Below are positions 1 through 64,000 of a stretch of 64,000 nucleotides of DNA, piece by piece. The notes beneath the pieces are model-generated. The model ran no database searches. It was not told the DNA's origin and was given only the letters and a program-made list of their open reading frames with translations. Source of the DNA: Acidobacteriota bacterium (GTDB lineage: Bacteria; Acidobacteriota; UBA890; WLXD01); assembly GCA_965205505.1 (NCBI GenBank), contig CBDBHB010000008.1:1152001-1216000 (forward strand). The letters are read 5' to 3'. The position numbers and the translations under genes were made by a program. Each line of letters begins with the position of its first letter. Positions within the stretch are counted from its first letter, which is position 1.

Positions 1-168
1 TGCCAGGAGGGCACGGGATTGCAGCTCATGATGGGCGGTAGCCATCGTTGGCGCAGCGAATCCCTTGAGGAGCTCAACGGTCGGTGATTGACTCCAGGCG
101 TCCAGATACTGACCAGCCAACAAAGTGACTCGACAAGGGTCATCTTCGGAAACTCCGGGAGGTAGACA

Positions 169-1980
169 ATGGCAGGCGGATCGATGACGGAAACCAGGCC
201 CCGTCTGTTGATCGCTCTGCTGGCGAGCCTGAGCGTATCGGCTTGTCAGCCGTCAGCGCAGGACGCGTCGCCAGGCGATGCTGGCGGTCCTGCCGATTTG
301 GTCTTGCGCGGCGGTAAGTTTTTTACCCTCGACGAAGCCCAGGTCTGGGCGGAAGCCGTCGCGATCCAGGACGGCAGGTTCGTCTACGTCGGCGACGACG
401 CTGGTGTACAGAGCTTCGTTGGCCCCGATACCGATCGCCATGATCTCAGCGGCAGGCTGACGATTCCCGGTCTGGTGGATTCCCATACACACCCGGGCCT
501 GATGGGGCGGGAGTCGGCCGGGTACATCGCCGTCCCCGTGGGTGGTGGTCCGAGAGGGAGTCTGCCCAGGCGCGGGAACAACGAGGAGGTCGTCGCCGCG
601 GTGCAGGCGTATGCCCAGGCCAACCCGGACCTTGCCTGGATCGAGATGGGTAGCTGGTCCGGGCATGTCTACGGCAAAGCGGGCCCACACAGGAGAGATT
701 TGGATCGCGTCGTACCGGATCGACCGGTGATGCTGGGGGACGACACCGGCCATAGCGTTTGGGTCAATTCCGTGGCGCTCGAGTTGATGGGGGTCGACAG
801 GAACACACCCGATCCGGTACCCGGTCTTTCGATGTTCGTACGGGATGCCGATGGGGAGCCCACCGGCTGGATCAAGGAGTTCGCCGCCTGGCCCTATGCG
901 CGGCCCATTGCTGCTGAAGTCGACGCGGAGTCCAACAAGGAAGGTATCGCCACCTTCTTGGAGTACCTGTCACGTCTCGGCGTTACCACACTCTTGGACG
1001 CTGGCAACTTCAACTACCACGATCTCACGTACTCGCTGGTGGCTGAGCTAGAGGCGGCCGGTCGTCTGCCGGTTCGCTACGAGGCCAGCTATCACATCAT
1101 CTTGCCCGATCAGGTGCCCGGTGCGATCGATGAGCTACAGCGGCTGCGGCGCGCCTACGGCGGCGAACGTCTGACGTTCAACACCATCAAGATTCACTTC
1201 GACGGCACCGACGAGCTTCGTACCGGAGCGGTGCTCGAGCCTTTCAGCGACGACCCGGGCAACCGGGGCACTACGCTGCTCGACACCGAGGAGATGAGTG
1301 ATTTCATCGTCCGGCTTCACGAAGCCAGGATCGATCTGCACTTGCACATCATGGCCGACCGGGGCGTTCGCATCGCGCTGGATGCCGTGGAGGAAGCGCA
1401 GAGGTCGATCGACGGCGACCTCTATCCGCGCGTCACCATCTGCCACCTGGACATCATCGATACGGCTGACTACCCCCGTTTCAAACAGCTGGGTGTCATT
1501 GCCAACTACACGCCTCAATGGCACGGCCTGGGAGACCGACTGCCGTTGACCGCCACTACCCTTGGCGACCGCTTCGAGAGGATGCTGCTGGTCCAGCCGT
1601 TACTGGATGACGGCGCGGTCGTGACCTTCTCCAGCGACGTGACATCGCTGCGGGGCATGGAGCGGGCCAACCCGTATCTGGGGATGCAGATCGGCCACAA
1701 CCGCCAATATCACGAACAAGGTGATGCCGCGCCGATCAGGCTGCCGATGACCGAACGCCTGGACCTGGAGGACTTGATCAAGGGATACACGTCGAGCGGC
1801 GCCTATCAGCTCCGTATGGAGGACCAGCTCGGCTCGATCGAGGTGGGCAAGCTCGCCGATCTGGTCGTGCTCGATCGGAACGTGTTCGAAGTGGACCGTT
1901 ACGAGATCCACACGGTGCGACCCGAAGCGGTCTTCATGGAGGGCGAGATCATTAGCGGAAGCTCAGATGCGTGGAGATAA
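169..1980 (+). CDS. Amidohydrolase_3 (YtcJ-like) metal-dependent hydrolase, predicted lipoprotein
   Basis: GGAGGT RBS; lipobox-like LSVSAC; PGLVDSHTH, HIMADRG, SSD and GSIEVGKLADLVVLD motifs. Confidence 0.9.
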   Translation: MAGGSMTETRPRLLIALLASLSVSACQPSAQDASPGDAGGPADLVLRGGKFFTLDEAQVWAEAVAIQDGRFVYVGDDAGVQSFVGPDTDRHDLSGRLTIPGLVDSHTHPGLMGRESAGYIAVPVGGGPRGSLPRRGNNEEVVAAVQAYAQANPDLAWIEMGSWSGHVYGKAGPHRRDLDRVVPDRPVMLGDDTGHSVWVNSVALELMGVDRNTPDPVPGLSMFVRDADGEPTGWIKEFAAWPYARPIAAEVDAESNKEGIATFLEYLSRLGVTTLLDAGNFNYHDLTYSLVAELEAAGRLPVRYEASYHIILPDQVPGAIDELQRLRRAYGGERLTFNTIKIHFDGTDELRTGAVLEPFSDDPGNRGTTLLDTEEMSDFIVRLHEARIDLHLHIMADRGVRIALDAVEEAQRSIDGDLYPRVTICHLDIIDTADYPRFKQLGVIANYTPQWHGLGDRLPLTATTLGDRFERMLLVQPLLDDGAVVTFSSDVTSLRGMERANPYLGMQIGHNRQYHEQGDAAPIRLPMTERLDLEDLIKGYTSSGAYQLRMEDQLGSIEVGKLADLVVLDRNVFEVDRYEIHTVRPEAVFMEGEIISGSSDAWR

Positions 1981-1987
1981 TCCCGGG

Positions 1988-4120
1988 ATGAACCGATCCA
2001 AGCTTGGCGCCGCGGCCATCGCCGCTGTTGTCGCGGTGACGGTCCTCGGCTTCGTGTTTCAGGAAGTCTCGCTGGGCGGCACCCTGCGGCGCCAGGAGAC
2101 AGCTGCCGAGGGCATCGGCAGCGTCGACGGTGCCCGCATCGCTCGGGCCGACGAGGAACCGGGGAACTGGTTCACCGGCGGCCGTACGTTCTCCGAGCAA
2201 CGGTTCTCGCCGTTGGTCCAGATCCACCAGGACAACGTAGGCGCGCTCGGCTTCGCCTGGGAATACGACCTGCGGACCAAGCGGCCGCTCGAGGCCTCGC
2301 CGGTCGTCATCGACGGTGTCCTGTACGCCAGCAGCCCCTGGGGCCGCGTTGACGCCCTGGACGCGGCGACGGGTGAGGAGCTCTGGAGCTACGATCCGCA
2401 GGTGCCCGGCAGCTGGGCTCGCAAGGCGTGTTGTGGCGTGGTCAACCGCGGCTTGGCGGCCTGGAAGGGCTCCATATACGTCGCTTCCCTCGACGGTCGG
2501 CTCGTCCGACTGGACGCCCGCACAGGTGAGCCGCTTTGGGAGCAGGATACGCTGATCGATCGGGACCGTGACTACACCATCACCAGCGCCCCTCGCGTCG
2601 TGCGGGATCGCGTCGTCATCGGCAACAGCGGCGCCGAGTACGGGGTGCGCGGCTACGTCACCGCTTACGACGTCGAGTCGGGCGAGCTGGCGTGGCGCTT
2701 CTATACCGTACCGGGCGATCCCGACCTGCCCTTCGAGCATCCCGAGATGGAGATGGCGGCGGCCACTTGGGACCCCGACTCGCTGTGGGAGTTCGGTGGC
2801 GGCGGCACCGTATGGGGCGACATGGCCTACGACCCCGAGCTGAACTTGCTGTACGTGGGAACGGGGAACGCCTCGCCTTACCCCGTGGCGACCAGGAGCC
2901 CGGCCGGCGGGGACAACCTGTTTCTCGCATCGATTCTGGCCATCAACCCGGACACGGGTCGACTCGCGTGGCACTACCAGACGACGCCTGGAGAGAATTG
3001 GGACTACACGGCGACACAGAACCTGATTCTGGCCGACCTGGATATCGATGGGCGCCAGCGAAAGGTCATCATGCAGGCGCCGAAGAACGGTTTCTTCTAT
3101 GTGATCGACCGGCGCACCGGCGAGCTGATGTCAGCGGAACCGTACGTCACAGTGAACTGGGCCAGCCACGTGGATCTCGCCACCGGCCGTCCGGTACAGG
3201 TGCCGGCTGGCGACTATGCCGATGAACCGAAGACCGTCAGCCCCTCCTGGTGGGGTGGGCACAACTGGCATCCGATGGCGTTCAGTCCGACGACGGGGCT
3301 CGTGTACGTTCCGACGATCGAGTGGCCGACCACCTTCGAGCGCGTGCCCGACCCCGTCTACAGCCCGGGCCAGCAAATCACGGGAGTCAGGACCCAGGGT
3401 GGGTCGTTTCCCTACGACGCGCCCGTAGAGGATGAGCCCCACGCCCTCAAGGCCTGGGACCCGGTGGCCAACCGCGAGGTCTGGCGCGTGAGCTACCGGT
3501 TTCCCTACAACGGCGGCGTGCTGACCACAGCCGGCAACCTGGTGTTCCAGGGGACGGTCGACGGTCGACTGAAGGCCTATGCCGCCGACAGCGGGGCAGA
3601 GTTGCTGGACATCGAGGTCGGCACCAGCATCATGGCGGCGCCGGTGGCGTACCTCGTGGACGGTATCCAGCACATTGCGGTGCTGGCCGGCTACGGCGGT
3701 GGCTCGAGCGCCCGGGCGTTCCCGGAGGGCTCGGCGGCGATCGAGCGCGGCAATGCGGGGCGCATCATCGCGTTCAAGCTCGGCGGCGGGCCAGTGCCGC
3801 TGCCGCCGGTCGTTGATCCCCGCCCCGAAATCCCGCTACCGCCTCGCCCGGACGCTTCCCCTGAAACGCTCGCGGAGGGCCAGCAGCTCTACCGCCGCTA
3901 TTGCGCCGATTGCCATCGAATCGATGACCAGCCGACGATAGCGCCCAATCTGTTGCGCATGGACGCCGCCGCTCACGACGGGTTCGAGAGAATTGTTGTC
4001 GAGGGGCTCCTCGAAGCCAACGGCATGCCCGACTTCGGCCAGGATCTCACCGCAGACGAGGTCGAGGCCATTCACGCGTTTCTTGTCGAGACTGCCCACG
4101 AGGTACGCGGCGCCGACTGA
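1988..4120 (+). CDS. Quinohemoprotein (type II) PQQ-dependent alcohol dehydrogenase with C-terminal cytochrome c
   Basis: Vicinal CC in ACCGVVNRG, GAEYG, WDYT (no second Asp, so Ca-type rather than lanthanide-type), heme motif CADCH and GMP axial Met; start moved to ATG 1988 behind GGAG. Confidence 0.92.
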   Translation: MNRSKLGAAAIAAVVAVTVLGFVFQEVSLGGTLRRQETAAEGIGSVDGARIARADEEPGNWFTGGRTFSEQRFSPLVQIHQDNVGALGFAWEYDLRTKRPLEASPVVIDGVLYASSPWGRVDALDAATGEELWSYDPQVPGSWARKACCGVVNRGLAAWKGSIYVASLDGRLVRLDARTGEPLWEQDTLIDRDRDYTITSAPRVVRDRVVIGNSGAEYGVRGYVTAYDVESGELAWRFYTVPGDPDLPFEHPEMEMAAATWDPDSLWEFGGGGTVWGDMAYDPELNLLYVGTGNASPYPVATRSPAGGDNLFLASILAINPDTGRLAWHYQTTPGENWDYTATQNLILADLDIDGRQRKVIMQAPKNGFFYVIDRRTGELMSAEPYVTVNWASHVDLATGRPVQVPAGDYADEPKTVSPSWWGGHNWHPMAFSPTTGLVYVPTIEWPTTFERVPDPVYSPGQQITGVRTQGGSFPYDAPVEDEPHALKAWDPVANREVWRVSYRFPYNGGVLTTAGNLVFQGTVDGRLKAYAADSGAELLDIEVGTSIMAAPVAYLVDGIQHIAVLAGYGGGSSARAFPEGSAAIERGNAGRIIAFKLGGGPVPLPPVVDPRPEIPLPPRPDASPETLAEGQQLYRRYCADCHRIDDQPTIAPNLLRMDAAAHDGFERIVVEGLLEANGMPDFGQDLTADEVEAIHAFLVETAHEVRGAD

Positions 4121-4259
4121 GACTCCAAGCGTAGAACCTACCTCCTGAATCTCAGTGCATCATCGTGGCAAGGTCGCCGATCTGGAGTTGCCACCCATGA
4201 AGTACCCGAAACGGAGCCAAAAGAGCAGACGACGTACAAGCCAATCCGCACAACCATCG

Positions 4260-6707
4260 TCAGCGTTGTGTCCCGTCTCGGAGCTGCATCCCAAGGCGCG
4301 CGTGCTGGTTGGAGAGCTCGTTTCTGCCGAGTCGATTGTAGATATCCGCCAGCAAGAGATGCCCTAGCACCTGGTCCTGCCTGGTCACTTCTTGCGGCAC
4401 CCCGCTCGCAGTCGCCGACTCGAGTCGCTCCAGCGCCCCCTCGACGAGCGACACGGCCTCGTCGAGGCGCTCGTTCTTCACCAGGTAGATACGGGCGAGG
4501 AAAAGGCGCCCACTGGTGGACTGCGGGTCGATCTCGAGGGTCAGACGCAGGTAGCGCTCCTCCTCGACGAGGTCGCCGCGGTTGCGAAAGATGACGCTGA
4601 GGTTGAAGGCGGCCCTGCCGTTGCGCGGCGAGATCTCGAGCTCGCGGCGGTAGGCTCCGATCGCCTCGTCCGGCTGTTGCCGGGTCTGGAACAGCAAGGC
4701 ACGTTGGAAGTGCAGATCGGCGATGCTCTCGTTGAAGCCGCGCGCCAGGTTCAGGTGTTCCTCCGCCATGCTCAGGCGGTTGCTGGCCAGCTGCACGGCC
4801 CCGAGCCCGACATGCGCGGCGGCCATGATGTTGTTCGCCGGAGCATCCTCGTTGAGGCGCAACGCCTCGTTGAAATAGGTCGCCGCCTCGGTGTAGGAGC
4901 GCCTGGCCTGCTTGATGCGCCCGAGGCTGATGTACAGCCGGGCATCCTGGACCGCCCGGCGCCCCCCCGGCTCCAGGACGCCAATGAAGTCCAGCAACAC
5001 CTTCTCGGCCTCGTCCAACCGACCGGACTTCCTCTGCGTGCTGGTAAGAAAGAGCACCAGGGCCGCATCCTCGGGCCTCATAGAGAGTGCGGTCTCGAAG
5101 GCCTCGATCGCTTCGTCGTAGCGGAGCTGCTCGACGAGCAGGTTGCCGAGCGACTGGTGTGCATCGACTACTCCGGCATCCGCGGCGATGACCCCCCGCA
5201 GGAGCAGCTCGGCCTCGGCCATCTCGTCATTGACGGTCAGACGGCGGGCCCGCAGCAGGTCGTTGTAGATCTCGATCTTGTCCCTCGGGTTGGCGCGCTC
5301 GACGTCCGGGTCGTCCGCATCGGCGCTGGCGTTGCCGATGTACCCGAGTGCGGCGAGCCGCTGGAGAGTCTCCTGGTCGAGCGTGACGGTGTCCGCCGGG
5401 TTGGCGTTCTCCTCGAGCTGCGCCACCAGCTCCTCGGCCTCCCGGCGCAGCGCCTCTGCCGTGGCGGCGCGCTCCGATGCGAGGTTCTGCTGCTCCTCAG
5501 GGTCCTGCACAAGATCGTAGAGCTCCGGCTCGGGCGAGATGATGAGCTTGTGGGTGGGCTCGAGGATCGCCTGGAGCTCGCTCCAGCCGAAATGGAGGCG
5601 CGGGTAAAAAGTCTCGGCATAGATGCGCCCGTCGGGCCAGCCCTCGACTTCGGTGTTCTGGATGAACAGTGGTACAAGGCTCCTGCCATGTACCACTTCG
5701 GGGGTCTCCAGCCCGGTCAACTCCAGCACGGTCGGCATGACGTCGATCAACGAGACCAGCTCGTGGCGCTGAACGCCCCGCGGCTCGTCGAACGGCGTGG
5801 CGATGATCAGCGGCACCCGGATGGCCGACTCATACAGCAGCAGCCCGTGCTCGTTCTCCCCGTGCTCGCCAAGGCTCTCGCCGTGATCGGCTGCCACCAC
5901 CACGTAGGTGTCGTCGGACAGACCGGAGTCGTCCAGCCAGGAGGTCAGCCGGCCCACCAAGGAGTCGGTCCAGGCGATCTCACCAACGTAGGGGTCGGCG
6001 TATCGTGACCTGAAGGGTTCGGGTGGCTCGTATGGGGTATGCGGGTCGTACAGGTGAACCCACATGAAGAACGGGGTCGTGTCGTCCTCGCCGGCCCACG
6101 CCAGGGCGGTGTCGACGACCTCGGATCCTGGGCGCTGCACGCGGCTCAGAAAGATCGCTCGCTGCTTGGGCATCTCGAAGTCGTCGAAGTACCGGTCGAA
6201 CCCCTGGGCCAGGCCCCAGCGAGAGTCTAGGACGAAGGCTCCGACGAAGGCGCCGGTGCGGTAGCCGGCCTGCTGGAAGCTCTCGGCCAGGGTCTGCAGA
6301 CCTTCCGGCGCGACGTGTACGCCGTTGTCGCGCACCCCATGGTAGGGCGGGTGGGTGCCAGTGGACAGCGACGTGTGCGAGGGCAGCGTCAGCGGCGTCG
6401 AGGCGTAGGCGCGCATGAAGGTAACGCCGCGGGCGGCAAGTGCATCGATAACAGGTGTGTCGATCTCGTCGAAGCCGTACACGCCGATACGATCGGCGCG
6501 CGTCGTGTCGAGCGTCACCAGCAGGACGTTGAGCTTGCGGTCGCCGCGGAGCTCGTCGAGGTACGCCCCCGGGGACGCTCCCGAGCCACAGCCGGTCGTC
6601 AGCAGGACGATCGCGGACACGGACGCGACGGCGGTGAGCGCTGCGATCGCACCAGGCCCCGGCATACGCCGACCGCGGTCGAAGCTCGGCATCCTACTCG
6701 CCTCCAT
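4260..6707 (-). CDS. Sulfatase/alkaline-phosphatase-superfamily hydrolase fused to TPR repeats
   Basis: NVLLVTLDTTRAD, PLTLPSH, HLYDPH, ADHGE motifs; helical TPR-like C-terminal half. Confidence 0.9.
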   Translation of the reverse strand: MEASRMPSFDRGRRMPGPGAIAALTAVASVSAIVLLTTGCGSGASPGAYLDELRGDRKLNVLLVTLDTTRADRIGVYGFDEIDTPVIDALAARGVTFMRAYASTPLTLPSHTSLSTGTHPPYHGVRDNGVHVAPEGLQTLAESFQQAGYRTGAFVGAFVLDSRWGLAQGFDRYFDDFEMPKQRAIFLSRVQRPGSEVVDTALAWAGEDDTTPFFMWVHLYDPHTPYEPPEPFRSRYADPYVGEIAWTDSLVGRLTSWLDDSGLSDDTYVVVAADHGESLGEHGENEHGLLLYESAIRVPLIIATPFDEPRGVQRHELVSLIDVMPTVLELTGLETPEVVHGRSLVPLFIQNTEVEGWPDGRIYAETFYPRLHFGWSELQAILEPTHKLIISPEPELYDLVQDPEEQQNLASERAATAEALRREAEELVAQLEENANPADTVTLDQETLQRLAALGYIGNASADADDPDVERANPRDKIEIYNDLLRARRLTVNDEMAEAELLLRGVIAADAGVVDAHQSLGNLLVEQLRYDEAIEAFETALSMRPEDAALVLFLTSTQRKSGRLDEAEKVLLDFIGVLEPGGRRAVQDARLYISLGRIKQARRSYTEAATYFNEALRLNEDAPANNIMAAAHVGLGAVQLASNRLSMAEEHLNLARGFNESIADLHFQRALLFQTRQQPDEAIGAYRRELEISPRNGRAAFNLSVIFRNRGDLVEEERYLRLTLEIDPQSTSGRLFLARIYLVKNERLDEAVSLVEGALERLESATASGVPQEVTRQDQVLGHLLLADIYNRLGRNELSNQHARLGMQLRDGTQR

Positions 6708-6830
6708 CGTCAGGGGTCGGAGCCCGCAGCCTTTGGGGATCCTCCCAGATACTAGCGCGGATTCCCCAGATGGATCATTGATCCCGACCTTCGCTGCTCA
6801 GGCAGGTGCGGCGGTACGCCGACGACGACG

Positions 6831-7151
6831 GGCACTGTCAAGTTAACTGCGCTGACTCGAGATCAGGGCCGACTGCTTGGCATCGAGCTGGCCTTTCTCA
6901 GTCAGCCGCGCGGCTGCCGTCTGTCTCACCCAGGCCGCCTTCGATCAGGGGCACCGGGCGGTTCAGGAACTGCTGACCGACGTCATCCGACCCGAGTTCC
7001 AGTTATCCCTGGGCCGAACGTACCTGAGCGACGCCTCGGTTTGAGCGGTATGAGGCCGCCTGGCCGGGCGTGAAACGCCCGGCCAGGGCAAAGGACTCGA
7101 GGTTCATGGATCGCGAGTTTGGCGCCGATTTCGAGTTAACTTGACAGTGCC
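6831..7151. mobile_element. 321-bp non-autonomous element (MITE) with IS6-like terminal inverted repeats
   Basis: Perfect 18-bp TIRs GGCACTGTCAAGTTAACT (6831-6848) and AGTTAACTTGACAGTGCC (7134-7151); no transposase inside; no clear TSD. Confidence 0.65.
7059..7087. terminator. GC-rich hairpin, possible terminator downstream of the TonB receptor gene
   Basis: CCTGGCCGGGCGT-GAA-ACGCCCGGCCAGG, 13-bp perfect stem; no U-tract. Confidence 0.4.
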
Positions 7152-7168
7152 GCTCGCGTCCATTCCAA

Positions 7169-10057
7169 TCAGAAGGAGATTCGTGTCCCGAGCCTAAACT
7201 GCCGCCCGGGCAGCAGTGAGGTTGATGCCCGGGGTGACCCGACCGAGGAGCCTCCGGCCACGCGGAACGTTCGGTTGATTCGCTCGCTGACGCCGGTCGG
7301 GGAGAAGTTGTTGAGCAAGTTGAATCCGTCGACCATCAGCTCCAACCGGCCTTGCGCCCCCATATTGAAGGATTTCGACAACCGCAGATCGAGCTGATTG
7401 AGCGAGTCCCACGTCCTGCTGCCGATCTTCTCGATGTGTGTGCTGCCGTAGGGCATGTTGCGCAAAGCGGTAAGTCCCCCCGCTCGGCTGTTGTGATCTA
7501 CCTGGAGGTTCCACGGCCGACCCGACGACAGGTTCCAGTACATACCCGCAAGGATGTCTCCGGGCAGCCTGTAGTTGCCCAGTACCTTCCAGCTCCATTT
7601 CCTGCTGAAGCGCAACGGACCATCCATGGCGAACGGGTTGCCGTTGAAGTTCGGGTGGTTTGCCGCGTCGGGCCCCCACCCCCAGAGGCTCTCGCCGTCG
7701 CCATTCTCCAGCGTTCCCCTGTTGTTCTGGTAGGTGAGGGAGGTGCTGATGTTGAGACCGGAACCCGTTCGCCTTCGGTCCAGCGTCAGCGTCACGATAT
7801 CGTGCGTCCGCTTGTAGTAGTCGAGGTTGCCGAGAATGGGTTCGCGAAGGCCGTCATCTTTGGAATAGAGCGTCTGCGACGTCCCGGGCACCACGGTTCC
7901 GTCCGCTAACGTCGCGTCGGGGCTGGTGTAGTCGAAGGCCGTGTAGTTGTGCGTGATGGTGTCGATCGCCCTGATAAAGTTGCTGTCGTCTTTGTGGATG
8001 TAGTCGACCCCCACGACCCAGTCGTCGACGAACTCGTACTCGAATCCGATGTTGAAGATATCCGTGTGCATCCCCTGCACGCCTGGGGCGAGCGGAATTG
8101 TAGCGGCGTCGATCGAAACCAGGTTTTCGGGTTGGAAAACAAGCTCTTGCAGCACCAACAGTTCCGCGTCCGTCGGGTTGTTCGGGTCAGCCAACAAACC
8201 GTCAGGTATATCGAAGTAGTACGACGCGTAGGGTTGGTATGGGTCCTGGTACGCGGTGCCGCTGGCTGTAGAGACGTGTGAGATGACGCTCTTTTCGAAG
8301 TAGCGCCCCCAGCTGCCATGCGCAACGGCACGGCCATCACCGCCCAGGTCCCAGGTCCCACCAAAGCGTGGCGCCAAGTAGTTGAGCTGGTGCACCCAGG
8401 GAGCGCCGGTCGGCTTGCCGTCGAGTCTCTCGTGCCAGTTGGTCCTCTCAAAGCGCAGCCCGAGGTTGAGGGTGACGTTGTCGGTAACGGTAACGTCATC
8501 CTGAATAAAGGCTGCGGAGCTTACGGTTTGGCCCTCGAGGCCAATGTCGTAGATAGACCCGTATGTGTACGAGTAGCCATAATAGTTATAGGTAAACAGA
8601 CCCCCGAGGCCGGTATAACCAGCAATCCAGCTGGACCAACTGTCCTTGTACTGGAGACCGATCTTGGCGTCATGCGCGACGCCCAGGAAGTCGTCGACGT
8701 ATTGCGTCACCGTTCCCGAGATCTCTTTGCGGGCGTTGTCCTCGTCCTCCAGGAAGCCCCGGGTGATCCTCCTCGAGTTGTTAAACCAGTAGTCGGGTAG
8801 CTCGCAGCACACGAGCGGGAGGCGCAAGAAGTCCGCCGCATTTGATGCGAAGCGGAGATCGGTGAAGGTGTTGTCGCCCAGTTGGGATTGCCAGGACAAC
8901 AACAGGGTTATGCTGCCGTAGTCGGTATCCATGGCGACGTCGAGCGGTGAACCTGTTCGCAGGTCGCGGTTCGTCTCTCTGCCCGGATCGTTGTTGATCA
9001 TGAACCCGAACGTGTTGGTGTCGTTGAGCAAAAAATCTACCCTGCCGTGCATTGTCCATCTATCGTTACCCTGCTGGGCATCGTCGACGGCGATTCCGCC
9101 GTCAAGCCAGATCTGGTCGGCGACCACCGAATCGAGCGTCTCATTACGGCCGATGCTGCCGAAGAAGAGCAGCTTGTTGCGCACAATCGGGCCGCCGACA
9201 GTGACGGACCATTCGCGGTCGTAGGAGTACTTTCCGCGCTCGAGATCGATGATGCCGCCGGAGTTGTCGGATCTCAGAGAGCCGTTCTCGAAGTAGAAAG
9301 AGCCGCTGCCGTGAAACTCGTTGGTGCCCCCCTTGGTCACCAAGTTGATCATCGCGCCGGTGAACTCGCTGTGCTCGGCGCTGGCGCCGACACCGACAAT
9401 CTGGATCTCGGCGATCGTATCGACGTTCGGGTTGACCCAGGTGGTACCCCATTCGTTCTCGGTGATATCAACGCCGTTGAGCCGGTAGCCGTTGGTTGCC
9501 GAACCCACCCGATGCGCGCTGGTGCCCTCGGCGTGGTTGCCGCCGGCGCCATAGGCTCCCTTGTCGGCGAAGCCAGGGGCGAAGTTCGTCATGTCGGTGA
9601 AGTCACGCACCACCGGAACGTTTTCCAGCATATCCGCGCCGTATGACGTCGTAAGCGATGACGACTCGATGTCGATCAACGGCGTCTCGGAGACCACGGT
9701 TACCGTCTCTGAAACCCCCGCCAGCTCCAGCTCCGCAATCACGCTTGCGGTTGTGCCGACGCTCACCCGGACGTTGTAGGCCATCGTCTGGAACCCGGTG
9801 AGCGCGACCGTCACGATGTAACTTCCCGGCCTGAGATTACGGAACCGGAACTCACCCGCGACGTCGCTCGTCGCCGAGCGAGATGCCTCGATGAGGTTTT
9901 CTCCCTCGATGGTGGCTGTGGCACCGGGCAGCCCCGCACCATCCGCGTCCACAACCTCTCCGTCGACTATTCCGGTCAACTGGTCGCCCTGCGCCATTAC
10001 CTGGGCGGGGAGTATCAGCAACATAGCAACCGTCATGACGGCAAGCGTAGAACGCAT
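7169..10057 (-). CDS. TonB-dependent receptor with N-terminal carboxypeptidase-regulatory-like domain
   Basis: AGGAGGAGGT RBS before ATG 10057; signal peptide; GEVVDADGAGLPGAT, NLVTKGGTNEFHG, APRFG; C-terminal ...RLGTRISF. Confidence 0.92.
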   Translation of the reverse strand: MRSTLAVMTVAMLLILPAQVMAQGDQLTGIVDGEVVDADGAGLPGATATIEGENLIEASRSATSDVAGEFRFRNLRPGSYIVTVALTGFQTMAYNVRVSVGTTASVIAELELAGVSETVTVVSETPLIDIESSSLTTSYGADMLENVPVVRDFTDMTNFAPGFADKGAYGAGGNHAEGTSAHRVGSATNGYRLNGVDITENEWGTTWVNPNVDTIAEIQIVGVGASAEHSEFTGAMINLVTKGGTNEFHGSGSFYFENGSLRSDNSGGIIDLERGKYSYDREWSVTVGGPIVRNKLLFFGSIGRNETLDSVVADQIWLDGGIAVDDAQQGNDRWTMHGRVDFLLNDTNTFGFMINNDPGRETNRDLRTGSPLDVAMDTDYGSITLLLSWQSQLGDNTFTDLRFASNAADFLRLPLVCCELPDYWFNNSRRITRGFLEDEDNARKEISGTVTQYVDDFLGVAHDAKIGLQYKDSWSSWIAGYTGLGGLFTYNYYGYSYTYGSIYDIGLEGQTVSSAAFIQDDVTVTDNVTLNLGLRFERTNWHERLDGKPTGAPWVHQLNYLAPRFGGTWDLGGDGRAVAHGSWGRYFEKSVISHVSTASGTAYQDPYQPYASYYFDIPDGLLADPNNPTDAELLVLQELVFQPENLVSIDAATIPLAPGVQGMHTDIFNIGFEYEFVDDWVVGVDYIHKDDSNFIRAIDTITHNYTAFDYTSPDATLADGTVVPGTSQTLYSKDDGLREPILGNLDYYKRTHDIVTLTLDRRRTGSGLNISTSLTYQNNRGTLENGDGESLWGWGPDAANHPNFNGNPFAMDGPLRFSRKWSWKVLGNYRLPGDILAGMYWNLSSGRPWNLQVDHNSRAGGLTALRNMPYGSTHIEKIGSRTWDSLNQLDLRLSKSFNMGAQGRLELMVDGFNLLNNFSPTGVSERINRTFRVAGGSSVGSPRASTSLLPGRQFRLGTRISF

Positions 10058-10070
10058 TGCACCTCCTCCT

Positions 10071-10106
10071 GGGCAACGCCATCGCCCTGGGGCAACGCCA
10101 TCGCCC
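10071..10106. repeat. Tandem 17-bp repeat (period 19) in the TonB receptor leader
   Basis: GGGCAACGCCATCGCCC at 10071-10087 and 10090-10106, immediately upstream of the RBS. Confidence 0.8.
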
Positions 10107-10363
10107 GAAATAAACGCAGCTGACCTTCTGGTGGGTAATAGCACCGCACCGACGCCGCTGTCAACGGAGTCGGGGTCCCACATCCCACGATAACCACCTG
10201 TACCTGAACGTCGGCCACGGTGGTTTCGAGGGTTGACCAACCATCAGGCTGCTGCCAACGTAGCCGGGCTCGAAGCTGCGAAGCCGACGATCAGAGCGAA
10301 CGCCCTCGGGAATCGAACGTGGGCAAGGAAGGGATCGAACCACGGCAAGGAGGCGAGGGATGA

Positions 10364-11623
10364 TGACCTGACCCCCCAAAACGGATCCAGAGGTAATCTC
10401 ACGATCTGGGTCGAAAAGGGGAGGTCAGAATGCCGACGAAGAGGCACAGCGCCGAGCAGATCGTACGCAAGCTCCGGGAGGCTGAAGTGGAGCTGGCGCA
10501 AGGCGGGACGGTCAAGGATGCCTGCCGCAAGCTAGCGATCACCGAGCACACCTACTATCGGTGGCGGCGGGAGTACGGGGGGCTGAAGGTCAACCAGGCC
10601 AGAAGGCTCAAGCAGCTGGAGAAAGAAAACGCCCGGCTCAAGAAACTGGTGGCGGAGAAAGAGCTCGACCTGTCGATCCTGAAGGAAGTCGCGGAGGGAA
10701 ACTTCTGAGCCCAGCTCGACGGCGCGAGGCGGTGGCGCATGTACAGGGGCGGCTGGGCGTCTCCGAGAGGCGGGCGTGCCGGGTACTGAAACAACCACGC
10801 ACGACACACAGGTACATGCCAAGAGAACCGGGCGATGAGCAGATGTTGACGGAGCGGATCGTGGATCTAGCCCGACAATACGGGCGCTACGGGTATCGGC
10901 GAGTGACGGCGTTGTTGCGTATGGAGGGCTGGTGGGTGAACCACAAACGAGTGCAGCGTATCTGGAGGCGTGAGGGGCTGAAAGTACCGACAAAGCAGCC
11001 CAAACGAGCCCGGCTGTGGCTCAGCGATGGCTCGTGCATCCGGCTGCGACCACAGCGCAAAGATCACGTCTGGGCGTATGACTTCGTCCATCACCGGACG
11101 CACGAGGGTCGGGCTATGAGGCTGCTGACGATCGTCGATGAGTACACACGAGAAAGCCTGGCGATCGACGTGGCACGGAAGCTCAACTGTGAGGACGTGC
11201 TCGAGCGGCTCGGGTGGTTGTTCGTGCACCGGGGCATACCTGAGCACATCCGGTCCGATAACGGACCGGAGTTCACCGCCGAGGCGGTTCGCGACTGGCT
11301 CGGTAGGCTCGGTGTGGGCACGCTGTTCATCGAGCCGGGCTCGCCGTGGGAGAACGGCTACGTGGAGAGCTTCAACGGCAAGCTCCGAGACGAGCTGCTC
11401 AACGGCGAGATCTTCTACACGCTCAAGGAGGCAAAGGTTCTGATCGAGAGATGGAGGCAGCAGTACAACCGCATGCGACCGCACAGCTCGTTGGGCTACC
11501 GACCACCGGCCCCGGAGGCGCTGTTGTTGAAGCCGGCTACGCTCCGCTTCGCCGGCCTCAACAACCCCTTGTCAGCACCGAGTTACTGAGATAAGACGTG
11601 GTACTAACCGTGGGGTCAGGTCA
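10364..11623 (+). mobile_element. IS3-family (IS407-group-like) insertion sequence, copy 1, 1260 bp
   Basis: Ends TGACCTGACCCC...GGGGTCAGGTCA; 4-bp TSD ATGA (10360-63 and 11624-27); orfA/orfB. Confidence 0.96.
10430..11589 (+). CDS. IS3 transposase OrfAB (-1 programmed frameshift)
   Basis: OrfA HTH 10430-10708; slippery GGGAAAC just before the orfA stop; OrfB DDE motifs [22 protein letters not shown]. Confidence 0.95.
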
Positions 11624-13735
11624 ATGAGGCTGGGTCACCACAAGACGCTCTTGGTTTATCTGGTGGTCCTCCTGGCCTGTCTCGCGGCAGCGAAGGCGTT
11701 GATGGCCCATGGCGGTGAGGCACGTCTGGTCAAGCTCATGCCATGGCAAAGGGAGCGGGTTGTGCGGGTCCTGGCGGCGGAGCGCTCCGAGCTCGGGGTG
11801 CGGGGTTCCGATCGACGCATCGAGATGACGACGATCGGCGACCGATCCTGCGTCGTGGGCCCGGTCATCGCCTTGGACGTCGACGATGACTACGCCTTCG
11901 ATATCGACGAGCCCGTTGATCTGACGCTCACCTATGTCCCGGAGCTCACGGCGCCGTTCACCGTCGGCTGGGACCAGAACGGCGGTGCAGGCGTCGGCGT
12001 CTCGGAGCGCATCGAGCCAGAGCTGGGAGGCATGTTCCGCCGCCTGACGCTGACCCTCGATCGCGCCCGCCTGGCCGGTCAGGGTATCCGACACACCGAC
12101 ATCGCGGTCGGCGGGCAGGGTGGCATCGTGCTGTGCGACGTCGAGGTCGTGCGCAGCGACAGCACCGTCGCGGCGACGGCGTTTGGCCACCTGGAGCTAA
12201 CGGTGACGGATGCAGGCTCTGGGCTCCCGATCCCGGCACGGGTGGGCGTGTACGACTCGACCGGTCGCGCGCCGCTGCCGTCGGAGCAGGCACTGCTGGT
12301 GCACCGATTCACCGACGAGGTCCGTCTCATCTGGGTCAACGGCAGAACGCTGTGGCCGTCGGACAACCGTCAGGCGTTCTATGTGAACGGCGACTACGAG
12401 ACTCGCTTGCCGGTGGGTGCCTACGAGCTGTTCCTGACGCGAGGCCCCGAATACCGTGCGGTCCGCAGCAGCTTCGAAGTTCAGGAGAACGGCATCAGCA
12501 GAGTCGCTGTCGCGATGGAACGCTACGCCGACCTGCCGGCGCGCGGCTGGTTCTCCGGCGACTCCCACGTTCACATCCAGCGGCATAAGGTCGAGGACGA
12601 GGCCGTCTGGGGGCAACTGGCGGCCGAGGACGTTCATGTCGCCAACCTGCTGGAGATGGGCAACATCGCCGGTACTCACTTCAAGCAACCCGCCTGGGGC
12701 GAGGAGGGCCATTTCGGACGCGACAGCTACATGCTGGTCTCTGGCCAGGAAGACCCGCGAACCGTGCAGCGCGGCCACACAATCCATCACAATCTCTACC
12801 GCCCGTTCCATCAGGACCCGGACTCCTACTTCCTCTACCATCGCGTCTTCGAGGAGTCGCACCGGCAGGGGGGCATTTCGGGGTACGCGCACCTCGGGCA
12901 ACTGTTCAACGGCCGGCGGGGACTCGCCTTGGATGTGCCCTTCGGCATCGTCGACTTCATCGAGGTGCTGCAGGGCGGGCGTCTGTTCAGCGACATCTGG
13001 TACAGCTTTTTGAACCTCGGCTTCAAGGTGTTGCCGGTTGCAGGCGCCGACTTCCCCTACTTCGGACCGACCCTGCCCGGCGTCGAGCGCACCTACGTCA
13101 AACTGGATGGCCCGTTCAGCGTCGACGCGTTCTACGACGCGTTCCTGCGTGGCCGCGTGTTCGTCAGCAACGGCCCGTTCCTGGAATTCACCGTCAACGG
13201 TCATGAGATCGGCGAGGAGCTACGAGTCGAGCGTGGCGCCCGGCTGCAGATCGAGGCCGAAGCCTCGCTCAACCCGGACGTCGACCAGCTCGATCGATTG
13301 GAGCTGTTGGTGCATGGCGAGGTGGTGACATCGGAGCCGGCCGACGGGCGAGACCGTGTTCGGCTGCGCACGGAGATCACTGCAGACCGCAGCATGTGGC
13401 TCGCCGTTCGAGCCCTCGGCCAGCGCCAGGAGCGTCGCGACTCGATCGTCGCTCACAGCGCCGCGACCGTCGTCATCGTCGATGACGAGCCCTTCTGGAA
13501 AGCGGAGGCCGTGCCCGAGCTGGTTGCGCTTCAGCGCGCCCAGCTGCAGGAGCTGATGACGGCGCGGATCGCGCCAGATGACGATCTGGAGCCGTGGGAG
13601 ACTCGCTACCTGTTGCTGCAACAGTGGGAGCGACAGCGCTTGCTGCTGGAGCCCAGGGTGGAAGAAGCCGACGCCCGCTACCGCGATTTGCTGGAGCGTG
13701 TCGAGGCCTCACTGCGACGCGAGGATCACCGATGA
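11624..13735 (+). CDS. CehA/McbA-family (PHP-like) metallohydrolase, exported; native RBS displaced by the IS
   Basis: WFSGDSHVH, GYAH, AGADFP, FVSNGPFL motifs; signal peptide. Confidence 0.8.
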   Translation: MRLGHHKTLLVYLVVLLACLAAAKALMAHGGEARLVKLMPWQRERVVRVLAAERSELGVRGSDRRIEMTTIGDRSCVVGPVIALDVDDDYAFDIDEPVDLTLTYVPELTAPFTVGWDQNGGAGVGVSERIEPELGGMFRRLTLTLDRARLAGQGIRHTDIAVGGQGGIVLCDVEVVRSDSTVAATAFGHLELTVTDAGSGLPIPARVGVYDSTGRAPLPSEQALLVHRFTDEVRLIWVNGRTLWPSDNRQAFYVNGDYETRLPVGAYELFLTRGPEYRAVRSSFEVQENGISRVAVAMERYADLPARGWFSGDSHVHIQRHKVEDEAVWGQLAAEDVHVANLLEMGNIAGTHFKQPAWGEEGHFGRDSYMLVSGQEDPRTVQRGHTIHHNLYRPFHQDPDSYFLYHRVFEESHRQGGISGYAHLGQLFNGRRGLALDVPFGIVDFIEVLQGGRLFSDIWYSFLNLGFKVLPVAGADFPYFGPTLPGVERTYVKLDGPFSVDAFYDAFLRGRVFVSNGPFLEFTVNGHEIGEELRVERGARLQIEAEASLNPDVDQLDRLELLVHGEVVTSEPADGRDRVRLRTEITADRSMWLAVRALGQRQERRDSIVAHSAATVVIVDDEPFWKAEAVPELVALQRAQLQELMTARIAPDDDLEPWETRYLLLQQWERQRLLLEPRVEEADARYRDLLERVEASLRREDHR

Positions 13736-15465
13736 AGAAGGTCGCCATGAATCGGATTTCGGACCTGGTTCTCCGTCTCATTGTCGTCGTAGGACTTGCC
13801 GTCTCGCTGACCGTCGCCGGAACGATGACAGGTTCCGAATCCGGCGCGTTTCAGGGAGCCCAACGCTTCGACGTGCTGATCAAGGGGGGACGTGTCTTTG
13901 ATGGCAGCGGCAACCCCTGGTTCCGCGCCGACGTCGGCGTGCGAGACGGCAAGATCGCCGCGATCGGCGACCTCTCCGACGCCGACGCCGCGCGTATCAT
14001 CGACGCCGCCGGTATGGCGGTGGCCCCCGGCTTCATCGACATCCACAGCCATTCGGACGGCACTCTGCCGGTCGATGGCACGGCGCAGAGCAAGGTTCGC
14101 CAGGGGGTGACGTTGGATGTCGGCGGTGAGCGAGCGTCGGTGGCTCCACTGGCCGGCGAAGTGCTGGAGGAACGGCGGAGCAGCGCCCGAAGCCAGGGCT
14201 ACGAGCTCGACTGGACCGATCTCGACGGTTACTTCGAGCACCTGCTGCGCAAGGGCATCTCGCTCAACGTCGCCATTAAGGTGGCACCTCAGCAGATCAA
14301 GCGCATCGTCGTCGGTGGGAGCGTCGAGCAGGCTGCCACCCCCGAACAGCTGGAGCGCATGAAGCAGCTGATCGTCGAGGCGATGCACGACGGCGCCATC
14401 GGCATCGCCAGCTGGTTCCGCGGCGGCGGCTATCGCTTCGCCGAGGAAATGATCCCGATGGCGCAGGCGGCGGTAGATCATGGCGCCGTGGTCTATGAAA
14501 CGCACGTCGGCAGCGAAGGCTACCAGCTCGAGGAAGAGCTGCAGAAAGCGATCGACATCGTCGAGCAGACGGGCCTGCCGGTGAGCATTGCCCACTTCAA
14601 GATTCGCGGACGCGCCATCTGGGATCGCCTGGAGCCCGCCATCCGCATGATCGAGGCGGCTCGCCAGCGCGGCCTCGACGTTACGGCCAACCAGTACCCC
14701 TACACGGCGATGACGCAGGGTTGGTCCAACTTCTTCCCGACCTGGGCGCGAGAGGCAGAGGACCTCGAGGAGCTCCTCGGGAGCACTGCCAACCGCGGCC
14801 GGATCCGCAACGATCCTGAATGGATCCAGTACTTCGAAGAGCACGGCGGTATCGAGGGCGTCGTCCTCTGCTGTCTTCGCAACGACAGCCCAGTCAAGCA
14901 ATACGACGGCATGAGCGTGGCGGAGATCGCCGCGCAGCGTGGAGACCCGGACCCGATCAACGCCCTCTTCGAAGTCGTGATGGAAAACGGTCGCTTCCCG
15001 GGCGGCATCCACCACAACCAATCGGAGGAGAACGTTCGCCGCATCATGGCGCTCCCGTGGGTGGCGATTGCTTCCGACGGTTGGGCGGTGCGTCCCGACG
15101 GCGTTCTGGGTGAAGGGGTCGTGCACCCTCGCCTCTACGGCACCTTCCCGCGGGTGCTTGGACGATATGTGCGCGACCAGCCGCTGCTGACCTTGGCAGA
15201 CGCGATCCGTAAGATGACCTCACTGCCAGCTCAGGTTCTGCGGCTCGAGGACAGGGGCCGGCTACTCCCGGGCTATTGGGCCGATATCGTCGTCTTCGAC
15301 CCCGGAACGGTCATCGACGTAGCGACCTACGAAGAGCCGCACCAATACTCGATCGGCGTCGACTATGTGCTGGTCAACGGGGTCGTTGTCATCGACGACG
15401 GAGAGCACACTGGTGCACGGCCCGGACAACCCGTGTATGGGCCCGGAAGGCGAGCCACGCATTGA
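13732..15465 (+). CDS. N-acyl-D-amino-acid deacylase (D-aminoacylase) family, exported
   Basis: ATGA overlap with the upstream gene; APGFIDIHSHSD, QYPY, ASDG, HPRLYGTFPRVLG. Confidence 0.9.
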   Translation: MKKVAMNRISDLVLRLIVVVGLAVSLTVAGTMTGSESGAFQGAQRFDVLIKGGRVFDGSGNPWFRADVGVRDGKIAAIGDLSDADAARIIDAAGMAVAPGFIDIHSHSDGTLPVDGTAQSKVRQGVTLDVGGERASVAPLAGEVLEERRSSARSQGYELDWTDLDGYFEHLLRKGISLNVAIKVAPQQIKRIVVGGSVEQAATPEQLERMKQLIVEAMHDGAIGIASWFRGGGYRFAEEMIPMAQAAVDHGAVVYETHVGSEGYQLEEELQKAIDIVEQTGLPVSIAHFKIRGRAIWDRLEPAIRMIEAARQRGLDVTANQYPYTAMTQGWSNFFPTWAREAEDLEELLGSTANRGRIRNDPEWIQYFEEHGGIEGVVLCCLRNDSPVKQYDGMSVAEIAAQRGDPDPINALFEVVMENGRFPGGIHHNQSEENVRRIMALPWVAIASDGWAVRPDGVLGEGVVHPRLYGTFPRVLGRYVRDQPLLTLADAIRKMTSLPAQVLRLEDRGRLLPGYWADIVVFDPGTVIDVATYEEPHQYSIGVDYVLVNGVVVIDDGEHTGARPGQPVYGPGRRATH

Positions 15466-15577
15466 GTGATCGACGCGGCGCTGGCCACGACAAGCTCCGT
15501 TTGCCGCAGGAGCAATCCGCCGGACGCGCGGTTAACTTGACGATGTCGTGGTGAAAGCGGCGCGCTTGTGCTTGCAT

Positions 15578-15603
15578 ATAGGTATCTGAGATAGGTATCT
15601 GAG
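15578..15603. repeat. Perfect 13-bp tandem repeat upstream of the Rieske gene
   Basis: ATAGGTATCTGAG twice. Confidence 0.85.
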
Positions 15604-15625
15604 CGTCTGGTCGCAAGAGAATGGC

Positions 15626-17167
15626 ATGAGCAAGCGAGACAGCAAGAACGAGAAGAGCCCCGAGCGAAAGAAGGTCAGCCGTCGCGACTTCGCCAAGTCG
15701 TCGGTTGCGGCAGGAGCCGCAGCAGTAGCGCTTCCCAAGGCGCTGCGTGGCGAGGCATTGGCAGAGAAGGGAACGTCGGCGGGCGCAAAGGCGGCGGCAA
15801 CCGCGGGCCGAGGCCCGATCACAATGCCGCCCGAGGTAGCATACGGCGGCTTGGATTTCGACGGACGCGACGTGCTCTTGGAGGACATCCTGTCACCGCC
15901 CGGCAAAGCGCCGAACTATCCAGGAGGATGGCAGGAGGGAACCACCATTCCGGCCGAGTACTACCTCGACGAGAAGCACTGGCTCAACGAGGAGCGCTTT
16001 CTCCGCGAGCACTTCTGGTTCATGGCCGACCACGAGAGCCGTATCGCCAATCCCGGCGACTACTTCCTCTTCGAGTTCGGGCGTGGCGACAGCGTGATCA
16101 TCCTGCGCGCCAACGACGGTGCCGTGAAGGCCTACCACAACGTCTGCCGGCACCGCGGATCGCGGATTTGCCTGCACGACCAGAACCTGCCCGGCTCGGC
16201 GACGGCCGACGGCAGACCGTCGGACCCCCGGCTGTCGGTGACACAGCAGGGACCGAGCGGTAACACGGCGGTCTTTCGTTGCCCCTATCACGCCTGGACC
16301 TACGATCTGGACGGCAAGCTGATCTCGTTCCCGACGGGGATGCCGGAGGGGTTCGACGAGGACCAGCACGGCCTGCACCCGGCCCACGTGCAGATGGTCG
16401 AAGGCTTCATCTTCGTCAGCCTGGCCGACGATGAGCCATCGGGGTTCGACGAGTTCGTGGCCAATTGGCGACGAACCTCCGAGTTCTACGGGACCGCCGG
16501 CCTGAAAGTAGCGGCTCGCACGCAACACCCGACCAGGGCCAACTGGAAGCTGGCGATCGAGAACTTCGAGGAGTGCTATCACTGCGAACCAGTGCACAAG
16601 TCGTTGGTGACGGTGCAGTGGTGGCAGCAAGCGCATGTGCTGAGCGACGAGCAAGTTGCCGACATCGCCGAGGAGGTGGCGCGGCACAATCACTCGGAGC
16701 TGCAACAGCAAGGTAACCAACAGCAGAACAGCTATACGATGAACCGCCACCTGGCTCCCGGCTACGTGACCGGCAGCCTCGATGGCAAGCCGGTGGCGCC
16801 GCTCATTCTCGATGAGTGGACCCACATGCGGCGCGGCGCCACGACCGGGTTCTCGACGTCGTTCTTCGCCGCCTACGATGATCACATCGCGGTCGCCCGG
16901 TTCACCCCACGAGACATCCTGATGACCGATGTCGAGATCTTCTGGCTGGTCAAGGGCGACGCCAAGGACGACGAGGTAGATGTGGAGCGCATGATGGAGC
17001 TCTGGGACGTCACCTACCGCGAGGATCTATGGATCGTCGAGAACAACCAGCACGGCATCCGGAACAGCCGCTACAACTACGCCGGCGGGCAGCCGTACGC
17101 CCGGCGTGAAGGCGGACCCGCGGGATTCATCAAGTGGTATATGACCGAGATAGCACCCCACGCTTGA
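15626..17167 (+). CDS. Rieske non-heme iron oxygenase alpha subunit (GbcA/choline monooxygenase-like) with twin-arginine signal
   Basis: SRRDFAK; CRH...CPYH; NWKLAIENFEECYHCEPVH; C-terminal ED. Confidence 0.9.
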   Translation: MSKRDSKNEKSPERKKVSRRDFAKSSVAAGAAAVALPKALRGEALAEKGTSAGAKAAATAGRGPITMPPEVAYGGLDFDGRDVLLEDILSPPGKAPNYPGGWQEGTTIPAEYYLDEKHWLNEERFLREHFWFMADHESRIANPGDYFLFEFGRGDSVIILRANDGAVKAYHNVCRHRGSRICLHDQNLPGSATADGRPSDPRLSVTQQGPSGNTAVFRCPYHAWTYDLDGKLISFPTGMPEGFDEDQHGLHPAHVQMVEGFIFVSLADDEPSGFDEFVANWRRTSEFYGTAGLKVAARTQHPTRANWKLAIENFEECYHCEPVHKSLVTVQWWQQAHVLSDEQVADIAEEVARHNHSELQQQGNQQQNSYTMNRHLAPGYVTGSLDGKPVAPLILDEWTHMRRGATTGFSTSFFAAYDDHIAVARFTPRDILMTDVEIFWLVKGDAKDDEVDVERMMELWDVTYREDLWIVENNQHGIRNSRYNYAGGQPYARREGGPAGFIKWYMTEIAPHA

Positions 17168-17177
17168 GGAGAAAGCC

Positions 17178-19139
17178 GTGACCGACCGCGACCTCGGGAT
17201 GCGCCGCGACATCACCCGACGGGATTTCGTCAACGGCGTCAGCGTTGCCATCGGCGGTGCGCTGGCGCTACCGGCCAGACTACGCGCCGCTGGCATGACG
17301 CAGGCCTACGCGCCCGAGAAGGCGGCAGGCTACTACCCGCCGGCCCGCACCGGCATGCGCGGCTCCCATCCTGGCTCGTTCGAAGCGGCGCACGCCGCCC
17401 GCGACGGGATGAGGTTTGATGGAGCCGAAGACACCGGCGAGACCTACGATCTAATCGTCGTCGGTGCCGGCCTCAGTGGTCTGGCGGCGGCGTACTTCTT
17501 CCGCAAGGCGACGGGCCCCGACGCCCGCATCCTGATCCTCGAGAACCACGACGACTTTGGCGGCCACGCCAAGCGCAACGAGTTCGAGCACGACGGCGAG
17601 GTGCTGCTGGCCACCGGCGGCACCGTCTACATGGTGCAACCGGAGCGCTACCCGTTGCCGGCGCGCGAGATGCTCGAGGACATCGGCGTCGAGCTGGATT
17701 ATCCGACCAACAACATGAATCGAGGGATGTTCAGGGACTTGGGCCTCGAGCCGGCCGTATTCTTTCACGAAGAGAGCTTCGGGGAAGACGTTCTTGTCAG
17801 CGGCAGCATAAGGCGACCCAGCGAGGAGTTCCTCGCCAAGACGCCGCTGTCTGAGACGGTGCGCCGAGACCTGCTGCGACTCTGGAACGACCGGCGCGAC
17901 TACTTGCCGGGGCTGTCGAGGACGGAGAAGATCCAGCGGCTGCAACGCACTAGCTATCGCGACTACCTGCTCGATCTCGTCAAAGTGCATCCAGACGTGC
18001 TGCCGCTGGTGGGTGGGATCTGGTGCCTGGGCGCCGATACCTCGAGCGCTTGGTTCGCTCTCTATCGTGGCCGCCCGGGGTTCGAGGGACTGGGGATTCC
18101 GATTCCGGCCGAGTCACCGGCGCTTTCCGACCACGGCAAGACCGACGTCTACTTCCCCGCCGGCAACTCCGACATCGCGCGGATGATCGTGCGTTCGCTG
18201 ATCCCGGCGGCCCTGCCGGCCGGATCGATGGCGGACATCGAGCTGCAGCGAACCGATTACTCGAAGCTCGATGCGCCGCGCTCGCCGGTGCGCCTGCGGC
18301 TCAACAGCGCCGCCGTAGGGGTACGCCATGTCGGCGAACGGGAGGTTCTGAGCTCGGACCCCCGCGAGACTGAGGTCACCTACGTGCGCGGTGGCAAAGC
18401 CTACCGGGCGCGCGGCAAGGGCTGCGTGCTGGCCTGCTACCACACCATGATCCCGCACCTGTGCCCCGAGCTTCCGAACGAACAGAAGGACGCGCTGAGC
18501 CTCGCCGCACGGGCCGTCCAGATGAACACCAACGTCCTGGTGCGCGACTGGAGGGCGTTCGAGGAGCTGGGGGTGTCCAGCATTTCGTGTCCGGGTTCGT
18601 TCTACAGCGCCATCCGCCCTCGCGCACCACACACGCTGGGGACGCACGACCCGCCGCGATCGCCGGCGGACCCGATCATCGTCTCGCTGGGGGATGGCGG
18701 AGGGGTGCTCTCCTGGGAGCCGATGGTTCGAGGTCTACGCCGCGGAGAATCGATTCCACCGGGCACCCCGGTTCGGGATCAGATGCGAATGGTGCGACAG
18801 GCGCTCTTGGAAACATCGTTCGAGGACTTCGAACGGCGGATTCGTGAGCAGATGACGCGGGTACTGGGGCCTGCAGGCTTCGACGCAGCGCGCGACATCG
18901 AGGCCATCATGGTCAACCGCTGGCCGCACGGCTACGCTCTAGCCACCAACACGCTCTTCGATCCGGAGTGGGCTCCCGGCGAGGAGCCCTGGAAAGTCGC
19001 CAGTCAGCAGTTCGGGCGGATCACGATCGCCAACACGGATGCCTCGGGGATCGATCTCACCCAGACCGCCTTCGACGAGGCACACCGCGCCGTCGGCGAG
19101 CTCCTACAGATGCGCCACGGCTGGTTCCCGCGGATCTGA
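17178..19139 (+). CDS. FAD-dependent oxidoreductase, spermidine dehydrogenase (SpdH)-like, Tat signal
   Basis: DLGMRRDITRRDFVNG, YYPPARTGMRGSH, GAGLSG, ENHDDFGGHAKRNEF, NRWPHGY. Confidence 0.85.
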   Translation: MTDRDLGMRRDITRRDFVNGVSVAIGGALALPARLRAAGMTQAYAPEKAAGYYPPARTGMRGSHPGSFEAAHAARDGMRFDGAEDTGETYDLIVVGAGLSGLAAAYFFRKATGPDARILILENHDDFGGHAKRNEFEHDGEVLLATGGTVYMVQPERYPLPAREMLEDIGVELDYPTNNMNRGMFRDLGLEPAVFFHEESFGEDVLVSGSIRRPSEEFLAKTPLSETVRRDLLRLWNDRRDYLPGLSRTEKIQRLQRTSYRDYLLDLVKVHPDVLPLVGGIWCLGADTSSAWFALYRGRPGFEGLGIPIPAESPALSDHGKTDVYFPAGNSDIARMIVRSLIPAALPAGSMADIELQRTDYSKLDAPRSPVRLRLNSAAVGVRHVGEREVLSSDPRETEVTYVRGGKAYRARGKGCVLACYHTMIPHLCPELPNEQKDALSLAARAVQMNTNVLVRDWRAFEELGVSSISCPGSFYSAIRPRAPHTLGTHDPPRSPADPIIVSLGDGGGVLSWEPMVRGLRRGESIPPGTPVRDQMRMVRQALLETSFEDFERRIREQMTRVLGPAGFDAARDIEAIMVNRWPHGYALATNTLFDPEWAPGEEPWKVASQQFGRITIANTDASGIDLTQTAFDEAHRAVGELLQMRHGWFPRI

Positions 19140-19227
19140 GTCCCCGCGTCGGCGACAACTAGTGGTCTGTAGCAGATGATCCTGTCGATCGGCCCGCGCG
19201 CTCACGCTGCCTCCGAGACTCCGTGTA

Positions 19228-19698
19228 TTACTGCTTGTCGAAGTGGAGCTCCTGTAGGATCGAGCCGTCCGCCCTATACCACATCACCTGCATCGTTTGG
19301 CCGTCCTCCGACACCTGTCGCAAGAACATGCCGGAGAAGGTCCCATCGGCGCGCTTGCCGAGACGCAGCTCGCTGCGTTCAGACATGCGGATCATCCTCA
19401 CGAGCCCTCTCGATTCCTCGCCGGTGTCGAGGCTCTTGCCCCGGTACCACTGGCCGTCGTCGAAGGTTGCCGTGTAGGTGCTTCGCGATCGCCGGCCGTT
19501 CGCGGTGATGTCATTAATACCCGTCTCGGCGTTGTTCTCATGCTTGAGCGTGATCACCTCCAGCTCCGGAAGCGGGGAGCCGTTGGTAATGGACTTCGAT
19601 TGATCGAGCTTCCAGACCCCGTTAAAGGGATCGGTCTGGGCAGGTGCAGTCCCGACCAGCAAGAGAGACAGCGCCAGCGCTGCGATCGACGTCTTCAT
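19228..19698 (-). CDS. Secreted beta-rich (lipocalin-like) hypothetical protein, paralog A
   Basis: GGGAG RBS; signal peptide; DPFNGVWKLDQSKS; paralog at 23279-23750. Confidence 0.8.
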   Translation of the reverse strand: MKTSIAALALSLLLVGTAPAQTDPFNGVWKLDQSKSITNGSPLPELEVITLKHENNAETGINDITANGRRSRSTYTATFDDGQWYRGKSLDTGEESRGLVRMIRMSERSELRLGKRADGTFSGMFLRQVSEDGQTMQVMWYRADGSILQELHFDKQ

Positions 19699-19777
19699 GG
19701 TTTTCTCCCTGTTTGTGAGTAAAGCAAGCCCGAGTCGTTGCTTGCCGCGCCGCCATCGTCGACGCCAGCTCCGGCGA

Positions 19778-20503
19778 TCAACGCTTGTTCCAGATGTCGA
19801 TGACCTCGGTATGCCCCAGCAGCGTGGCGTTGTCACCGATGTACAGCATCGCGTCCTCGGCGCGAGCCGGATCCGTCGGCACGATGGCGTCCTCGATGGC
19901 AACCGTGCGGTAGCCGAGGCTGCGGGCGGTCTGCATGGTCGGCACCACGCCGACCTCGGCGCCTACCCCGACGATGACGATGGTGGTGATTCGATTCCAC
20001 CGCAGCAGAGCATCGAGTGCAGTGGCAATGAACGCGTCCGGCCGGTACTTCCTGAGCACCCAGTCATTGGCCTCTGGCGCTATCTCCTCTGGGTTTTCCC
20101 AACCCCAGGTGCCCTCGTGGGTCGAGATCGTCGACGGTGGTCCAGTGTTGCTGGGCCTGTCGCCCGGTCGCCCATAGGTCGATCCGTCCGGATAAGAGGT
20201 CCAGCGAACATAGGCAACCCGCACGTTGTTTGCTCGCGCCGCGGCCAGTAGCTCGACCATCGGGTCCATGATGCCGGTGACGTCGATGCGGCGCCCGCTG
20301 TTGTCGAACGTTCCGCCCTCCGAGACGAAGGCGTTGAGCACTTCATGGACGAGAAGAACCGTGTGCTCGGGATCGAGGAGCACTTCGAGCTCCGGGCCCG
20401 ACGGTGCTTGGACGCTCCCGCGCGCTCCCGCCGTCGGCAGATAGCCGACCGCGACGACCAGCAAAACGAGGCTCGTCGCCCGGACTCCAAGCATGCATCC
20501 CAT
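19778..20503 (-). CDS. Exported isochorismatase-family hydrolase, paralog A
   Basis: RBS GGAGGGAAGG; signal peptide; EGTWGWE, LRKYRPDAF, IVIVGVGAEVGV. Confidence 0.85.
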   Translation of the reverse strand: MGCMLGVRATSLVLLVVAVGYLPTAGARGSVQAPSGPELEVLLDPEHTVLLVHEVLNAFVSEGGTFDNSGRRIDVTGIMDPMVELLAAARANNVRVAYVRWTSYPDGSTYGRPGDRPSNTGPPSTISTHEGTWGWENPEEIAPEANDWVLRKYRPDAFIATALDALLRWNRITTIVIVGVGAEVGVVPTMQTARSLGYRTVAIEDAIVPTDPARAEDAMLYIGDNATLLGHTEVIDIWNKR

Positions 20504-20738
20504 GTTTCCTTCCCTCCATCCAAAGTGTCGAAAGCCGTCGCCAGACAGCTCGCGCTGGAGCGGATCAACACCCTGCCTAACTCCGCGACGCGAAGCCACG
20601 TTGACAGGAACATCATCCTTTCAATCGCCTTTTTCAAGGGCCCGATCAGGATAGGCGCCAATGCTACTGTCAAGATGACCCGAGATCGGCCGGGAGACGG
20701 CGCGATCCTTGAACCCCGAATCGCAAGCTCAGCGGGGC

Positions 20739-20798
20739 TACGCGCGGTGACTGCCATTCGACAGAGTCGACTCTGTGGAAAGGCAGTCACCGCGCGTA
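20739..20798. repeat. 60-bp spacerless palindrome (2 mismatches)
   Basis: TACGCGCGGTGACTGCC-A-TTC-G-ACAGAGTC|GACTCTGT-G-GAA-A-GGCAGTCACCGCGCGTA. Confidence 0.9.
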
Positions 20799-20856
20799 CA
20801 ATCCAGCCACGCGAATAGGAGTATGCACACGTCGCCAAGGCTCGTGGGAGGGCTCG

Positions 20857-22410
20857 ATGCGCCGAACAGTGACCCGATGCAACGTAGGTGCAACTGGCAG
20901 GTTCGCGGTAACGACGACTATCGTGGCCGTCATCGTGTCCGCAGCGGCGTGCGCGAGACCGGCCGGTACCCGACCACCGGACAATACCCAGACGACGGCG
21001 GACGATCCGCAGAATTCGTTGCTGCGATGGCCGCTTCCATCCGGCGCTGAGGTCTACGCCGACATCGACGGTCGGCGCCTCCATCAGTACGTCGTGGACC
21101 AGGCCGAGATGTCGCGGCGGTATCGAGACCAGGGGCATCCGCAGTTCTGGGGCCGGATCACCGGCACGTCCGCCGATGCGGAGAGCGCCGAGTGGCTCGC
21201 CGCCAAGTTCCGTGAGATCGGCCTCTCGGACGTGCGCATCCAACCGCTCGAGCTCGAGCCGCAGTGGATGGCGCAGTCGTGGGAGGTGTCGGTCACGGCC
21301 GGCGGCGAGACCTTCCCGCTCGAGTCTGCCCAGCCGGCCTACCGCACGTCGGCGACACCGCCCGACGGCCTCCAACTCGACGCCGTGTATGTGGGCCTCG
21401 GAAGCGAGGCCGACTTCGCCGGGCGCGACGTCCGCGGCAAGGCCGCGTTCGCCTTCGGCATGCTGGGGGTGCGGTCGGAGCGCCCACTCGCGCGAGCCGA
21501 TACTAACGGCGCCGCCGCCATCTTCGATGTTCGGATGTTGCCGGGGAACATGCGCTACCAGGCCTACCCGGCGCGAACCAGCGTCCCCACCTTTACCCTC
21601 GGAGGCGACGACGGCTATGCGGTCCGCGACCTGATCGCCGAGGCTGCGGCGGGCAAAGCGCCAAGAGTGAGGGTGGCGCTCGATGTCGAGATGGTCCCGG
21701 ATCTCGAGACGGCACTCGTCTGGGGCACGCTCCCGGGCGCCACCGACGAGACGATCTACATCATGGCGCACCGCGACGGCTGGTTCGATGCGGCCGGCGA
21801 CAACGCCTCCGGCGTTGCCTCGATGATCGGGCTGGCGGAGCACTACGCGCAGATCCCGCAGACCGGACGGCGTCGCACGATCGTCTTTCTCGGCCTGGAC
21901 GGACATCACAACTCGGGATCGGGCTCCGCGGCGGGCGGATTCTGGTTGATGGACCACCGGGAGGAGCTCTTCGTGAAGACCGCCTTGGTGATCAACTGCG
22001 AGCATCCGTCGACGGTGCAGACCACGGTCAGGCCGCGATACCTGGGGAAGGACGAGATCATTTGGTCGAATGCGTACATGCCCCAGCAGTGGTACGTCGG
22101 CGGCCCCTCGAGACCGCAGCTCGGGACGATCGCCGTCAACGCCTTTCGAGAGTTCGGGGTCAGCATGTATCTCGAGCCGAACGCCGAGCCGCCGGCCGGG
22201 GATCTCGGTTGGCGTGGCGGACCGGAGCTGTGGCGCTTCGTGCCGGGTATCGCGACGAGTGAATTCTACCATTACTTCCACACCGACGAGGAGACACCGG
22301 AGACCGTCTTGTGGACTGGTCTCGAGGCGACGACGCGGGCTTACGCGCGCATCGTCGACGAGGTGAACAAGCTCGAGCTGAGCGACTTGCAGCGGCCGGA
22401 GGAACCGTAG
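20857..22410 (+). CDS. M28-family metallopeptidase, predicted lipoprotein
   Basis: SAAAC lipobox; GRITGT; IMAHRDGW; AGDNASG; YFHTDEET. Confidence 0.85.
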   Translation: MRRTVTRCNVGATGRFAVTTTIVAVIVSAAACARPAGTRPPDNTQTTADDPQNSLLRWPLPSGAEVYADIDGRRLHQYVVDQAEMSRRYRDQGHPQFWGRITGTSADAESAEWLAAKFREIGLSDVRIQPLELEPQWMAQSWEVSVTAGGETFPLESAQPAYRTSATPPDGLQLDAVYVGLGSEADFAGRDVRGKAAFAFGMLGVRSERPLARADTNGAAAIFDVRMLPGNMRYQAYPARTSVPTFTLGGDDGYAVRDLIAEAAAGKAPRVRVALDVEMVPDLETALVWGTLPGATDETIYIMAHRDGWFDAAGDNASGVASMIGLAEHYAQIPQTGRRRTIVFLGLDGHHNSGSGSAAGGFWLMDHREELFVKTALVINCEHPSTVQTTVRPRYLGKDEIIWSNAYMPQQWYVGGPSRPQLGTIAVNAFREFGVSMYLEPNAEPPAGDLGWRGGPELWRFVPGIATSEFYHYFHTDEETPETVLWTGLEATTRAYARIVDEVNKLELSDLQRPEEP

Positions 22411-22548
22411 GTTGGCGGGGGGTTGACTGTATTGCACGTGCTGTTCTTAACTGCCGTTCCGCCTTCTCGGGACGCCCGCGCATGGTGCGGTCAGCTCCAA
22501 CGACAAGATTATGCACCGACACCCAGCGCATCGAGTGGAGTACGCACC

Positions 22549-23274
22549 ATGAGACGTAGTCAGGCATTCCGGTTGTTGATGACAGGCTCGGTCGGCGTCG
22601 CTTTCGTCGGTCTCCTGTGGGTGCCGCTCGGGACGTTGTCCGCGCAGGGCGGACAGGCGCCGCTTTCACAGGTCGTCGCGCCTGAGCATACGGTGCTCCT
22701 CGTCCACGAGGTGCTCAACGCGTTCGTCTCGGAAGGCGGATCGTTCGCCGAGCGAGGCCGGGAGATCGACATCACTGGCATCATGGAACCGATGGTGAAG
22801 CTGATCGCCGCCGCCAGGGAGCAGGGCGTTCGGGTGGCCTATGTCAGATGGACTACGTATCCCGACTATTCCAACTATGGGCGGCCCGGTGAGCGTTTCG
22901 ACCCGGATGCGCCGGTAGCAACCAATGAGATGCACGAAGGCACCTGGGGATGGGAGAACCCGCCGGAGATCGCGCCCGAGCCGCTCGACTGGATCCTCCG
23001 GAAATATCGGTCCGACGCCTTTGTCGCCACCGCGTTAGATGAGCTGCTGCGCTGGAACGACATCACGACGATCGTGATCGTCGGGGTCGGTGCCGAGGTG
23101 GGAATCGTGCCGACCCTGTCGACCGCCGAAATCCTCGGTTACGACACGGTGGCCGTCGAGGACGCGATCCGACCGACCGAACCCGCTCGGCTTGCAGACG
23201 CGATGCTGTATATCAACGACCACGCCAGGGTCGTGACACACACGGAGGTAATCGACGCCTGGAGCAACCGGTGA
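22549..23274 (+). CDS. Exported isochorismatase-family hydrolase, paralog B
   Basis: Near-identical core to paralog A (PEHTVLLVHEVLNAFVSEGG; GVGAEVGIV); GGAG RBS. Confidence 0.85.
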   Translation: MRRSQAFRLLMTGSVGVAFVGLLWVPLGTLSAQGGQAPLSQVVAPEHTVLLVHEVLNAFVSEGGSFAERGREIDITGIMEPMVKLIAAAREQGVRVAYVRWTTYPDYSNYGRPGERFDPDAPVATNEMHEGTWGWENPPEIAPEPLDWILRKYRSDAFVATALDELLRWNDITTIVIVGVGAEVGIVPTLSTAEILGYDTVAVEDAIRPTEPARLADAMLYINDHARVVTHTEVIDAWSNR

Positions 23275-23278
23275 GGAC

Positions 23279-23750
23279 ATGATGAAGAGATTGGCGGGAA
23301 GCCTGGTGCTGTGTCTCGTGTTCGTCGGAACGGCCGATGCGCAGGAGGATCCCTTCACCGGATCGTGGAAGGTCGATCTGGCAAAGTCGAGCGGCGAAGG
23401 GCTGCCCGCGGCAGAGTTGGTGATCCTCGAGGTCTCCAACAACACCGAGCACGGGACGAACGACATTACCTTCACCGACGGTAGTCGGTATCGGAGCGAG
23501 TACACGGCGCCGTACAACGACGGGAAGTAGCATACGTCACGCAATCCTTGAGACCGGCGAGCTGAATCGCGGGAAGACTATGATGGTGCGGATGGACGAG
23601 CGATCGGTGCTCCGGGTCGGACAGAACGCCAACGGGAAGATGTCCAGCATGATCATGCGCCAGGTGTCAGAAGATGGGACAACCATGCGAATCGTGTGGT
23701 ACCAAGCGGATGGCAGCATCCACCAGGAGCTGCACCTGGATAAGCAATGA
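23279..23750 (+). pseudogene. Secreted lipocalin-like protein paralog B, disrupted
   Basis: TAG at 23528-30 where paralog A has Trp, then a one-base frameshift; the shifted frame reads LETGE...RQVSEDGTTMRIVWYQADGSIHQELHLDKQ*, matching paralog A. Confidence 0.85.
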
Positions 23751-23812
23751 CACGCAGTGATCACCCTGATCGAGAGGGGACGCAGCGTCGACGTTCGAGG
23801 AGGCAAGAGGTC

Positions 23813-24265
23813 ATGAAGAGAGCGTTCTTGCTCATGGTGTCGTTGGTGGCGCTCGGTGTCGCGGTGCAGGCAGCGACTGCCTCTGCCCAGGGCCACTCAG
23901 CCCTGGAGCGCAACAAGGCGCTCGGCGAGCGTTTCCACCTGGAGGTCATCCAGGGACAGAAACTGGACCTGGTCGAAGAGCTGTTCGCCGCAGATGCTGC
24001 GATCCACAACGGGCGCCGTGAGTTCGTTGGACCCGACGGGGCCAAGCAAATCGCCGTCGGGGACGCTCAGGCGTTCCCTGGCGGCATGACGTTCGTCCAC
24101 GCGAATTCCATGGCAGAGGGAAACCTGGTGGCCTTTCGCTGGACGATGACCGCCGTCTCGGCCGATGGAGACACATCCGTCTTCGAAGGCCTCGACCTCT
24201 TACGAATAGAGAACGGTAAGATCGCAGAGCTGTGGATCGAATACCACTCCGTTGGTGGTCGCTAG
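23813..24265 (+). CDS. SnoaL/ester-cyclase (NTF2-like) protein, exported
   Basis: GGAGG RBS; LERNKAL, AEGNLVAFRW, RIENGKIAELW. Confidence 0.85.
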   Translation: MKRAFLLMVSLVALGVAVQAATASAQGHSALERNKALGERFHLEVIQGQKLDLVEELFAADAAIHNGRREFVGPDGAKQIAVGDAQAFPGGMTFVHANSMAEGNLVAFRWTMTAVSADGDTSVFEGLDLLRIENGKIAELWIEYHSVGGR

Positions 24266-26588
24266 TCGGTCCTGTCGTACGAGCCGCAGAGGTCGGCACG
24301 ACATCCTCGTGCACGCTCGAACGTTGGAGCTGCAGTTAGTGCGGGAGACCGGATTGCGCTACCGGTGGTGTTTGATTGCGTTGGTGTTTCCGCTGCTCTG
24401 TGCAAACGCGGCGCCGCAAGCTCTGGATCTTGACAGGCAACTCGTCGTCGCTGCGGCGACTGACGACCTGGCCGAAGTCGAGGCTCTCATCAGTCGGGGA
24501 GCGGATGTCAACGCGGATAACGGCTTCGGTGTTACCGCCCTGTATAGCGCCGCGGACTGGGGACGGCACGAGCTCGTACGGCTGCTGCTCGAGAACGGTG
24601 CCAATCCGGACTCGAATCCGACGTCACGCGGCCGATCGCCGTGGGGCAAGACGCCGCTTCAGCTTGCCGCCGGGTCCAACACCGACGTCGCGGCGCCAGA
24701 CGCCAGGGCGGAGATCGTCAGGCTGCTGGTCGAGCACGGGGGTGGCACCGAAGGCGAGGCACTCGTTGACCTCATCCGGGCGGGCTACCTCGATGCGGTG
24801 CGGACGATCGTCGAGCGAGGCGGCGCCAACCCGTCGTATCTGAACGCGGCGCTCGGCGCGGCGCAACGCAACCAGCGTATGGAGCTGGCGGCGTTCCTGA
24901 TCGCAGCGGGCGCGGAAGAGCCGACAGCGGTGGATCGCTTCAATACAGCAGAGCGATTGGAGCGACTCGAGGGCGTCTATCGGGCTCAGACCGGCGAGAC
25001 GGTAACACTCCGGCGGGGTTTCGAGGACGGCGAGCTCATCCTCGAACGGACCGGGCGTGGCGATGTGATGCTCGTACCTGCCAATCTGACAATCCTGCGA
25101 TCCCTCGACCGCACAGCGGTCGCCGAGCTGCGCGGACGGGCCCTACCGCCTTCCGAGCTGGTGGTGTCGGAAGGAGAACGTTCCGAGGAATTCGTCTGGA
25201 TTCGCCCTGTCACCGAACGGCCGAAAGCGGCGCCGGTCGGCGACCGCGTCACAGATCGGCCGCGCGTGCCCACGCCGGAGCTCGGCGCCCGGGAGTGGTC
25301 TTCGTTCCGCGGTCCTGGCGGCTCGGGCGTCGCCGATGGGACTGACCTGCCGACCGAGTGGGACGTGGAGCAGGGGGTCAACGTCGCTTGGAAGACGCCG
25401 ATTCCGGGGCTCGGTCATTCGAGCCCGATAGTCTGGGGTAACCGGGTGTTCATCACGACCGCCGTCCCGGGCGCCGGTGAGGTCGCGACCTTCCGCGACT
25501 TCTCGGAGGTCGTGGGCTCGGGGGTCTTGGCGTTCGTCAGGGAGGACGTGCCGTATTCCTGGCGGGTCGTTGCGCTCGACAAGAACAGCGGTGAGATTCT
25601 CTGGGAGCGGGCGGCACGCGAAAGAATACCGCGCACCGCGCGCCACGTCATGGCCTCGCATGCGAATCAGACGCCGGTCACGGACGGCACGCACGTCGTG
25701 GCGTGGTTCGGGTCCGAAGGAGTCTACTGCTATGACTTCGACGGCAACCTGCTGTGGTCCAAGGACCTCGGTCCGGTCCCGTCGGGCCGCTACTTCGATC
25801 CGGGTTACGAATGGAACACGGCGAGCTCGCCCATCATCCACAAGAATCTGTTGATCCTCCAGGTGGATGGGATCGACGAAGCGTATCTCTTGGCGCTCGA
25901 TGTCGCGACGGGTACGGAGGTCTGGCGTACGGAACGCGATGAGCACCCGTCCTGGCCGACGCCCTTCATCTACGAAGGCGCCACGCGCATCGAGCTGGTC
26001 ACCGCCGCGATCAAGTTCGCGCGCGGCTACGACCCCGACACGGGCCAAGAGCTCTGGAGGCTCGGCCTCCACGGCGACTTTCCGACACCCACACCGATTG
26101 CCGGCCATGGGCTGATCTTCATCACCAGTGGGTACGGCACGGTTGAGCCGATCTACGCCATCCGTCCCGGCGCGAGCGGTGATATCACGCTGGCTGACAA
26201 CGAAGCCTCCAACGATTCGGTGGCCTGGAGCACGCGGCGTGGGGGCGCCTTCATCCCGACGCCGATCGTCTATGGAGATCTGCTGTATGTGCTTCGCGGC
26301 GGCGGCATCCTCACCGCATACCAGGCGGAGACCGGAGAGCGAATCTATCAATCGCGGATCACGCGGGGTCGCAACTACTCCGCGTCGCCCGTCGCGGCTG
26401 ATGGCAAGATCTACTTCGCCAACGAGGACGGCGAAGTGATCGTCGTCAAGGACGGTCCGGAGTTCGAACGGCTGGCGGTCAATCAGATGGGCGAGCCGCT
26501 CATGGCAACCCCGGCGATTGCCCACGGGATGATGATCTTCCGCATGCAGGAGCACGTCGTCGCGATCGGCGCTGACTCAGCTGAGTAG
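24252..26588 (+). CDS. Ankyrin-repeat plus PQQ-like (BamB-type) beta-propeller protein; true start probably downstream
   Basis: GADVNADNGFGVTALYSAA and GKTPLQLAA ankyrin repeats; WSSFRGPGGSG, GHSSPIVWG, SASPVAADGKIY. Confidence 0.85.
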   Translation: MVVASRSCRTSRRGRHDILVHARTLELQLVRETGLRYRWCLIALVFPLLCANAAPQALDLDRQLVVAAATDDLAEVEALISRGADVNADNGFGVTALYSAADWGRHELVRLLLENGANPDSNPTSRGRSPWGKTPLQLAAGSNTDVAAPDARAEIVRLLVEHGGGTEGEALVDLIRAGYLDAVRTIVERGGANPSYLNAALGAAQRNQRMELAAFLIAAGAEEPTAVDRFNTAERLERLEGVYRAQTGETVTLRRGFEDGELILERTGRGDVMLVPANLTILRSLDRTAVAELRGRALPPSELVVSEGERSEEFVWIRPVTERPKAAPVGDRVTDRPRVPTPELGAREWSSFRGPGGSGVADGTDLPTEWDVEQGVNVAWKTPIPGLGHSSPIVWGNRVFITTAVPGAGEVATFRDFSEVVGSGVLAFVREDVPYSWRVVALDKNSGEILWERAARERIPRTARHVMASHANQTPVTDGTHVVAWFGSEGVYCYDFDGNLLWSKDLGPVPSGRYFDPGYEWNTASSPIIHKNLLILQVDGIDEAYLLALDVATGTEVWRTERDEHPSWPTPFIYEGATRIELVTAAIKFARGYDPDTGQELWRLGLHGDFPTPTPIAGHGLIFITSGYGTVEPIYAIRPGASGDITLADNEASNDSVAWSTRRGGAFIPTPIVYGDLLYVLRGGGILTAYQAETGERIYQSRITRGRNYSASPVAADGKIYFANEDGEVIVVKDGPEFERLAVNQMGEPLMATPAIAHGMMIFRMQEHVVAIGADSAE

Positions 26589-28997
26589 GCGTTCGCTTTT
26601 GGGGTCGCAAAGCGGCTGCTCGACGACCTGTGCGGATCGGCGCTCGCCGAGGATGCCTACCTCGAGCTCTGTGCCAGGTTCGATGTAGGCGATCGGCAAG
26701 TACGCGAAGCCGATCGACTTCTGAACGCTATGGCCATAGCCGCCCGACGCGATGTAGGCGATCGGCTTTCCGTCTGCGTAGACCGGCTCGAAGCCAAGTG
26801 CATCCGCATCATCGGCGTCGATGACGAGGCAGGTGAGCTGGCGATCGACGCCTTGCTTTTTCTGCTCGAGGAGTGCGTCGCGGCCAATGAAATCGCCCTT
26901 CTCGAAATCGACGAAACGCTCCATTCCAGCCTGGAGCGGTGTCCAGTCCGCCGACATATCCGCTCCCCAGAGCCGGTACGCCTTCTCGAGCCGCATCGAC
27001 TCGAGCGCCCGATATCCCCAATCGACGATCCCGTACTGTGCACCCTCCTTCATCAACAGATCGTAGAGGGTTCGCTGGTACTCCATGGGTGTGTGCAGCT
27101 CGTAGCCGAGCTCACCGACGAACGAGACTCGCAACGCCCTTACAGGCACCTTGTCGAAGGTCAACTGCTTGCAGCGGAAGAACCGGAACGCCTGATTGGA
27201 AATGTCCGTGGTGGTGAGCGGTTGGATGAGATCGCGTGAGCGGGGCCCCGCCACCGTCAGGGTTGTAAGGCTGCTGGTCGTGTTCACCAGGTTTACGCTG
27301 CCGTCGTCGGGCAGGTGGCGCTCGATCCACGCGTGGTCGTGGAGCTCTGTCGCAGCAGCCGAAACGATGTAGTAGTGATCCTCTGCGAGCTTGGTCACCG
27401 TTACATCGCACTCGATACCGCCTTTCGGAGTGCACATCTGCGTCAGGACGATCCGCCCGTTGTTCTTTGGAAGCCTGTTGGCGCAGAGGTAGTCGAGGAA
27501 GCTCTCGGCGCCGGGTCCTGAAACCTCGTACTTTGCAAAGCTCGACTGGTCGAGAATGCCGACGGTCGATCGAACCGCGGCGCATTCCTTGCCTACTGCG
27601 TCGTGCCAGTTTCCTCGACGAAACGAGTACTCGTCTCGCCTCGGTCCATCCGGGTCAAACCACAGCGGGCGCTCCCACCCGAATCGGGCGCCGAAGACGG
27701 CTCCCTTCGCGAGGAGTCGGTCGTACAGTGGATCCGTCTTCAAAGGTCGGCCGGCAGGGAGCTCCTCTTCGGGATAGTGAATCGCGTACTCGCGCCGATA
27801 AACCTCTAGCGCACGTTCCGAGATGTAGCGGGAGGAGGCCGCGTAGTCATCGAACCGCCGCACGTCGAGCTCCCACATGTTGTCGCTCGGCTGCCCATCG
27901 ACGATCCACTCTGCGGCGTACTTTCCAGCTCCACCACCGAAGACGATGCCAAAAATGCTGAAGCCCGCCAGGACGTGAAAGTTCGGCAGGCCCGGTACCG
28001 GACCCATGAGGCAGTGTCCGTCCGGCGTGTATCCGTCGGGCCCGTTGACGAAGGTCTGGATCGGCGCATCCGCGAACAAGGGAACCCGTTCGGCGCAGCC
28101 GGCGAGAGACTCTTCGAGACGATCGAGCGAGGGTTCGAGTAGACGGCTGTGGAAGTTCTCCGGGATTCCGTCGACCCCCCACGTCACGGTCTGGCGCTCG
28201 AAGGGACCGACGAGCAGCGCACCCGCTTCCTCTCGAACATAGAACGATGAATCGGGATCCCTCAGCACGGGCAATTCGCTCGTGAGAGCCTGCACCTCTT
28301 TGAGTGGTGTGGTGATGAGGAATTGGTGTTCGAGGGGAATAATCGGCAGCTCGAGTCCGACGAGACGACCGAGCTGTCTCGCCCACTGGCCCGCGGCGTT
28401 GACGATCACATCGGTACGGATCTCGCCCTTCGTCGTCTTCACGAGCCAGCCATCGCCATCTCGCTCGATCGCTGTTACCCCCGCGTGCTGGTGGATTTCG
28501 GCGCCCGCTGCCGTTGCTCCCCTGGCGAGCGCCTGGGTAACGCCTGCCGGATCCACATAGCCATCGGTCGGAATGTGAGCGACGGCAAGGGCATCGTCGA
28601 AGCTCGCAAGCGGGAAGAGCTCGCGAGCTTGCGCGGGAGTAATGATGTTGAACGGAATACCGAGTGTCTCAGCGATGCCCTTCCGGTTGTTGAATTCGTC
28701 GAGACGATCTTGTGTCGTGCCGATCCGAAGGCTCCCACACTGATGGAAGTCGACCGCCTGTCCGGTTTCGGCCTCGAGCCGGTTGTACAGATCGAGGCTG
28801 TACTGGAGGAGCTTCATCAAGTTCCAGCTCGAGATCATCTGCGTGCACAGACCCGCTGCGTGCCACGTCGAGCCGCTCGTCAACACGTTCTTCTCGACCA
28901 GGACGACGTCGTTCCATCCCAGCTTCGTCAGGTGATAGAGGACGCTGCAGCCCGCTACCCCTCCTCCGATGACGACGACTTGCGCTTCGCTTCGCAC
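26577..28997 (-). CDS. GcvT-family FAD-dependent dehydrogenase (dimethylglycine/sarcosine dehydrogenase-like)
   Basis: GGGVAG, TSGSTWHAAG, GPDGYTPDG, GWERPLWF, SFVGELGYE, SMRLEKAY. Confidence 0.92.
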   Translation of the reverse strand: MRSEAQVVVIGGGVAGCSVLYHLTKLGWNDVVLVEKNVLTSGSTWHAAGLCTQMISSWNLMKLLQYSLDLYNRLEAETGQAVDFHQCGSLRIGTTQDRLDEFNNRKGIAETLGIPFNIITPAQARELFPLASFDDALAVAHIPTDGYVDPAGVTQALARGATAAGAEIHQHAGVTAIERDGDGWLVKTTKGEIRTDVIVNAAGQWARQLGRLVGLELPIIPLEHQFLITTPLKEVQALTSELPVLRDPDSSFYVREEAGALLVGPFERQTVTWGVDGIPENFHSRLLEPSLDRLEESLAGCAERVPLFADAPIQTFVNGPDGYTPDGHCLMGPVPGLPNFHVLAGFSIFGIVFGGGAGKYAAEWIVDGQPSDNMWELDVRRFDDYAASSRYISERALEVYRREYAIHYPEEELPAGRPLKTDPLYDRLLAKGAVFGARFGWERPLWFDPDGPRRDEYSFRRGNWHDAVGKECAAVRSTVGILDQSSFAKYEVSGPGAESFLDYLCANRLPKNNGRIVLTQMCTPKGGIECDVTVTKLAEDHYYIVSAAATELHDHAWIERHLPDDGSVNLVNTTSSLTTLTVAGPRSRDLIQPLTTTDISNQAFRFFRCKQLTFDKVPVRALRVSFVGELGYELHTPMEYQRTLYDLLMKEGAQYGIVDWGYRALESMRLEKAYRLWGADMSADWTPLQAGMERFVDFEKGDFIGRDALLEQKKQGVDRQLTCLVIDADDADALGFEPVYADGKPIAYIASGGYGHSVQKSIGFAYLPIAYIEPGTELEVGILGERRSAQVVEQPLCDPKSERLLS

Positions 28998-29082
28998 GTT
29001 CTTCTTCCTCTCTTGGGTAGCTCGCGGTGTTGTGAGTCACCAGCCGTCCATTCGGGATCGAGCCTCGCCGCAGGCCTCTACA

Positions 29083-29877
29083 TCAGGGCTTGGTCGCCCG
29101 GAAGTTGATGCCGACGGTGCCAAACTCGCTGGCGCTAGACGCCTGCGGGGCGCCGTCGAAGACTTCGGCCTTCCAGGTGATCTCGAAGTCGGTGAAACCT
29201 GCAGCAACGACCGTCGCCTCGAGCTCTGCTTCCAGCAGAGCGCCGGCGATTCAGCCGGTCCACAGATCGATCTTTTGTTTCGCTGCTTCCGGCACTTCCC
29301 GGCTTACCAAAATGTCGCCGATCTGCAGCCGACCGCCGGGGCGCAGCACGCGGAACATCTCGCCGAGGGTCTTTTGCTTGTCGGGCGTCAGGTTGAGCAC
29401 GCCGTTGGAGATCACCACGTCGGCCCAGCCGTCGGGTACCGGGATCCCCTCCATGTAGGCCTCGCGGAACTCGACGTTGCCGATGCCTGACTCCGCAGCG
29501 GCGGCCCGCGCCCTCTCGAGCATCGCCGGGGTCATGTCGATGCCCACGACCTCGCCGTCCGGAACGACCATGCGAGCAGCGACGAGCGAGTCGATACCCC
29601 CTCCTGAGCCAATGTCGACCACTCGCTCACCAGAGGCCAACTCACCCATGGCGAACGGGTTGCCGGTGCCGGCAAACGATTCGATGGCCGCTTCCGAGAC
29701 ACCTTCGAGCCACTCGTCCTGGTAGCCGACGATCTTGGTCAGGGGGCGGCCGGTGTGGAAGTGGAATCCCTTGCCGGGGTTCTCAGCCACGACCTGATAT
29801 TCGTCCTGGATGGCTTTGCGCAGGGTGTCGGTATCGACATCGATGGCTTGTGCCACCAGCGAACGGTCTGCGGTCAT
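29083..29877 (-). CDS. ArsM-like SAM methyltransferase, probable selenoprotein (UGA at 29251-29253)
   Basis: AAGGAG RBS; FAGTGNPF, VDIGSGGGID, ISNGVLNL; DLWTG-UGA-IAGAL where ArsM-like proteins have Cys; frame stays open 55 more codons to ...INFRATKP*. Confidence 0.82.
29223..29241 (-). promoter_or_regulatory. Bacterial SECIS-like hairpin
   Basis: Minus strand: UGA + 9 nt + GCUCUGCU-GGA-AGCAGAGC; loop begins with G 18 nt after the UGA. Confidence 0.72.
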
Positions 29878-30034
29878 CGGGTTTCTCCTTTTCTCGACAC
29901 GATGAGCCGCGACTTCATTCAGCAAGCCAAAAACGGCCCTGGGCTCGACTAAACTCCCGGGGACGGCCTCCTGCCGCAGCAACGTGGACAATAGCCTAGA
30001 TCAGATGCAGCAATGACTCACGGAGAGCTTTCTC

Positions 30035-30649
30035 ATGAACTGCTCTTGCCGGTCACGCGCAACGCGGCTTGCCGCGGCATCGTGCGCCCTACTTGCACTC
30101 GCCCCGCTCACACCCGCGCCACTCGAACGGCAACCGGCGCCGACCCTGGCACTCACGTTCGAGGCAGCGACTCCGGGCGATGCCGCGGCGCGCGACGAGT
30201 ACGAGGCCATCTGGGCGGAGGAAGGCCCGCGAATTGTTGACGCGATGCGTTCCTACACGGGCCTCGAGTTCCAGGAAAACGAGGACACCGTGCACGTCAT
30301 CGTGGTGGAAGAAGCCAGCTCATCGGGCTTCGGCTCCAGACCGATGAGACTCCGCTCGAGCTACCCGTCCGACACGAAACAAGCGACGCTCATCCACGAG
30401 CTCGGCCACCGTCTCCACGGACGTTTCTTTACGCGTAACGACGAAGATCATCCGACACTCTTTCTGTATCTCTACGACCTCTGGGTGGAGCTTTATGGTG
30501 AGGAGTTCGCCGACGGGCAGGTGGCCGTCGAAAGTCGGCGGCGTGGCTACTACGACTACGAATCGGCTTGGAGTGAGGCGTTGTCGATATCGATGCAGGA
30601 GCGAGCCCGCCGACTTCAGGAGAAGCTAGCCTCCAGGAGGGGCTTCTAG
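30035..30649 (+). CDS. Exported hypothetical protein with HExxH zincin-like motif
   Basis: Signal-like N-terminus; TLIHELGHRLH. Confidence 0.7.
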   Translation: MNCSCRSRATRLAAASCALLALAPLTPAPLERQPAPTLALTFEAATPGDAAARDEYEAIWAEEGPRIVDAMRSYTGLEFQENEDTVHVIVVEEASSSGFGSRPMRLRSSYPSDTKQATLIHELGHRLHGRFFTRNDEDHPTLFLYLYDLWVELYGEEFADGQVAVESRRRGYYDYESAWSEALSISMQERARRLQEKLASRRGF

Positions 30650-30656
30650 CAGGGTG

Positions 30657-33077
30657 CTAGTGTTCGCTCAGGCGCGCCAGCGCTTGGTCGAGATGACGGC
30701 GGTACTCCTCTCGGTCCTGCGGCCGCAACCACGCGTCTCTCTGGTCCACACGACGCCAGATCTCCTGGATTACCGCCTTCAGGAACTCGGCGGATGCCCG
30801 CGACGCGTCGTTTGGCGGCGCGTCGGCAAGATACACTGGGGTCGTGTGCGCGAAGGTGTAGTTGTCACCTGAGTAGCGGGCCTTGCCGCCCCGGGCCCGT
30901 GCCGCGACCCAGCGCGCGCCACGCACCGGTATGGACTCGCGAGTTCCCAGACGATTCTGTCCTGGCGGCACGGGCACGGTGTGCGCAACGCGTCCATCGA
31001 CGATGATCTCGACCACGTCCACCGGGGCGATGGTGGCGAGGTCGACAGACACCGTGACGCGATCGCGCGCGCTGATCTCTGATCCGGGCTCGTGGCCGTC
31101 CACCTCGACGAACAGAAGCGGTCCGTTGGTGGCCACAGTGCGGCCGGCCCGGACCGCCTCGATCCAGCGACGCCAGGTGAGCGGGCCGTCCAGTCGAGCA
31201 TAGGTGCGCGCCGCTCCACCGGACGGATCGCGCCAGACGTTGGAGAAGTTATCCGTGCCCCCGGTGGCGGGCAGCCGGACGCCGACGTTGAGCATGTGGT
31301 AGTAGATCGCGGCGCTGGCCATCTCGTCCGACGCGGTGGACACCACGTCGTAGAAGTCACCGCGCCCCAGGATGGCGTGGATGGGAATGTCGGATTGAGC
31401 GGCACCTTCGGGCGTGCCGACGCTCGCGCTGTTCCCGGTGTAGGGGTGCAGGAAACCACCGATGCCGCCGAGGGCGTTGATGGCGTCCAGATACGTGAGC
31501 TTCAGGCCATCCGCGGGGTACGGGGATCCACGCGTGCCGCCGATGAGGGGCATGATGAAGTCCTCCACCCCGAGCAACGCCACGTGCCCGAAGGATCCGC
31601 GGAACTCCTGGCTATACCGCAGGATGGTGTCGTCGGTGGATCCGGAGTAGTCCTGGCCGATGAGGTCACTCCATCGACCCATGATCTTGGTTCCATCCAT
31701 GTGGATCAGATCGTTGGTCACGTGAAGATCGTCGGCCCGCAACTGATCGAAGAACTCCTGCTGGGTGAGGCCCCAGCGGCCCTCGTGCAGGTCGTGCACG
31801 TGGGTGTCGCCCGACACCCAGTCGGATCGGCGCGGGTCAGAGAGCCGCTCCATTCGGAGCTCGATTGTGGTGGTCTCGCCCGCAGCAGCCTGCACCGTGA
31901 CGTCCGCCGGAACCCACTCGAACCCGCGGATTGCCTCGACCCGCACCTCTCCGGCCGGCACGGTAACCTCGAACCGGCCGGTCGAATGGAAGTAGTGGAT
32001 CTCGTTGGCCGGACTCACGCGGTGAAACGCCTTGTTCGGGACGTAACCGCGTCCGTCCGAGGCGAGGAGCTGGATCCGGGCCGGGACGATCACGCCGTCG
32101 GGTCCGGTCACGCGTCCGCGCAGGGTCGCGCTGGCGTAGTGCGGTGACAGGCGGGTCTGGGTAATCCGTTCCCAGGCCTGATTGCCGGCGCCGAAACGAG
32201 ACGTCACGTACAGAACGGTAGGGCCGTCCTGATTGCCGACGAAGGCGACGCGCTCGCCGTCGGGACTCACCGCCGGGGCGAACTCGTCCAGAGGCTGCGT
32301 GGTCAAGCGAACGCGGTTGCCGCCCGCGGAGGGGACCGTCGCCAGGTCGTAGGATCCGGCAACGTCGGAGGCGAACATCAGGGCCGAGCCATCCGGTGTC
32401 CACGCGGGGGCAGGCCGGTAGCTGGTTTCTTCGTAATGCACGAGCCAGGGCTCGCCGCCTGCCATCGGGACTATCCAGATTCCCCCGCTTCCGAGGCGTC
32501 CCCTCACGCTGGCGATGAACGCGAGCTGCGAACCGTCGGGGGACAGCGCGGGCTGGAACTGGTGCCCGGTTCCGCCGACCACGGTGTCGACCGCACCGGT
32601 TGCCACCTCGTAGCGCAGGATGTCGAAATCCCCTCCGCGGGCCGAGGCGAAGACAATGCGTCGTCCATCAGGAGTCCAGGCCGGCTGAATGTCCACCGCG
32701 GCGTCGGAGGTCAGGCGCCGGAACCCCGTGCCATCGGCCCGAACGACGGCGATGTCGAGATCGCCGTCCGTATCAACGGCGAGCGCGACCCATTCACCGT
32801 CCGGGCTCCACGCCGGCTCGAAGTGATAGCCGGGGCCCTGGGTGATGGCCCGGGCGTGCTCCGTGCCGATGCTCTGAACCCAGATGTCGCCGCGCATCGA
32901 ATAGGCCAGCGTCGAGCCGTCCGGATGCCAGCTCGGATCGAGCGGTCCGCTGGTGACGGCCGGGAGCATGTGGAGCTCGACACGGGTCGAAAGCCCATAG
33001 CGTGGGACCTGGGCAGCCGCGAAGGAGGCGACGGAGATCCATGCGACACACCCGAACGACAGGAACCTACGCGGCAT
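30657..33077 (-). CDS. TolB/PD40 beta-propeller fused to a CehA/McbA-family metallohydrolase
   Basis: PAWSPDG/PAWTPDG repeats; WVSGDTHVH, GGTDNF, VATNGPLL. Confidence 0.88.
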   Translation of the reverse strand: MPRRFLSFGCVAWISVASFAAAQVPRYGLSTRVELHMLPAVTSGPLDPSWHPDGSTLAYSMRGDIWVQSIGTEHARAITQGPGYHFEPAWSPDGEWVALAVDTDGDLDIAVVRADGTGFRRLTSDAAVDIQPAWTPDGRRIVFASARGGDFDILRYEVATGAVDTVVGGTGHQFQPALSPDGSQLAFIASVRGRLGSGGIWIVPMAGGEPWLVHYEETSYRPAPAWTPDGSALMFASDVAGSYDLATVPSAGGNRVRLTTQPLDEFAPAVSPDGERVAFVGNQDGPTVLYVTSRFGAGNQAWERITQTRLSPHYASATLRGRVTGPDGVIVPARIQLLASDGRGYVPNKAFHRVSPANEIHYFHSTGRFEVTVPAGEVRVEAIRGFEWVPADVTVQAAAGETTTIELRMERLSDPRRSDWVSGDTHVHDLHEGRWGLTQQEFFDQLRADDLHVTNDLIHMDGTKIMGRWSDLIGQDYSGSTDDTILRYSQEFRGSFGHVALLGVEDFIMPLIGGTRGSPYPADGLKLTYLDAINALGGIGGFLHPYTGNSASVGTPEGAAQSDIPIHAILGRGDFYDVVSTASDEMASAAIYYHMLNVGVRLPATGGTDNFSNVWRDPSGGAARTYARLDGPLTWRRWIEAVRAGRTVATNGPLLFVEVDGHEPGSEISARDRVTVSVDLATIAPVDVVEIIVDGRVAHTVPVPPGQNRLGTRESIPVRGARWVAARARGGKARYSGDNYTFAHTTPVYLADAPPNDASRASAEFLKAVIQEIWRRVDQRDAWLRPQDREEYRRHLDQALARLSEH

Positions 33078-33131
33078 GTAAGCATCCGGGGTCTGCGGAC
33101 GAGAATCTAGAGGTCATTGTTTCGGAGACCC

Positions 33132-33490
33132 TCAGCCCTCAATCCGATGGGCTTCCACTACTTGAACTCCCTCGTCCCAAGTCTCGCCTTCGTCGGTCGA
33201 AACGTCTACGCGATAAGTAAAGTGGTCATCCGTTATGTCGAGATAGGTCTCCCGAACCAAAAGGCCGGGCGCCTGGCTCATGAGCGTAACCGAGGTCTCG
33301 CTGACCAGCACACCGCCGAGCTCTCCAGTTCCTTGTGAAGCCAGAGTGGAAGCCAGTACATCCAGGTACTCGACGATCCATCTGTGCTGGTCGGTGTCGT
33401 AAAAGCGCAAGGTCACGCCGAGGATCGCCCATCCCGACTGCTCACCGCGCTGTCGATATTCATCAGCGATCGCGTAGCCATCCGAGAAAT
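33132..33490 (-). pseudogene. 3' fragment of a DUF1579-like protein
   Basis: DGYAIADEYR...LRFYD...STDEGETW; 5' part absent, abutting the arsR promoter. Confidence 0.5.
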
Positions 33491-33502
33491 CATGTATATT
33501 CC

Positions 33503-33536
33503 TTGACACGAATATTCTGTCATGAGAATATTCGTG
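33503..33536 (+). promoter_or_regulatory. -35 box and ArsR-type operator
   Basis: TTGACA 33503-08; perfect IR CACGAATATTCT-N6-AGAATATTCGTG (33507-33536) ending 1 nt before the ATG. Confidence 0.8.
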
Positions 33537-33537
33537 C

Positions 33538-33849
33538 ATGATTGAGATGTTCGTCGCACTCGCCGAGCCTAACCGCTTGCGTATCATCGAGTTGCTGCGT
33601 GCCGGACCGCGTGCGGTGGGCGAAATCGGGGACCGACTTCGACTACGCCAACCGCAAACATCGAAGCATCTGCGAGTCTTGAAGGAAGCCGGACTCGTCG
33701 ACGTGCGCCCCGACGCTCAGCGCCGGGTGTACCAGCTGCGCGCTCAGCCGCTTCGCGAGCTCGATACGTGGCTGGAGCCATATCGCCAGTATTGGAGCGA
33801 ACGGCTCGACGCTCTGGAGACCATGCTTCGAAACGACTCCGAGGAGTGA
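33538..33849 (+). CDS. ArsR/SmtB-family transcriptional regulator
   Basis: FVALAEPNRLRII, SKHLRVLKEAGLV. Confidence 0.92.
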   Translation: MIEMFVALAEPNRLRIIELLRAGPRAVGEIGDRLRLRQPQTSKHLRVLKEAGLVDVRPDAQRRVYQLRAQPLRELDTWLEPYRQYWSERLDALETMLRNDSEE

Positions 33850-33853
33850 GCGC

Positions 33854-34300
33854 GTGAGCTCGACCGTGCCTGCAATCAAAATGACCCGGATGATCAACGC
33901 CCCCGCCGCCAAAGTGTTCGAGGCGTGGACCGACGTGGCCCAGCTAAAGCGTTGGTTCGCACCGCATCCCTACGAAGTGCGCGAAGCGACCGCGGACGTA
34001 CGGCCCGGCGGTCGTTACCGATTCGTCGCGGCCAGCGAAGACGACGGACCTCACACGACGACGGGCGAGTACTTGGAATTGGAGCCGGGGCGCCGCCTCG
34101 TGATGACGTGCTTCTACGAGGGCCCCTTCGGCGACGACGAAACGCCCTCGGTGTTGACCGTTGATTTTCGTGAAGTTGCTCCAGGAGTGACCGAGCTCAC
34201 GCTGACACATGCCGAGCTCCGCGACGACGAAGGTGGCCGCGAGGGTTGGACTCTCATCCTGGACAAACTCGCGGCGCTCCTCGACGGCGCGGGATCCTGA
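33854..34300 (+). CDS. SRPBCC/AHSA1-domain protein
   Basis: APAAKVFEAWTD, DVRPGGRY, EGWTLILDKL; usual arsR partner. Confidence 0.9.
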   Translation: MSSTVPAIKMTRMINAPAAKVFEAWTDVAQLKRWFAPHPYEVREATADVRPGGRYRFVAASEDDGPHTTTGEYLELEPGRRLVMTCFYEGPFGDDETPSVLTVDFREVAPGVTELTLTHAELRDDEGGREGWTLILDKLAALLDGAGS

Positions 34301-34344
34301 CAGCAAGCTGTCGCACTCCGTCGCGCCGCACGCCAGGCGGCGGG

Positions 34345-34884
34345 TTACGCACCGCAGGCAATCGCCTTGATTCCTAGCACCGTGTTCCAGTTCCGGGCTG
34401 TGCCGCGGCTACCCAGCGCCTTCTCGATCACAGCACCTGTGAGGCGAGAGCGGCCTATGCCATTTGGATATACGACGTACGCCTGCTTGCCGCGGGCGCG
34501 GATCAGCTCGGGCCCCTTGATGGACGACTGGAGCGACCCCACGGCTCGGGCGGAGGGAGTCTTCCTGAGAAACATGACGGCGAGCTTGCTCGGCTCGTTC
34601 TCTGCAGCTCGGGTGAAAGGGTTGCGCTGGACAAGCGCCTTCCACTGCTTCAAGGACCGCACGAAGAAGTCCGTCTCGAGATCGAGGTCACTCTGGGCCC
34701 GAGTCTCCAGAATGTGCTCGAGCTCCCCGGCTCCCGAACTGCTCGTAAATACGACATTCCCGCTCTGGAGTAATGTCTGCACGGGCTCGTACCCAAGCGC
34801 CGAGAACAGGTTGCGTAAGTCACTCATGGCGACGGGCCGACGGCCACCGACATTGACTGCGCGCAGGAGCGCAACGTGAGTCAT
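34345..34884 (-). CDS. DUF1697 family protein
   Basis: VALLRAVNVGG, LQSGNVVF, TARNWNTV. Confidence 0.9.
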   Translation of the reverse strand: MTHVALLRAVNVGGRRPVAMSDLRNLFSALGYEPVQTLLQSGNVVFTSSSGAGELEHILETRAQSDLDLETDFFVRSLKQWKALVQRNPFTRAAENEPSKLAVMFLRKTPSARAVGSLQSSIKGPELIRARGKQAYVVYPNGIGRSRLTGAVIEKALGSRGTARNWNTVLGIKAIACGA

Positions 34885-34970
34885 CGTCTTCTTAGTGCCG
34901 CCGTGCTCACCGTCACATTAGGAGAGCGGCGGGCGATTGTTGCGGGCGCAGCACATTGCCATACGCGTTC

Positions 34971-35621
34971 CTATGCTACGCCCCTAAAGCACGCATAGTT
35001 CTGGCCCGCCGTAGGTGATTCGATTTCTTCTTCTAGCACCATCAAGCATTCTGCACTCTTGAACCCGACACGGCGCAACATTTCGATATGTTTTGCTATC
35101 TCGAATCGGCCCGGTTCATACTCGTATATGGCCTTGTCAGGCTTGATGAAGTCTCCATTCAGCAACATCTGGCCACGTTGAAGTACTTGCGCGCAGCTCC
35201 TATAGACCACTTCGACGCTCTCTTGGCTACCAAGGTCGTGCAACGCCCAGGTTGAAACGATGGCATTGACCGGCGTAGGGATGTCCGTCCACCACCTATC
35301 CATTACGAGATCAGCCTGAACATGACCGACTCGGGCCGAATAAGGCCTCGGTCTTTGTCGCGCAATATCGAGCATCGGGCCAGAAAACTCGACACCGTAA
35401 TATTGAATGTCGAGCATCGCTCTCAGCAGATGAACCGCCAAGTACCCAGGACCAATCCCGAGCTCGATCACGCAGCCGTTTGGTGGAATTCGTGATTCCA
35501 GCTCCGACAGCATGACGTTGAACAACTCCAGCCTTTCGGGTGTCGGCACGAAGCGCTCAGCCCATTCTTCGACATATTCTTCATCATGGAATTCGTGACA
35601 CGCACCTATAACTCTATTCAT
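34971..35621 (-). CDS. Class I SAM-dependent methyltransferase
   Basis: IELGIGPG, STWALHDL; visibly lower GC. Confidence 0.85.
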   Translation of the reverse strand: MNRVIGACHEFHDEEYVEEWAERFVPTPERLELFNVMLSELESRIPPNGCVIELGIGPGYLAVHLLRAMLDIQYYGVEFSGPMLDIARQRPRPYSARVGHVQADLVMDRWWTDIPTPVNAIVSTWALHDLGSQESVEVVYRSCAQVLQRGQMLLNGDFIKPDKAIYEYEPGRFEIAKHIEMLRRVGFKSAECLMVLEEEIESPTAGQNYACFRGVA

Positions 35622-35676
35622 TGTTTCCTCATGGACAACACTAGAAGCGCGTACACGACGTCGAGGCGAGTCGAAC

Positions 35677-36327
35677 TCACGGTGCAGAGCTGCGATGCCT
35701 CTCGATCCAAGCCGCCCACGGTGGCAACAGCCACAGGATCAGCGCACCCGCCGCCACAGCAGTCACCGATCCGGGTAGCGGGGCCCACGGCTGGGTGACC
35801 CATATCAGTCCGGTCAGACCCACCAGAGCGATGAGAGCCCATGTGCCTGTACGGTCGCGGGCGGAGCTGGCGCCGACGTAAAGCCAGAGCCCCCCAGCGA
35901 GCAGGCCCGCTTCGACCAGAACCGTGCCAGGAATGGAATTCCAGAGTCCGAGGCCCACCACCGGACCGCCCGGCCAAAGCGGTAGGTCTGGTCGGTGCGT
36001 GATCAGGTCCAGAACCCAATGACTCAGAACTAGCCCCCCCAGCACCACGCCGGCCCGCCACGAGCCAAACAGCCGGCGCCCGAGGAACGCCACGACTCCC
36101 GACCATCCGATGACCGCCAGGAGACTGTGACTCCAGGGGTAAGAGGCGAAGGCGAGATTCGTGAACGCGGTATCGCCCGGGTTGATCCGAACGGTCTCGA
36201 ATCCGAGCAAGAGCAAGACTGGCCACAGCACGTCGAGCCCAAAGGCGGCGGCAACCGATGCTCCCAAAGGCAGTCGCGGCTCCACCTTCTTGGTACCCAG
36301 CGCAACCGCCAGATGACCGACGAACAT
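35677..36327 (-). CDS. Membrane-bound metal-dependent hydrolase (YdjM-like)
   Basis: GGAGG RBS; MFVGH, YPWSHSL, SHWVLDLITHRPDLP. Confidence 0.85.
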   Translation of the reverse strand: MFVGHLAVALGTKKVEPRLPLGASVAAAFGLDVLWPVLLLLGFETVRINPGDTAFTNLAFASYPWSHSLLAVIGWSGVVAFLGRRLFGSWRAGVVLGGLVLSHWVLDLITHRPDLPLWPGGPVVGLGLWNSIPGTVLVEAGLLAGGLWLYVGASSARDRTGTWALIALVGLTGLIWVTQPWAPLPGSVTAVAAGALILWLLPPWAAWIERHRSSAP

Positions 36328-36372
36328 GGTCCACCTCCATTGTTTAGTGCGGCCTAACGGCCCGGCCCATGG

Positions 36373-36726
36373 CTACCGCTCCGACCAGACGGCGAGCTCG
36401 TGGCCTGATGGATCGCGAAAGTGAAAGCGCCTGCCGCCAGGGAACTCGTAGGCCTCCTTCACTATTGTGCCGCCATTGGCGACCACATCTTCCTCGACCC
36501 GCGAGAGATCGACCGCATACAGGACTATGAGAGGACCACCAGAGACCACCGTCGAAGACCCTGCAAAACCACCGGAGAGGCGGCCATCGTCGAAGCTCGC
36601 GTAGTCGGGTCCCCAGTCCGTGCATGACCAACCGAAGACGCTTGAATAAAAGCGCTTTGCCTCGTTGATGTCGAGGACAGGGAACTCGATGTAGTCGATT
36701 CGGAGGTCATGATCTTCTTGGCCCAT
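36373..36726 (-). CDS. VOC/glyoxalase family protein
   Basis: IDYIEF, FYSSVFGW, FPGGRRFHFRDPSGHELAVWS. Confidence 0.9.
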   Translation of the reverse strand: MGQEDHDLRIDYIEFPVLDINEAKRFYSSVFGWSCTDWGPDYASFDDGRLSGGFAGSSTVVSGGPLIVLYAVDLSRVEEDVVANGGTIVKEAYEFPGGRRFHFRDPSGHELAVWSER

Positions 36727-36851
36727 TAGCAATCTCCCAGATTGGGCGGTTGGAAACGCCGACGCTACAGGGTCGACCAGATCCATCGTAAGCCTCGACT
36801 GAACGCGGGCCTTCACCGGACCGTGCTCCTCACCCCAAGCGACGTGCGAGG

Positions 36852-37260
36852 CTATTCGGGATCGCCGAGATGCAGCCAGAAAAACGCTGCCGCCCGGTCC
36901 ATTGTCTCCGTGAACCACTCCCGGAAGTTCCAAAACGCGTGCGGAGCATGTGGGATCAGCACAACCTCCACTGGCACGTTCGCGCCACCGTACCGCTCGG
37001 CCAGCTGGAGCGATTGCGCGAACGCGACCACTGGATCGGCCTCACTGTGTATGAGGAGCAGCGGCGGAGACGACTCATCAACGTGACTGACCGGCGATGC
37101 GAACTCCCACAGGCCAAGGTCGCTCTCGTGGGGTACACCCAGGAACTCCGTCACCGGCTCCGAGCTCACTGAGAAGTCGGTTGGTGTCGCGAGACCGACT
37201 ACCGCCGACACCGCACTCGGGATGCGCTGGTTCCCACCGGAGCCCTCCAGATCGACCATT
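36852..37260 (-). pseudogene. C-terminal fragment of an alpha/beta hydrolase (esterase)
   Basis: ASPVSHV...PPLLLIHSEADPVV...APHAF; nucleophile half missing. Confidence 0.65.
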
Positions 37261-37394
37261 TCGGACGTCAAACTCAAGTACGTCGCCAGCAGGGTTTCCG
37301 GAACTCCTCTTTGCAGCCTGGCAGCCAAGCTCAGCTGCAGACAGACCACGAAGAGGGTTGGCCGTCGGCCGCCGCGCCCTGTTCGGTCGCACCG

Positions 37395-38012
37395 CTAAAC
37401 CAGGCCGTGTATTTTCGCAAACGGGTCCCAGCCAGCTTCGCTATGCCATTCGTATTCAGCCCATATCGCGATCTGCTCGGCAGTCTCCTGCCCCAAGATC
37501 CTACCGATCACGGCCAGCGACATGTCCATTCCGGCGGAAACTCCGGAGGATGTGAAGAACTTGCCATCCTCCACCCAGCGCGCTTCCTTCTCCCACTTCA
37601 CGTTGTCGCCCTGCCAGGTAGCCCACGCAAATGACCGCTTGTTCGTCGTCGCCCGTACGCCATCCAATACCCCTGCTCTCGCCAGGAGCGCGCTGCCTGT
37701 ACATACGGATGTGACGTACTCGGCCCCCATCGATTGGATTCGAAGCCATTCCAGTAGTCTTGGGTTGCCTATTTGCGCGCGGGTGCCCCTGCCACCTGGT
37801 ACAAGCAGAACGTCAAACTGACGTTCTTCGCCGAACCCATGCTCGACGACCGACCTAGGTCCTTGCCGGCTCGCTATCTCTCCGCCGCTTTCTGCAACCA
37901 TGTGAATTTCGAAGCTTTCGGGCGCCATTCCATACATCTCCAGCGGCCCGAACACATCCAAAAGCTCGAATTCCTCGAAGAGAACAACGCCGATTGACCG
38001 CACGGATTTCAC
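37395..38012 (-). CDS. DJ-1/PfpI family protein
   Basis: FELLDVFGP, VPGG, SVCTGS, TSSGVSAGMD. Confidence 0.92.
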   Translation of the reverse strand: MKSVRSIGVVLFEEFELLDVFGPLEMYGMAPESFEIHMVAESGGEIASRQGPRSVVEHGFGEERQFDVLLVPGGRGTRAQIGNPRLLEWLRIQSMGAEYVTSVCTGSALLARAGVLDGVRATTNKRSFAWATWQGDNVKWEKEARWVEDGKFFTSSGVSAGMDMSLAVIGRILGQETAEQIAIWAEYEWHSEAGWDPFAKIHGLV

Positions 38013-38511
38013 CTCGCCTATGCTTTCTTCACATGACGGTAGGGGCGCTCAGCTGCGGACCCGCCGTAGGCCCCGGCCCAAGCACCCGAGGACCGAAGCT
38101 CCGAGGAGGCTACCAAGATCGGCGCAGTGGCGGCTGCGACCACCTGGGTAATGGCCGCAAGGGCCCGACCCAGGGAGCGCGGCTAAGGTCAGCCGCCCGC
38201 TTCAGGCGCTCACTCACTCCTCCCTCTCGCAGCCCGAGGCGGGCGACGAGAGTGCGCCTCATTGGAAAACGACTCGCTCGACATCGCCGAGACATTGCGA
38301 CGTTCCGCGTTTCTTCTGACGACTTCCCATCGGTGGGATCCTCAACTTCATGGACGAGATCCCACCGGCAGTGGACTGCTGAATAAGCAGGCCAGTCGTA
38401 CGCCTTGTTGGTCAGAATCAACTTGGCCTTGTCGAAGGTCAGCGCCGCTCCGTCGCGGAGAATCACCTCACCGGCGAACATCCAGACATTGGCCAGGTTG
38501 CGGGGTTGTCG

Positions 38512-39324
38512 CTAGTTCGGTCGGAGCAACCCGCAGTGGGACTCGAGCGTTCCGCGGCAATCGGCATAGGCTCGGCTCAGGCGCTCTCGGACGAGGGGCT
38601 CGAGCGTGATCGCCCGTGGCGACGCATCGCGGATGATGCGGCCGCTGCGGATTCGCTCGGAGGGGTCGCCGTGCCGGCCGGTGAATGGCCAGACCCGGTA
38701 GCGGTCGCTCAGGCCGTGCTCGAGCCCCAGAAAGCGCACGAGGCCGGAGAGGGTCTGCTCGGTGTCATCGATCAGCTCCCCGTAGGTGAGGCCGCGGCAT
38801 CTCTCCGGATCGTCGATGTGCCGGGCGTAGCGCGCCAGCGTTGCCAGTCGGGTGACGTAGTAGTCGGTCGAGTACTCCAGCGTCGTTCCGTAATGGCGGC
38901 CGAGAACGTCGACCATGCTGGCGATGCTCGCCTCCGGCTCGCGAACGAGCAGCAGGATCCGCAGGTCACGGTGACAGAGCAGATCATCCGACTCGATGAA
39001 GTGATCGTGGTTGATCTGGTCGATCAGATACCGGGATCGACGCAGTAAGCGCCGGCGATGGTAGTGGATGTCGACCGCCATGCGCCGGAAGTCGGTCACG
39101 CCAGCATAGGCCGAGTTGCGCTCGCCGTAGCCGAGAATTTCCGGGCTCGAGATCAGCAGTTGTAACAGCAGGGAGGAGCCAGATCGCATATGACCGAGGA
39201 TGAATATGGGCCGCTCGGCTCCGCGCCCGGATCCGAATCGGGCACTGAGCCAGACGAGCGCGGCGCCCCTCAGGACGGCCCGTGCAGCGGCCGGCAGCCA
39301 GGTGGATGGGTCGGAGCGGGGCAA
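38512..39324 (-). CDS. Sulfotransferase family protein
   Basis: PAPS-binding FILGHMRSGSSLL; LLVREP...S; YGELI. Confidence 0.8.
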   Translation of the reverse strand: MPRSDPSTWLPAAARAVLRGAALVWLSARFGSGRGAERPIFILGHMRSGSSLLLQLLISSPEILGYGERNSAYAGVTDFRRMAVDIHYHRRRLLRRSRYLIDQINHDHFIESDDLLCHRDLRILLLVREPEASIASMVDVLGRHYGTTLEYSTDYYVTRLATLARYARHIDDPERCRGLTYGELIDDTEQTLSGLVRFLGLEHGLSDRYRVWPFTGRHGDPSERIRSGRIIRDASPRAITLEPLVRERLSRAYADCRGTLESHCGLLRPN

Positions 39325-39553
39325 CGACGCTCTCCTTATCGTTCAGATCGGACAAGATCGTTCTGGTTGTACCGATCGGGGTCGGCTGCAATCCTGCGCG
39401 AGGTGTTCCGAGTCGAAGCGAATTCCACCGTCACCCATTCTCGGCGATGTCCGATCGATCGGTCAGCCCACCCATACCGGATCCTCCGTTTCCCTTTCTA
39501 TTGCCCGGGCTGCCGCACGCGGAGCCGGCGAGGCTACCCGCGAAGATAGCCGC

Positions 39554-39613
39554 CATGTGACTCTGGTCCTCAACTGGTTCGACGAGCCGAAGCAACTCGG
39601 TCGAGCACCGTAG
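39554..39613 (+). pseudogene. 3' tail fragment of an Acidobacteria-type Ser/Thr kinase-propeller gene
   Basis: HVTLVLNWFDEPKQL; close nucleotide match to 44918-44980. Confidence 0.6.
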
Positions 39614-39945
39614 GCGAACACGGGTTTGCTCAGCGAGGCGACTTCGAAAATAGTGTGCTCATCAACCCGGGAGGCCGAGCCCGCCCGCTGGACGCCGAAG
39701 TCGAGGACCGATTCGATCTCGCCTTCGCAGATGACGGCGACTGACGCGCCGGGAACGTGGTACTTGTCCAGAAGCTCCGGGACGATCGCCGCGATTGCGT
39801 GCTCGAGTGAAGTAGAGGCTGCCGAGGCCTGCCCACGCGATTGCGCGTGGAGACGCGCCCCTGAGCCGACACTCGCGACGGTGAGAAGTCCCGTGAGTGC
39901 AATCGAGAGGGCGCTACATTCAAGCACCGTCGCGCTAGTTCTCAT
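39605..39945 (-). pseudogene. N-terminal fragment of a serine hydrolase (beta-lactamase family)
   Basis: AGGAG RBS; VPGASVAV, TIFEVASLSKPV (SxxK); truncated right after. Confidence 0.8.
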
Positions 39946-40012
39946 GTCGGCTCCTGAACGTGACGGGGAGATGCCGAGATCCGCAGCCCATCCGGACAGT
40001 GGCAATTCCGAG

Positions 40013-40768
40013 TCAGGGTGCACCCACTCCATTGCCTTCATTCATGAATGTTCCCCGCGCGAGGAAATGTACGATCTCTCCGGCTACATCTCCGCGGTTC
40101 ATGATGAAGGTGTGCGTAGCGGGGACCACGAGGAAGTCTGCAGCACCGTCGAGTCGCGCCCTGTCGACGCCGACCTTCCCATCGTCGGGTCCGGGAATCA
40201 GCCAAGATCCGATCGGGTTGATACTTCGATCACCGGTGATGATGCCGAGGCGGAAGTCGATCGGCCCGAGCTCCTGAGCGATGCCACTCGAGTCGGTGCC
40301 AAGTCGAGCGCCGGCCGGGCCCAGGAGCGATCGAAGGAGCGGTGATTCGTTGAAAGCGTCAATGAACTCGCTTCCCTGGTTCGGAGGACTCAGCATCACG
40401 ACACGGCCAGCGAACCCGGGGGCGCGGCCTGCGAGATAGCTCCGGACAAGCACACCGCCCAGGGAGTGAGTCACGAAGTGCGTCGTGCCGGCCGGGTCCT
40501 CACAACAGGAGGCGACCGCCGCCTCGAGAGTATCGACCAGATCCTCGATCTCTGCGGAGGTCGACGGGTAGCCAAAGTTGACGACCTGGAATCCCGCCCC
40601 CCTGAGACGCAGGCTCAGTACCGACATCGACGCGGGCGTGCGACCCAGGCCGTGGACCAAGATCACCGTCGCCGCATCAGGAGGAGGGGTTGGCGCACAG
40701 GCGCTAAGCAGTACGCCAACACCGCCCAGTGAGATGACCACCAACCTCGTGAGGGGTCTCCAGCACAC
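40013..40768 (-). CDS. Alpha/beta hydrolase (lipase-like), lipoprotein; cassette-like
   Basis: LVHGLGR, THSLGG, PPNQGS, DDGKV, HTFIM; starts directly at an attC R' box. Confidence 0.85.
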   Translation of the reverse strand: MCWRPLTRLVVISLGGVGVLLSACAPTPPPDAATVILVHGLGRTPASMSVLSLRLRGAGFQVVNFGYPSTSAEIEDLVDTLEAAVASCCEDPAGTTHFVTHSLGGVLVRSYLAGRAPGFAGRVVMLSPPNQGSEFIDAFNESPLLRSLLGPAGARLGTDSSGIAQELGPIDFRLGIITGDRSINPIGSWLIPGPDDGKVGVDRARLDGAADFLVVPATHTFIMNRGDVAGEIVHFLARGTFMNEGNGVGAP

Positions 40769-40881
40769 GCTAACGGTCCTGAGCCACAGCTGCGGCGCCT
40801 CCGCGGCCTTGTCTGGAGTCGTCAGTTTCCGACACTCTCCCAGCGAACCGCGCCGCCGTCAGCCGCTGGCTCCTATCATAC
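40768..40881 (-). other. Degenerate attC site
   Basis: CGCTAACGGTCCTGAGCCACAGCTGCGG...CGTCAGCCGCTGGCTCCT; same family as 61597-61720; R'' eroded. Confidence 0.75.
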
Positions 40882-40888
40882 AAATAGA

Positions 40889-40948
40889 CTACAGGAGCTC
40901 TTGAACGCTTCGCGAGTCAGCCCGGCGTCGCGCGCGATACCGCCCATC
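40889..40948 (-). pseudogene. 3' remnant of a second hicA cassette
   Basis: Near-identical to 61728-61788 (MGGIARDAGLTxEAFK), one-base deletion. Confidence 0.8.
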
Positions 40949-40996
40949 AATGATACTTGGATCCTCAGTCGCTTCGCGCCCTACTCGACACGCCCC

Positions 40997-41662
40997 TCAG
41001 GCGGCACGCAGGCTGAATGGTGGATAGCGATCGGTCACCATCAGGAGTGCGTAGGCCCCCACCCGCAGATGCCAGCGGCCGACTCCCACGATGAAGTCGA
41101 AAATCCCCTTCGGGTATCGACCGGTCACCAGAATGGCGAGCCAGGCCAAGATCACGGCAAAGATGGCCACGATGTTGAGAAAGAACAGGACGACGACATG
41201 AGGGATCGCCAGCAGCCACTTGACCAGGGGTAACCACCGATTGAGATCACGTTTCGCGTCGGGGTAGTCGATGTCCAGGTGGACAGCCTGCTCCTCTACG
41301 GTCGACGGGTATCGGTCGGTGAGAAGGAATAGGTAGGCGCCGACTCTGGCCCCGAATCGGACCAACTCGCGAGAGAAGTCGAACCACCAGCGCGGATAAC
41401 GCTGGCGAAAGACAATCATCAGCATCGTTGCCGCTACAAGACCGCTGGCCAGCCGCCCAGCCGTCTCCCTGCTTCTTTCCACGACCTCACCGGCGGCATC
41501 GATGACCACCGTCTCGACGACCGTCTCGCCGGCCCCCGAGATGAGGCCCAGGATGATGGCGACGGGAATGATCCAAACAAGACGGAAGAAGGTGGTCAGC
41601 CGGTCCAGTTTCTCCGGATAGTCGATCTCCAGGCGAGCAGCATAGTCAGTGGAATTGGCCAT
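40997..41662 (-). CDS. DUF4389 membrane protein
   Basis: Duplicated RYP...RVGAY...TDRYP units; LNRWLPLVKWLLAIPH. Confidence 0.88.
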   Translation of the reverse strand: MANSTDYAARLEIDYPEKLDRLTTFFRLVWIIPVAIILGLISGAGETVVETVVIDAAGEVVERSRETAGRLASGLVAATMLMIVFRQRYPRWWFDFSRELVRFGARVGAYLFLLTDRYPSTVEEQAVHLDIDYPDAKRDLNRWLPLVKWLLAIPHVVVLFFLNIVAIFAVILAWLAILVTGRYPKGIFDFIVGVGRWHLRVGAYALLMVTDRYPPFSLRAA

Positions 41663-41729
41663 AAGCACCTCATCCTCTCTATCAGTTATGGATGATGACC
41701 CCGGCGGATGCGGCCCAGGCCATGGAAGA

Positions 41730-42002
41730 TCAGCCTGCCACATGTGGCTCGGGATCTGGGTCGCATCGGTTCCGGCACTGCGTTCGGCGCGGCCAGCTGC
41801 TTTCTTCGCCGCCTGGTTCCTCGCGATCGCCGGGATGATCAACGGCATCGCCCATCCGCTCTTGGGCATCGCCTCGAGTGGGTACTTCCCGGGCTTGGTG
41901 ACCTCGCCCTTCATCGGTGTCGCGAGTGTTTGGCTCTGGCTCCGACTCCGCAGGGCGACCCGACCAAGGAGCGGCGGAGGCGGGTCGATACGGTCCGCAT
42001 GA
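41730..42002 (+). pseudogene. 3' fragment of an HXXEE-domain membrane protein
   Basis: NGIAHPLL...GYFPGLVTSP. Confidence 0.55.
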
Positions 42003-42062
42003 CCGTTGGATTCTCACCCGGTCGAGCAGAGCGATTTCCGGATGAATCTCCATTTCGCTCGA

Positions 42063-42788
42063 CTACGATCCCTTGTTGTAAATCACCGGCATTTGCCCCT
42101 TCCACTTGTTCCATGTGCCGCGTTCGGTGATCAGGTCAGCCATGAAGTGACCAACGTTGATTCGACTGGTCACACCCGCATCAAAGATCGCGCTTCTAGT
42201 CGGCGAAGAATGGACTTCGTACTCCGTGACCTCGTCCTCATCGATCAAATTGTCGGGACGTACCGCAGCCCACTCGATCGCACCGTTGTTTTGGCCAATC
42301 TTGATTCGCAGATAGTCCGCAGCCATCTCATTGTCGACTTGCGGCGGCAGCACTAGCCGAAGAAGTCCGATAACGCACTTCTGGCCAAACGAAACCCTCT
42401 CGTCAAGATCGCGGTTGCTGTTGCCAGCCGTGTTCATGAGCACAAACTTGGTTGGCTGTTCGGACTCATGTGCCTTGATTGCTTTGCACAAGCGGCGAGT
42501 TGCATCGGTGACAAGCCTGCGCGGGTGCCCGTAGATACCCTTCAAGCTCATGTTGTGTCCCAGGCACGAAGCCACCGCGTCACACCCGTTGACGTGCTGC
42601 GCCATCTCGGCGTCGCTAAGGCCCAGGACGCTTGCGCGGATCATGGACAAGCTATCGTGATTCTCGAGGACTTCGGGCAGCTTGTCGGGTGATCGAACAA
42701 TCACCTTGACGTTCTGTCCGCGATTGAGCAATTGCTGCACGAGCCGCCGTCCGGTCGCCCCGCTTGCTCCAACCACGAGGGTCGTCAT
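42063..42788 (-). CDS. NAD(P)H-binding oxidoreductase (atypical SDR, BVR-B-like)
   Basis: VVGASGATG, VRSPDKL, WAAVRPD. Confidence 0.88.
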   Translation of the reverse strand: MTTLVVGASGATGRRLVQQLLNRGQNVKVIVRSPDKLPEVLENHDSLSMIRASVLGLSDAEMAQHVNGCDAVASCLGHNMSLKGIYGHPRRLVTDATRRLCKAIKAHESEQPTKFVLMNTAGNSNRDLDERVSFGQKCVIGLLRLVLPPQVDNEMAADYLRIKIGQNNGAIEWAAVRPDNLIDEDEVTEYEVHSSPTRSAIFDAGVTSRINVGHFMADLITERGTWNKWKGQMPVIYNKGS

Positions 42789-42816
42789 CGCAGCAGCTCT
42801 CTTGCCTCGGTTAGCT

Positions 42817-42899
42817 ATCTAACGTTTGAGTTCAGCCGCAGCCGGTACGTGACTGAGGCAGCGCAGGCATCTCCGAGGCCGCCTACGCGCGTGTTGGGC
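42817..42899 (-). other. Degenerate attC site
   Basis: ATCTAACGTTTGAGTTCAGCCGC...GTTGGGC; one arm eroded. Confidence 0.55.
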
Positions 42900-42980
42900 G
42901 CCCTCCCGGTGCCCACCGTTGGATCTAGTCCGCTCTGACGATAGGCTTCAGGCGCTCACCCACCCGGTCTCAGCAGCGCC

Positions 42981-43060
42981 ATGGACCCCGGCACCCGACT
43001 AGGCCACTACGAGATCCTCGACCGCCTCGGTGCAGGCGGGATGGACGAAGTGTATCGTCG
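42981..43060 (+). pseudogene. 5' fragment of a Ser/Thr protein kinase
   Basis: PGTRLGHYEILDRLGAGGMDEVYR, then unrelated sequence. Confidence 0.8.
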
Positions 43061-43100
43061 GTCACCCTCTCGCTTTCACCCTGAAATTAGGAGTGTTTCC

Positions 43101-43598
43101 ATGAAGAAGACCTTTACAGCAGCCGCTTGCGTTGTACTCCTCCTCGCCGTCATGGTCAGGCCAGCGTGGGCTATACGGATCTACGCGGTCGCCAACCCGG
43201 GAAATCAGATCTTCACGGATGGCCTCGCCCACTTTCTCGATCTCGGCACAGCCCTGAACGGTCAGGACTTCATGGGATTCAATACCAAGAAGAAGTCCGA
43301 GGTTGTCGTAATGTTTAGCGCTGAATGCTCGATCCAAGGGGGCCCCGGGACTTGGCTCGCCATCGACATTGTCATCGACGGTGTATCTGTAGAGCCGACG
43401 GGGAGCGCGAACGCCTTTTGCAGCGGCAATCACACGAATACGACCAGTGATGGCTGGGTCAGCGCCGCCGTGAACGTCGCAACCGTGCTCGATCCTGGAT
43501 TCCATAATGTCTCTGCCGTGGCCGAGGCATTTGGCGGAGGAAGTTTGGACTATTGGATCGGGAATCTATCCATGATAATTCTAGTGAGCAAACGGTGA
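43101..43598 (+). CDS. Secreted hypothetical protein
   Basis: AGGAG RBS, signal peptide MKKTFTAAAC...AWA; lower GC; in frame with the kinase fragment. Confidence 0.75.
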   Translation: MKKTFTAAACVVLLLAVMVRPAWAIRIYAVANPGNQIFTDGLAHFLDLGTALNGQDFMGFNTKKKSEVVVMFSAECSIQGGPGTWLAIDIVIDGVSVEPTGSANAFCSGNHTNTTSDGWVSAAVNVATVLDPGFHNVSAVAEAFGGGSLDYWIGNLSMIILVSKR

Positions 43599-43848
43599 AA
43601 TTCTGAAGCCGAGTTCGTAATGATCTCGCCGTCTCAGCCGGAGGGGCCAACCCCGGAAGATACGCCCGATTTTCACTAAGGCGTAAGTTCGCTAGCGCCC
43701 TCTCGCCACCCAGGAGCCCCTGACACCCCCTCCCCGGGGTACCCGGGCAGGCAGACAACCTGACGCTGGAGGGAAGCGGCGTCCCGTGGACCCTCGCGTG
43801 CCCCAGCGATAGGCTTCAGGCGCTCACCCACCCCTCTGTGGTAGCGCC

Positions 43849-43985
43849 ATGGAGCCTGGCCCCTACGAAATCACCGAGCAGCTCGGTGCAGGCGGCATGG
43901 GAGAGGCGTACCTGGCGCAGGACACACGCCTGGGCCGCAAGGTGGCCATCAAGGTACTGTCGGAGGATTTCGACGCCGACGCTGC
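43849..43985 (+). pseudogene. 5' fragment of a Ser/Thr protein kinase
   Basis: [34 protein letters not shown]. Confidence 0.85.
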
Positions 43986-43994
43986 CGTGGCCTG

Positions 43995-44604
43995 TTACGG
44001 ACGACTGCTTCGGCCCCGACGAGCGCGCTCCTGGCCGATGTTCGACGTGCGGCCCACCGCATTGTCCGTTTGTTTCGTCAGGAACGCTCCGGGTCCGGCC
44101 ACGGTGCCCGCCGAGATCGTGGTTTTGCCCTTGACCTTGCAAACGCAGGTGAAGACATCCGTCTGGTCATAGCTGCTCAGATCAGCGTCGTCAGTTACTC
44201 GTAAATACGTATCTGGGAAGTTCTTGCTGAACTTATCCGTTCCTTTTACGAGCTTTTTGTTGCCGATCTTCCCGGTGCACGTCATCTTCCCATTGCCGCC
44301 AACGCCCTGGTTGTTGGTGTCGAAGTATAAAGAAGTCGCAGTACGCCGTCGCGCCGCTCATCCCGGCCAGAGGGCCGACCGGGACTTCGGACGACCATGT
44401 CCCAGCGATGCCCGTGTCATCTTGGTCGGCCGTGTGGTCCTCGAAATTCCCCACGGAGAGGTTGCTGTCCTGCGGGCTGAAGCCCGCAGGCGCGTCACCC
44501 TCGCGCGCTCCGACCCAGCCAACGCCCGTAAGAGCCACCAAGACCAAGCATACGAGGAAACGCGCGGGACTCGACAAGTTAGTCCTCCTGGCGCCCGGGG
44601 TCAC
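43995..44604 (-). pseudogene. Frameshifted secreted hypothetical protein
   Basis: Signal-peptide ORF (to ...AYCDF) continues in another frame near 44330 (YFDTNNQGVGGNGKMTC...). Confidence 0.5.
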
Positions 44605-44917
44605 CCTCCGTTCCCGAGGTGGGGGAGGGGGCGAACACGGCCGCCTCGTTATGGAGGGTCGGGCACGACCCTCCGCCATTTCATGCGCTCACCGGTCCAG
44701 AGCCGGCGTTCCGCCCGCGCGCCAGGCTATCAGACACCTGGAGCTGCTACCAGAAAGGTTTCGAGCCGCAAACCGTGACGTTGGGTAAGCGCCACTCGTC
44801 TGCGGGAGGCAGACAGTGCAGCTACGAAAGCACTCTTGGGAGATTGCACCGACACCGGCTAGAGGCGTCTCATACATGCATGTTCCGGGTACCAACCAGA
44901 GCCGGACTAGCTGCGAC

Positions 44918-44980
44918 CATGTGACGCTGGTCACCAACTGGTTCGACGAGCTGAAGCGGCTCGTGCCGACGGATCCGTAG
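44918..44980 (+). pseudogene. 3' tail fragment of a Ser/Thr kinase-propeller gene
   Basis: HVTLVTNWFDELKRLVPTDP*. Confidence 0.7.
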
Positions 44981-45179
44981 CGCGATCAGTCGAGTCTCGC
45001 GCTGCTGCCCCGCTACCTCTCCCGCGGCTCCACCCCAGCCACCTCAGCGGCCTCCAGCAGGATCGCCAACTGCTGCTCTGGGATCGCCGTCGGTGTCATT
45101 GCCAGGTTCACCAGCGACATGTCGGCCAGCGTGCGGATGTTGCAGGCCCGCAGGGCTGACAACGTCTCGGGCCAGCTGC

Positions 45180-45348
45180 CGTCATCAGGTCGAAACCCTC
45201 CAGCGGGTACTCAAGCACGTCCGCCTCGTGGAACTCGAACGGGTAGGTTCGGCTGCGCCTTGTGGTCAACGCCGACCACCTCGTAGCCGGCACGGTGCAG
45301 ACCCATGGATGCGCCACCCGCGCCGCAGAACAGATCGAGCGCTCTCAC
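45180..45348 (-). pseudogene. N-terminal fragment of a DNA cytosine-5 methyltransferase (phage-type)
   Basis: MRALDLFCGAGGASMGLHRAGYEVVGVD..QPN / frameshift / YPFEFHEADVLEYPLEGFDL. Confidence 0.8.
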
Positions 45349-45442
45349 GCCCGCACCCTACGTGAAACCCAGGGTGCGTATAGGGTGCAGAATGAGCACC
45401 CGGAACAGGTGCGACACCCCGAAACTATTGGGTCTAAAGGGG

Positions 45443-45895
45443 TTAAAACCCCGCCAATAGTGCAGTGAGTACTCCGCGGTAAGCGAACTCCTCCGTCAGC
45501 GCCGCGGCGATCGTTGCGGCCAACCAGGCGGGGCCGGTCGCCGACACACGTCGCAGTGCCTTTCGCGCCACGTCGCGAGGCCCGAGCGGCCGCCGTGCTT
45601 CAAGATACGCCAGCGACAAGCCGCCCACCACGACGGCAGCGGCGATGAGCACCGTCACTGGCGTGAACAAGGAGCGCCACGGGATCAAGAGCTTCGCACC
45701 GACCATGGCTGGCCACGCGAGGCCAAAGACGAGAGCCTGCACGACGAGCACTTGCACGGCCATTGCTCGTGCCGTTGGCATGGGAGTCGACGCAAAGTCG
45801 GGCGAAGACAACGCGCGAGCACTCGACCAGACCAGCGCCGGCAACACCAAGCCAATCACGACCAGAAACGGCAGCGTCAGGAACACGTACGCCAA
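45443..45895 (-). pseudogene. Truncated CPBP (CAAX) intramembrane protease
   Basis: TEEFAYRG, but ends before the His motifs. Confidence 0.7.
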
Positions 45896-45944
45896 TCTCC
45901 GTGTTGCGCTGGCAGCCTAAATGCTGACTGATTCTCTTCGCACC

Positions 45945-46880
45945 CTATCCGAGCGGGAAACACGCGAGGTCATCAGCGGCGCGCAGGATCCCAGAATAGC
46001 GAGACCTCACTTCAGCGACCCCCGCCTCCAACTCCTCCGGGCTCTCATGCACGAATAAGTGGCTAAGAACTAGCTGTCGAACGGACGCTTCAGACGCCAC
46101 GCGACCCACGGTCGCCGGAGTCGCGTGAAGCTCGAGGCCGAAACCCGATGCGGTAGGCGATACGGCAAGATGCATCACGAGCGCCGTCGCATCTCTGGAG
46201 AATTCGACGAAGCGCGGATCGCTGCCATTCTGGTCGCTGCTGAACACCACACTCACCCCTCCGAACTCCACGCGGTAGGCCAGGGCAGGCACGTTGCCGT
46301 GCGGCACCGGCAGGGCCCGCACGACCAGGCCCGACTCGTCCAGGACCAGGCTAGAAGCCCTCGTCTCGATGTCGATGGTCAACGGTTCGACCAGCACCCC
46401 ACGCCCGGGACCTCCGACGGTGCCGCTAAGAACCGGGAACGCACCGTCGCCCGGATCGAATAACCGATCGAGAAAGGTCGAGAAGGAAGGGTATTCATTG
46501 CGTCCCGAGGGTCCGACCAGGGGCAGTGGTTCCTGCCGATCCGAGTCACTCAGCCAGAGGAGCCCAGCCAGATCCGTGACGTGGTCCGGATGCAGATGGC
46601 TAATGGCCAGGAGACTAAGGTCCGCCAACCGCGCTCCCGACTCACCGAAGCGTACGAATGACCCTCCCCCAGCATCCACCATGACGCGAGCGCGGCCATC
46701 GACCCACACGAGGTAGCTCGCCGACGCGCGTCCCGTTCCTGCACGCGGCCCTCCCGAGCCCAGGACCTGTACCGCCACACCACTGGAAGGACACTGGGCT
46801 TGGCCCTCGAGATCACCCGCGAAGAGGAGGCACAGGCTGCCGAGCAGGAGCGTGACCCTATGACACATGTTCCTCAGCAC
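45945..46880 (-). CDS. MBL-fold metallohydrolase (RNase Z/arylsulfatase-like), exported
   Basis: VLGSGGP, SHLHPDH, VPHG, SSDQ, LSHL. Confidence 0.88.
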   Translation of the reverse strand: MLRNMCHRVTLLLGSLCLLFAGDLEGQAQCPSSGVAVQVLGSGGPRAGTGRASASYLVWVDGRARVMVDAGGGSFVRFGESGARLADLSLLAISHLHPDHVTDLAGLLWLSDSDRQEPLPLVGPSGRNEYPSFSTFLDRLFDPGDGAFPVLSGTVGGPGRGVLVEPLTIDIETRASSLVLDESGLVVRALPVPHGNVPALAYRVEFGGVSVVFSSDQNGSDPRFVEFSRDATALVMHLAVSPTASGFGLELHATPATVGRVASEASVRQLVLSHLFVHESPEELEAGVAEVRSRYSGILRAADDLACFPLG

Positions 46881-46896
46881 TTACTACCGAGCGCGC

Positions 46897-47667
46897 TCAG
46901 ATCCCCGCGTACCACGACCACCCGCTGTGCAGCGGTCCGCGGCTGCCCAGATCGTCGAAGTGGTCGGTGACGACGATCCGCTGGAGGAACTTCATGCTCT
47001 TGTAGCCCATCTGCGTTTCCACCCGCAGGCGCACCGGCGCTCCATGCGGAACGGGCAGGTCGCGACCGTTCATGCCGTACGCCAGGATCGTCTGTGGGTG
47101 CAGGGCATCGAGCATGTCGATGCCGTCGGCGATCGCGTCGTAGGCGTAGAAGTTGACGAAGCGGGCGCTCGGGAGAATGCCCGAGGCCTCTAGGACCTGA
47201 CGGAGCGGCACCCCGGTCCACTCGGCGATGGCGGACCAGCCTTCCTCGCACGTGTGCCTCGTGATCTGGGTGCGGGAAGGGAGCCGTTTCAGATCCGCGA
47301 GCGAGAAGGCGCGCGGCCGGGCCACGCTGCCCTCGATCGTGAGGTGCCAGTCGGCGAACCCTCCATGTCTCAGGCGGTCGTAGAGCGGCCCGCTTTCGAC
47401 GTCGAAGTAGGAACGGGTCGGGTCACCGGGATCCGTGGTGCCGATGGCGGGGGACGAGGAGATCTGTGCGTGGGTGTATTCCCGCGCCAGCGATCGTGCG
47501 GGCAGCAGCAGGCGGTGCGCCTTGTAGGTCAGCACATCGCCCATCCGCAGGAGGTTGCCGTAGGTGGGAGGGAGCTCGTCCGAGCAACCTGTCAGCGCCA
47601 GTCCAGCGACCGAGCTGAGTCCCGTTAGGAGGGCGCGACGGCGGGTGATGACCATGTCGTCTTTCAT
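46897..47667 (-). CDS. Molybdopterin-dependent oxidoreductase (sulfite oxidase family, MsrP-like), Tat signal
   Basis: TRRRALL; TRHTCEEGWS; HGAPVRLRV; GYKSMK. Confidence 0.9.
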   Translation of the reverse strand: MKDDMVITRRRALLTGLSSVAGLALTGCSDELPPTYGNLLRMGDVLTYKAHRLLLPARSLAREYTHAQISSSPAIGTTDPGDPTRSYFDVESGPLYDRLRHGGFADWHLTIEGSVARPRAFSLADLKRLPSRTQITRHTCEEGWSAIAEWTGVPLRQVLEASGILPSARFVNFYAYDAIADGIDMLDALHPQTILAYGMNGRDLPVPHGAPVRLRVETQMGYKSMKFLQRIVVTDHFDDLGSRGPLHSGWSWYAGI

Positions 47668-47668
47668 T

Positions 47669-48493
47669 CTATTCCCCTAGGGTCATGGCGCGTATCTGAC
47701 GACGGAAGCCGGACAGGAAGACCATCAGCACGTGGCCGACCAGAAAGAGGACCAGCGCGGCGAACAGGAAGAAGTGGATCGTACGAGCGGACTGGAACCC
47801 GCCGAACATGCCGGACAGGAACGGGTACGCAGCAGTAACCGCAGGCGACATCCCCAGACCGGTGACCACCATCAGCGGCATGCCCACGAAGACGACGCTG
47901 AGGTAGGCGCATCTCTGCAGCAGGCCGTACTGCGGCCCGCCTGTAGCGAGCCGGAACTGCCGGCGCAAATGGCGCATCAGGTCCTGCCACAGGAGCTGTG
48001 GGGTGAACTCGCCGGAGCGCGGCACAAGATGTTGCCAGAAGTGGCTCGTGACGATGCCGGTGAGCAAGTAGACGGCGCCCGTCGCCACCAGGACCCAGGC
48101 CGCCAGGAAGTGCAGGCTACGCCCCCAGCTGTTCTGGTTGAACATGTTGAAGGTGCGGTCTGCGCTCACCGGCGATTCAGCACCTTCGAAAAAGGGCTGC
48201 ACATCCTCCCAGCCACCATGTTGATAGTTCCGGCTGATCGGCAACTCGAGCAGGGCCGGCGTCAGGCTGTTGCCGACCTCACCCCAGTAAAGCCGCGGGT
48301 GGGCCATCAGGATAACGAATCCGGTGAAGGCGAGCGTCAAGAAGCTCGCAGCGGTTAACCAGTGCGTGATCCTGACCCAAAGCGTGTGCCGGTCATCTCC
48401 CGGCCGGTGCGGTGCGGGCGCCGGCGGCAAGTCATTCGGACCCGTGGTGGAACCTCTCGACATAGCAGGCATAGTACAGGTGTGCGAAGCCAA
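47669..48493 (-). CDS. Cytochrome b/b6-domain membrane partner
   Basis: VRITHW, GRSLHF, YGLLQR, SARTIHF. Confidence 0.88.
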   Translation of the reverse strand: MASHTCTMPAMSRGSTTGPNDLPPAPAPHRPGDDRHTLWVRITHWLTAASFLTLAFTGFVILMAHPRLYWGEVGNSLTPALLELPISRNYQHGGWEDVQPFFEGAESPVSADRTFNMFNQNSWGRSLHFLAAWVLVATGAVYLLTGIVTSHFWQHLVPRSGEFTPQLLWQDLMRHLRRQFRLATGGPQYGLLQRCAYLSVVFVGMPLMVVTGLGMSPAVTAAYPFLSGMFGGFQSARTIHFFLFAALVLFLVGHVLMVFLSGFRRQIRAMTLGE

Positions 48494-48575
48494 AAGTGAT
48501 CAACGATTGAGCTGTTCGTTTCCGTGATCGCGATGAGCGCGGATGCTCGCGCGGAGACAGCGCCATCTGGCGTAG

Positions 48576-48878
48576 CTACCCTGCGCGGGCTCTCACCTCT
48601 TGGTCAAGGCGGCCGCCGAGAGCATCCTCCTCAACGTCGAGGTCGTAGTCGGCCTGCAGCCCCAGCCAGAACTGTGGAGTCGTGCCGAAATAGCGCGATA
48701 GGCGCAACGCCGTGTTCGCCGTGACGGCGCGACGCCCCAGAACGATCTCGTTGATCCGGCGAGCATGGACTCCGATGTCGAGTGCCAACCGATTCTGGCT
48801 AAGTCCCACAGGCTTCAGGAACTCCTCCTGCAACACTTCGCCCGGATGTACCGGGGACAGCTGCTTCGGGTTCGCCAC
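48576..48878 (-). CDS. higA: HigA antitoxin
   Basis: GGAGG RBS; PVHPGEVLQEEFL, TALRLSRYFGTTPQFWLGLQ. Confidence 0.92.
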   Translation of the reverse strand: MANPKQLSPVHPGEVLQEEFLKPVGLSQNRLALDIGVHARRINEIVLGRRAVTANTALRLSRYFGTTPQFWLGLQADYDLDVEEDALGGRLDQEVRARAG

Positions 48879-48886
48879 GGAACCTC

Positions 48887-49168
48887 CTAGTGGTAGTCCA
48901 CGATCTCGACTTCGTGCACATTGCGGTCGCGCCACACGAAGCAAATGCGCCACTGGTCGTTGATTCGGATGCTGTACTGCCCCTTCCGATTCCCGCGCAG
49001 CCGCTCGAGACGGTTAGCCGGCGGGCTCCTCAGGTCACCGAGCTCGCGGGCGTTGTTGAGCATCCGGAGCTTTCGAAGAGCGACCTGCTGGATATCCTGC
49101 GGCAGCCGACGCGAACGCTCACGAGCGAAGATCCGTGCGGCTTCCTTGTCGCGGAAGGAGACGATCAC
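48887..49168 (-). CDS. higB: HigB (RelE-family) toxin
   Basis: MIVSFRDK, PPANRLERL, YSIRINDQWRICF; TATAAT 6 nt upstream of GTG. Confidence 0.92.
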   Translation of the reverse strand: MIVSFRDKEAARIFARERSRRLPQDIQQVALRKLRMLNNARELGDLRSPPANRLERLRGNRKGQYSIRINDQWRICFVWRDRNVHEVEIVDYH

Positions 49169-49522
49169 CGTGTCATTATATATCGCGACGCGCTAAGCGC
49201 GACAGGACCAGCGGGTGGCAGCGAAGGAGGTCGGTCGCATACGTCCTCCAAGCTCAGGGTGATGTCAGGCTTCGGCGCTTGAACGGAACTCAGAGCGCTT
49301 GCTACAAGAGAACACAACTCACGATTCGCCCCATAGCAACGTAAACACACCGACACATGCGAACCAGGCCAAGCTCGTGAGGCTAGCGACGTTCATCAGC
49401 ACTGCCGCCCAGCCTCCGGTGAGGACCGAGACTACGAAGACGCCAGACACCATACAGGTAGCGGCGCTAAGGAATCCAAGCGTAGTAATCCACCAGGGAC
49501 GTGCTCTTACGGGTAGGAACGT

Positions 49523-50371
49523 CTACTGCTTTGCATAGCGTAGAAGGGCCGCGCCAAGCAGTGTGGTCATGGTCGCGACGACCTTGGCCAGATCGAAGCG
49601 CTCCTTGAGAACGAACACTCCGATCAGCAGAGCAAAGATGATGCTGGTCTCTCTTAGTGCAGCGACAAGCGCGATCGGGGCCTGCGTGAAGGCCCAAGTC
49701 ACGAGCGCGTAGGCTGCAAAGGATGCCCCTCCGCCGATCAGAAACATGCCGCGTCCTTGGCGTACGATCTTGCCCAGAATGGCAGGGGTCGTGGCGACCA
49801 GAAACAGAGCCATGACGATTCCGTTGCCGATCGCCAGCCAGCCGTAGAAGCCAAGCGAAGTGCCAGCCACGCGCGCGCCCAGACCGTCGATCAGCGAGTA
49901 GGACGCGATGAAGGAGCCCGTGACCAACGCCAGCGTCGCAGCGCTGCCGTTGCGCTGACCGTCCGCCCGGCGCACATGCGCGAGGCTGATAATGCCAGCG
50001 CCCATGATGACGATGGCCAGGAGCTCTATCGGCGCGAGATCCACCCCAAGAACGGTCACCGAGACGAGTGCCACGATCAGCGGGGCGGAGCCACGGGCGA
50101 TGGGATAAACCTGTGTTAGATTGCCCGTCTCGTAGGATCGCAGCAGAAACAGTTGATAGCCCACATGAAGCGTGACGCCGACAGCAAGATAGGGAAGGCT
50201 TGCCAGGGCAGGCAGCGGCACGAAGGCCAGGGTGGCCATGGCGAAAGGCATATGGCCAAGGACGACAGCCCCCATCCCCATCCGCTTGTCGGCCCCGCCT
50301 TTGACCAGCGCGTTCCACGTCGCATGTAGCAGCGCGGCGCCGATAACGGCGACGAAAACACTTGCGCTCAT
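49523..50371 (-). CDS. EamA/DMT family transporter
   Basis: ALLHATWNALVK, VYPIARG, VAALRETS. Confidence 0.9.
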   Translation of the reverse strand: MSASVFVAVIGAALLHATWNALVKGGADKRMGMGAVVLGHMPFAMATLAFVPLPALASLPYLAVGVTLHVGYQLFLLRSYETGNLTQVYPIARGSAPLIVALVSVTVLGVDLAPIELLAIVIMGAGIISLAHVRRADGQRNGSAATLALVTGSFIASYSLIDGLGARVAGTSLGFYGWLAIGNGIVMALFLVATTPAILGKIVRQGRGMFLIGGGASFAAYALVTWAFTQAPIALVAALRETSIIFALLIGVFVLKERFDLAKVVATMTTLLGAALLRYAKQ

Positions 50372-50879
50372 ATGTAACTGCTCTCTTGATCTGCCGCGCC
50401 TAGATGTGGATGCTAGGGCATCGGATCGACCAGGAACCATCCGTTCGGATCGCTCCCAGCGTCACGTGGGCAGACCTCGTCAGGTGTGCGAAGCGGTATG
50501 TGAGCACATCTAAGCCCTATTGGCCCGCGCTTGCCAGACGCAACACGGCCACTACGCCGACCGGCGCGAGCAGCCCGAGATCACCCTAGCTTCGTGTTCC
50601 ACGCGTGCGTATCCTGCCGCCATGACGCTGCAAGGAAGGGTCGCGCTCGTCGCCGGCGCCACACGTGGAGCGGGCCGCGGCATCGCCCGGGCGCTCGGGG
50701 AGGCCGGTGCGACCGTGTACTGCACGGGCCGCAGCAGCCGCGAGACAACGGTAGATCCCAAGCGACCGGAGACGATCGAAGAGACCGCCGAGCAGGTTAC
50801 CGCCGCCGGCGGGACGGGGATCGCCGTGCGCGTCGATCACACCGAGGAGGGCGCGGTGGCGCAACTGTTCGAGCGGGTG

Positions 50880-53364
50880 TGACCTGACCCCCCAAAACGG
50901 ATCCAGAGGTAATCTCACGATCTGGGTCGAAAAGGGGAGGTCAGAATGCCGACGAAGAGGCACAGCGCCGAGCAGATCGTACGCAAGCTCCGGGAGGCTG
51001 AAGTGGAGCTGGCGCAAGGCGGGACGGTCAAGGATGCCTGCCGCAAGCTAGCGATCACCGAGCACACCTACTATCGGTGGCGGCGGGAGTACGGGGGGCT
51101 GAAGGTCAACCAGGCCAGAAGGCTCAAGCAGCTGGAGAAAGAAAACGCCCGGCTCAAGAAACTGGTGGCGGAGAAAGAGCTCGACCTGTCGATCCTGAAG
51201 GAAGTCGCGGAGGGAAACTTCTGAGCCCAGCTCGACGGCGCGAGGCGGTGGCGCATGTACAGGGGCGGCTGGGCGTCTCCGAGAGGCGGGCGTGCCGGGT
51301 ACTGAAACAACCACGCACGACACACAGGTACATGCCAAGAGAACCGGGCGATGAGCAGATGTTGACGGAGCGGATCGTGGATCTAGCCCGACAATACGGG
51401 CGCTACGGGTATCGGCGAGTGACGGCGTTGTTGCGTATGGAGGGCTGGTGGGTGAACCACAAACGAGTGCAGCGTATCTGGAGGCGTGAGGGGCTGAAAG
51501 TACCGACAAAGCAGCCCAAACGAGCCCGGCTGTGGCTCAGCGATGGCTCGTGCATCCGGCTGCGACCACAGCGCAAAGATCACGTCTGGGCGTATGACTT
51601 CGTTCATCACCGGACGCACGAGGGTCGGGCTATGAGGCTGCTGACGATCGTCGATGAGTACACACGAGAAAGCCTGGCGATCGACGTGGCACGGAAGCTC
51701 AACTGTGAGGACGTGCTCGAGCGGCTCGGGTGGTTGTTCGTGCACCGGGGCATACCTGAGCACATCCGGTCCGATAACGGACCGGAGTTCACCGCCGAGG
51801 CGGTTCGCGACTGGCTCGGTAGGCTCGGTGTGGGCACGCTGTTCATCGAGCCGGGCTCGCCGTGGGAGAACGGCTACGTGGAGAGCTTCAACGGCAAGCT
51901 CCGAGACGAGCTGCTCAACGGCGAGATCTTCTACACGCTCAAGGAGGCAAAGGTTCTGATCGAGAGATGGAGGCAGCAGTACAACCGCATGCGACCGCAC
52001 AGCTCGTTGGGCTACCGACCACCGGCCCCGGAGGCGCTGTTGTTGAAGCCGGCTACGCTCCGCTTCGCCGGCCTCAACAACCCCTTGTCAGCTGACCCAA
52101 ACCCCGAAAACGGTGCCAGGTTGATGTTTAGGAAATCGGTGTACCGTCGTCCTCCAAGCAGGAGGACAGATGAAGCGGAAGAGGTACACGGACGAGCAGA
52201 TCGCCTACGCGCTGCGGCAGGCTGAGGCGGGCACGCCGATCAAGGAGGTGTGTCGCAAGCTGGGCGTCAGCGAGCAGACGTTCTACACGTGGCGCCGCAA
52301 GTTCGCCGGGATGGGCGTGGCCGAACTTCGGGAGCTACGACAACTCCGCCATGAGAACCGGAAGTTGAAGCAGCTGGTGGCAGATCTGAGCTTGGACAAG
52401 CACATGCTCCAGGAGGTGCTGTCAAAAAAGGTGTGAAGCCGGCGCGCAAGCGCGAGGTGGTGCGGTACCTGCAGGACGGGTTCCGTGTCAGTGAGCGTCG
52501 AGCGTGTCGGCTGATCGAGTTGTCGCGCACCAGCCATCGGTATCAGAGCACAAGGACGGACGACCCCGTGCTGCGGCGTCGTCTTGGCGAGCTCGCCGCG
52601 GCGCGTCCGCGGTTCGGGTATCGGAGGTTGTGCGTGTTGCTACGCCGCGAGGGATGGGTAGTGAACCAGAAGCGCGTGTATCGGATCTATCGAGAGGAGG
52701 GGCTGGAGGTACGGACCAAAAAGCGACGGCGCAAGCGGGCGAGTCACATACGGCTTGTGCTGCCGCCCGCAGAGCGGCCCAACGAGCGCTGGAGCATGGA
52801 CTTCGTGACCGATCGGCTCGAGAGTGGCCGGCCGTTTCGGGTGCTGACGGTGGTCGATCAGTTTAGCCGTGAATGTCCGTTACTTGAGCCGGGCGTGTCG
52901 ATGACCGGCAAGGCGGTGGCTGGAGCACTCGAGCGGCTGTCGTTTGCCGGGCCGTTGCCACGGGTCATCACCGTCGACAATGGCTCAGAATTCTACTCCC
53001 AGGCGATGGACTCCTGGGCGTACCGAAGAGGCGTGCAGTTGGAGTTCATTCGGCCGGGAAAGCCCGTGGAGAATGCGTTCATCGAGAGTTTCAACGGACG
53101 GCTTCGCGACGAATGCCTCAACGCCAACCTGTTCTTCTCGATCGATGACGCGCGCCGAAAACTGGAGGCTTGGAGGCTTGATTACAATACCCACAGACCA
53201 CACAGCTCACTGAACGATCGAACTCCTACGGAGTTCGCCAGGGGCTGGCAACCGGAGGCTTCGGAACACCGAATCCTAAACCTCTGACTGGTACTGATTT
53301 CGGGGTGGGGTCACAGCACCGAGTTACTGAGATAAGACGTGGTACTAACCGTGGGGTCAGGTCA
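50880..53364 (+). mobile_element. IS3-family element copy 2 (same element as 10364-11623) carrying a nested IS
   Basis: Same termini; TSD GGTG (50876-79 and 53365-68); one synonymous difference seen (GTC/GTT). Confidence 0.95.
52093..53313 (+). mobile_element. Second IS3-family (IS407-group-like) element, 1221 bp
   Basis: Ends TGACCCAAACCCCGAAA...TTTCGGGGTGGGGTCA; TSD CAGC (52089-92 and 53314-17); orfA 52170-52436 with AAAAAAG slip site, orfB to 53287. Confidence 0.95.
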
Positions 53365-54182
53365 GGTGCGCGCCGACCACGGCAAGCTCGACATCCTCAT
53401 CAACGACATCTGGGGCGGCGACCCCCTCACCGAGTGGGGCAAGACGTTCTGGGAGGTCGACGTGCAGCAAGGCTTCACGATGATGGAGCGCGCCATCCAC
53501 ACGCACATCATCACGAGCCGCCACGGCGTCCCGCTCTTGCTCGACGGCGACGGCGGGCTCATCGTCGAGATCACCGACGGGGCCTTCTACGGCTACCGCG
53601 GACAGCTCTTCTACGACCTCTGCAAGATGTCTGTCATCCGACTCGCGTACGCCATGTCCGTGGAGCTCGCCGACCAGCCCATAACCGCCGTCGCCGTGAC
53701 CCCGGGCTTCCTGCGCTCCGAGGCCGTGCTCGATCACTTCGGAGTCACCGAGGAGAACTGGCGCGACGCGGTCGAAAAGGACCCCCACTTCGCGCTGTCC
53801 GAGACGCCGCTACTCGTCGGGCGCGTGATCGCCGCGCTCGCGGCCGACCCCGAGGTGCACCGCCGCGCCGGCCAGGTGCTCACCTGCTGGGACCTCGCCC
53901 GGTACTACGACGTCAAGGACATCGATGGCAGACACCCTCACTGGGACGAGCACCTCGACGCCGCCGTCGACGAGATCATCGACCGCGCCTCGCCGAGCCC
54001 GGAGGACATCTTCCTGCTGACGGTGCGCAAGCCCCAGCTCGACTTCGACGATGCCCGCGCCGCTCAACGCGCCCGTATCGAGACGTTCCTGAAGCGGCAC
54101 GGCGGCACGGTCGGTCTCGATCCCGACGCGCTCGACTGAGCTGTCCGAGGCAACGCGTGAGAGGGTATGGCCATGAATGTGT

Positions 54183-54261
54183 GCCTAACTAACAGGCGCG
54201 CTGAGCTGCGGCGCCGCATTCACCTGCAGTCGGCACCGTCTGCTCGAGCGCGTTGGTAGAC
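54183..54261 (-). other. attC9 (degenerate)
   Basis: R'' mutated to GTCTACC; R' side carries a TAAC duplication; arms imperfect. Confidence 0.65.
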
Positions 54262-54277
54262 CGCACTAGACACCTAT

Positions 54278-54865
54278 TTACTTCGTCCGGGTGTACGTCT
54301 CGCGTCGTAGAAGAACCTCCGTCCCGTCGCTCCGGACCAGGAATGACTGAAACACGTAGCCCTCGTCGGTTGGTTCGGCGACCCCTTTGCTTCCAATCGC
54401 TTCACCGGTCATTGGATCCGTACCGGACCCGGTGCCCACGTAGCGTTTCCCACCATCCTCAAACTCGAAGTAGACACTTCCGACGTACCCACCCGCGTTG
54501 GAGAAGCCGGGGACGATGTATTTGCCAGCCTTTCGATCGAAGGAGTGCACGCCAACGAACTTCGTACCATCTTGACAGTCATTCCGGACGAACAGCACGA
54601 AACCATCGACTTCCATTTTGTGAGTCGATGTGCATCTGACCGTCATCGGTTCGCCTGAAGACGGATAGTCCCATGTTTCGCGTATCAGGTCGTAATCACC
54701 GGCGTAGAACTCTCGAAGACGGTGCTCCGGTTCACCAGGTTCTGCTCGTGTTGTGGGTACAAACCCAGATTTCACATCCTGCCCGTACGTCGACTCTGGC
54801 ACGAAGGCTGCGCACGCCACGACAGTTACCGCGACTAGCCACAATGGCGCCGTTCTAGCATTCAT
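54278..54865 (-). CDS. Cassette 9: secreted DUF1579-like protein
   Basis: AGGAG RBS; signal peptide; PGEPEHRL, DPMTG, RETYTRTK. Confidence 0.75.
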   Translation of the reverse strand: MNARTAPLWLVAVTVVACAAFVPESTYGQDVKSGFVPTTRAEPGEPEHRLREFYAGDYDLIRETWDYPSSGEPMTVRCTSTHKMEVDGFVLFVRNDCQDGTKFVGVHSFDRKAGKYIVPGFSNAGGYVGSVYFEFEDGGKRYVGTGSGTDPMTGEAIGSKGVAEPTDEGYVFQSFLVRSDGTEVLLRRETYTRTK

Positions 54866-54889
54866 CTGCAAAACTCCTCTACTCCGTCG

Positions 54890-54981
54890 GTCTAACGGAT
54901 TGTGGCTCACCTGCGGCGGCCACATCCTTTTCAAATCAAACGAAAGTAGTGGCCGCCGTCTGGTGCAGCCGCTTGTTAGGC
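54890..54981 (-). other. attC8
   Basis: R'' GCCTAAC, R' GTTAGAC; arms GGCTCACCTGCGGCGGCCAC / GTGGCCGCCGTCTGGTGCAGCC. Confidence 0.88.
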
Positions 54982-54994
54982 CGTTATCGAGTCT

Positions 54995-55930
54995 CTATTG
55001 GCCATGATGTTTTGCTATCGTCTCTTTACTCAATCTCAAAAACCGAGCCGCGTTGTTATAGAAGATGTCTCGCTTCTGCTCTTCACTCAAGAATGAGGCA
55101 GATTCGATCGCATCGATCTCGTCGTCTATAATTGTTTCCGGCCACTGCATCTGATCTGAGCCATACATGAGTCGCTTTCCGAGTCCCGCCTCCATGAGTC
55201 TGCGCAGGTACCAGTGAAAACTTTCACGGGGATATTTCCAGAGGGAGAGGTCTCCGTACACGTTTGGATAGCGGTACATTAAGGCGATAGTTTCGCCTAA
55301 GAATGGGAAACCGGAGGTTTCTATGAACAATCGGAGTTCAGGATGCCTGATCAGAACCTCCTCGAGTTGTTCAGGGTGACCCATCGAAATGTGGAACTGC
55401 TCACTGAGTCCAGCGGTGCCGTGGTGATGGATCAACACCGGCACGGCAAACTCCTCGGCAAGATCGTAGAAAGGCTCCAGTCTCGGATCGTCCGCTGCAA
55501 TCCCCTCGTACTGCACAGTTAGTTCGCCTAGCCCACCGAGCCGCCCCGCCTCGTATTCCTTGCGGAGGTCATCCAAGTCGATCAGGTCTGGATTTCCAAC
55601 TATGGGCGAGGCGATGAACCGGCCCGGGGCAGCGTCCACCCAGCGATACACGTTGTCCAACGAGTCCTCGCTCAGAAACCCTATGACAATGTTGTTCCGG
55701 TCCATGGTTTCCAGCGTGAGCCTCAGCACATCCTCCGCCGTTTCTGCTTCTGCGGGCGGCACCTGACAGGGGCTCGGCAGGCAGGCTCGGGAAAGAGGAC
55801 GGCCATCAGCATCGTTGTTTACCGCGTTTGCGTGCATATGCATATCGATCATGGGAGGACGGCTGTTCTCCTGAGCCGCCGCCATGGCGGGTGTGGCGAT
55901 AAGCAGGAGTACCAGATTCAACTTTTTCAT
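54995..55930 (-). CDS. Cassette 8: secreted Amidohydrolase_2 protein
   Basis: GGAGGAG RBS; signal peptide; IDMHMH, LGEL, LMYGSDQM, DIFYNNAARFL. Confidence 0.9.
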   Translation of the reverse strand: MKKLNLVLLLIATPAMAAAQENSRPPMIDMHMHANAVNNDADGRPLSRACLPSPCQVPPAEAETAEDVLRLTLETMDRNNIVIGFLSEDSLDNVYRWVDAAPGRFIASPIVGNPDLIDLDDLRKEYEAGRLGGLGELTVQYEGIAADDPRLEPFYDLAEEFAVPVLIHHHGTAGLSEQFHISMGHPEQLEEVLIRHPELRLFIETSGFPFLGETIALMYRYPNVYGDLSLWKYPRESFHWYLRRLMEAGLGKRLMYGSDQMQWPETIIDDEIDAIESASFLSEEQKRDIFYNNAARFLRLSKETIAKHHGQ

Positions 55931-55988
55931 TGCAAACTCTCCTCCCTCAAGGGCGTGTGCCCTGCTGCGTTCGACGGCAATAAAATCA

Positions 55989-56055
55989 GCCTAACGGTTC
56001 AGAGCCTCAGCTGCGGGCGCGGAAGGCGACTGTCAGCTGCTGGCTCTTGTTAGAC
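55989..56055 (-). other. attC7
   Basis: R'' GTCTAAC, R' GTTAGGC; AGAGCCTCAGCTG / CAGCTGCTGGCTCT arms. Confidence 0.9.
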
Positions 56056-56063
56056 GGCTCTTC

Positions 56064-56927
56064 TTATTCAATCGGGTGAAAGTCGATTGTTCCCACAACG
56101 CGCTCCATCGCCGCGCGGTCTGCGACGGGATACGTCGCTGCAAGGTACTCGGACGGCGGCGCCACGTCGCCAGTCCGTTTGACTTCATCTGCATCGGCAC
56201 CCGCCGTGAAGATGATCATCGGCCTTGCTACTCCTGTAGGCACGTCAACTCTGTCGCAGAAGATGACCATCAGGTGCTCCTGAAGAGGATAGCCGTCCGG
56301 CTGGCCGAGGAAGTAGGCACCGCCGCGACCGCCCGTCACCCTGTGCTGAAGCCGCTCTTTCGGCCCTATTGGTGTGCCAGTAGGCTCGCTCCACGAAGCG
56401 ACGTCAACCTTGCGGCGCCACTCCGCGGCGATTCGTACGGCCGAGGGGATCTCCTGGGGATAGTTGAAGACTAAATGAGGTCGTCCGCTACGCATCGTCG
56501 ACTCATCTAGCGGGAGAAACCCTCCTACTGGGAAAAAAGCGTGAAGCTGAAACAACTTCCCGATCGGCCCGTCCAGTCGGAACTTCGCTTGACGTCGGAT
56601 CTCGGTGCGGACCTTGTCGTCCTGTGAAAAGTGAACACGTCCATCTGGATGATGGGAGTACTTGACGAGGTGAGAGGTGACCTTTCCCTCGTCCGTGAAG
56701 CTGACGGACTTGCGAGCAGCGCCACCATCGCCAAGGCGGACGACGGTCGCGATCCCGTCACGTTGACGGAAGTGCGGAAACAGAACGAAAACACTCCCGT
56801 CTCGTTTGTTGAACACGATCTGACATACGTAGAGCGGCGCTACTGGCGTGCCGATGCCGATAACCGTTCGGCGCGACGCCCAATACGTGAGGTTACCTTC
56901 AGTTCGTTGAAGCTCGTCGGGGTCCAA
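56064..56927 (-). CDS. Cassette 7: hypothetical protein
   Basis: 287-aa ORF filling the cassette from just after R' to just before R''. Confidence 0.75.
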   Translation of the reverse strand: MDPDELQRTEGNLTYWASRRTVIGIGTPVAPLYVCQIVFNKRDGSVFVLFPHFRQRDGIATVVRLGDGGAARKSVSFTDEGKVTSHLVKYSHHPDGRVHFSQDDKVRTEIRRQAKFRLDGPIGKLFQLHAFFPVGGFLPLDESTMRSGRPHLVFNYPQEIPSAVRIAAEWRRKVDVASWSEPTGTPIGPKERLQHRVTGGRGGAYFLGQPDGYPLQEHLMVIFCDRVDVPTGVARPMIIFTAGADADEVKRTGDVAPPSEYLAATYPVADRAAMERVVGTIDFHPIE

Positions 56928-56932
56928 TGTCC

Positions 56933-56994
56933 GTCTAACGGGTGGAGCTTCAGCTGCGGCGCGGCGCGCCGTCAGCTGCTAGCTTGTGTTGGGC
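56933..56994 (-). other. attC6
   Basis: R'' GCCCAAC, R' GTTAGAC; AGCTTCAGCTGCGGCGC / GCGCCGTCAGCTGCTAGCT. Confidence 0.9.
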
Positions 56995-56999
56995 GGCCT

Positions 57000-57140
57000 T
57001 GTCCATGAGGCAGCTGAGCTTGGGAGGGACGCAACGCGCGACCCGGAAGGATGCTGACGATCTGGCGGAGGCCGAGCCGACGATAGAACGCAACGGAGTC
57101 ATCCAGGTCGGTGTGAGGGACCATTACTTGATTGAGGTGA
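57000..57140 (-). pseudogene. VOC/glyoxalase fragment
   Basis: LNQVMVPHTDLDDSVAFYRRLGLRQIV. Confidence 0.55.
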
Positions 57141-57462
57141 CCCTTGAAGAAGATCGCCGAGTTTCTCAGCTCGCAGTGTCCACAATCTGTCAACGAGTTT
57201 AAGACGCGTTTCGGTGAGCCGAGAATGGACATGGCCAACGACGCGGCCCGAGAGTACTGCGTCTGCGCCGTCGACGGGTCGCCCGTGTTGGACATTGACT
57301 ACGTGATGATCTACGCGAACATCATCAGTCACCAAGTCCTGTACGTGTACGCGCGACTTGGACTCATTACTCATGTCTCGGTCGTGGATCCGACTGATTG
57401 GCGCTCTTCGGACTTCCGCTGAGCCTCCGAACGCCCGCCGCAGGGGGTTCGATTCTCTCGCT

Positions 57463-58062
57463 TCATCCACTCTCAACCACCCTTGCCACTTCGCCTCCGC
57501 AATCAATGCAGCGACCTCTGAGAACGAGGTCGCCGCGTTCCACGCGCCCTTCCAGTAGTTGTATGGAACTCGAACTAGCGCATTGGACACACCACACGTT
57601 GTTGAGAAGGCGAACGCGGACATGCGTTTCGATGGCGTTCCAGAGGCTTTCTGCTGGACCCGTGAATCTCGGCTCAATGGTCGCTATCGGCGGATTCTCG
57701 GTGAAGCGCCCCAAGACCGCAGAACTCCTGGGTCGACTCACACCAGCATCGCTCAAATCCCACAGAGTCCGTTGCCAACCTCTGATCTCGCCATTATCGC
57801 CACAGACCGGACAGAACCAAAGGATCGTACGAGACGCCGTGTCCAGACGCGCTCGTATCCAGCCTCGACACGGCTGTCGTTGCGGGCGTCGACGACATTT
57901 CACTGGAGATCGCTCGTCGCCGGCCGCTTCGTCTCGGCTAGTGACGAACGCCACGATGGACCCGAGATGATCTCGCATGCCCGTCCCCGGTTCGGGGTGA
58001 ATGGAGGCCAGGCCCGCGGCGTTCAGGAAATGGGTCATGTCTGTGATCCACGTGTCTGCCAC
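57463..58062 (-). CDS. Cassette 6: Cys-rich (multiple CxxC, zinc-ribbon) hypothetical protein
   Basis: CRRRP..PC, CPVC, CVQC, CIDC. Confidence 0.75.
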   Translation of the reverse strand: MADTWITDMTHFLNAAGLASIHPEPGTGMRDHLGSIVAFVTSRDEAAGDERSPVKCRRRPQRQPCRGWIRARLDTASRTILWFCPVCGDNGEIRGWQRTLWDLSDAGVSRPRSSAVLGRFTENPPIATIEPRFTGPAESLWNAIETHVRVRLLNNVWCVQCASSSSIQLLEGRVERGDLVLRGRCIDCGGEVARVVESG

Positions 58063-58085
58063 GGTTCCACCAAATCTTCTGGTCT

Positions 58086-58143
58086 GCCCAACGTCAGCAA
58101 TCAGCGGCCGGCTCCGCCGGTCCGCTGCATTGCGTGGTTAGGC
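58086..58143 (-). other. attC5
   Basis: GCCCAAC GTCA GCAAT CAGCGG CCGG loop CCGG t CCGCTG c ATTGC GTG GTTAGGC; two extrahelical bases on the plus (bottom) strand. Confidence 0.93.
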
Positions 58144-58162
58144 GTTAGGCGGGTCTTTCGCC

Positions 58163-59185
58163 TCACTTGTAGGCTACGGCCGCGCTCGCCGGTCCGTGAA
58201 GCGGGATGACTTCGATCCGCTGAAAGCCGACCTCCCGGCACCATTCGCCGAAATCACGACCCGTGAAGTCAAATGCCTCACCAAACTCGATGAGCATGTT
58301 CAGCGACATCATGAGACCGAACGCATTGCTCCGTCGCGCGTCGTCGATCAAGTTCTCAATGGCTACGAATGCACCGCCGGTCGGTAGGGCGTCGTACGCT
58401 GCCCGAATGAGATGCATCTTCTTCTCCAGGTTCCAATCGTGCAAGATCATGCCCATGGTGATCACATCCGCCTTCGGCAGGGGCTCACTGAAGATGTCCA
58501 CAGAGGACGCAGTGATCCGATCCCCCAACCCGTGCGCCTCGATCGTCTTGCGCGCAATGGGCTCCACTGGGGGAAGATCGCACGTCCTGCACGTCAGGTG
58601 CGGATGGCGACGGGCCACGAACGTCGAGAGCTGACCGGTCGCCCCACCGATGTCGCACATGGTCTTGTACGACGCGAAGTCGAACTTCTCCGCGAACGTC
58701 TCGAAGTTCGCAAGTGAGATGCCCGTCATCGCGTTCATGAACTGCTCTAGTCGCTCGGGATCACGATACAGCTCTTCGAACATCCCTTCGCCGCCGTGCT
58801 TCATCTCGTTCTGCGGTTGGCCGGTCTTGAGCGCTTCCGTGAGATCGCCCCAGAATGGGTAGAGTCGGGTGTTCGCCATTTCAAAGAATCCGCCGATATA
58901 CGAGCTGCTGTGCCGATCAAGAAAATGGGCGGTGTCGTCCGTATTGCGATACTCCGCCGCAACGCCGTCACCCTCTCGCGTCAGTAGATTCAAGGCGACC
59001 AGCGTGTCGAGAAAGTCGGTCGCGCCACGGGGATGAAGCCCGAGCTCATCCTGAAGGTCAGGCGCCGTCAACGACCTGTCTCCCAAGACCGTGAACACTC
59101 CAAGCTCCACTGCCGAAAGCATGGTCTTCGCAGGCCAGAAACCCATCGCGATCTGCATCAAACGGCCGGGGTCTCGTTGAGTCAT
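58163..59185 (-). CDS. Cassette 5: O-methyltransferase (Methyltransf_2 with dimerisation domain)
   Basis: SAVELGVF, CDIGGATG, MGMILHDW, LMMSLNMLIE. Confidence 0.92.
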   Translation of the reverse strand: MTQRDPGRLMQIAMGFWPAKTMLSAVELGVFTVLGDRSLTAPDLQDELGLHPRGATDFLDTLVALNLLTREGDGVAAEYRNTDDTAHFLDRHSSSYIGGFFEMANTRLYPFWGDLTEALKTGQPQNEMKHGGEGMFEELYRDPERLEQFMNAMTGISLANFETFAEKFDFASYKTMCDIGGATGQLSTFVARRHPHLTCRTCDLPPVEPIARKTIEAHGLGDRITASSVDIFSEPLPKADVITMGMILHDWNLEKKMHLIRAAYDALPTGGAFVAIENLIDDARRSNAFGLMMSLNMLIEFGEAFDFTGRDFGEWCREVGFQRIEVIPLHGPASAAVAYK

Positions 59186-59232
59186 CTCGTCCTCCACGTC
59201 GTCTCAGGGTACGTTCACTTCTCGCGATCGCC

Positions 59233-59363
59233 GCCTAACGGGCTCGCGGCTCAGCTGCCGCGCCCTGCACGGCTTAACTTACCCCACGACGCCACCATTG
59301 CCACAGCTTGTGTCACGGGCACGGCCACCCGCGGCGCGGTCAGCCTGCAGCCGCTGGTTAGGC
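59233..59363 (-). other. attC4
   Basis: R'' GCCTAAC, R' GTTAGGC; GCGGCTCAGCTGCCGCGCC / GGCGCGGTCAGCCTGCAGCCGC. Confidence 0.88.
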
Positions 59364-60166
59364 GGGCGCCGCGGCGCGTTTCAACCATCCTGCAAACCGC
59401 CGCGGAAGCTCGGCTTTCCGAATCTGCCCGATCCCTCGAGCAAAGATCAAGGACATCATGTTGCCGTCGGCGCGCACCGTGGCGGCTAGGCCAAGGCCGA
59501 CCGAGCTGAGATCCGGTTCGATGCTGGCAATACATCGTCTTGGGCGTTCGCGTTGTTCGCGCTGTACGTTGATAACTGTAGAACAACCCGTTCTCCAAAG
59601 TCGGGTGCCGCCGCACCAACAATGTCAATGTCATCGGGCCACATGTTTCCCTGCTTCGGAGAAGCAGCTGGGCCGTGGCGATCGAACATGTAAGGATCGA
59701 ATGAGACCAAGTGAACAGCACAGTCTGAGGAGAATCCTCGGCGAAACCGCACACGCCAATCGCCGCGATGGAGTGATGACGACGTATTCGGACCGACGCT
59801 CTGCTGCCACTCAATGATCTCGTCCGCCGTGTCATCGTCGGCCTCGCACAACTCGAAGTGCAGCGGTCCTCTCCAGAGGTGACGAACGAGCGCAGCGGAC
59901 GACGGGTACGCACAACGTCCCTGCTGTAGGTAGTGCCATGCTCGCTCGTACGCCGAGCGTTGCCCTGGAAGGCACCGACCGACTCGATTGAACTCCTCAG
60001 CCGTCTGACCAGGGTTGGGGTTCCGCCGAGCGTATGGCGACATGGCATGGGCATCGATGAAACAGATTGCCTCGGTTGGTTCAACAACGTCGCGGACGCA
60101 GCAGATGATCTCCGAGAGAACCCAATGCTGAAGGAGATTGCCTCGGTTTCCCTTATACGTTGGCAT
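59358..60166 (-). pseudogene. Cassette 4: RlmJ-like SAM methyltransferase with a one-base frameshift near 59532
   Basis: GNRGNLLQH, FIDAHA, YPSS, ELCE, SFDPY parallel RlmJ motifs; alternate frame runs to the TAA inside R''. Confidence 0.6.
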
Positions 60167-60196
60167 CTGCGTTGCGGTCGGGCGAATTGTTGCCCC

Positions 60197-60313
60197 GCCT
60201 AACGGTCCAGAGCTTCAGCTGCGGGCGCGGCCGGCGGAGCCGGGTTGGCGCGGGCGTTGCGCAGGCAGCGCCCGTGACAATAGCGATCCGTCAGCTGCTG
60301 GCTCATGTTAGCG
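60197..60313 (-). other. attC3
   Basis: R'' CGCTAAC, R' GTTAGGC; GAGCTTCAGCTGCGG / CCGTCAGCTGCTGGCTC. Confidence 0.9.
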
Positions 60314-60346
60314 GGCGCGTGCCTCCATCTGGCTTCAGGCAAGGTC

Positions 60347-60973
60347 TCAGGCCTTCTCCATGAGGGCGCCCCTCCCATCCAGGCGATCAAAGCGCTCGTT
60401 GAACTTGGAGACCTCGGCCTCATCCCGGTTCGCCTTCATGATGAGGTAGTGCGCGTACATCACCCACGCCCGGTACGTGTCGACCACGAAAACGTCGACG
60501 GCGAATACGAACTTGTGGTCCAGTTCAACCAGGTGGTTACCACCGGTCGTCGTGATCGTGAAGTCTCGATGAGATCCACGCCATGGATTCGCCGCCGCCA
60601 AGTTGTGCATCAATCCACACCGCAGGTGGCTGTAGATCCAGCCTCGATGCCCGGAATAGTTCGGCGGGAAGTATTCGGCCATGAAGCGCTTGTAGTCTGC
60701 ACCGGATGTCTGTTTGCCACTGTGGAAGCCGGCCAGGTAGTCGACAACTGCGAGAGCGAGAACAGCGGCGGCGAGCTCGGACTTGATGGACAAGCAGGAC
60801 TTGGCCTCCTGAAGCACCGCGAAGACATGCTTCCGCACCTTGTCGAGCTTCATCTCGAGCGGCAAATCGATCAACTGGCCACCCGGCCAAACGATGTCCC
60901 CGAAGTCGACGAAGTAGTCCTCGATCTTCCAGTCCGGATCGGAACCTCGGATTTCGTCGGCCATCCTATCCAT
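60347..60973 (-). CDS. Cassette 3: hypothetical protein with HEPN-like RxxxxH motif
   Basis: Helical-looking ORF with IYSHLRCGLMHN. Confidence 0.7.
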   Translation of the reverse strand: MDRMADEIRGSDPDWKIEDYFVDFGDIVWPGGQLIDLPLEMKLDKVRKHVFAVLQEAKSCLSIKSELAAAVLALAVVDYLAGFHSGKQTSGADYKRFMAEYFPPNYSGHRGWIYSHLRCGLMHNLAAANPWRGSHRDFTITTTGGNHLVELDHKFVFAVDVFVVDTYRAWVMYAHYLIMKANRDEAEVSKFNERFDRLDGRGALMEKA

Positions 60974-60977
60974 GTCT

Positions 60978-61043
60978 CGCTAACGGCCGGGCCGATCAGC
61001 GGCCGCCGCGAAGCGGCGGTCCGGCTGCATCGGCTTGTTAGGC
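60978..61043 (-). other. attC2
   Basis: R'' GCCTAAC (contains the ORF stop), R' GTTAGCG; GCCGATCAGCGGCCGCCGC GAA GCGGCGGTCCGGCTGCATCGGC. Confidence 0.92.
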
Positions 61044-61586
61044 CTTCTCATCGTAAGAGTCCTCATGCCGGCACAGTATGTCCCCTGGCTCGATGGACGA
61101 AACGACGTCATCAAACCGCTTCAGTAGGTGACGTGCGGAGATCATCTGTCCAGTTGGATCACCGACAAGGAGGTCACGGTTTGGAACGTCCCATTCCTCA
61201 GGCGACCGGCCGGATGTGACGGCCCTTCTCTTTCCTGGTGGTTCCATTTTCGCCGCGGGCATTCTTGCCTGCGCGAGTTCTGTCTTGAGCGAGGCCAGCT
61301 GGTTGCTAAGCTCCGGGGTGAAGCACTCTCTAGCTTGGCACATCGTGCGGACAACCTCGTAGGCACCCAAGGTCCAGAACCACATGAGCATGCCTGCGCG
61401 CCCGAATCGCCCACCATCCACAACATCTCCGGAGCATGCGGTCTCGAGGTTCTCCAGTACCTCGCTTCCGAGTTCGCGGAGGCAAGAGACCCGGCCAGAG
61501 AGATACCAAGAGAACGAGATCAGTGGATCGCGCTCCACCATCTCTTCCAAGGTCGGGTTCCGAAGAGGCGCTTCTCTATTGCGCAT
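61038..61586 (-). CDS. Cassette 2: hypothetical protein
   Basis: Fills the cassette; stop codon lies in R''. Confidence 0.75.
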   Translation of the reverse strand: MRNREAPLRNPTLEEMVERDPLISFSWYLSGRVSCLRELGSEVLENLETACSGDVVDGGRFGRAGMLMWFWTLGAYEVVRTMCQARECFTPELSNQLASLKTELAQARMPAAKMEPPGKRRAVTSGRSPEEWDVPNRDLLVGDPTGQMISARHLLKRFDDVVSSIEPGDILCRHEDSYDEKA

Positions 61587-61596
61587 TGCTTGATAG

Positions 61597-61720
61597 GCCT
61601 AACGGTCCAGAGCCTCAGCTGCGGCGCGCCCACCGCCCATCAGTAGAAACGCCAGAGCCTCTGGGTTTCTAAGGCTCCCCAACCAGACGCGGCGCCGGCA
61701 GCTGCTGGCTCCTGTTAGAC
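61597..61720 (-). other. attC1
   Basis: R'' GTCTAAC, R' GTTAGGC; GAGCCTCAGCTGCGGCGC / GCGCCGGCAGCTGCTGGCTC. Confidence 0.9.
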
Positions 61721-61727
61721 AGACAGA

Positions 61728-61940
61728 CTACAGGAGCTTCTTGAACGCTTCGGGAGTCAGCCCAGCGTCGCGAGCGATACCGCCCATCGTGTAGGCGTTG
61801 ATCGGGTTGGCTCGCGGGATCGTGAGGATGCGCGCTCCGTCCGTCATGATGACGTGTTTGCCTTCTCGCGCAACGCGAAAGCCGCCTTTCTGCAGTGCCT
61901 TGATTGCTCGCTTGTGATTGATGCCGGGGATCTTTGGCAT
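61728..61940 (-). CDS. hicA: Cassette 1: HicA toxin
   Basis: ALQKGGFRVAREGKH, TIPR, GIARDAGLT. Confidence 0.88.
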   Translation of the reverse strand: MPKIPGINHKRAIKALQKGGFRVAREGKHVIMTDGARILTIPRANPINAYTMGGIARDAGLTPEAFKKLL

Positions 61941-61943
61941 CCG

Positions 61944-62141
61944 CTAGATAGCGATCTCGATCTCTCGAACGTCGGCGTCCTTGGTCAGATCCGCGACCAC
62001 CTGTAGGTACTCGCGCACGGCGACCTTGATGTTGTCCATCGCCTCGTTCTCATCAACTCCTTGCGACCAACAACCCGGGAGCCCTGGCACAGAAGCGCTC
62101 ACGCCCTCTTCGGACTGCTGCAATACGACCTTGTACTTCAT
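61944..62141 (-). CDS. hicB: Cassette 1: short HicB antitoxin
   Basis: SVPGLPGCWSQG...EAMDNIKVAVREYL. Confidence 0.88.
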   Translation of the reverse strand: MKYKVVLQQSEEGVSASVPGLPGCWSQGVDENEAMDNIKVAVREYLQVVADLTKDADVREIEIAI

Positions 62142-62172
62142 GCCTAGAGGTTAGCGCCGAGGATCGACTGCT

Positions 62173-62200
62173 GTCTAACAAGTATTCGATTGCGTTTGCC
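62173..62200 (-). other. attI core (putative)
   Basis: GTTAGAC (62173-79) with no attC arm upstream, complementary to R'' of cassette 1; lies 3' of intI. Confidence 0.75.
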
Positions 62201-62350
62201 GGACGCTCATAGTTGCCGACCCATGCAGCCAACGCAATGGAAGCGAATTGCACACGGACCGGCCGGATACGCGGCCAGCCAAGCGCGCAAGACGGTTAGC
62301 CGCCGCCAATCGCGGCTAACACTGACGTACCGTCGATGGTGGGCCCGCGG

Positions 62351-63211
62351 CTAAGGCTGATCGAGACTGTCGGCCGGGCTCTGAACTCCCCTACCAGCGT
62401 TCAGGACGTGGGTGTAGATCATCGTCGTCTTGAGATGACGGTGTCCTAGCAGTTCTTGGACAGTGCGGATGTCGTAGCCAGCCTGCAGCAGATGCGTGGC
62501 GAACGAATGCCGAAGGGTGTGGGCGCTGGCTTTCTTGACGATTCCGGATCCTACGACGGCCTTGCGCATCGCTCGCTGAATCACAGATTCGTGTAGGTGA
62601 TGACGGCGACGCTGCCCGGTAACGCGGTCGGTATAGGTTCGCGTTGCCGCGAAGACCCACTGCCATTTCCATTCTCGACTCGCGCCTGGCATCTTGGCGG
62701 AAAGGTGCCCCGGCAGCTCGACGTGTCCGCGGCCGCGGGCGAGATCTTCCTCGTGGAGCTCTTTCCGAGTCGCCAGGTGCACCCGCAGCGGTTTCACCGC
62801 GGTTGCGGCCAAGACAGTTCGCCGGTCTCGCTTGCTCTTGCCGTCGTAGATCACGATCTGTCGAGTTGTCAGATCGACGTCCTTGATACGTAGACGCAGC
62901 GTCTCCAGCAAGCGGAGACCAGATCCGTACAACAGTATGGCCACCAGGCGGGATCGGTCGTCGAGCCCTGCCAACACGGCCCGCACTTCGTCGCGCGTCA
63001 GTGCTACGGGTATCCGGCGTCGCCTCTGAGCGCGGACCACATGCTCAATTTCACCGGGGTCACGGCCGATCACGTGGCGGTAGAGGAAGAGTATCGCCGC
63101 TAGCGCTTGATTCTGGGTCGACGGGCTCACGCCCCGCACGATGGCCAGATGGCTCAAGAACCGTCCGAACGCTTTCGCGTGCCCGGTCCCTACCTCGCGC
63201 GTGCGTCCCAT
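62351..63211 (-). CDS. intI: Integron integrase, N-terminally truncated
   Basis: STQNQALAAILFLY, GSGLRLLE, IntI-specific insert (LHEEDLARG...LPGHLSAKMPGASREWKWQWVF), RRHHLHES, HTLRHSFATHLL, QELLGH, TTMIYTHV. Confidence 0.95.
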   Translation of the reverse strand: MGRTREVGTGHAKAFGRFLSHLAIVRGVSPSTQNQALAAILFLYRHVIGRDPGEIEHVVRAQRRRRIPVALTRDEVRAVLAGLDDRSRLVAILLYGSGLRLLETLRLRIKDVDLTTRQIVIYDGKSKRDRRTVLAATAVKPLRVHLATRKELHEEDLARGRGHVELPGHLSAKMPGASREWKWQWVFAATRTYTDRVTGQRRRHHLHESVIQRAMRKAVVGSGIVKKASAHTLRHSFATHLLQAGYDIRTVQELLGHRHLKTTMIYTHVLNAGRGVQSPADSLDQP

Positions 63212-63272
63212 TCATTAGCTGAGATGGTCAGCGAGCGTGCAGATCGAATCGCTCCACGTCGAGTCGAGGCGC

Positions 63273-63629
63273 TCAGCCACCGTAGGGCAGCGACAGCACG
63301 AGACGAAGGCCTGCGTCGATTTCTGATAGAGCGGCATCGGACAGTCTGCCTGCGCGCTCGGTCAAGAACCGTCGATCGACGGTCAGGATCTGGGAAACGT
63401 TGACGACGGATGACTTCGCGAGCCTCCCCTGACGAGCCGTCAGGCGGACGTTGCCGGGAGCGTCGCTCAGACTGAGGTTCGAGGTGATCGCCGCGACGAC
63501 CACTGTACGGATACTGCTTCGGTTGTACGCGTCCGACTGTACGACGAGGACGGGACGCCGATAGCCAGGACCGGAACCGCGTGGATCTCCCAGGCTCGCC
63601 CACCAGATCTCGCCCCTGTGGATCACCAT
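63273..63629 (-). CDS. mazF: PemK/MazF-family toxin
   Basis: RGEIWWASL, RRPVLVVQSD, SVVNVSQILTVD. Confidence 0.9.
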   Translation of the reverse strand: MVIHRGEIWWASLGDPRGSGPGYRRPVLVVQSDAYNRSSIRTVVVAAITSNLSLSDAPGNVRLTARQGRLAKSSVVNVSQILTVDRRFLTERAGRLSDAALSEIDAGLRLVLSLPYGG

Positions 63630-63865
63630 TCCTCATCTGGAAGGCTTACGCGCTGCAGCTCGGCAAGGACCGGATCCAGTGTCGACCCGTCGGGATGGTC
63701 GGCGTAAACCGCGTCGAGTGCCTCGGTTACGGAACGGACGTCGTGCTCGTCCAGGAACTCGCGCAACGCACTCCTGTACAACTCACTACGGCTCATGCCC
63801 AGGCGCTCCGCTGCCTGCTCGGCGGCGGCAAACAGCTCATCGGGGATGGAGATCGCCGTTTTCAT
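63623..63865 (-). CDS. Ribbon-helix-helix antitoxin (MazE-like partner)
   Basis: MKTAISIPDELF...SRSELY; overlaps the toxin start. Confidence 0.88.
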   Translation of the reverse strand: MKTAISIPDELFAAAEQAAERLGMSRSELYRSALREFLDEHDVRSVTEALDAVYADHPDGSTLDPVLAELQRVSLPDEEW

Positions 63866-63872
63866 GCATGTG

Positions 63873-63891
63873 AGTATAACTATCGTTATAC
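63873..63891 (-). promoter_or_regulatory. TA operator and -10 box
   Basis: IR GTATAAC-TATC-GTTATAC; minus-strand TATACT 7 nt before the ATG. Confidence 0.75.
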
Positions 63892-64000
63892 CGACGATCC
63901 AGACCTGAACCGGTGGTGCGCCGCCTACTCCCTCTCCCCCGCCGTCTCCGTCATGTCCCCACGCGCCCGCTGCATCTGCTTGGGCAACGCATCATCCGTC

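Follow-up and report, generated by a model that had tools for sequence, protein, structure and literature searches.

An open reading frame on the minus strand of the window, the whole 64,000-nucleotide stretch of acidobacterial DNA analyzed here, raises the question of whether an in-frame TGA ends a short methyltransferase or is read as selenocysteine (Sec) within a longer one, and of what such an enzyme would methylate. Under translation table 11, the frame runs from the ATG at 29877 to the TGA at 29253..29251 and gives a 208-residue protein ending in KIDLWTG. When this UGA is decoded as U, the frame continues after DLWTG as IAGALLEAELEATVVAAGFTDFEI...NFRATKP up to the next TGA, as the first-pass annotation had read it (Table 1). 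The read-through product comprises 264 codons, M1 to P264 with U209, followed by a TGA stop. The peptide across the Sec site reads ...DLWTG-U-IAGALLEAELEATVVAAGF, and the 55 codons past the UGA encode IAGALLEAELEATVVAAGFTDFEITWKAEVFDGAPQASSASEFGTVGINFRATKP. The earlier reading that the protein has no cysteine at all and carries FAGTGNP instead of GCGNP also holds: translation of the 264 residues gives a count of zero, and solved arsenite methyltransferases (ArsMs) contain GCGNP or GCGS. The gene had further been described as a hidden selenoprotein, which is true for gene callers and not for the selenoprotein type, since this has already been catalogued.

Table 1 Positions of the methyltransferase gene and its features in the window.
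Feature	Position	Strand	Basis
Full selenoprotein gene, ArsM-like class I SAM-dependent methyltransferase	29083..29877	minus	Translation, Pfam, AF2 model, Foldseek
Shine-Dalgarno-like AAGGAG (putative)	29885..29890	minus	7 nt before ATG 29877; sequence reading
Subfamily signature F-H-F-H-T-G-R, residues 38-44	29746..29766	minus	59-sequence alignment
Thr71 at the CmArsM Cys72 position (FAG-T-GNP)	29665..29667	minus	Alignment to 4kw7, 5eg5
SAM-binding glycine-rich motif VVDIGSGGGID, residues 86-96	29590..29622	minus	Pfam and alignment
Gly159 at the CmArsM Cys174 position (SN-G-VLNL)	29401..29403	minus	Alignment to 4kw7
In-frame UGA, almost certainly read as Sec (U209)	29251..29253	minus	Column of CmArsM Cys224
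bSECIS-type hairpin, 8-bp stem and GGA loop	29223..29241	minus	Starts 9 nt after the UGA
True stop TGA after ...NFRATKP	29083..29085	minus	Translation

The read-through protein has the SAM-binding class I fold of the ArsM type. Pfam searches returned class I methyltransferase domains (Methyltransf_31, 1e-32). The AlphaFold2 (AF2) model, built from 59 sequences, has a mean pLDDT of 94.9, and in the Foldseek search it matched CrArsM, CmArsM and human AS3MT best, with TM scores of 0.63-0.70 on the query. The model places residues 210-264 within the fold with confidence, among them strands at 229-237 and 255-262. Across the 59 aligned sequences, D88, G92, G94 and D96 of the SAM motif are invariant, as are S157, N158, G159, W206 and the Sec/Cys column. 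The FHFHTGR signature is nearly as well kept, with F40, T42 and G43 invariant and H39, H41 and R44 at least 90% conserved.

Canonical ArsMs, represented by CmArsM (4fr0, 4fsd, 6cx6), CrArsM (5evj) and human AS3MT (8xt7), share this fold, the SAM motif and the 224-type residue position with the window protein at ~30-33% identity. The window protein is shorter (264 versus ~320-390 residues) and has its own N-terminal FHFHTGR signature. We derived residue equivalences from the phmmer alignment to solved ArsMs, counting along the chain. Sec209 aligns with the As(III)-binding Cys224 of CmArsM, whereas the canonical cysteines at 72 and 174 are replaced by Thr and Gly. The 5eg5 structure, a C72A entry, differs from 4kw7 precisely at the residue opposite Thr71. 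Aligned members of the subfamily read FAGTGNP here, or variants of it, for example FAGVGNP, FAGVANP and LAGTGNP, and none has a cysteine at position 71. The W-x-G-C-I-A-G-A context that the first-pass annotation had ascribed to ArsM enzymes in general turned out to be the motif of this subfamily; the solved ArsMs contain G-E-C-L-(A/G)-G-A.

Comparison with published catalogues revealed that selenoproteins of this type are known. Table 1 of PMC13188914 places an arsenite methyltransferase (NF008823, UxxG motif, one Sec) among experimentally verified selenoproteins, and that paper traces it to Fomenko et al. (2007, Science). A table in PMC5029168 gives 41 selenoproteins in 39 organisms for the arsenite methyltransferase family, the tables of PMC9312934 also contain a Sec-containing arsenite S-adenosylmethyltransferase family, and the ocean survey table in PMC2398784 gives 8 Sec versus 245 Cys homologs for the ArsM selenoprotein family. 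It is thus well supported that the window gene is genuine and adds a new member to a selenoprotein type already in the catalogues, ArsM UxxG, known since 2007. The window protein shares with the catalogued Sec arsenite S-adenosylmethyltransferase (PRK11873/NF008823) the class I ArsM-type fold, the U-I-A-G (UxxG) motif, Sec at the Cys224-equivalent column and a SECIS directly downstream. It differs in lacking equivalents of Cys72 and Cys174 and in its score, as do its closest relatives: against NF008823, with its cut-off of 263 bits, the read-through protein scores 231.5 bits (224.2 when the genome was searched) and 15 other subfamily members score 214-253 bits. The catalogued family may already include a Cys-poor branch. 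The literature searched contained no text on a Cys-poor Sec branch, which other papers or supplements may cover, and the main text of the BSepDB and deep-Sep papers mentions neither arsenite nor methyltransferase.

Three further NCBIfam families gave comparable scores for the read-through protein: NF041537 (ArsM/AhpD) 235.6 bits, NF047649 (methyltransferase/UXPK-star) 211.5 bits and NF041536 (ArsM/DUF2284) 208.3 bits, with cut-offs of 510, 460 and 575, respectively. None of the 16 subfamily members (the window protein and 15 others) reached the NCBIfam cut-offs. These three families, attributed to Haft & Tolstoy 2025 in Table 1 of PMC13188914 and given the same UxxG motif there, are fusion or double/triple-Sec proteins whose methyltransferase domain can be aligned over ~220 residues to the window protein, which carries a single Sec and neither a second domain nor a UXPK tail. 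In the NF041537 and NF041536 profiles, the match was confined to the methyltransferase part, and the protein falls outside both families by score and by the absence of an AhpD or DUF2284 domain. It falls outside NF047649 by score, and also by its ending, ...RATKP-stop, if the family name is taken to require a UXPK tail; none of the 301 same-phylum genomes searched reached the NF047649 cut-off. A second, UXPK-star-like Sec at the terminal TGA was considered and rejected, as homologs stop there with TAG or TAA and no conserved tail follows the stop. An apparent match with two TGA codons in one genome (G288) proved to be the same gene plus its own stop.

To place the gene in its genomic setting, we used as a comparison set the best 80 of 555 confirmed relatives (L023-L102), taken from species-representative genomes. 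Since these loci were chosen as the best matches to a Sec-form query, the set is biased toward the Sec form. In the window, a same-strand gene 85 nt downstream encodes an 806-residue FAD oxidoreductase with a GcvT domain, of the dimethylglycine/sarcosine-dehydrogenase (DMGDH) type; upstream lie a divergent 204-residue ORF without a Pfam hit and a PD40-repeat protein. No ars gene stands beside the Sec gene in the window, no sulfur link was seen among the window's own neighbours, and a search of 28900 to 30100 returned no minus-strand intrinsic terminator or promoter. We compared 2212 ORFs from 81 loci with one another by BLAST; with the methyltransferase and its shadow ORFs set aside, no neighbour family was present in more than 14 loci, and the idea that a conserved operon might point to the function was dropped. 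The DMGDH-like gene belongs to no neighbour cluster of at least three of these 81 loci. By BLAST against Pfam-checked representatives, 22 of the 80 best loci have at least one OsmC, ArsR-rhodanese, MBL-fold or DsrE-like ORF no more than 4 kb away, which is a raw count. Most loci have no such sulfur-type neighbour, and the closest relatives of the protein, by sequence and by structure, are all arsenic methyltransferases. Precomputed Pfam annotation assigns the C-terminal tail of some Cys-form homologs to a TusA-like domain (PF01206); our Pfam scan of one of these homologs (P0121) gave no hit to it at 1e-5.

The genome also encodes a separate ArsM-like protein of 311 residues on contig C9. This second protein keeps YGCGDP, SNCVLNL and SGCISGA as well as Cys-rich ends, and its best family is NF040538, with 287 bits, below the cut-off.

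The alternative that survives best is that the window protein is a true arsenite/methylarsenite methyltransferase, in which arsenic would be held more strongly through an As-Se bond at Sec209, and possibly by glutathione or His39/His41 as further ligands, to offset the missing Cys72 and Cys174. This would fit the naming of the UxxG selenoprotein as an arsenite methyltransferase in the catalogues, the position of Sec in the column of the As-binding Cys224, and the best matches of the protein, which are ArsM and AS3MT among PDB sequences and folds and the ArsM families NF041537 and NF008823 in NCBIfam. However, these two scores lie under their cut-offs (510 and 263), likewise in the 15 further members, and an ArsM survey (PMC5552862, methods) demanded at least three of the four conserved cysteines 44, 72, 174 and 224, of which the window protein has none at 72 or 174 and Sec alone at 224, with position 44 outside the alignment. 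The lack of adjoining ars genes in the window and the presence of a separate all-Cys ArsM-like gene in the same genome also speak against it. The Thr/Gly replacements at Cys72 and Cys174 and the missed NCBIfam ArsM cut-offs suggest, in line with the first-pass annotation, that the substrate may not be arsenite. Because of these replacements and scores, the all-Cys gene elsewhere in the genome and the sulfur-type neighbours at other loci, we doubt an arsenic substrate and consider this alternative unlikely.

That the protein extends past the UGA at all is indicated by comparison of the homologous loci. The best 80 of the 555 relatives span Acidobacteriota, Gemmatimonadota, Chloroflexota, Betaproteobacteria, Desulfuromonadales, SAR324, Actinomycetota, Myxococcota, Nitrospira and others. 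The codon at the column of the window's UGA is TGA in 76 of these 80 loci, TGC in 3 and TGT in 1; the non-TGA loci thus all have a Cys codon there, and none has a codon for Trp or Gly. The frame past the column stays open for 55-82 codons in all 79 loci that reach a stop, except in one Cys form with a TusA-like tail (L087, 157 codons), and the remaining locus (L061) runs off its contig. The peptide downstream of the column is conserved among the best 80 loci. We compared codons 222-264 with 18 colinear homologs and counted 25, 39 and 279 differences at codon positions 1, 2 and 3, with 247 synonymous and 71 non-synonymous changed codons; the synonymous rate per codon per pair was 0.319 in this region and 0.310 upstream of the UGA. 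These statistics are descriptive, as the compared pairs share ancestry. Judged by this codon pattern, the peptide downstream of the UGA is under purifying selection. Matches of at least 60% identity were present in 15 of the genomes of 40 relatives (14 full-length, 1 partial), each with exactly one TGA, and the stop-free matches were at most 46% identical. The first-pass annotation had called for homologs with Cys or UGA at this column and for conservation beyond it: both were found, the Cys forms reading DLWTG-C-IAGA and the downstream conservation being strong.

Public gene calls treat the codon differently. Among the best 120 protein database matches, 108 end at this TGA, with a query coverage of 75-78% (most are 208 residues long, and a few of 214-239 residues have a longer N-terminus), and 12 are full length, with Cys at the column in 10 (DLWTGCIAGA) and W in 2. 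The two W residues presumably reflect gene calls made under another translation table. The 108 calls are what one would expect if the TGA were a real stop that leaves a 208-residue truncated methyltransferase or a pseudogene with an untranslated downstream frame. The same "truncation" in 76 of 80 loci across phyla, followed by an open frame under purifying selection, makes a real stop very improbable, as do the Cys-form homologs that are colinear through the site and the 55 residues that are confidently modelled within the fold. Reading of the UGA without selenium, by a reassigned code (UGA as Trp or Gly) or near-cognate suppression, would account for the two database homologs with W, but is just as improbable given that TGA ends the gene itself and 14 of the 22 long open frames in the window, that homologs terminate with TGA, TAG or TAA, that the non-TGA forms have Cys, and that the genome has the full Sec machinery and the gene a covarying hairpin. 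The final stop of the 75 TGA-form homologs tallied is TGA in 41, TAG in 24 and TAA in 9, with 1 off contig; from the window frames and the homolog genes that end in TGA, it follows that TGA is an ordinary stop rather than a reassigned codon.

We return to the reading of the UGA as Sec, for which a bacterial SECIS element is expected close by. The bSECIS model in PMC13188914 has a loop of 3-9 nt, an upper stem of 4-16 bp and a G in the first two loop positions, and its Fig. 2 legend gives a UGA-to-loop distance of 16-37 nt and a minimum free energy of -7.5 kcal/mol or lower. The window hairpin, GCUCUGCU-GGA-AGCAGAGC, satisfies these constraints with a 3-nt GGA loop, an 8-bp stem, a spacing of 17 nt and -11.7 kcal/mol. 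Thus, the perfect 8-bp stem 9 nt past the UGA that the first-pass annotation described was confirmed, and its proposal of a SECIS just 3' of the UGA with a G in the loop was borne out by the model and by the covariation described here. In isolation, the hairpin has a z-score of -3.6, and its energy is matched by 1 of 200 shuffles. The 71-nt GC-rich context does not fold better than its shuffles (z = -1.39, 23/200). Since this longer fold is unexceptional, the assignment of the UGA to Sec rests on comparative data and not on folding energy.

A gap-free alignment of the hairpin from 77 TGA-form sequences shows pairing in 97.1% of the stem cells. Compensatory changes were observed in 5 of the 8 stem pairs, 17 cells in all; for example, pair 6 changes from G:C to C:G or U:A, and pair 3 from U:A to C:G or G:C. 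Because most sequences have the same stem, the covariation rests on these ~17 cells. None of 500 shuffles reached any of the hairpin measures, and sliding the 3' arm reduced pairing to 30-51%; this shuffle control overstates significance, as the sequences are related, most share one common stem sequence, and related sequences can beat shuffles without any structure. RNAalifold independently predicted the identical stem. The codons that encode the hairpin (213-221) have a synonymous rate of 0.142, half that of the flanks. Counted by sequence, 56 of 68 TGA-form sequences (the window and 67 of the 76 TGA loci) pair at all 8 positions and 10 pair at 7, whereas the stem in five Cys-form genes pairs at only 3-6 of the 8 positions.

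The genome that contains the window (5.98 Mb, 96% complete) encodes the Sec machinery, whose absence the earlier annotation had named as grounds to abandon its reading. We found selA (516.6 bits, two copies), selB (354.6 bits), selD (322.8 bits) and a tRNA-Sec (68.2 bits; ARAGORN tRNA-SeC, anticodon tca), with all four scores above the curated cut-offs. The selD ORF is 756 residues long, with an N-terminal extension of ~400 residues, and its active-site stretch, CAGCGSK, is the Cys form. The genome also has a formate dehydrogenase, FdhA (1323.5 bits), with one internal TGA. The window gene therefore combines what defines a bacterial selenoprotein, namely a Cys/Sec pair among homologs, an open and conserved frame past the UGA, a hairpin that fits the bSECIS model and Sec machinery in the genome. 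The apparent stop inside this methyltransferase gene almost certainly encodes Sec.

If decoding proceeds in the usual bacterial way, the 8-bp/GGA hairpin would recruit SelB with its Sec-tRNA(Sec), and Sec would be inserted at codon 209. Without selenium or SelB, the ribosome would stop there and release a 208-residue fragment minus the last two predicted strands. By alignment, Sec209 lies at the substrate-binding position of ArsM, adjacent to the SAM site. As the two partner cysteines (72 and 174) are missing, a single selenolate would have to hold the substrate, presumably a soft electrophile bound through one covalent Se-X bond, and the methyl group would come from SAM. Very probably, then, the locus is a single gene that encodes an ArsM-like SAM-dependent methyltransferase of 264 residues, in which the UGA at codon 209 is read as Sec by hairpin-recruited SelB and a single selenolate would hold the substrate.

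The identity of this substrate can be weighed only roughly. A reactive sulfur or selenium species (sulfide, selenide, persulfide or perselenide) is a tentative candidate that we would put at somewhat less than an even chance; As(III)/MAs(III) or another metalloid is on the unlikely side, and some other substrate takes up the rest. A more specific proposal is that the FHFHTGR/single-Sec clade is a chalcogen methyltransferase in its own right, dependent on Sec and widespread among bacteria of soils and sediments, rather than an arsenic enzyme. Here, the lone selenolate would bind its substrate (sulfide, selenide, persulfide, perselenide or a thiol) as an Se-S or Se-Se adduct beside SAM, and methanethiol- or methylselenol-type volatiles would be released upon methylation. 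We regard this full proposal as doubtful and put it forward as speculation. Small cytosolic class I methyltransferases of the UbiE/UbiG type, MddH, MddM1 and MddM2, have been described as H2S/methanethiol S-methyltransferases (PMC11445057, PMC12904073). Their methylation of sulfide implies that such chemistry needs no ArsM cysteine triad. The likeness of these sulfide-detoxifying SAM methyltransferases to the window protein is one of functional analogy only, and words in "selen-" do not occur in the main text of either paper.

The outcome bears on how this family is represented in public protein sets, in which 108 of the best 120 matches break off at the Sec codon. The cut leaves a fragment without the key residue to stand for a methyltransferase that is common in Acidobacteriota, Gemmatimonadota, Chloroflexota and other phyla. 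The Sec form outnumbers the Cys form by 76 to 4 in our best 80 loci, a set biased toward Sec, and the ocean survey found the reverse (8 Sec versus 245 Cys). The loss of the two arsenite-binding partner cysteines, as read from the alignments, suggests that the reaction depends on one selenolate. If the substrate is sulfur or selenium, the protein would add a selenoenzyme to the microbial routes to volatile methyl chalcogenides. Should that reading be true, a route for detoxification of reactive sulfur and selenium would have been missed by annotation, since gene calls give only a 208-residue stub.

The selenoprotein gene, which encodes an ArsM-like methyltransferase with selenocysteine at position 209 (Sec209), is followed on the minus strand by a gene of the dimethylglycine/sarcosine-dehydrogenase type that starts 85 nt downstream. 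Since the two genes share a strand, lie this close together and have no terminator-like site detected between them, they may be co-transcribed. The oxidoreductase was absent from every neighbour cluster present in at least 3 of the 81 loci compared (the window and the best 80 of 555 relatives). On the other side, a divergent ORF combines a signal-peptide-like N-terminus with a zinc-protease-like HELGH motif, and a Pfam search at 1e-5 returned no match for it.

Features near the selenoprotein gene and elsewhere in its own genome
Feature	Location	Strand	Size or score	Remark
FAD-dependent oxidoreductase with GcvT folate-binding domain	window 26577..28997	-	806 aa	
Divergent ORF	window 30035..30649	+	204 aa	
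ArsM-like paralog	contig C9, L104 955..1890	-	311 aa	Cys-rich N and C termini
selD match	C1:10698-11615; ORF L001 1393..3663	-	756-aa ORF	
selA match 1	C6:10376-11734	+	516.6 bits	
selA match 2	C6:191379-192737	-	516.6 bits	
TGA-containing FdhA	C9:1517186-1520185			near the next frame
Second molybdopterin-oxidoreductase-like frame	C9:1541902-1543956 (L112)		1133 aa open	one in-frame TGA

The same genome encodes an ArsM-like paralog in which all of the ArsM cysteines are present, in the motifs YGCGDP, SNCVLNL and SGCISGA. Its top NCBIfam match was the arsinothricin-type ArsM NF040538, at 287 bits, below the cut-off of 500. The selD product has CAGCGSK as its active-site stretch, the Cys form rather than the Sec form; its ORF carries approximately 400 residues of extra sequence at the N-terminus. 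The two selA matches score equally and lie in inverted orientation with approximately 180 kb between them; the gene is either truly duplicated or repeated by the assembly. The molybdopterin-oxidoreductase-like frame may be an additional selenoprotein.

Among the related loci, some Sec-form genes (L044, L049-L051, L053-L055, L063, L068, L071 and L074) carry a C-terminal tail of 15-25 residues, (D/E)EW..AL.AL.C.., which is missing from the window's gene. The tail cysteine is conserved and could serve these proteins as a resolving cysteine for Sec209. One Longimicrobiales locus (L054, positions 3154 and 4637) holds a tandem Cys/Sec pair of paralogs, in which the Cys form, with a long C-terminal tail of approximately 150 residues, lies immediately upstream of the Sec form. 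In Gemmatimonadaceae loci (L053, L055, L061, L068, L071 and L074), an ArsR-HTH/rhodanese fusion, an MBL-fold hydrolase and an MFS transporter adjoin the Sec gene upstream, an arrangement that resembles sulfide- or persulfide-response clusters.
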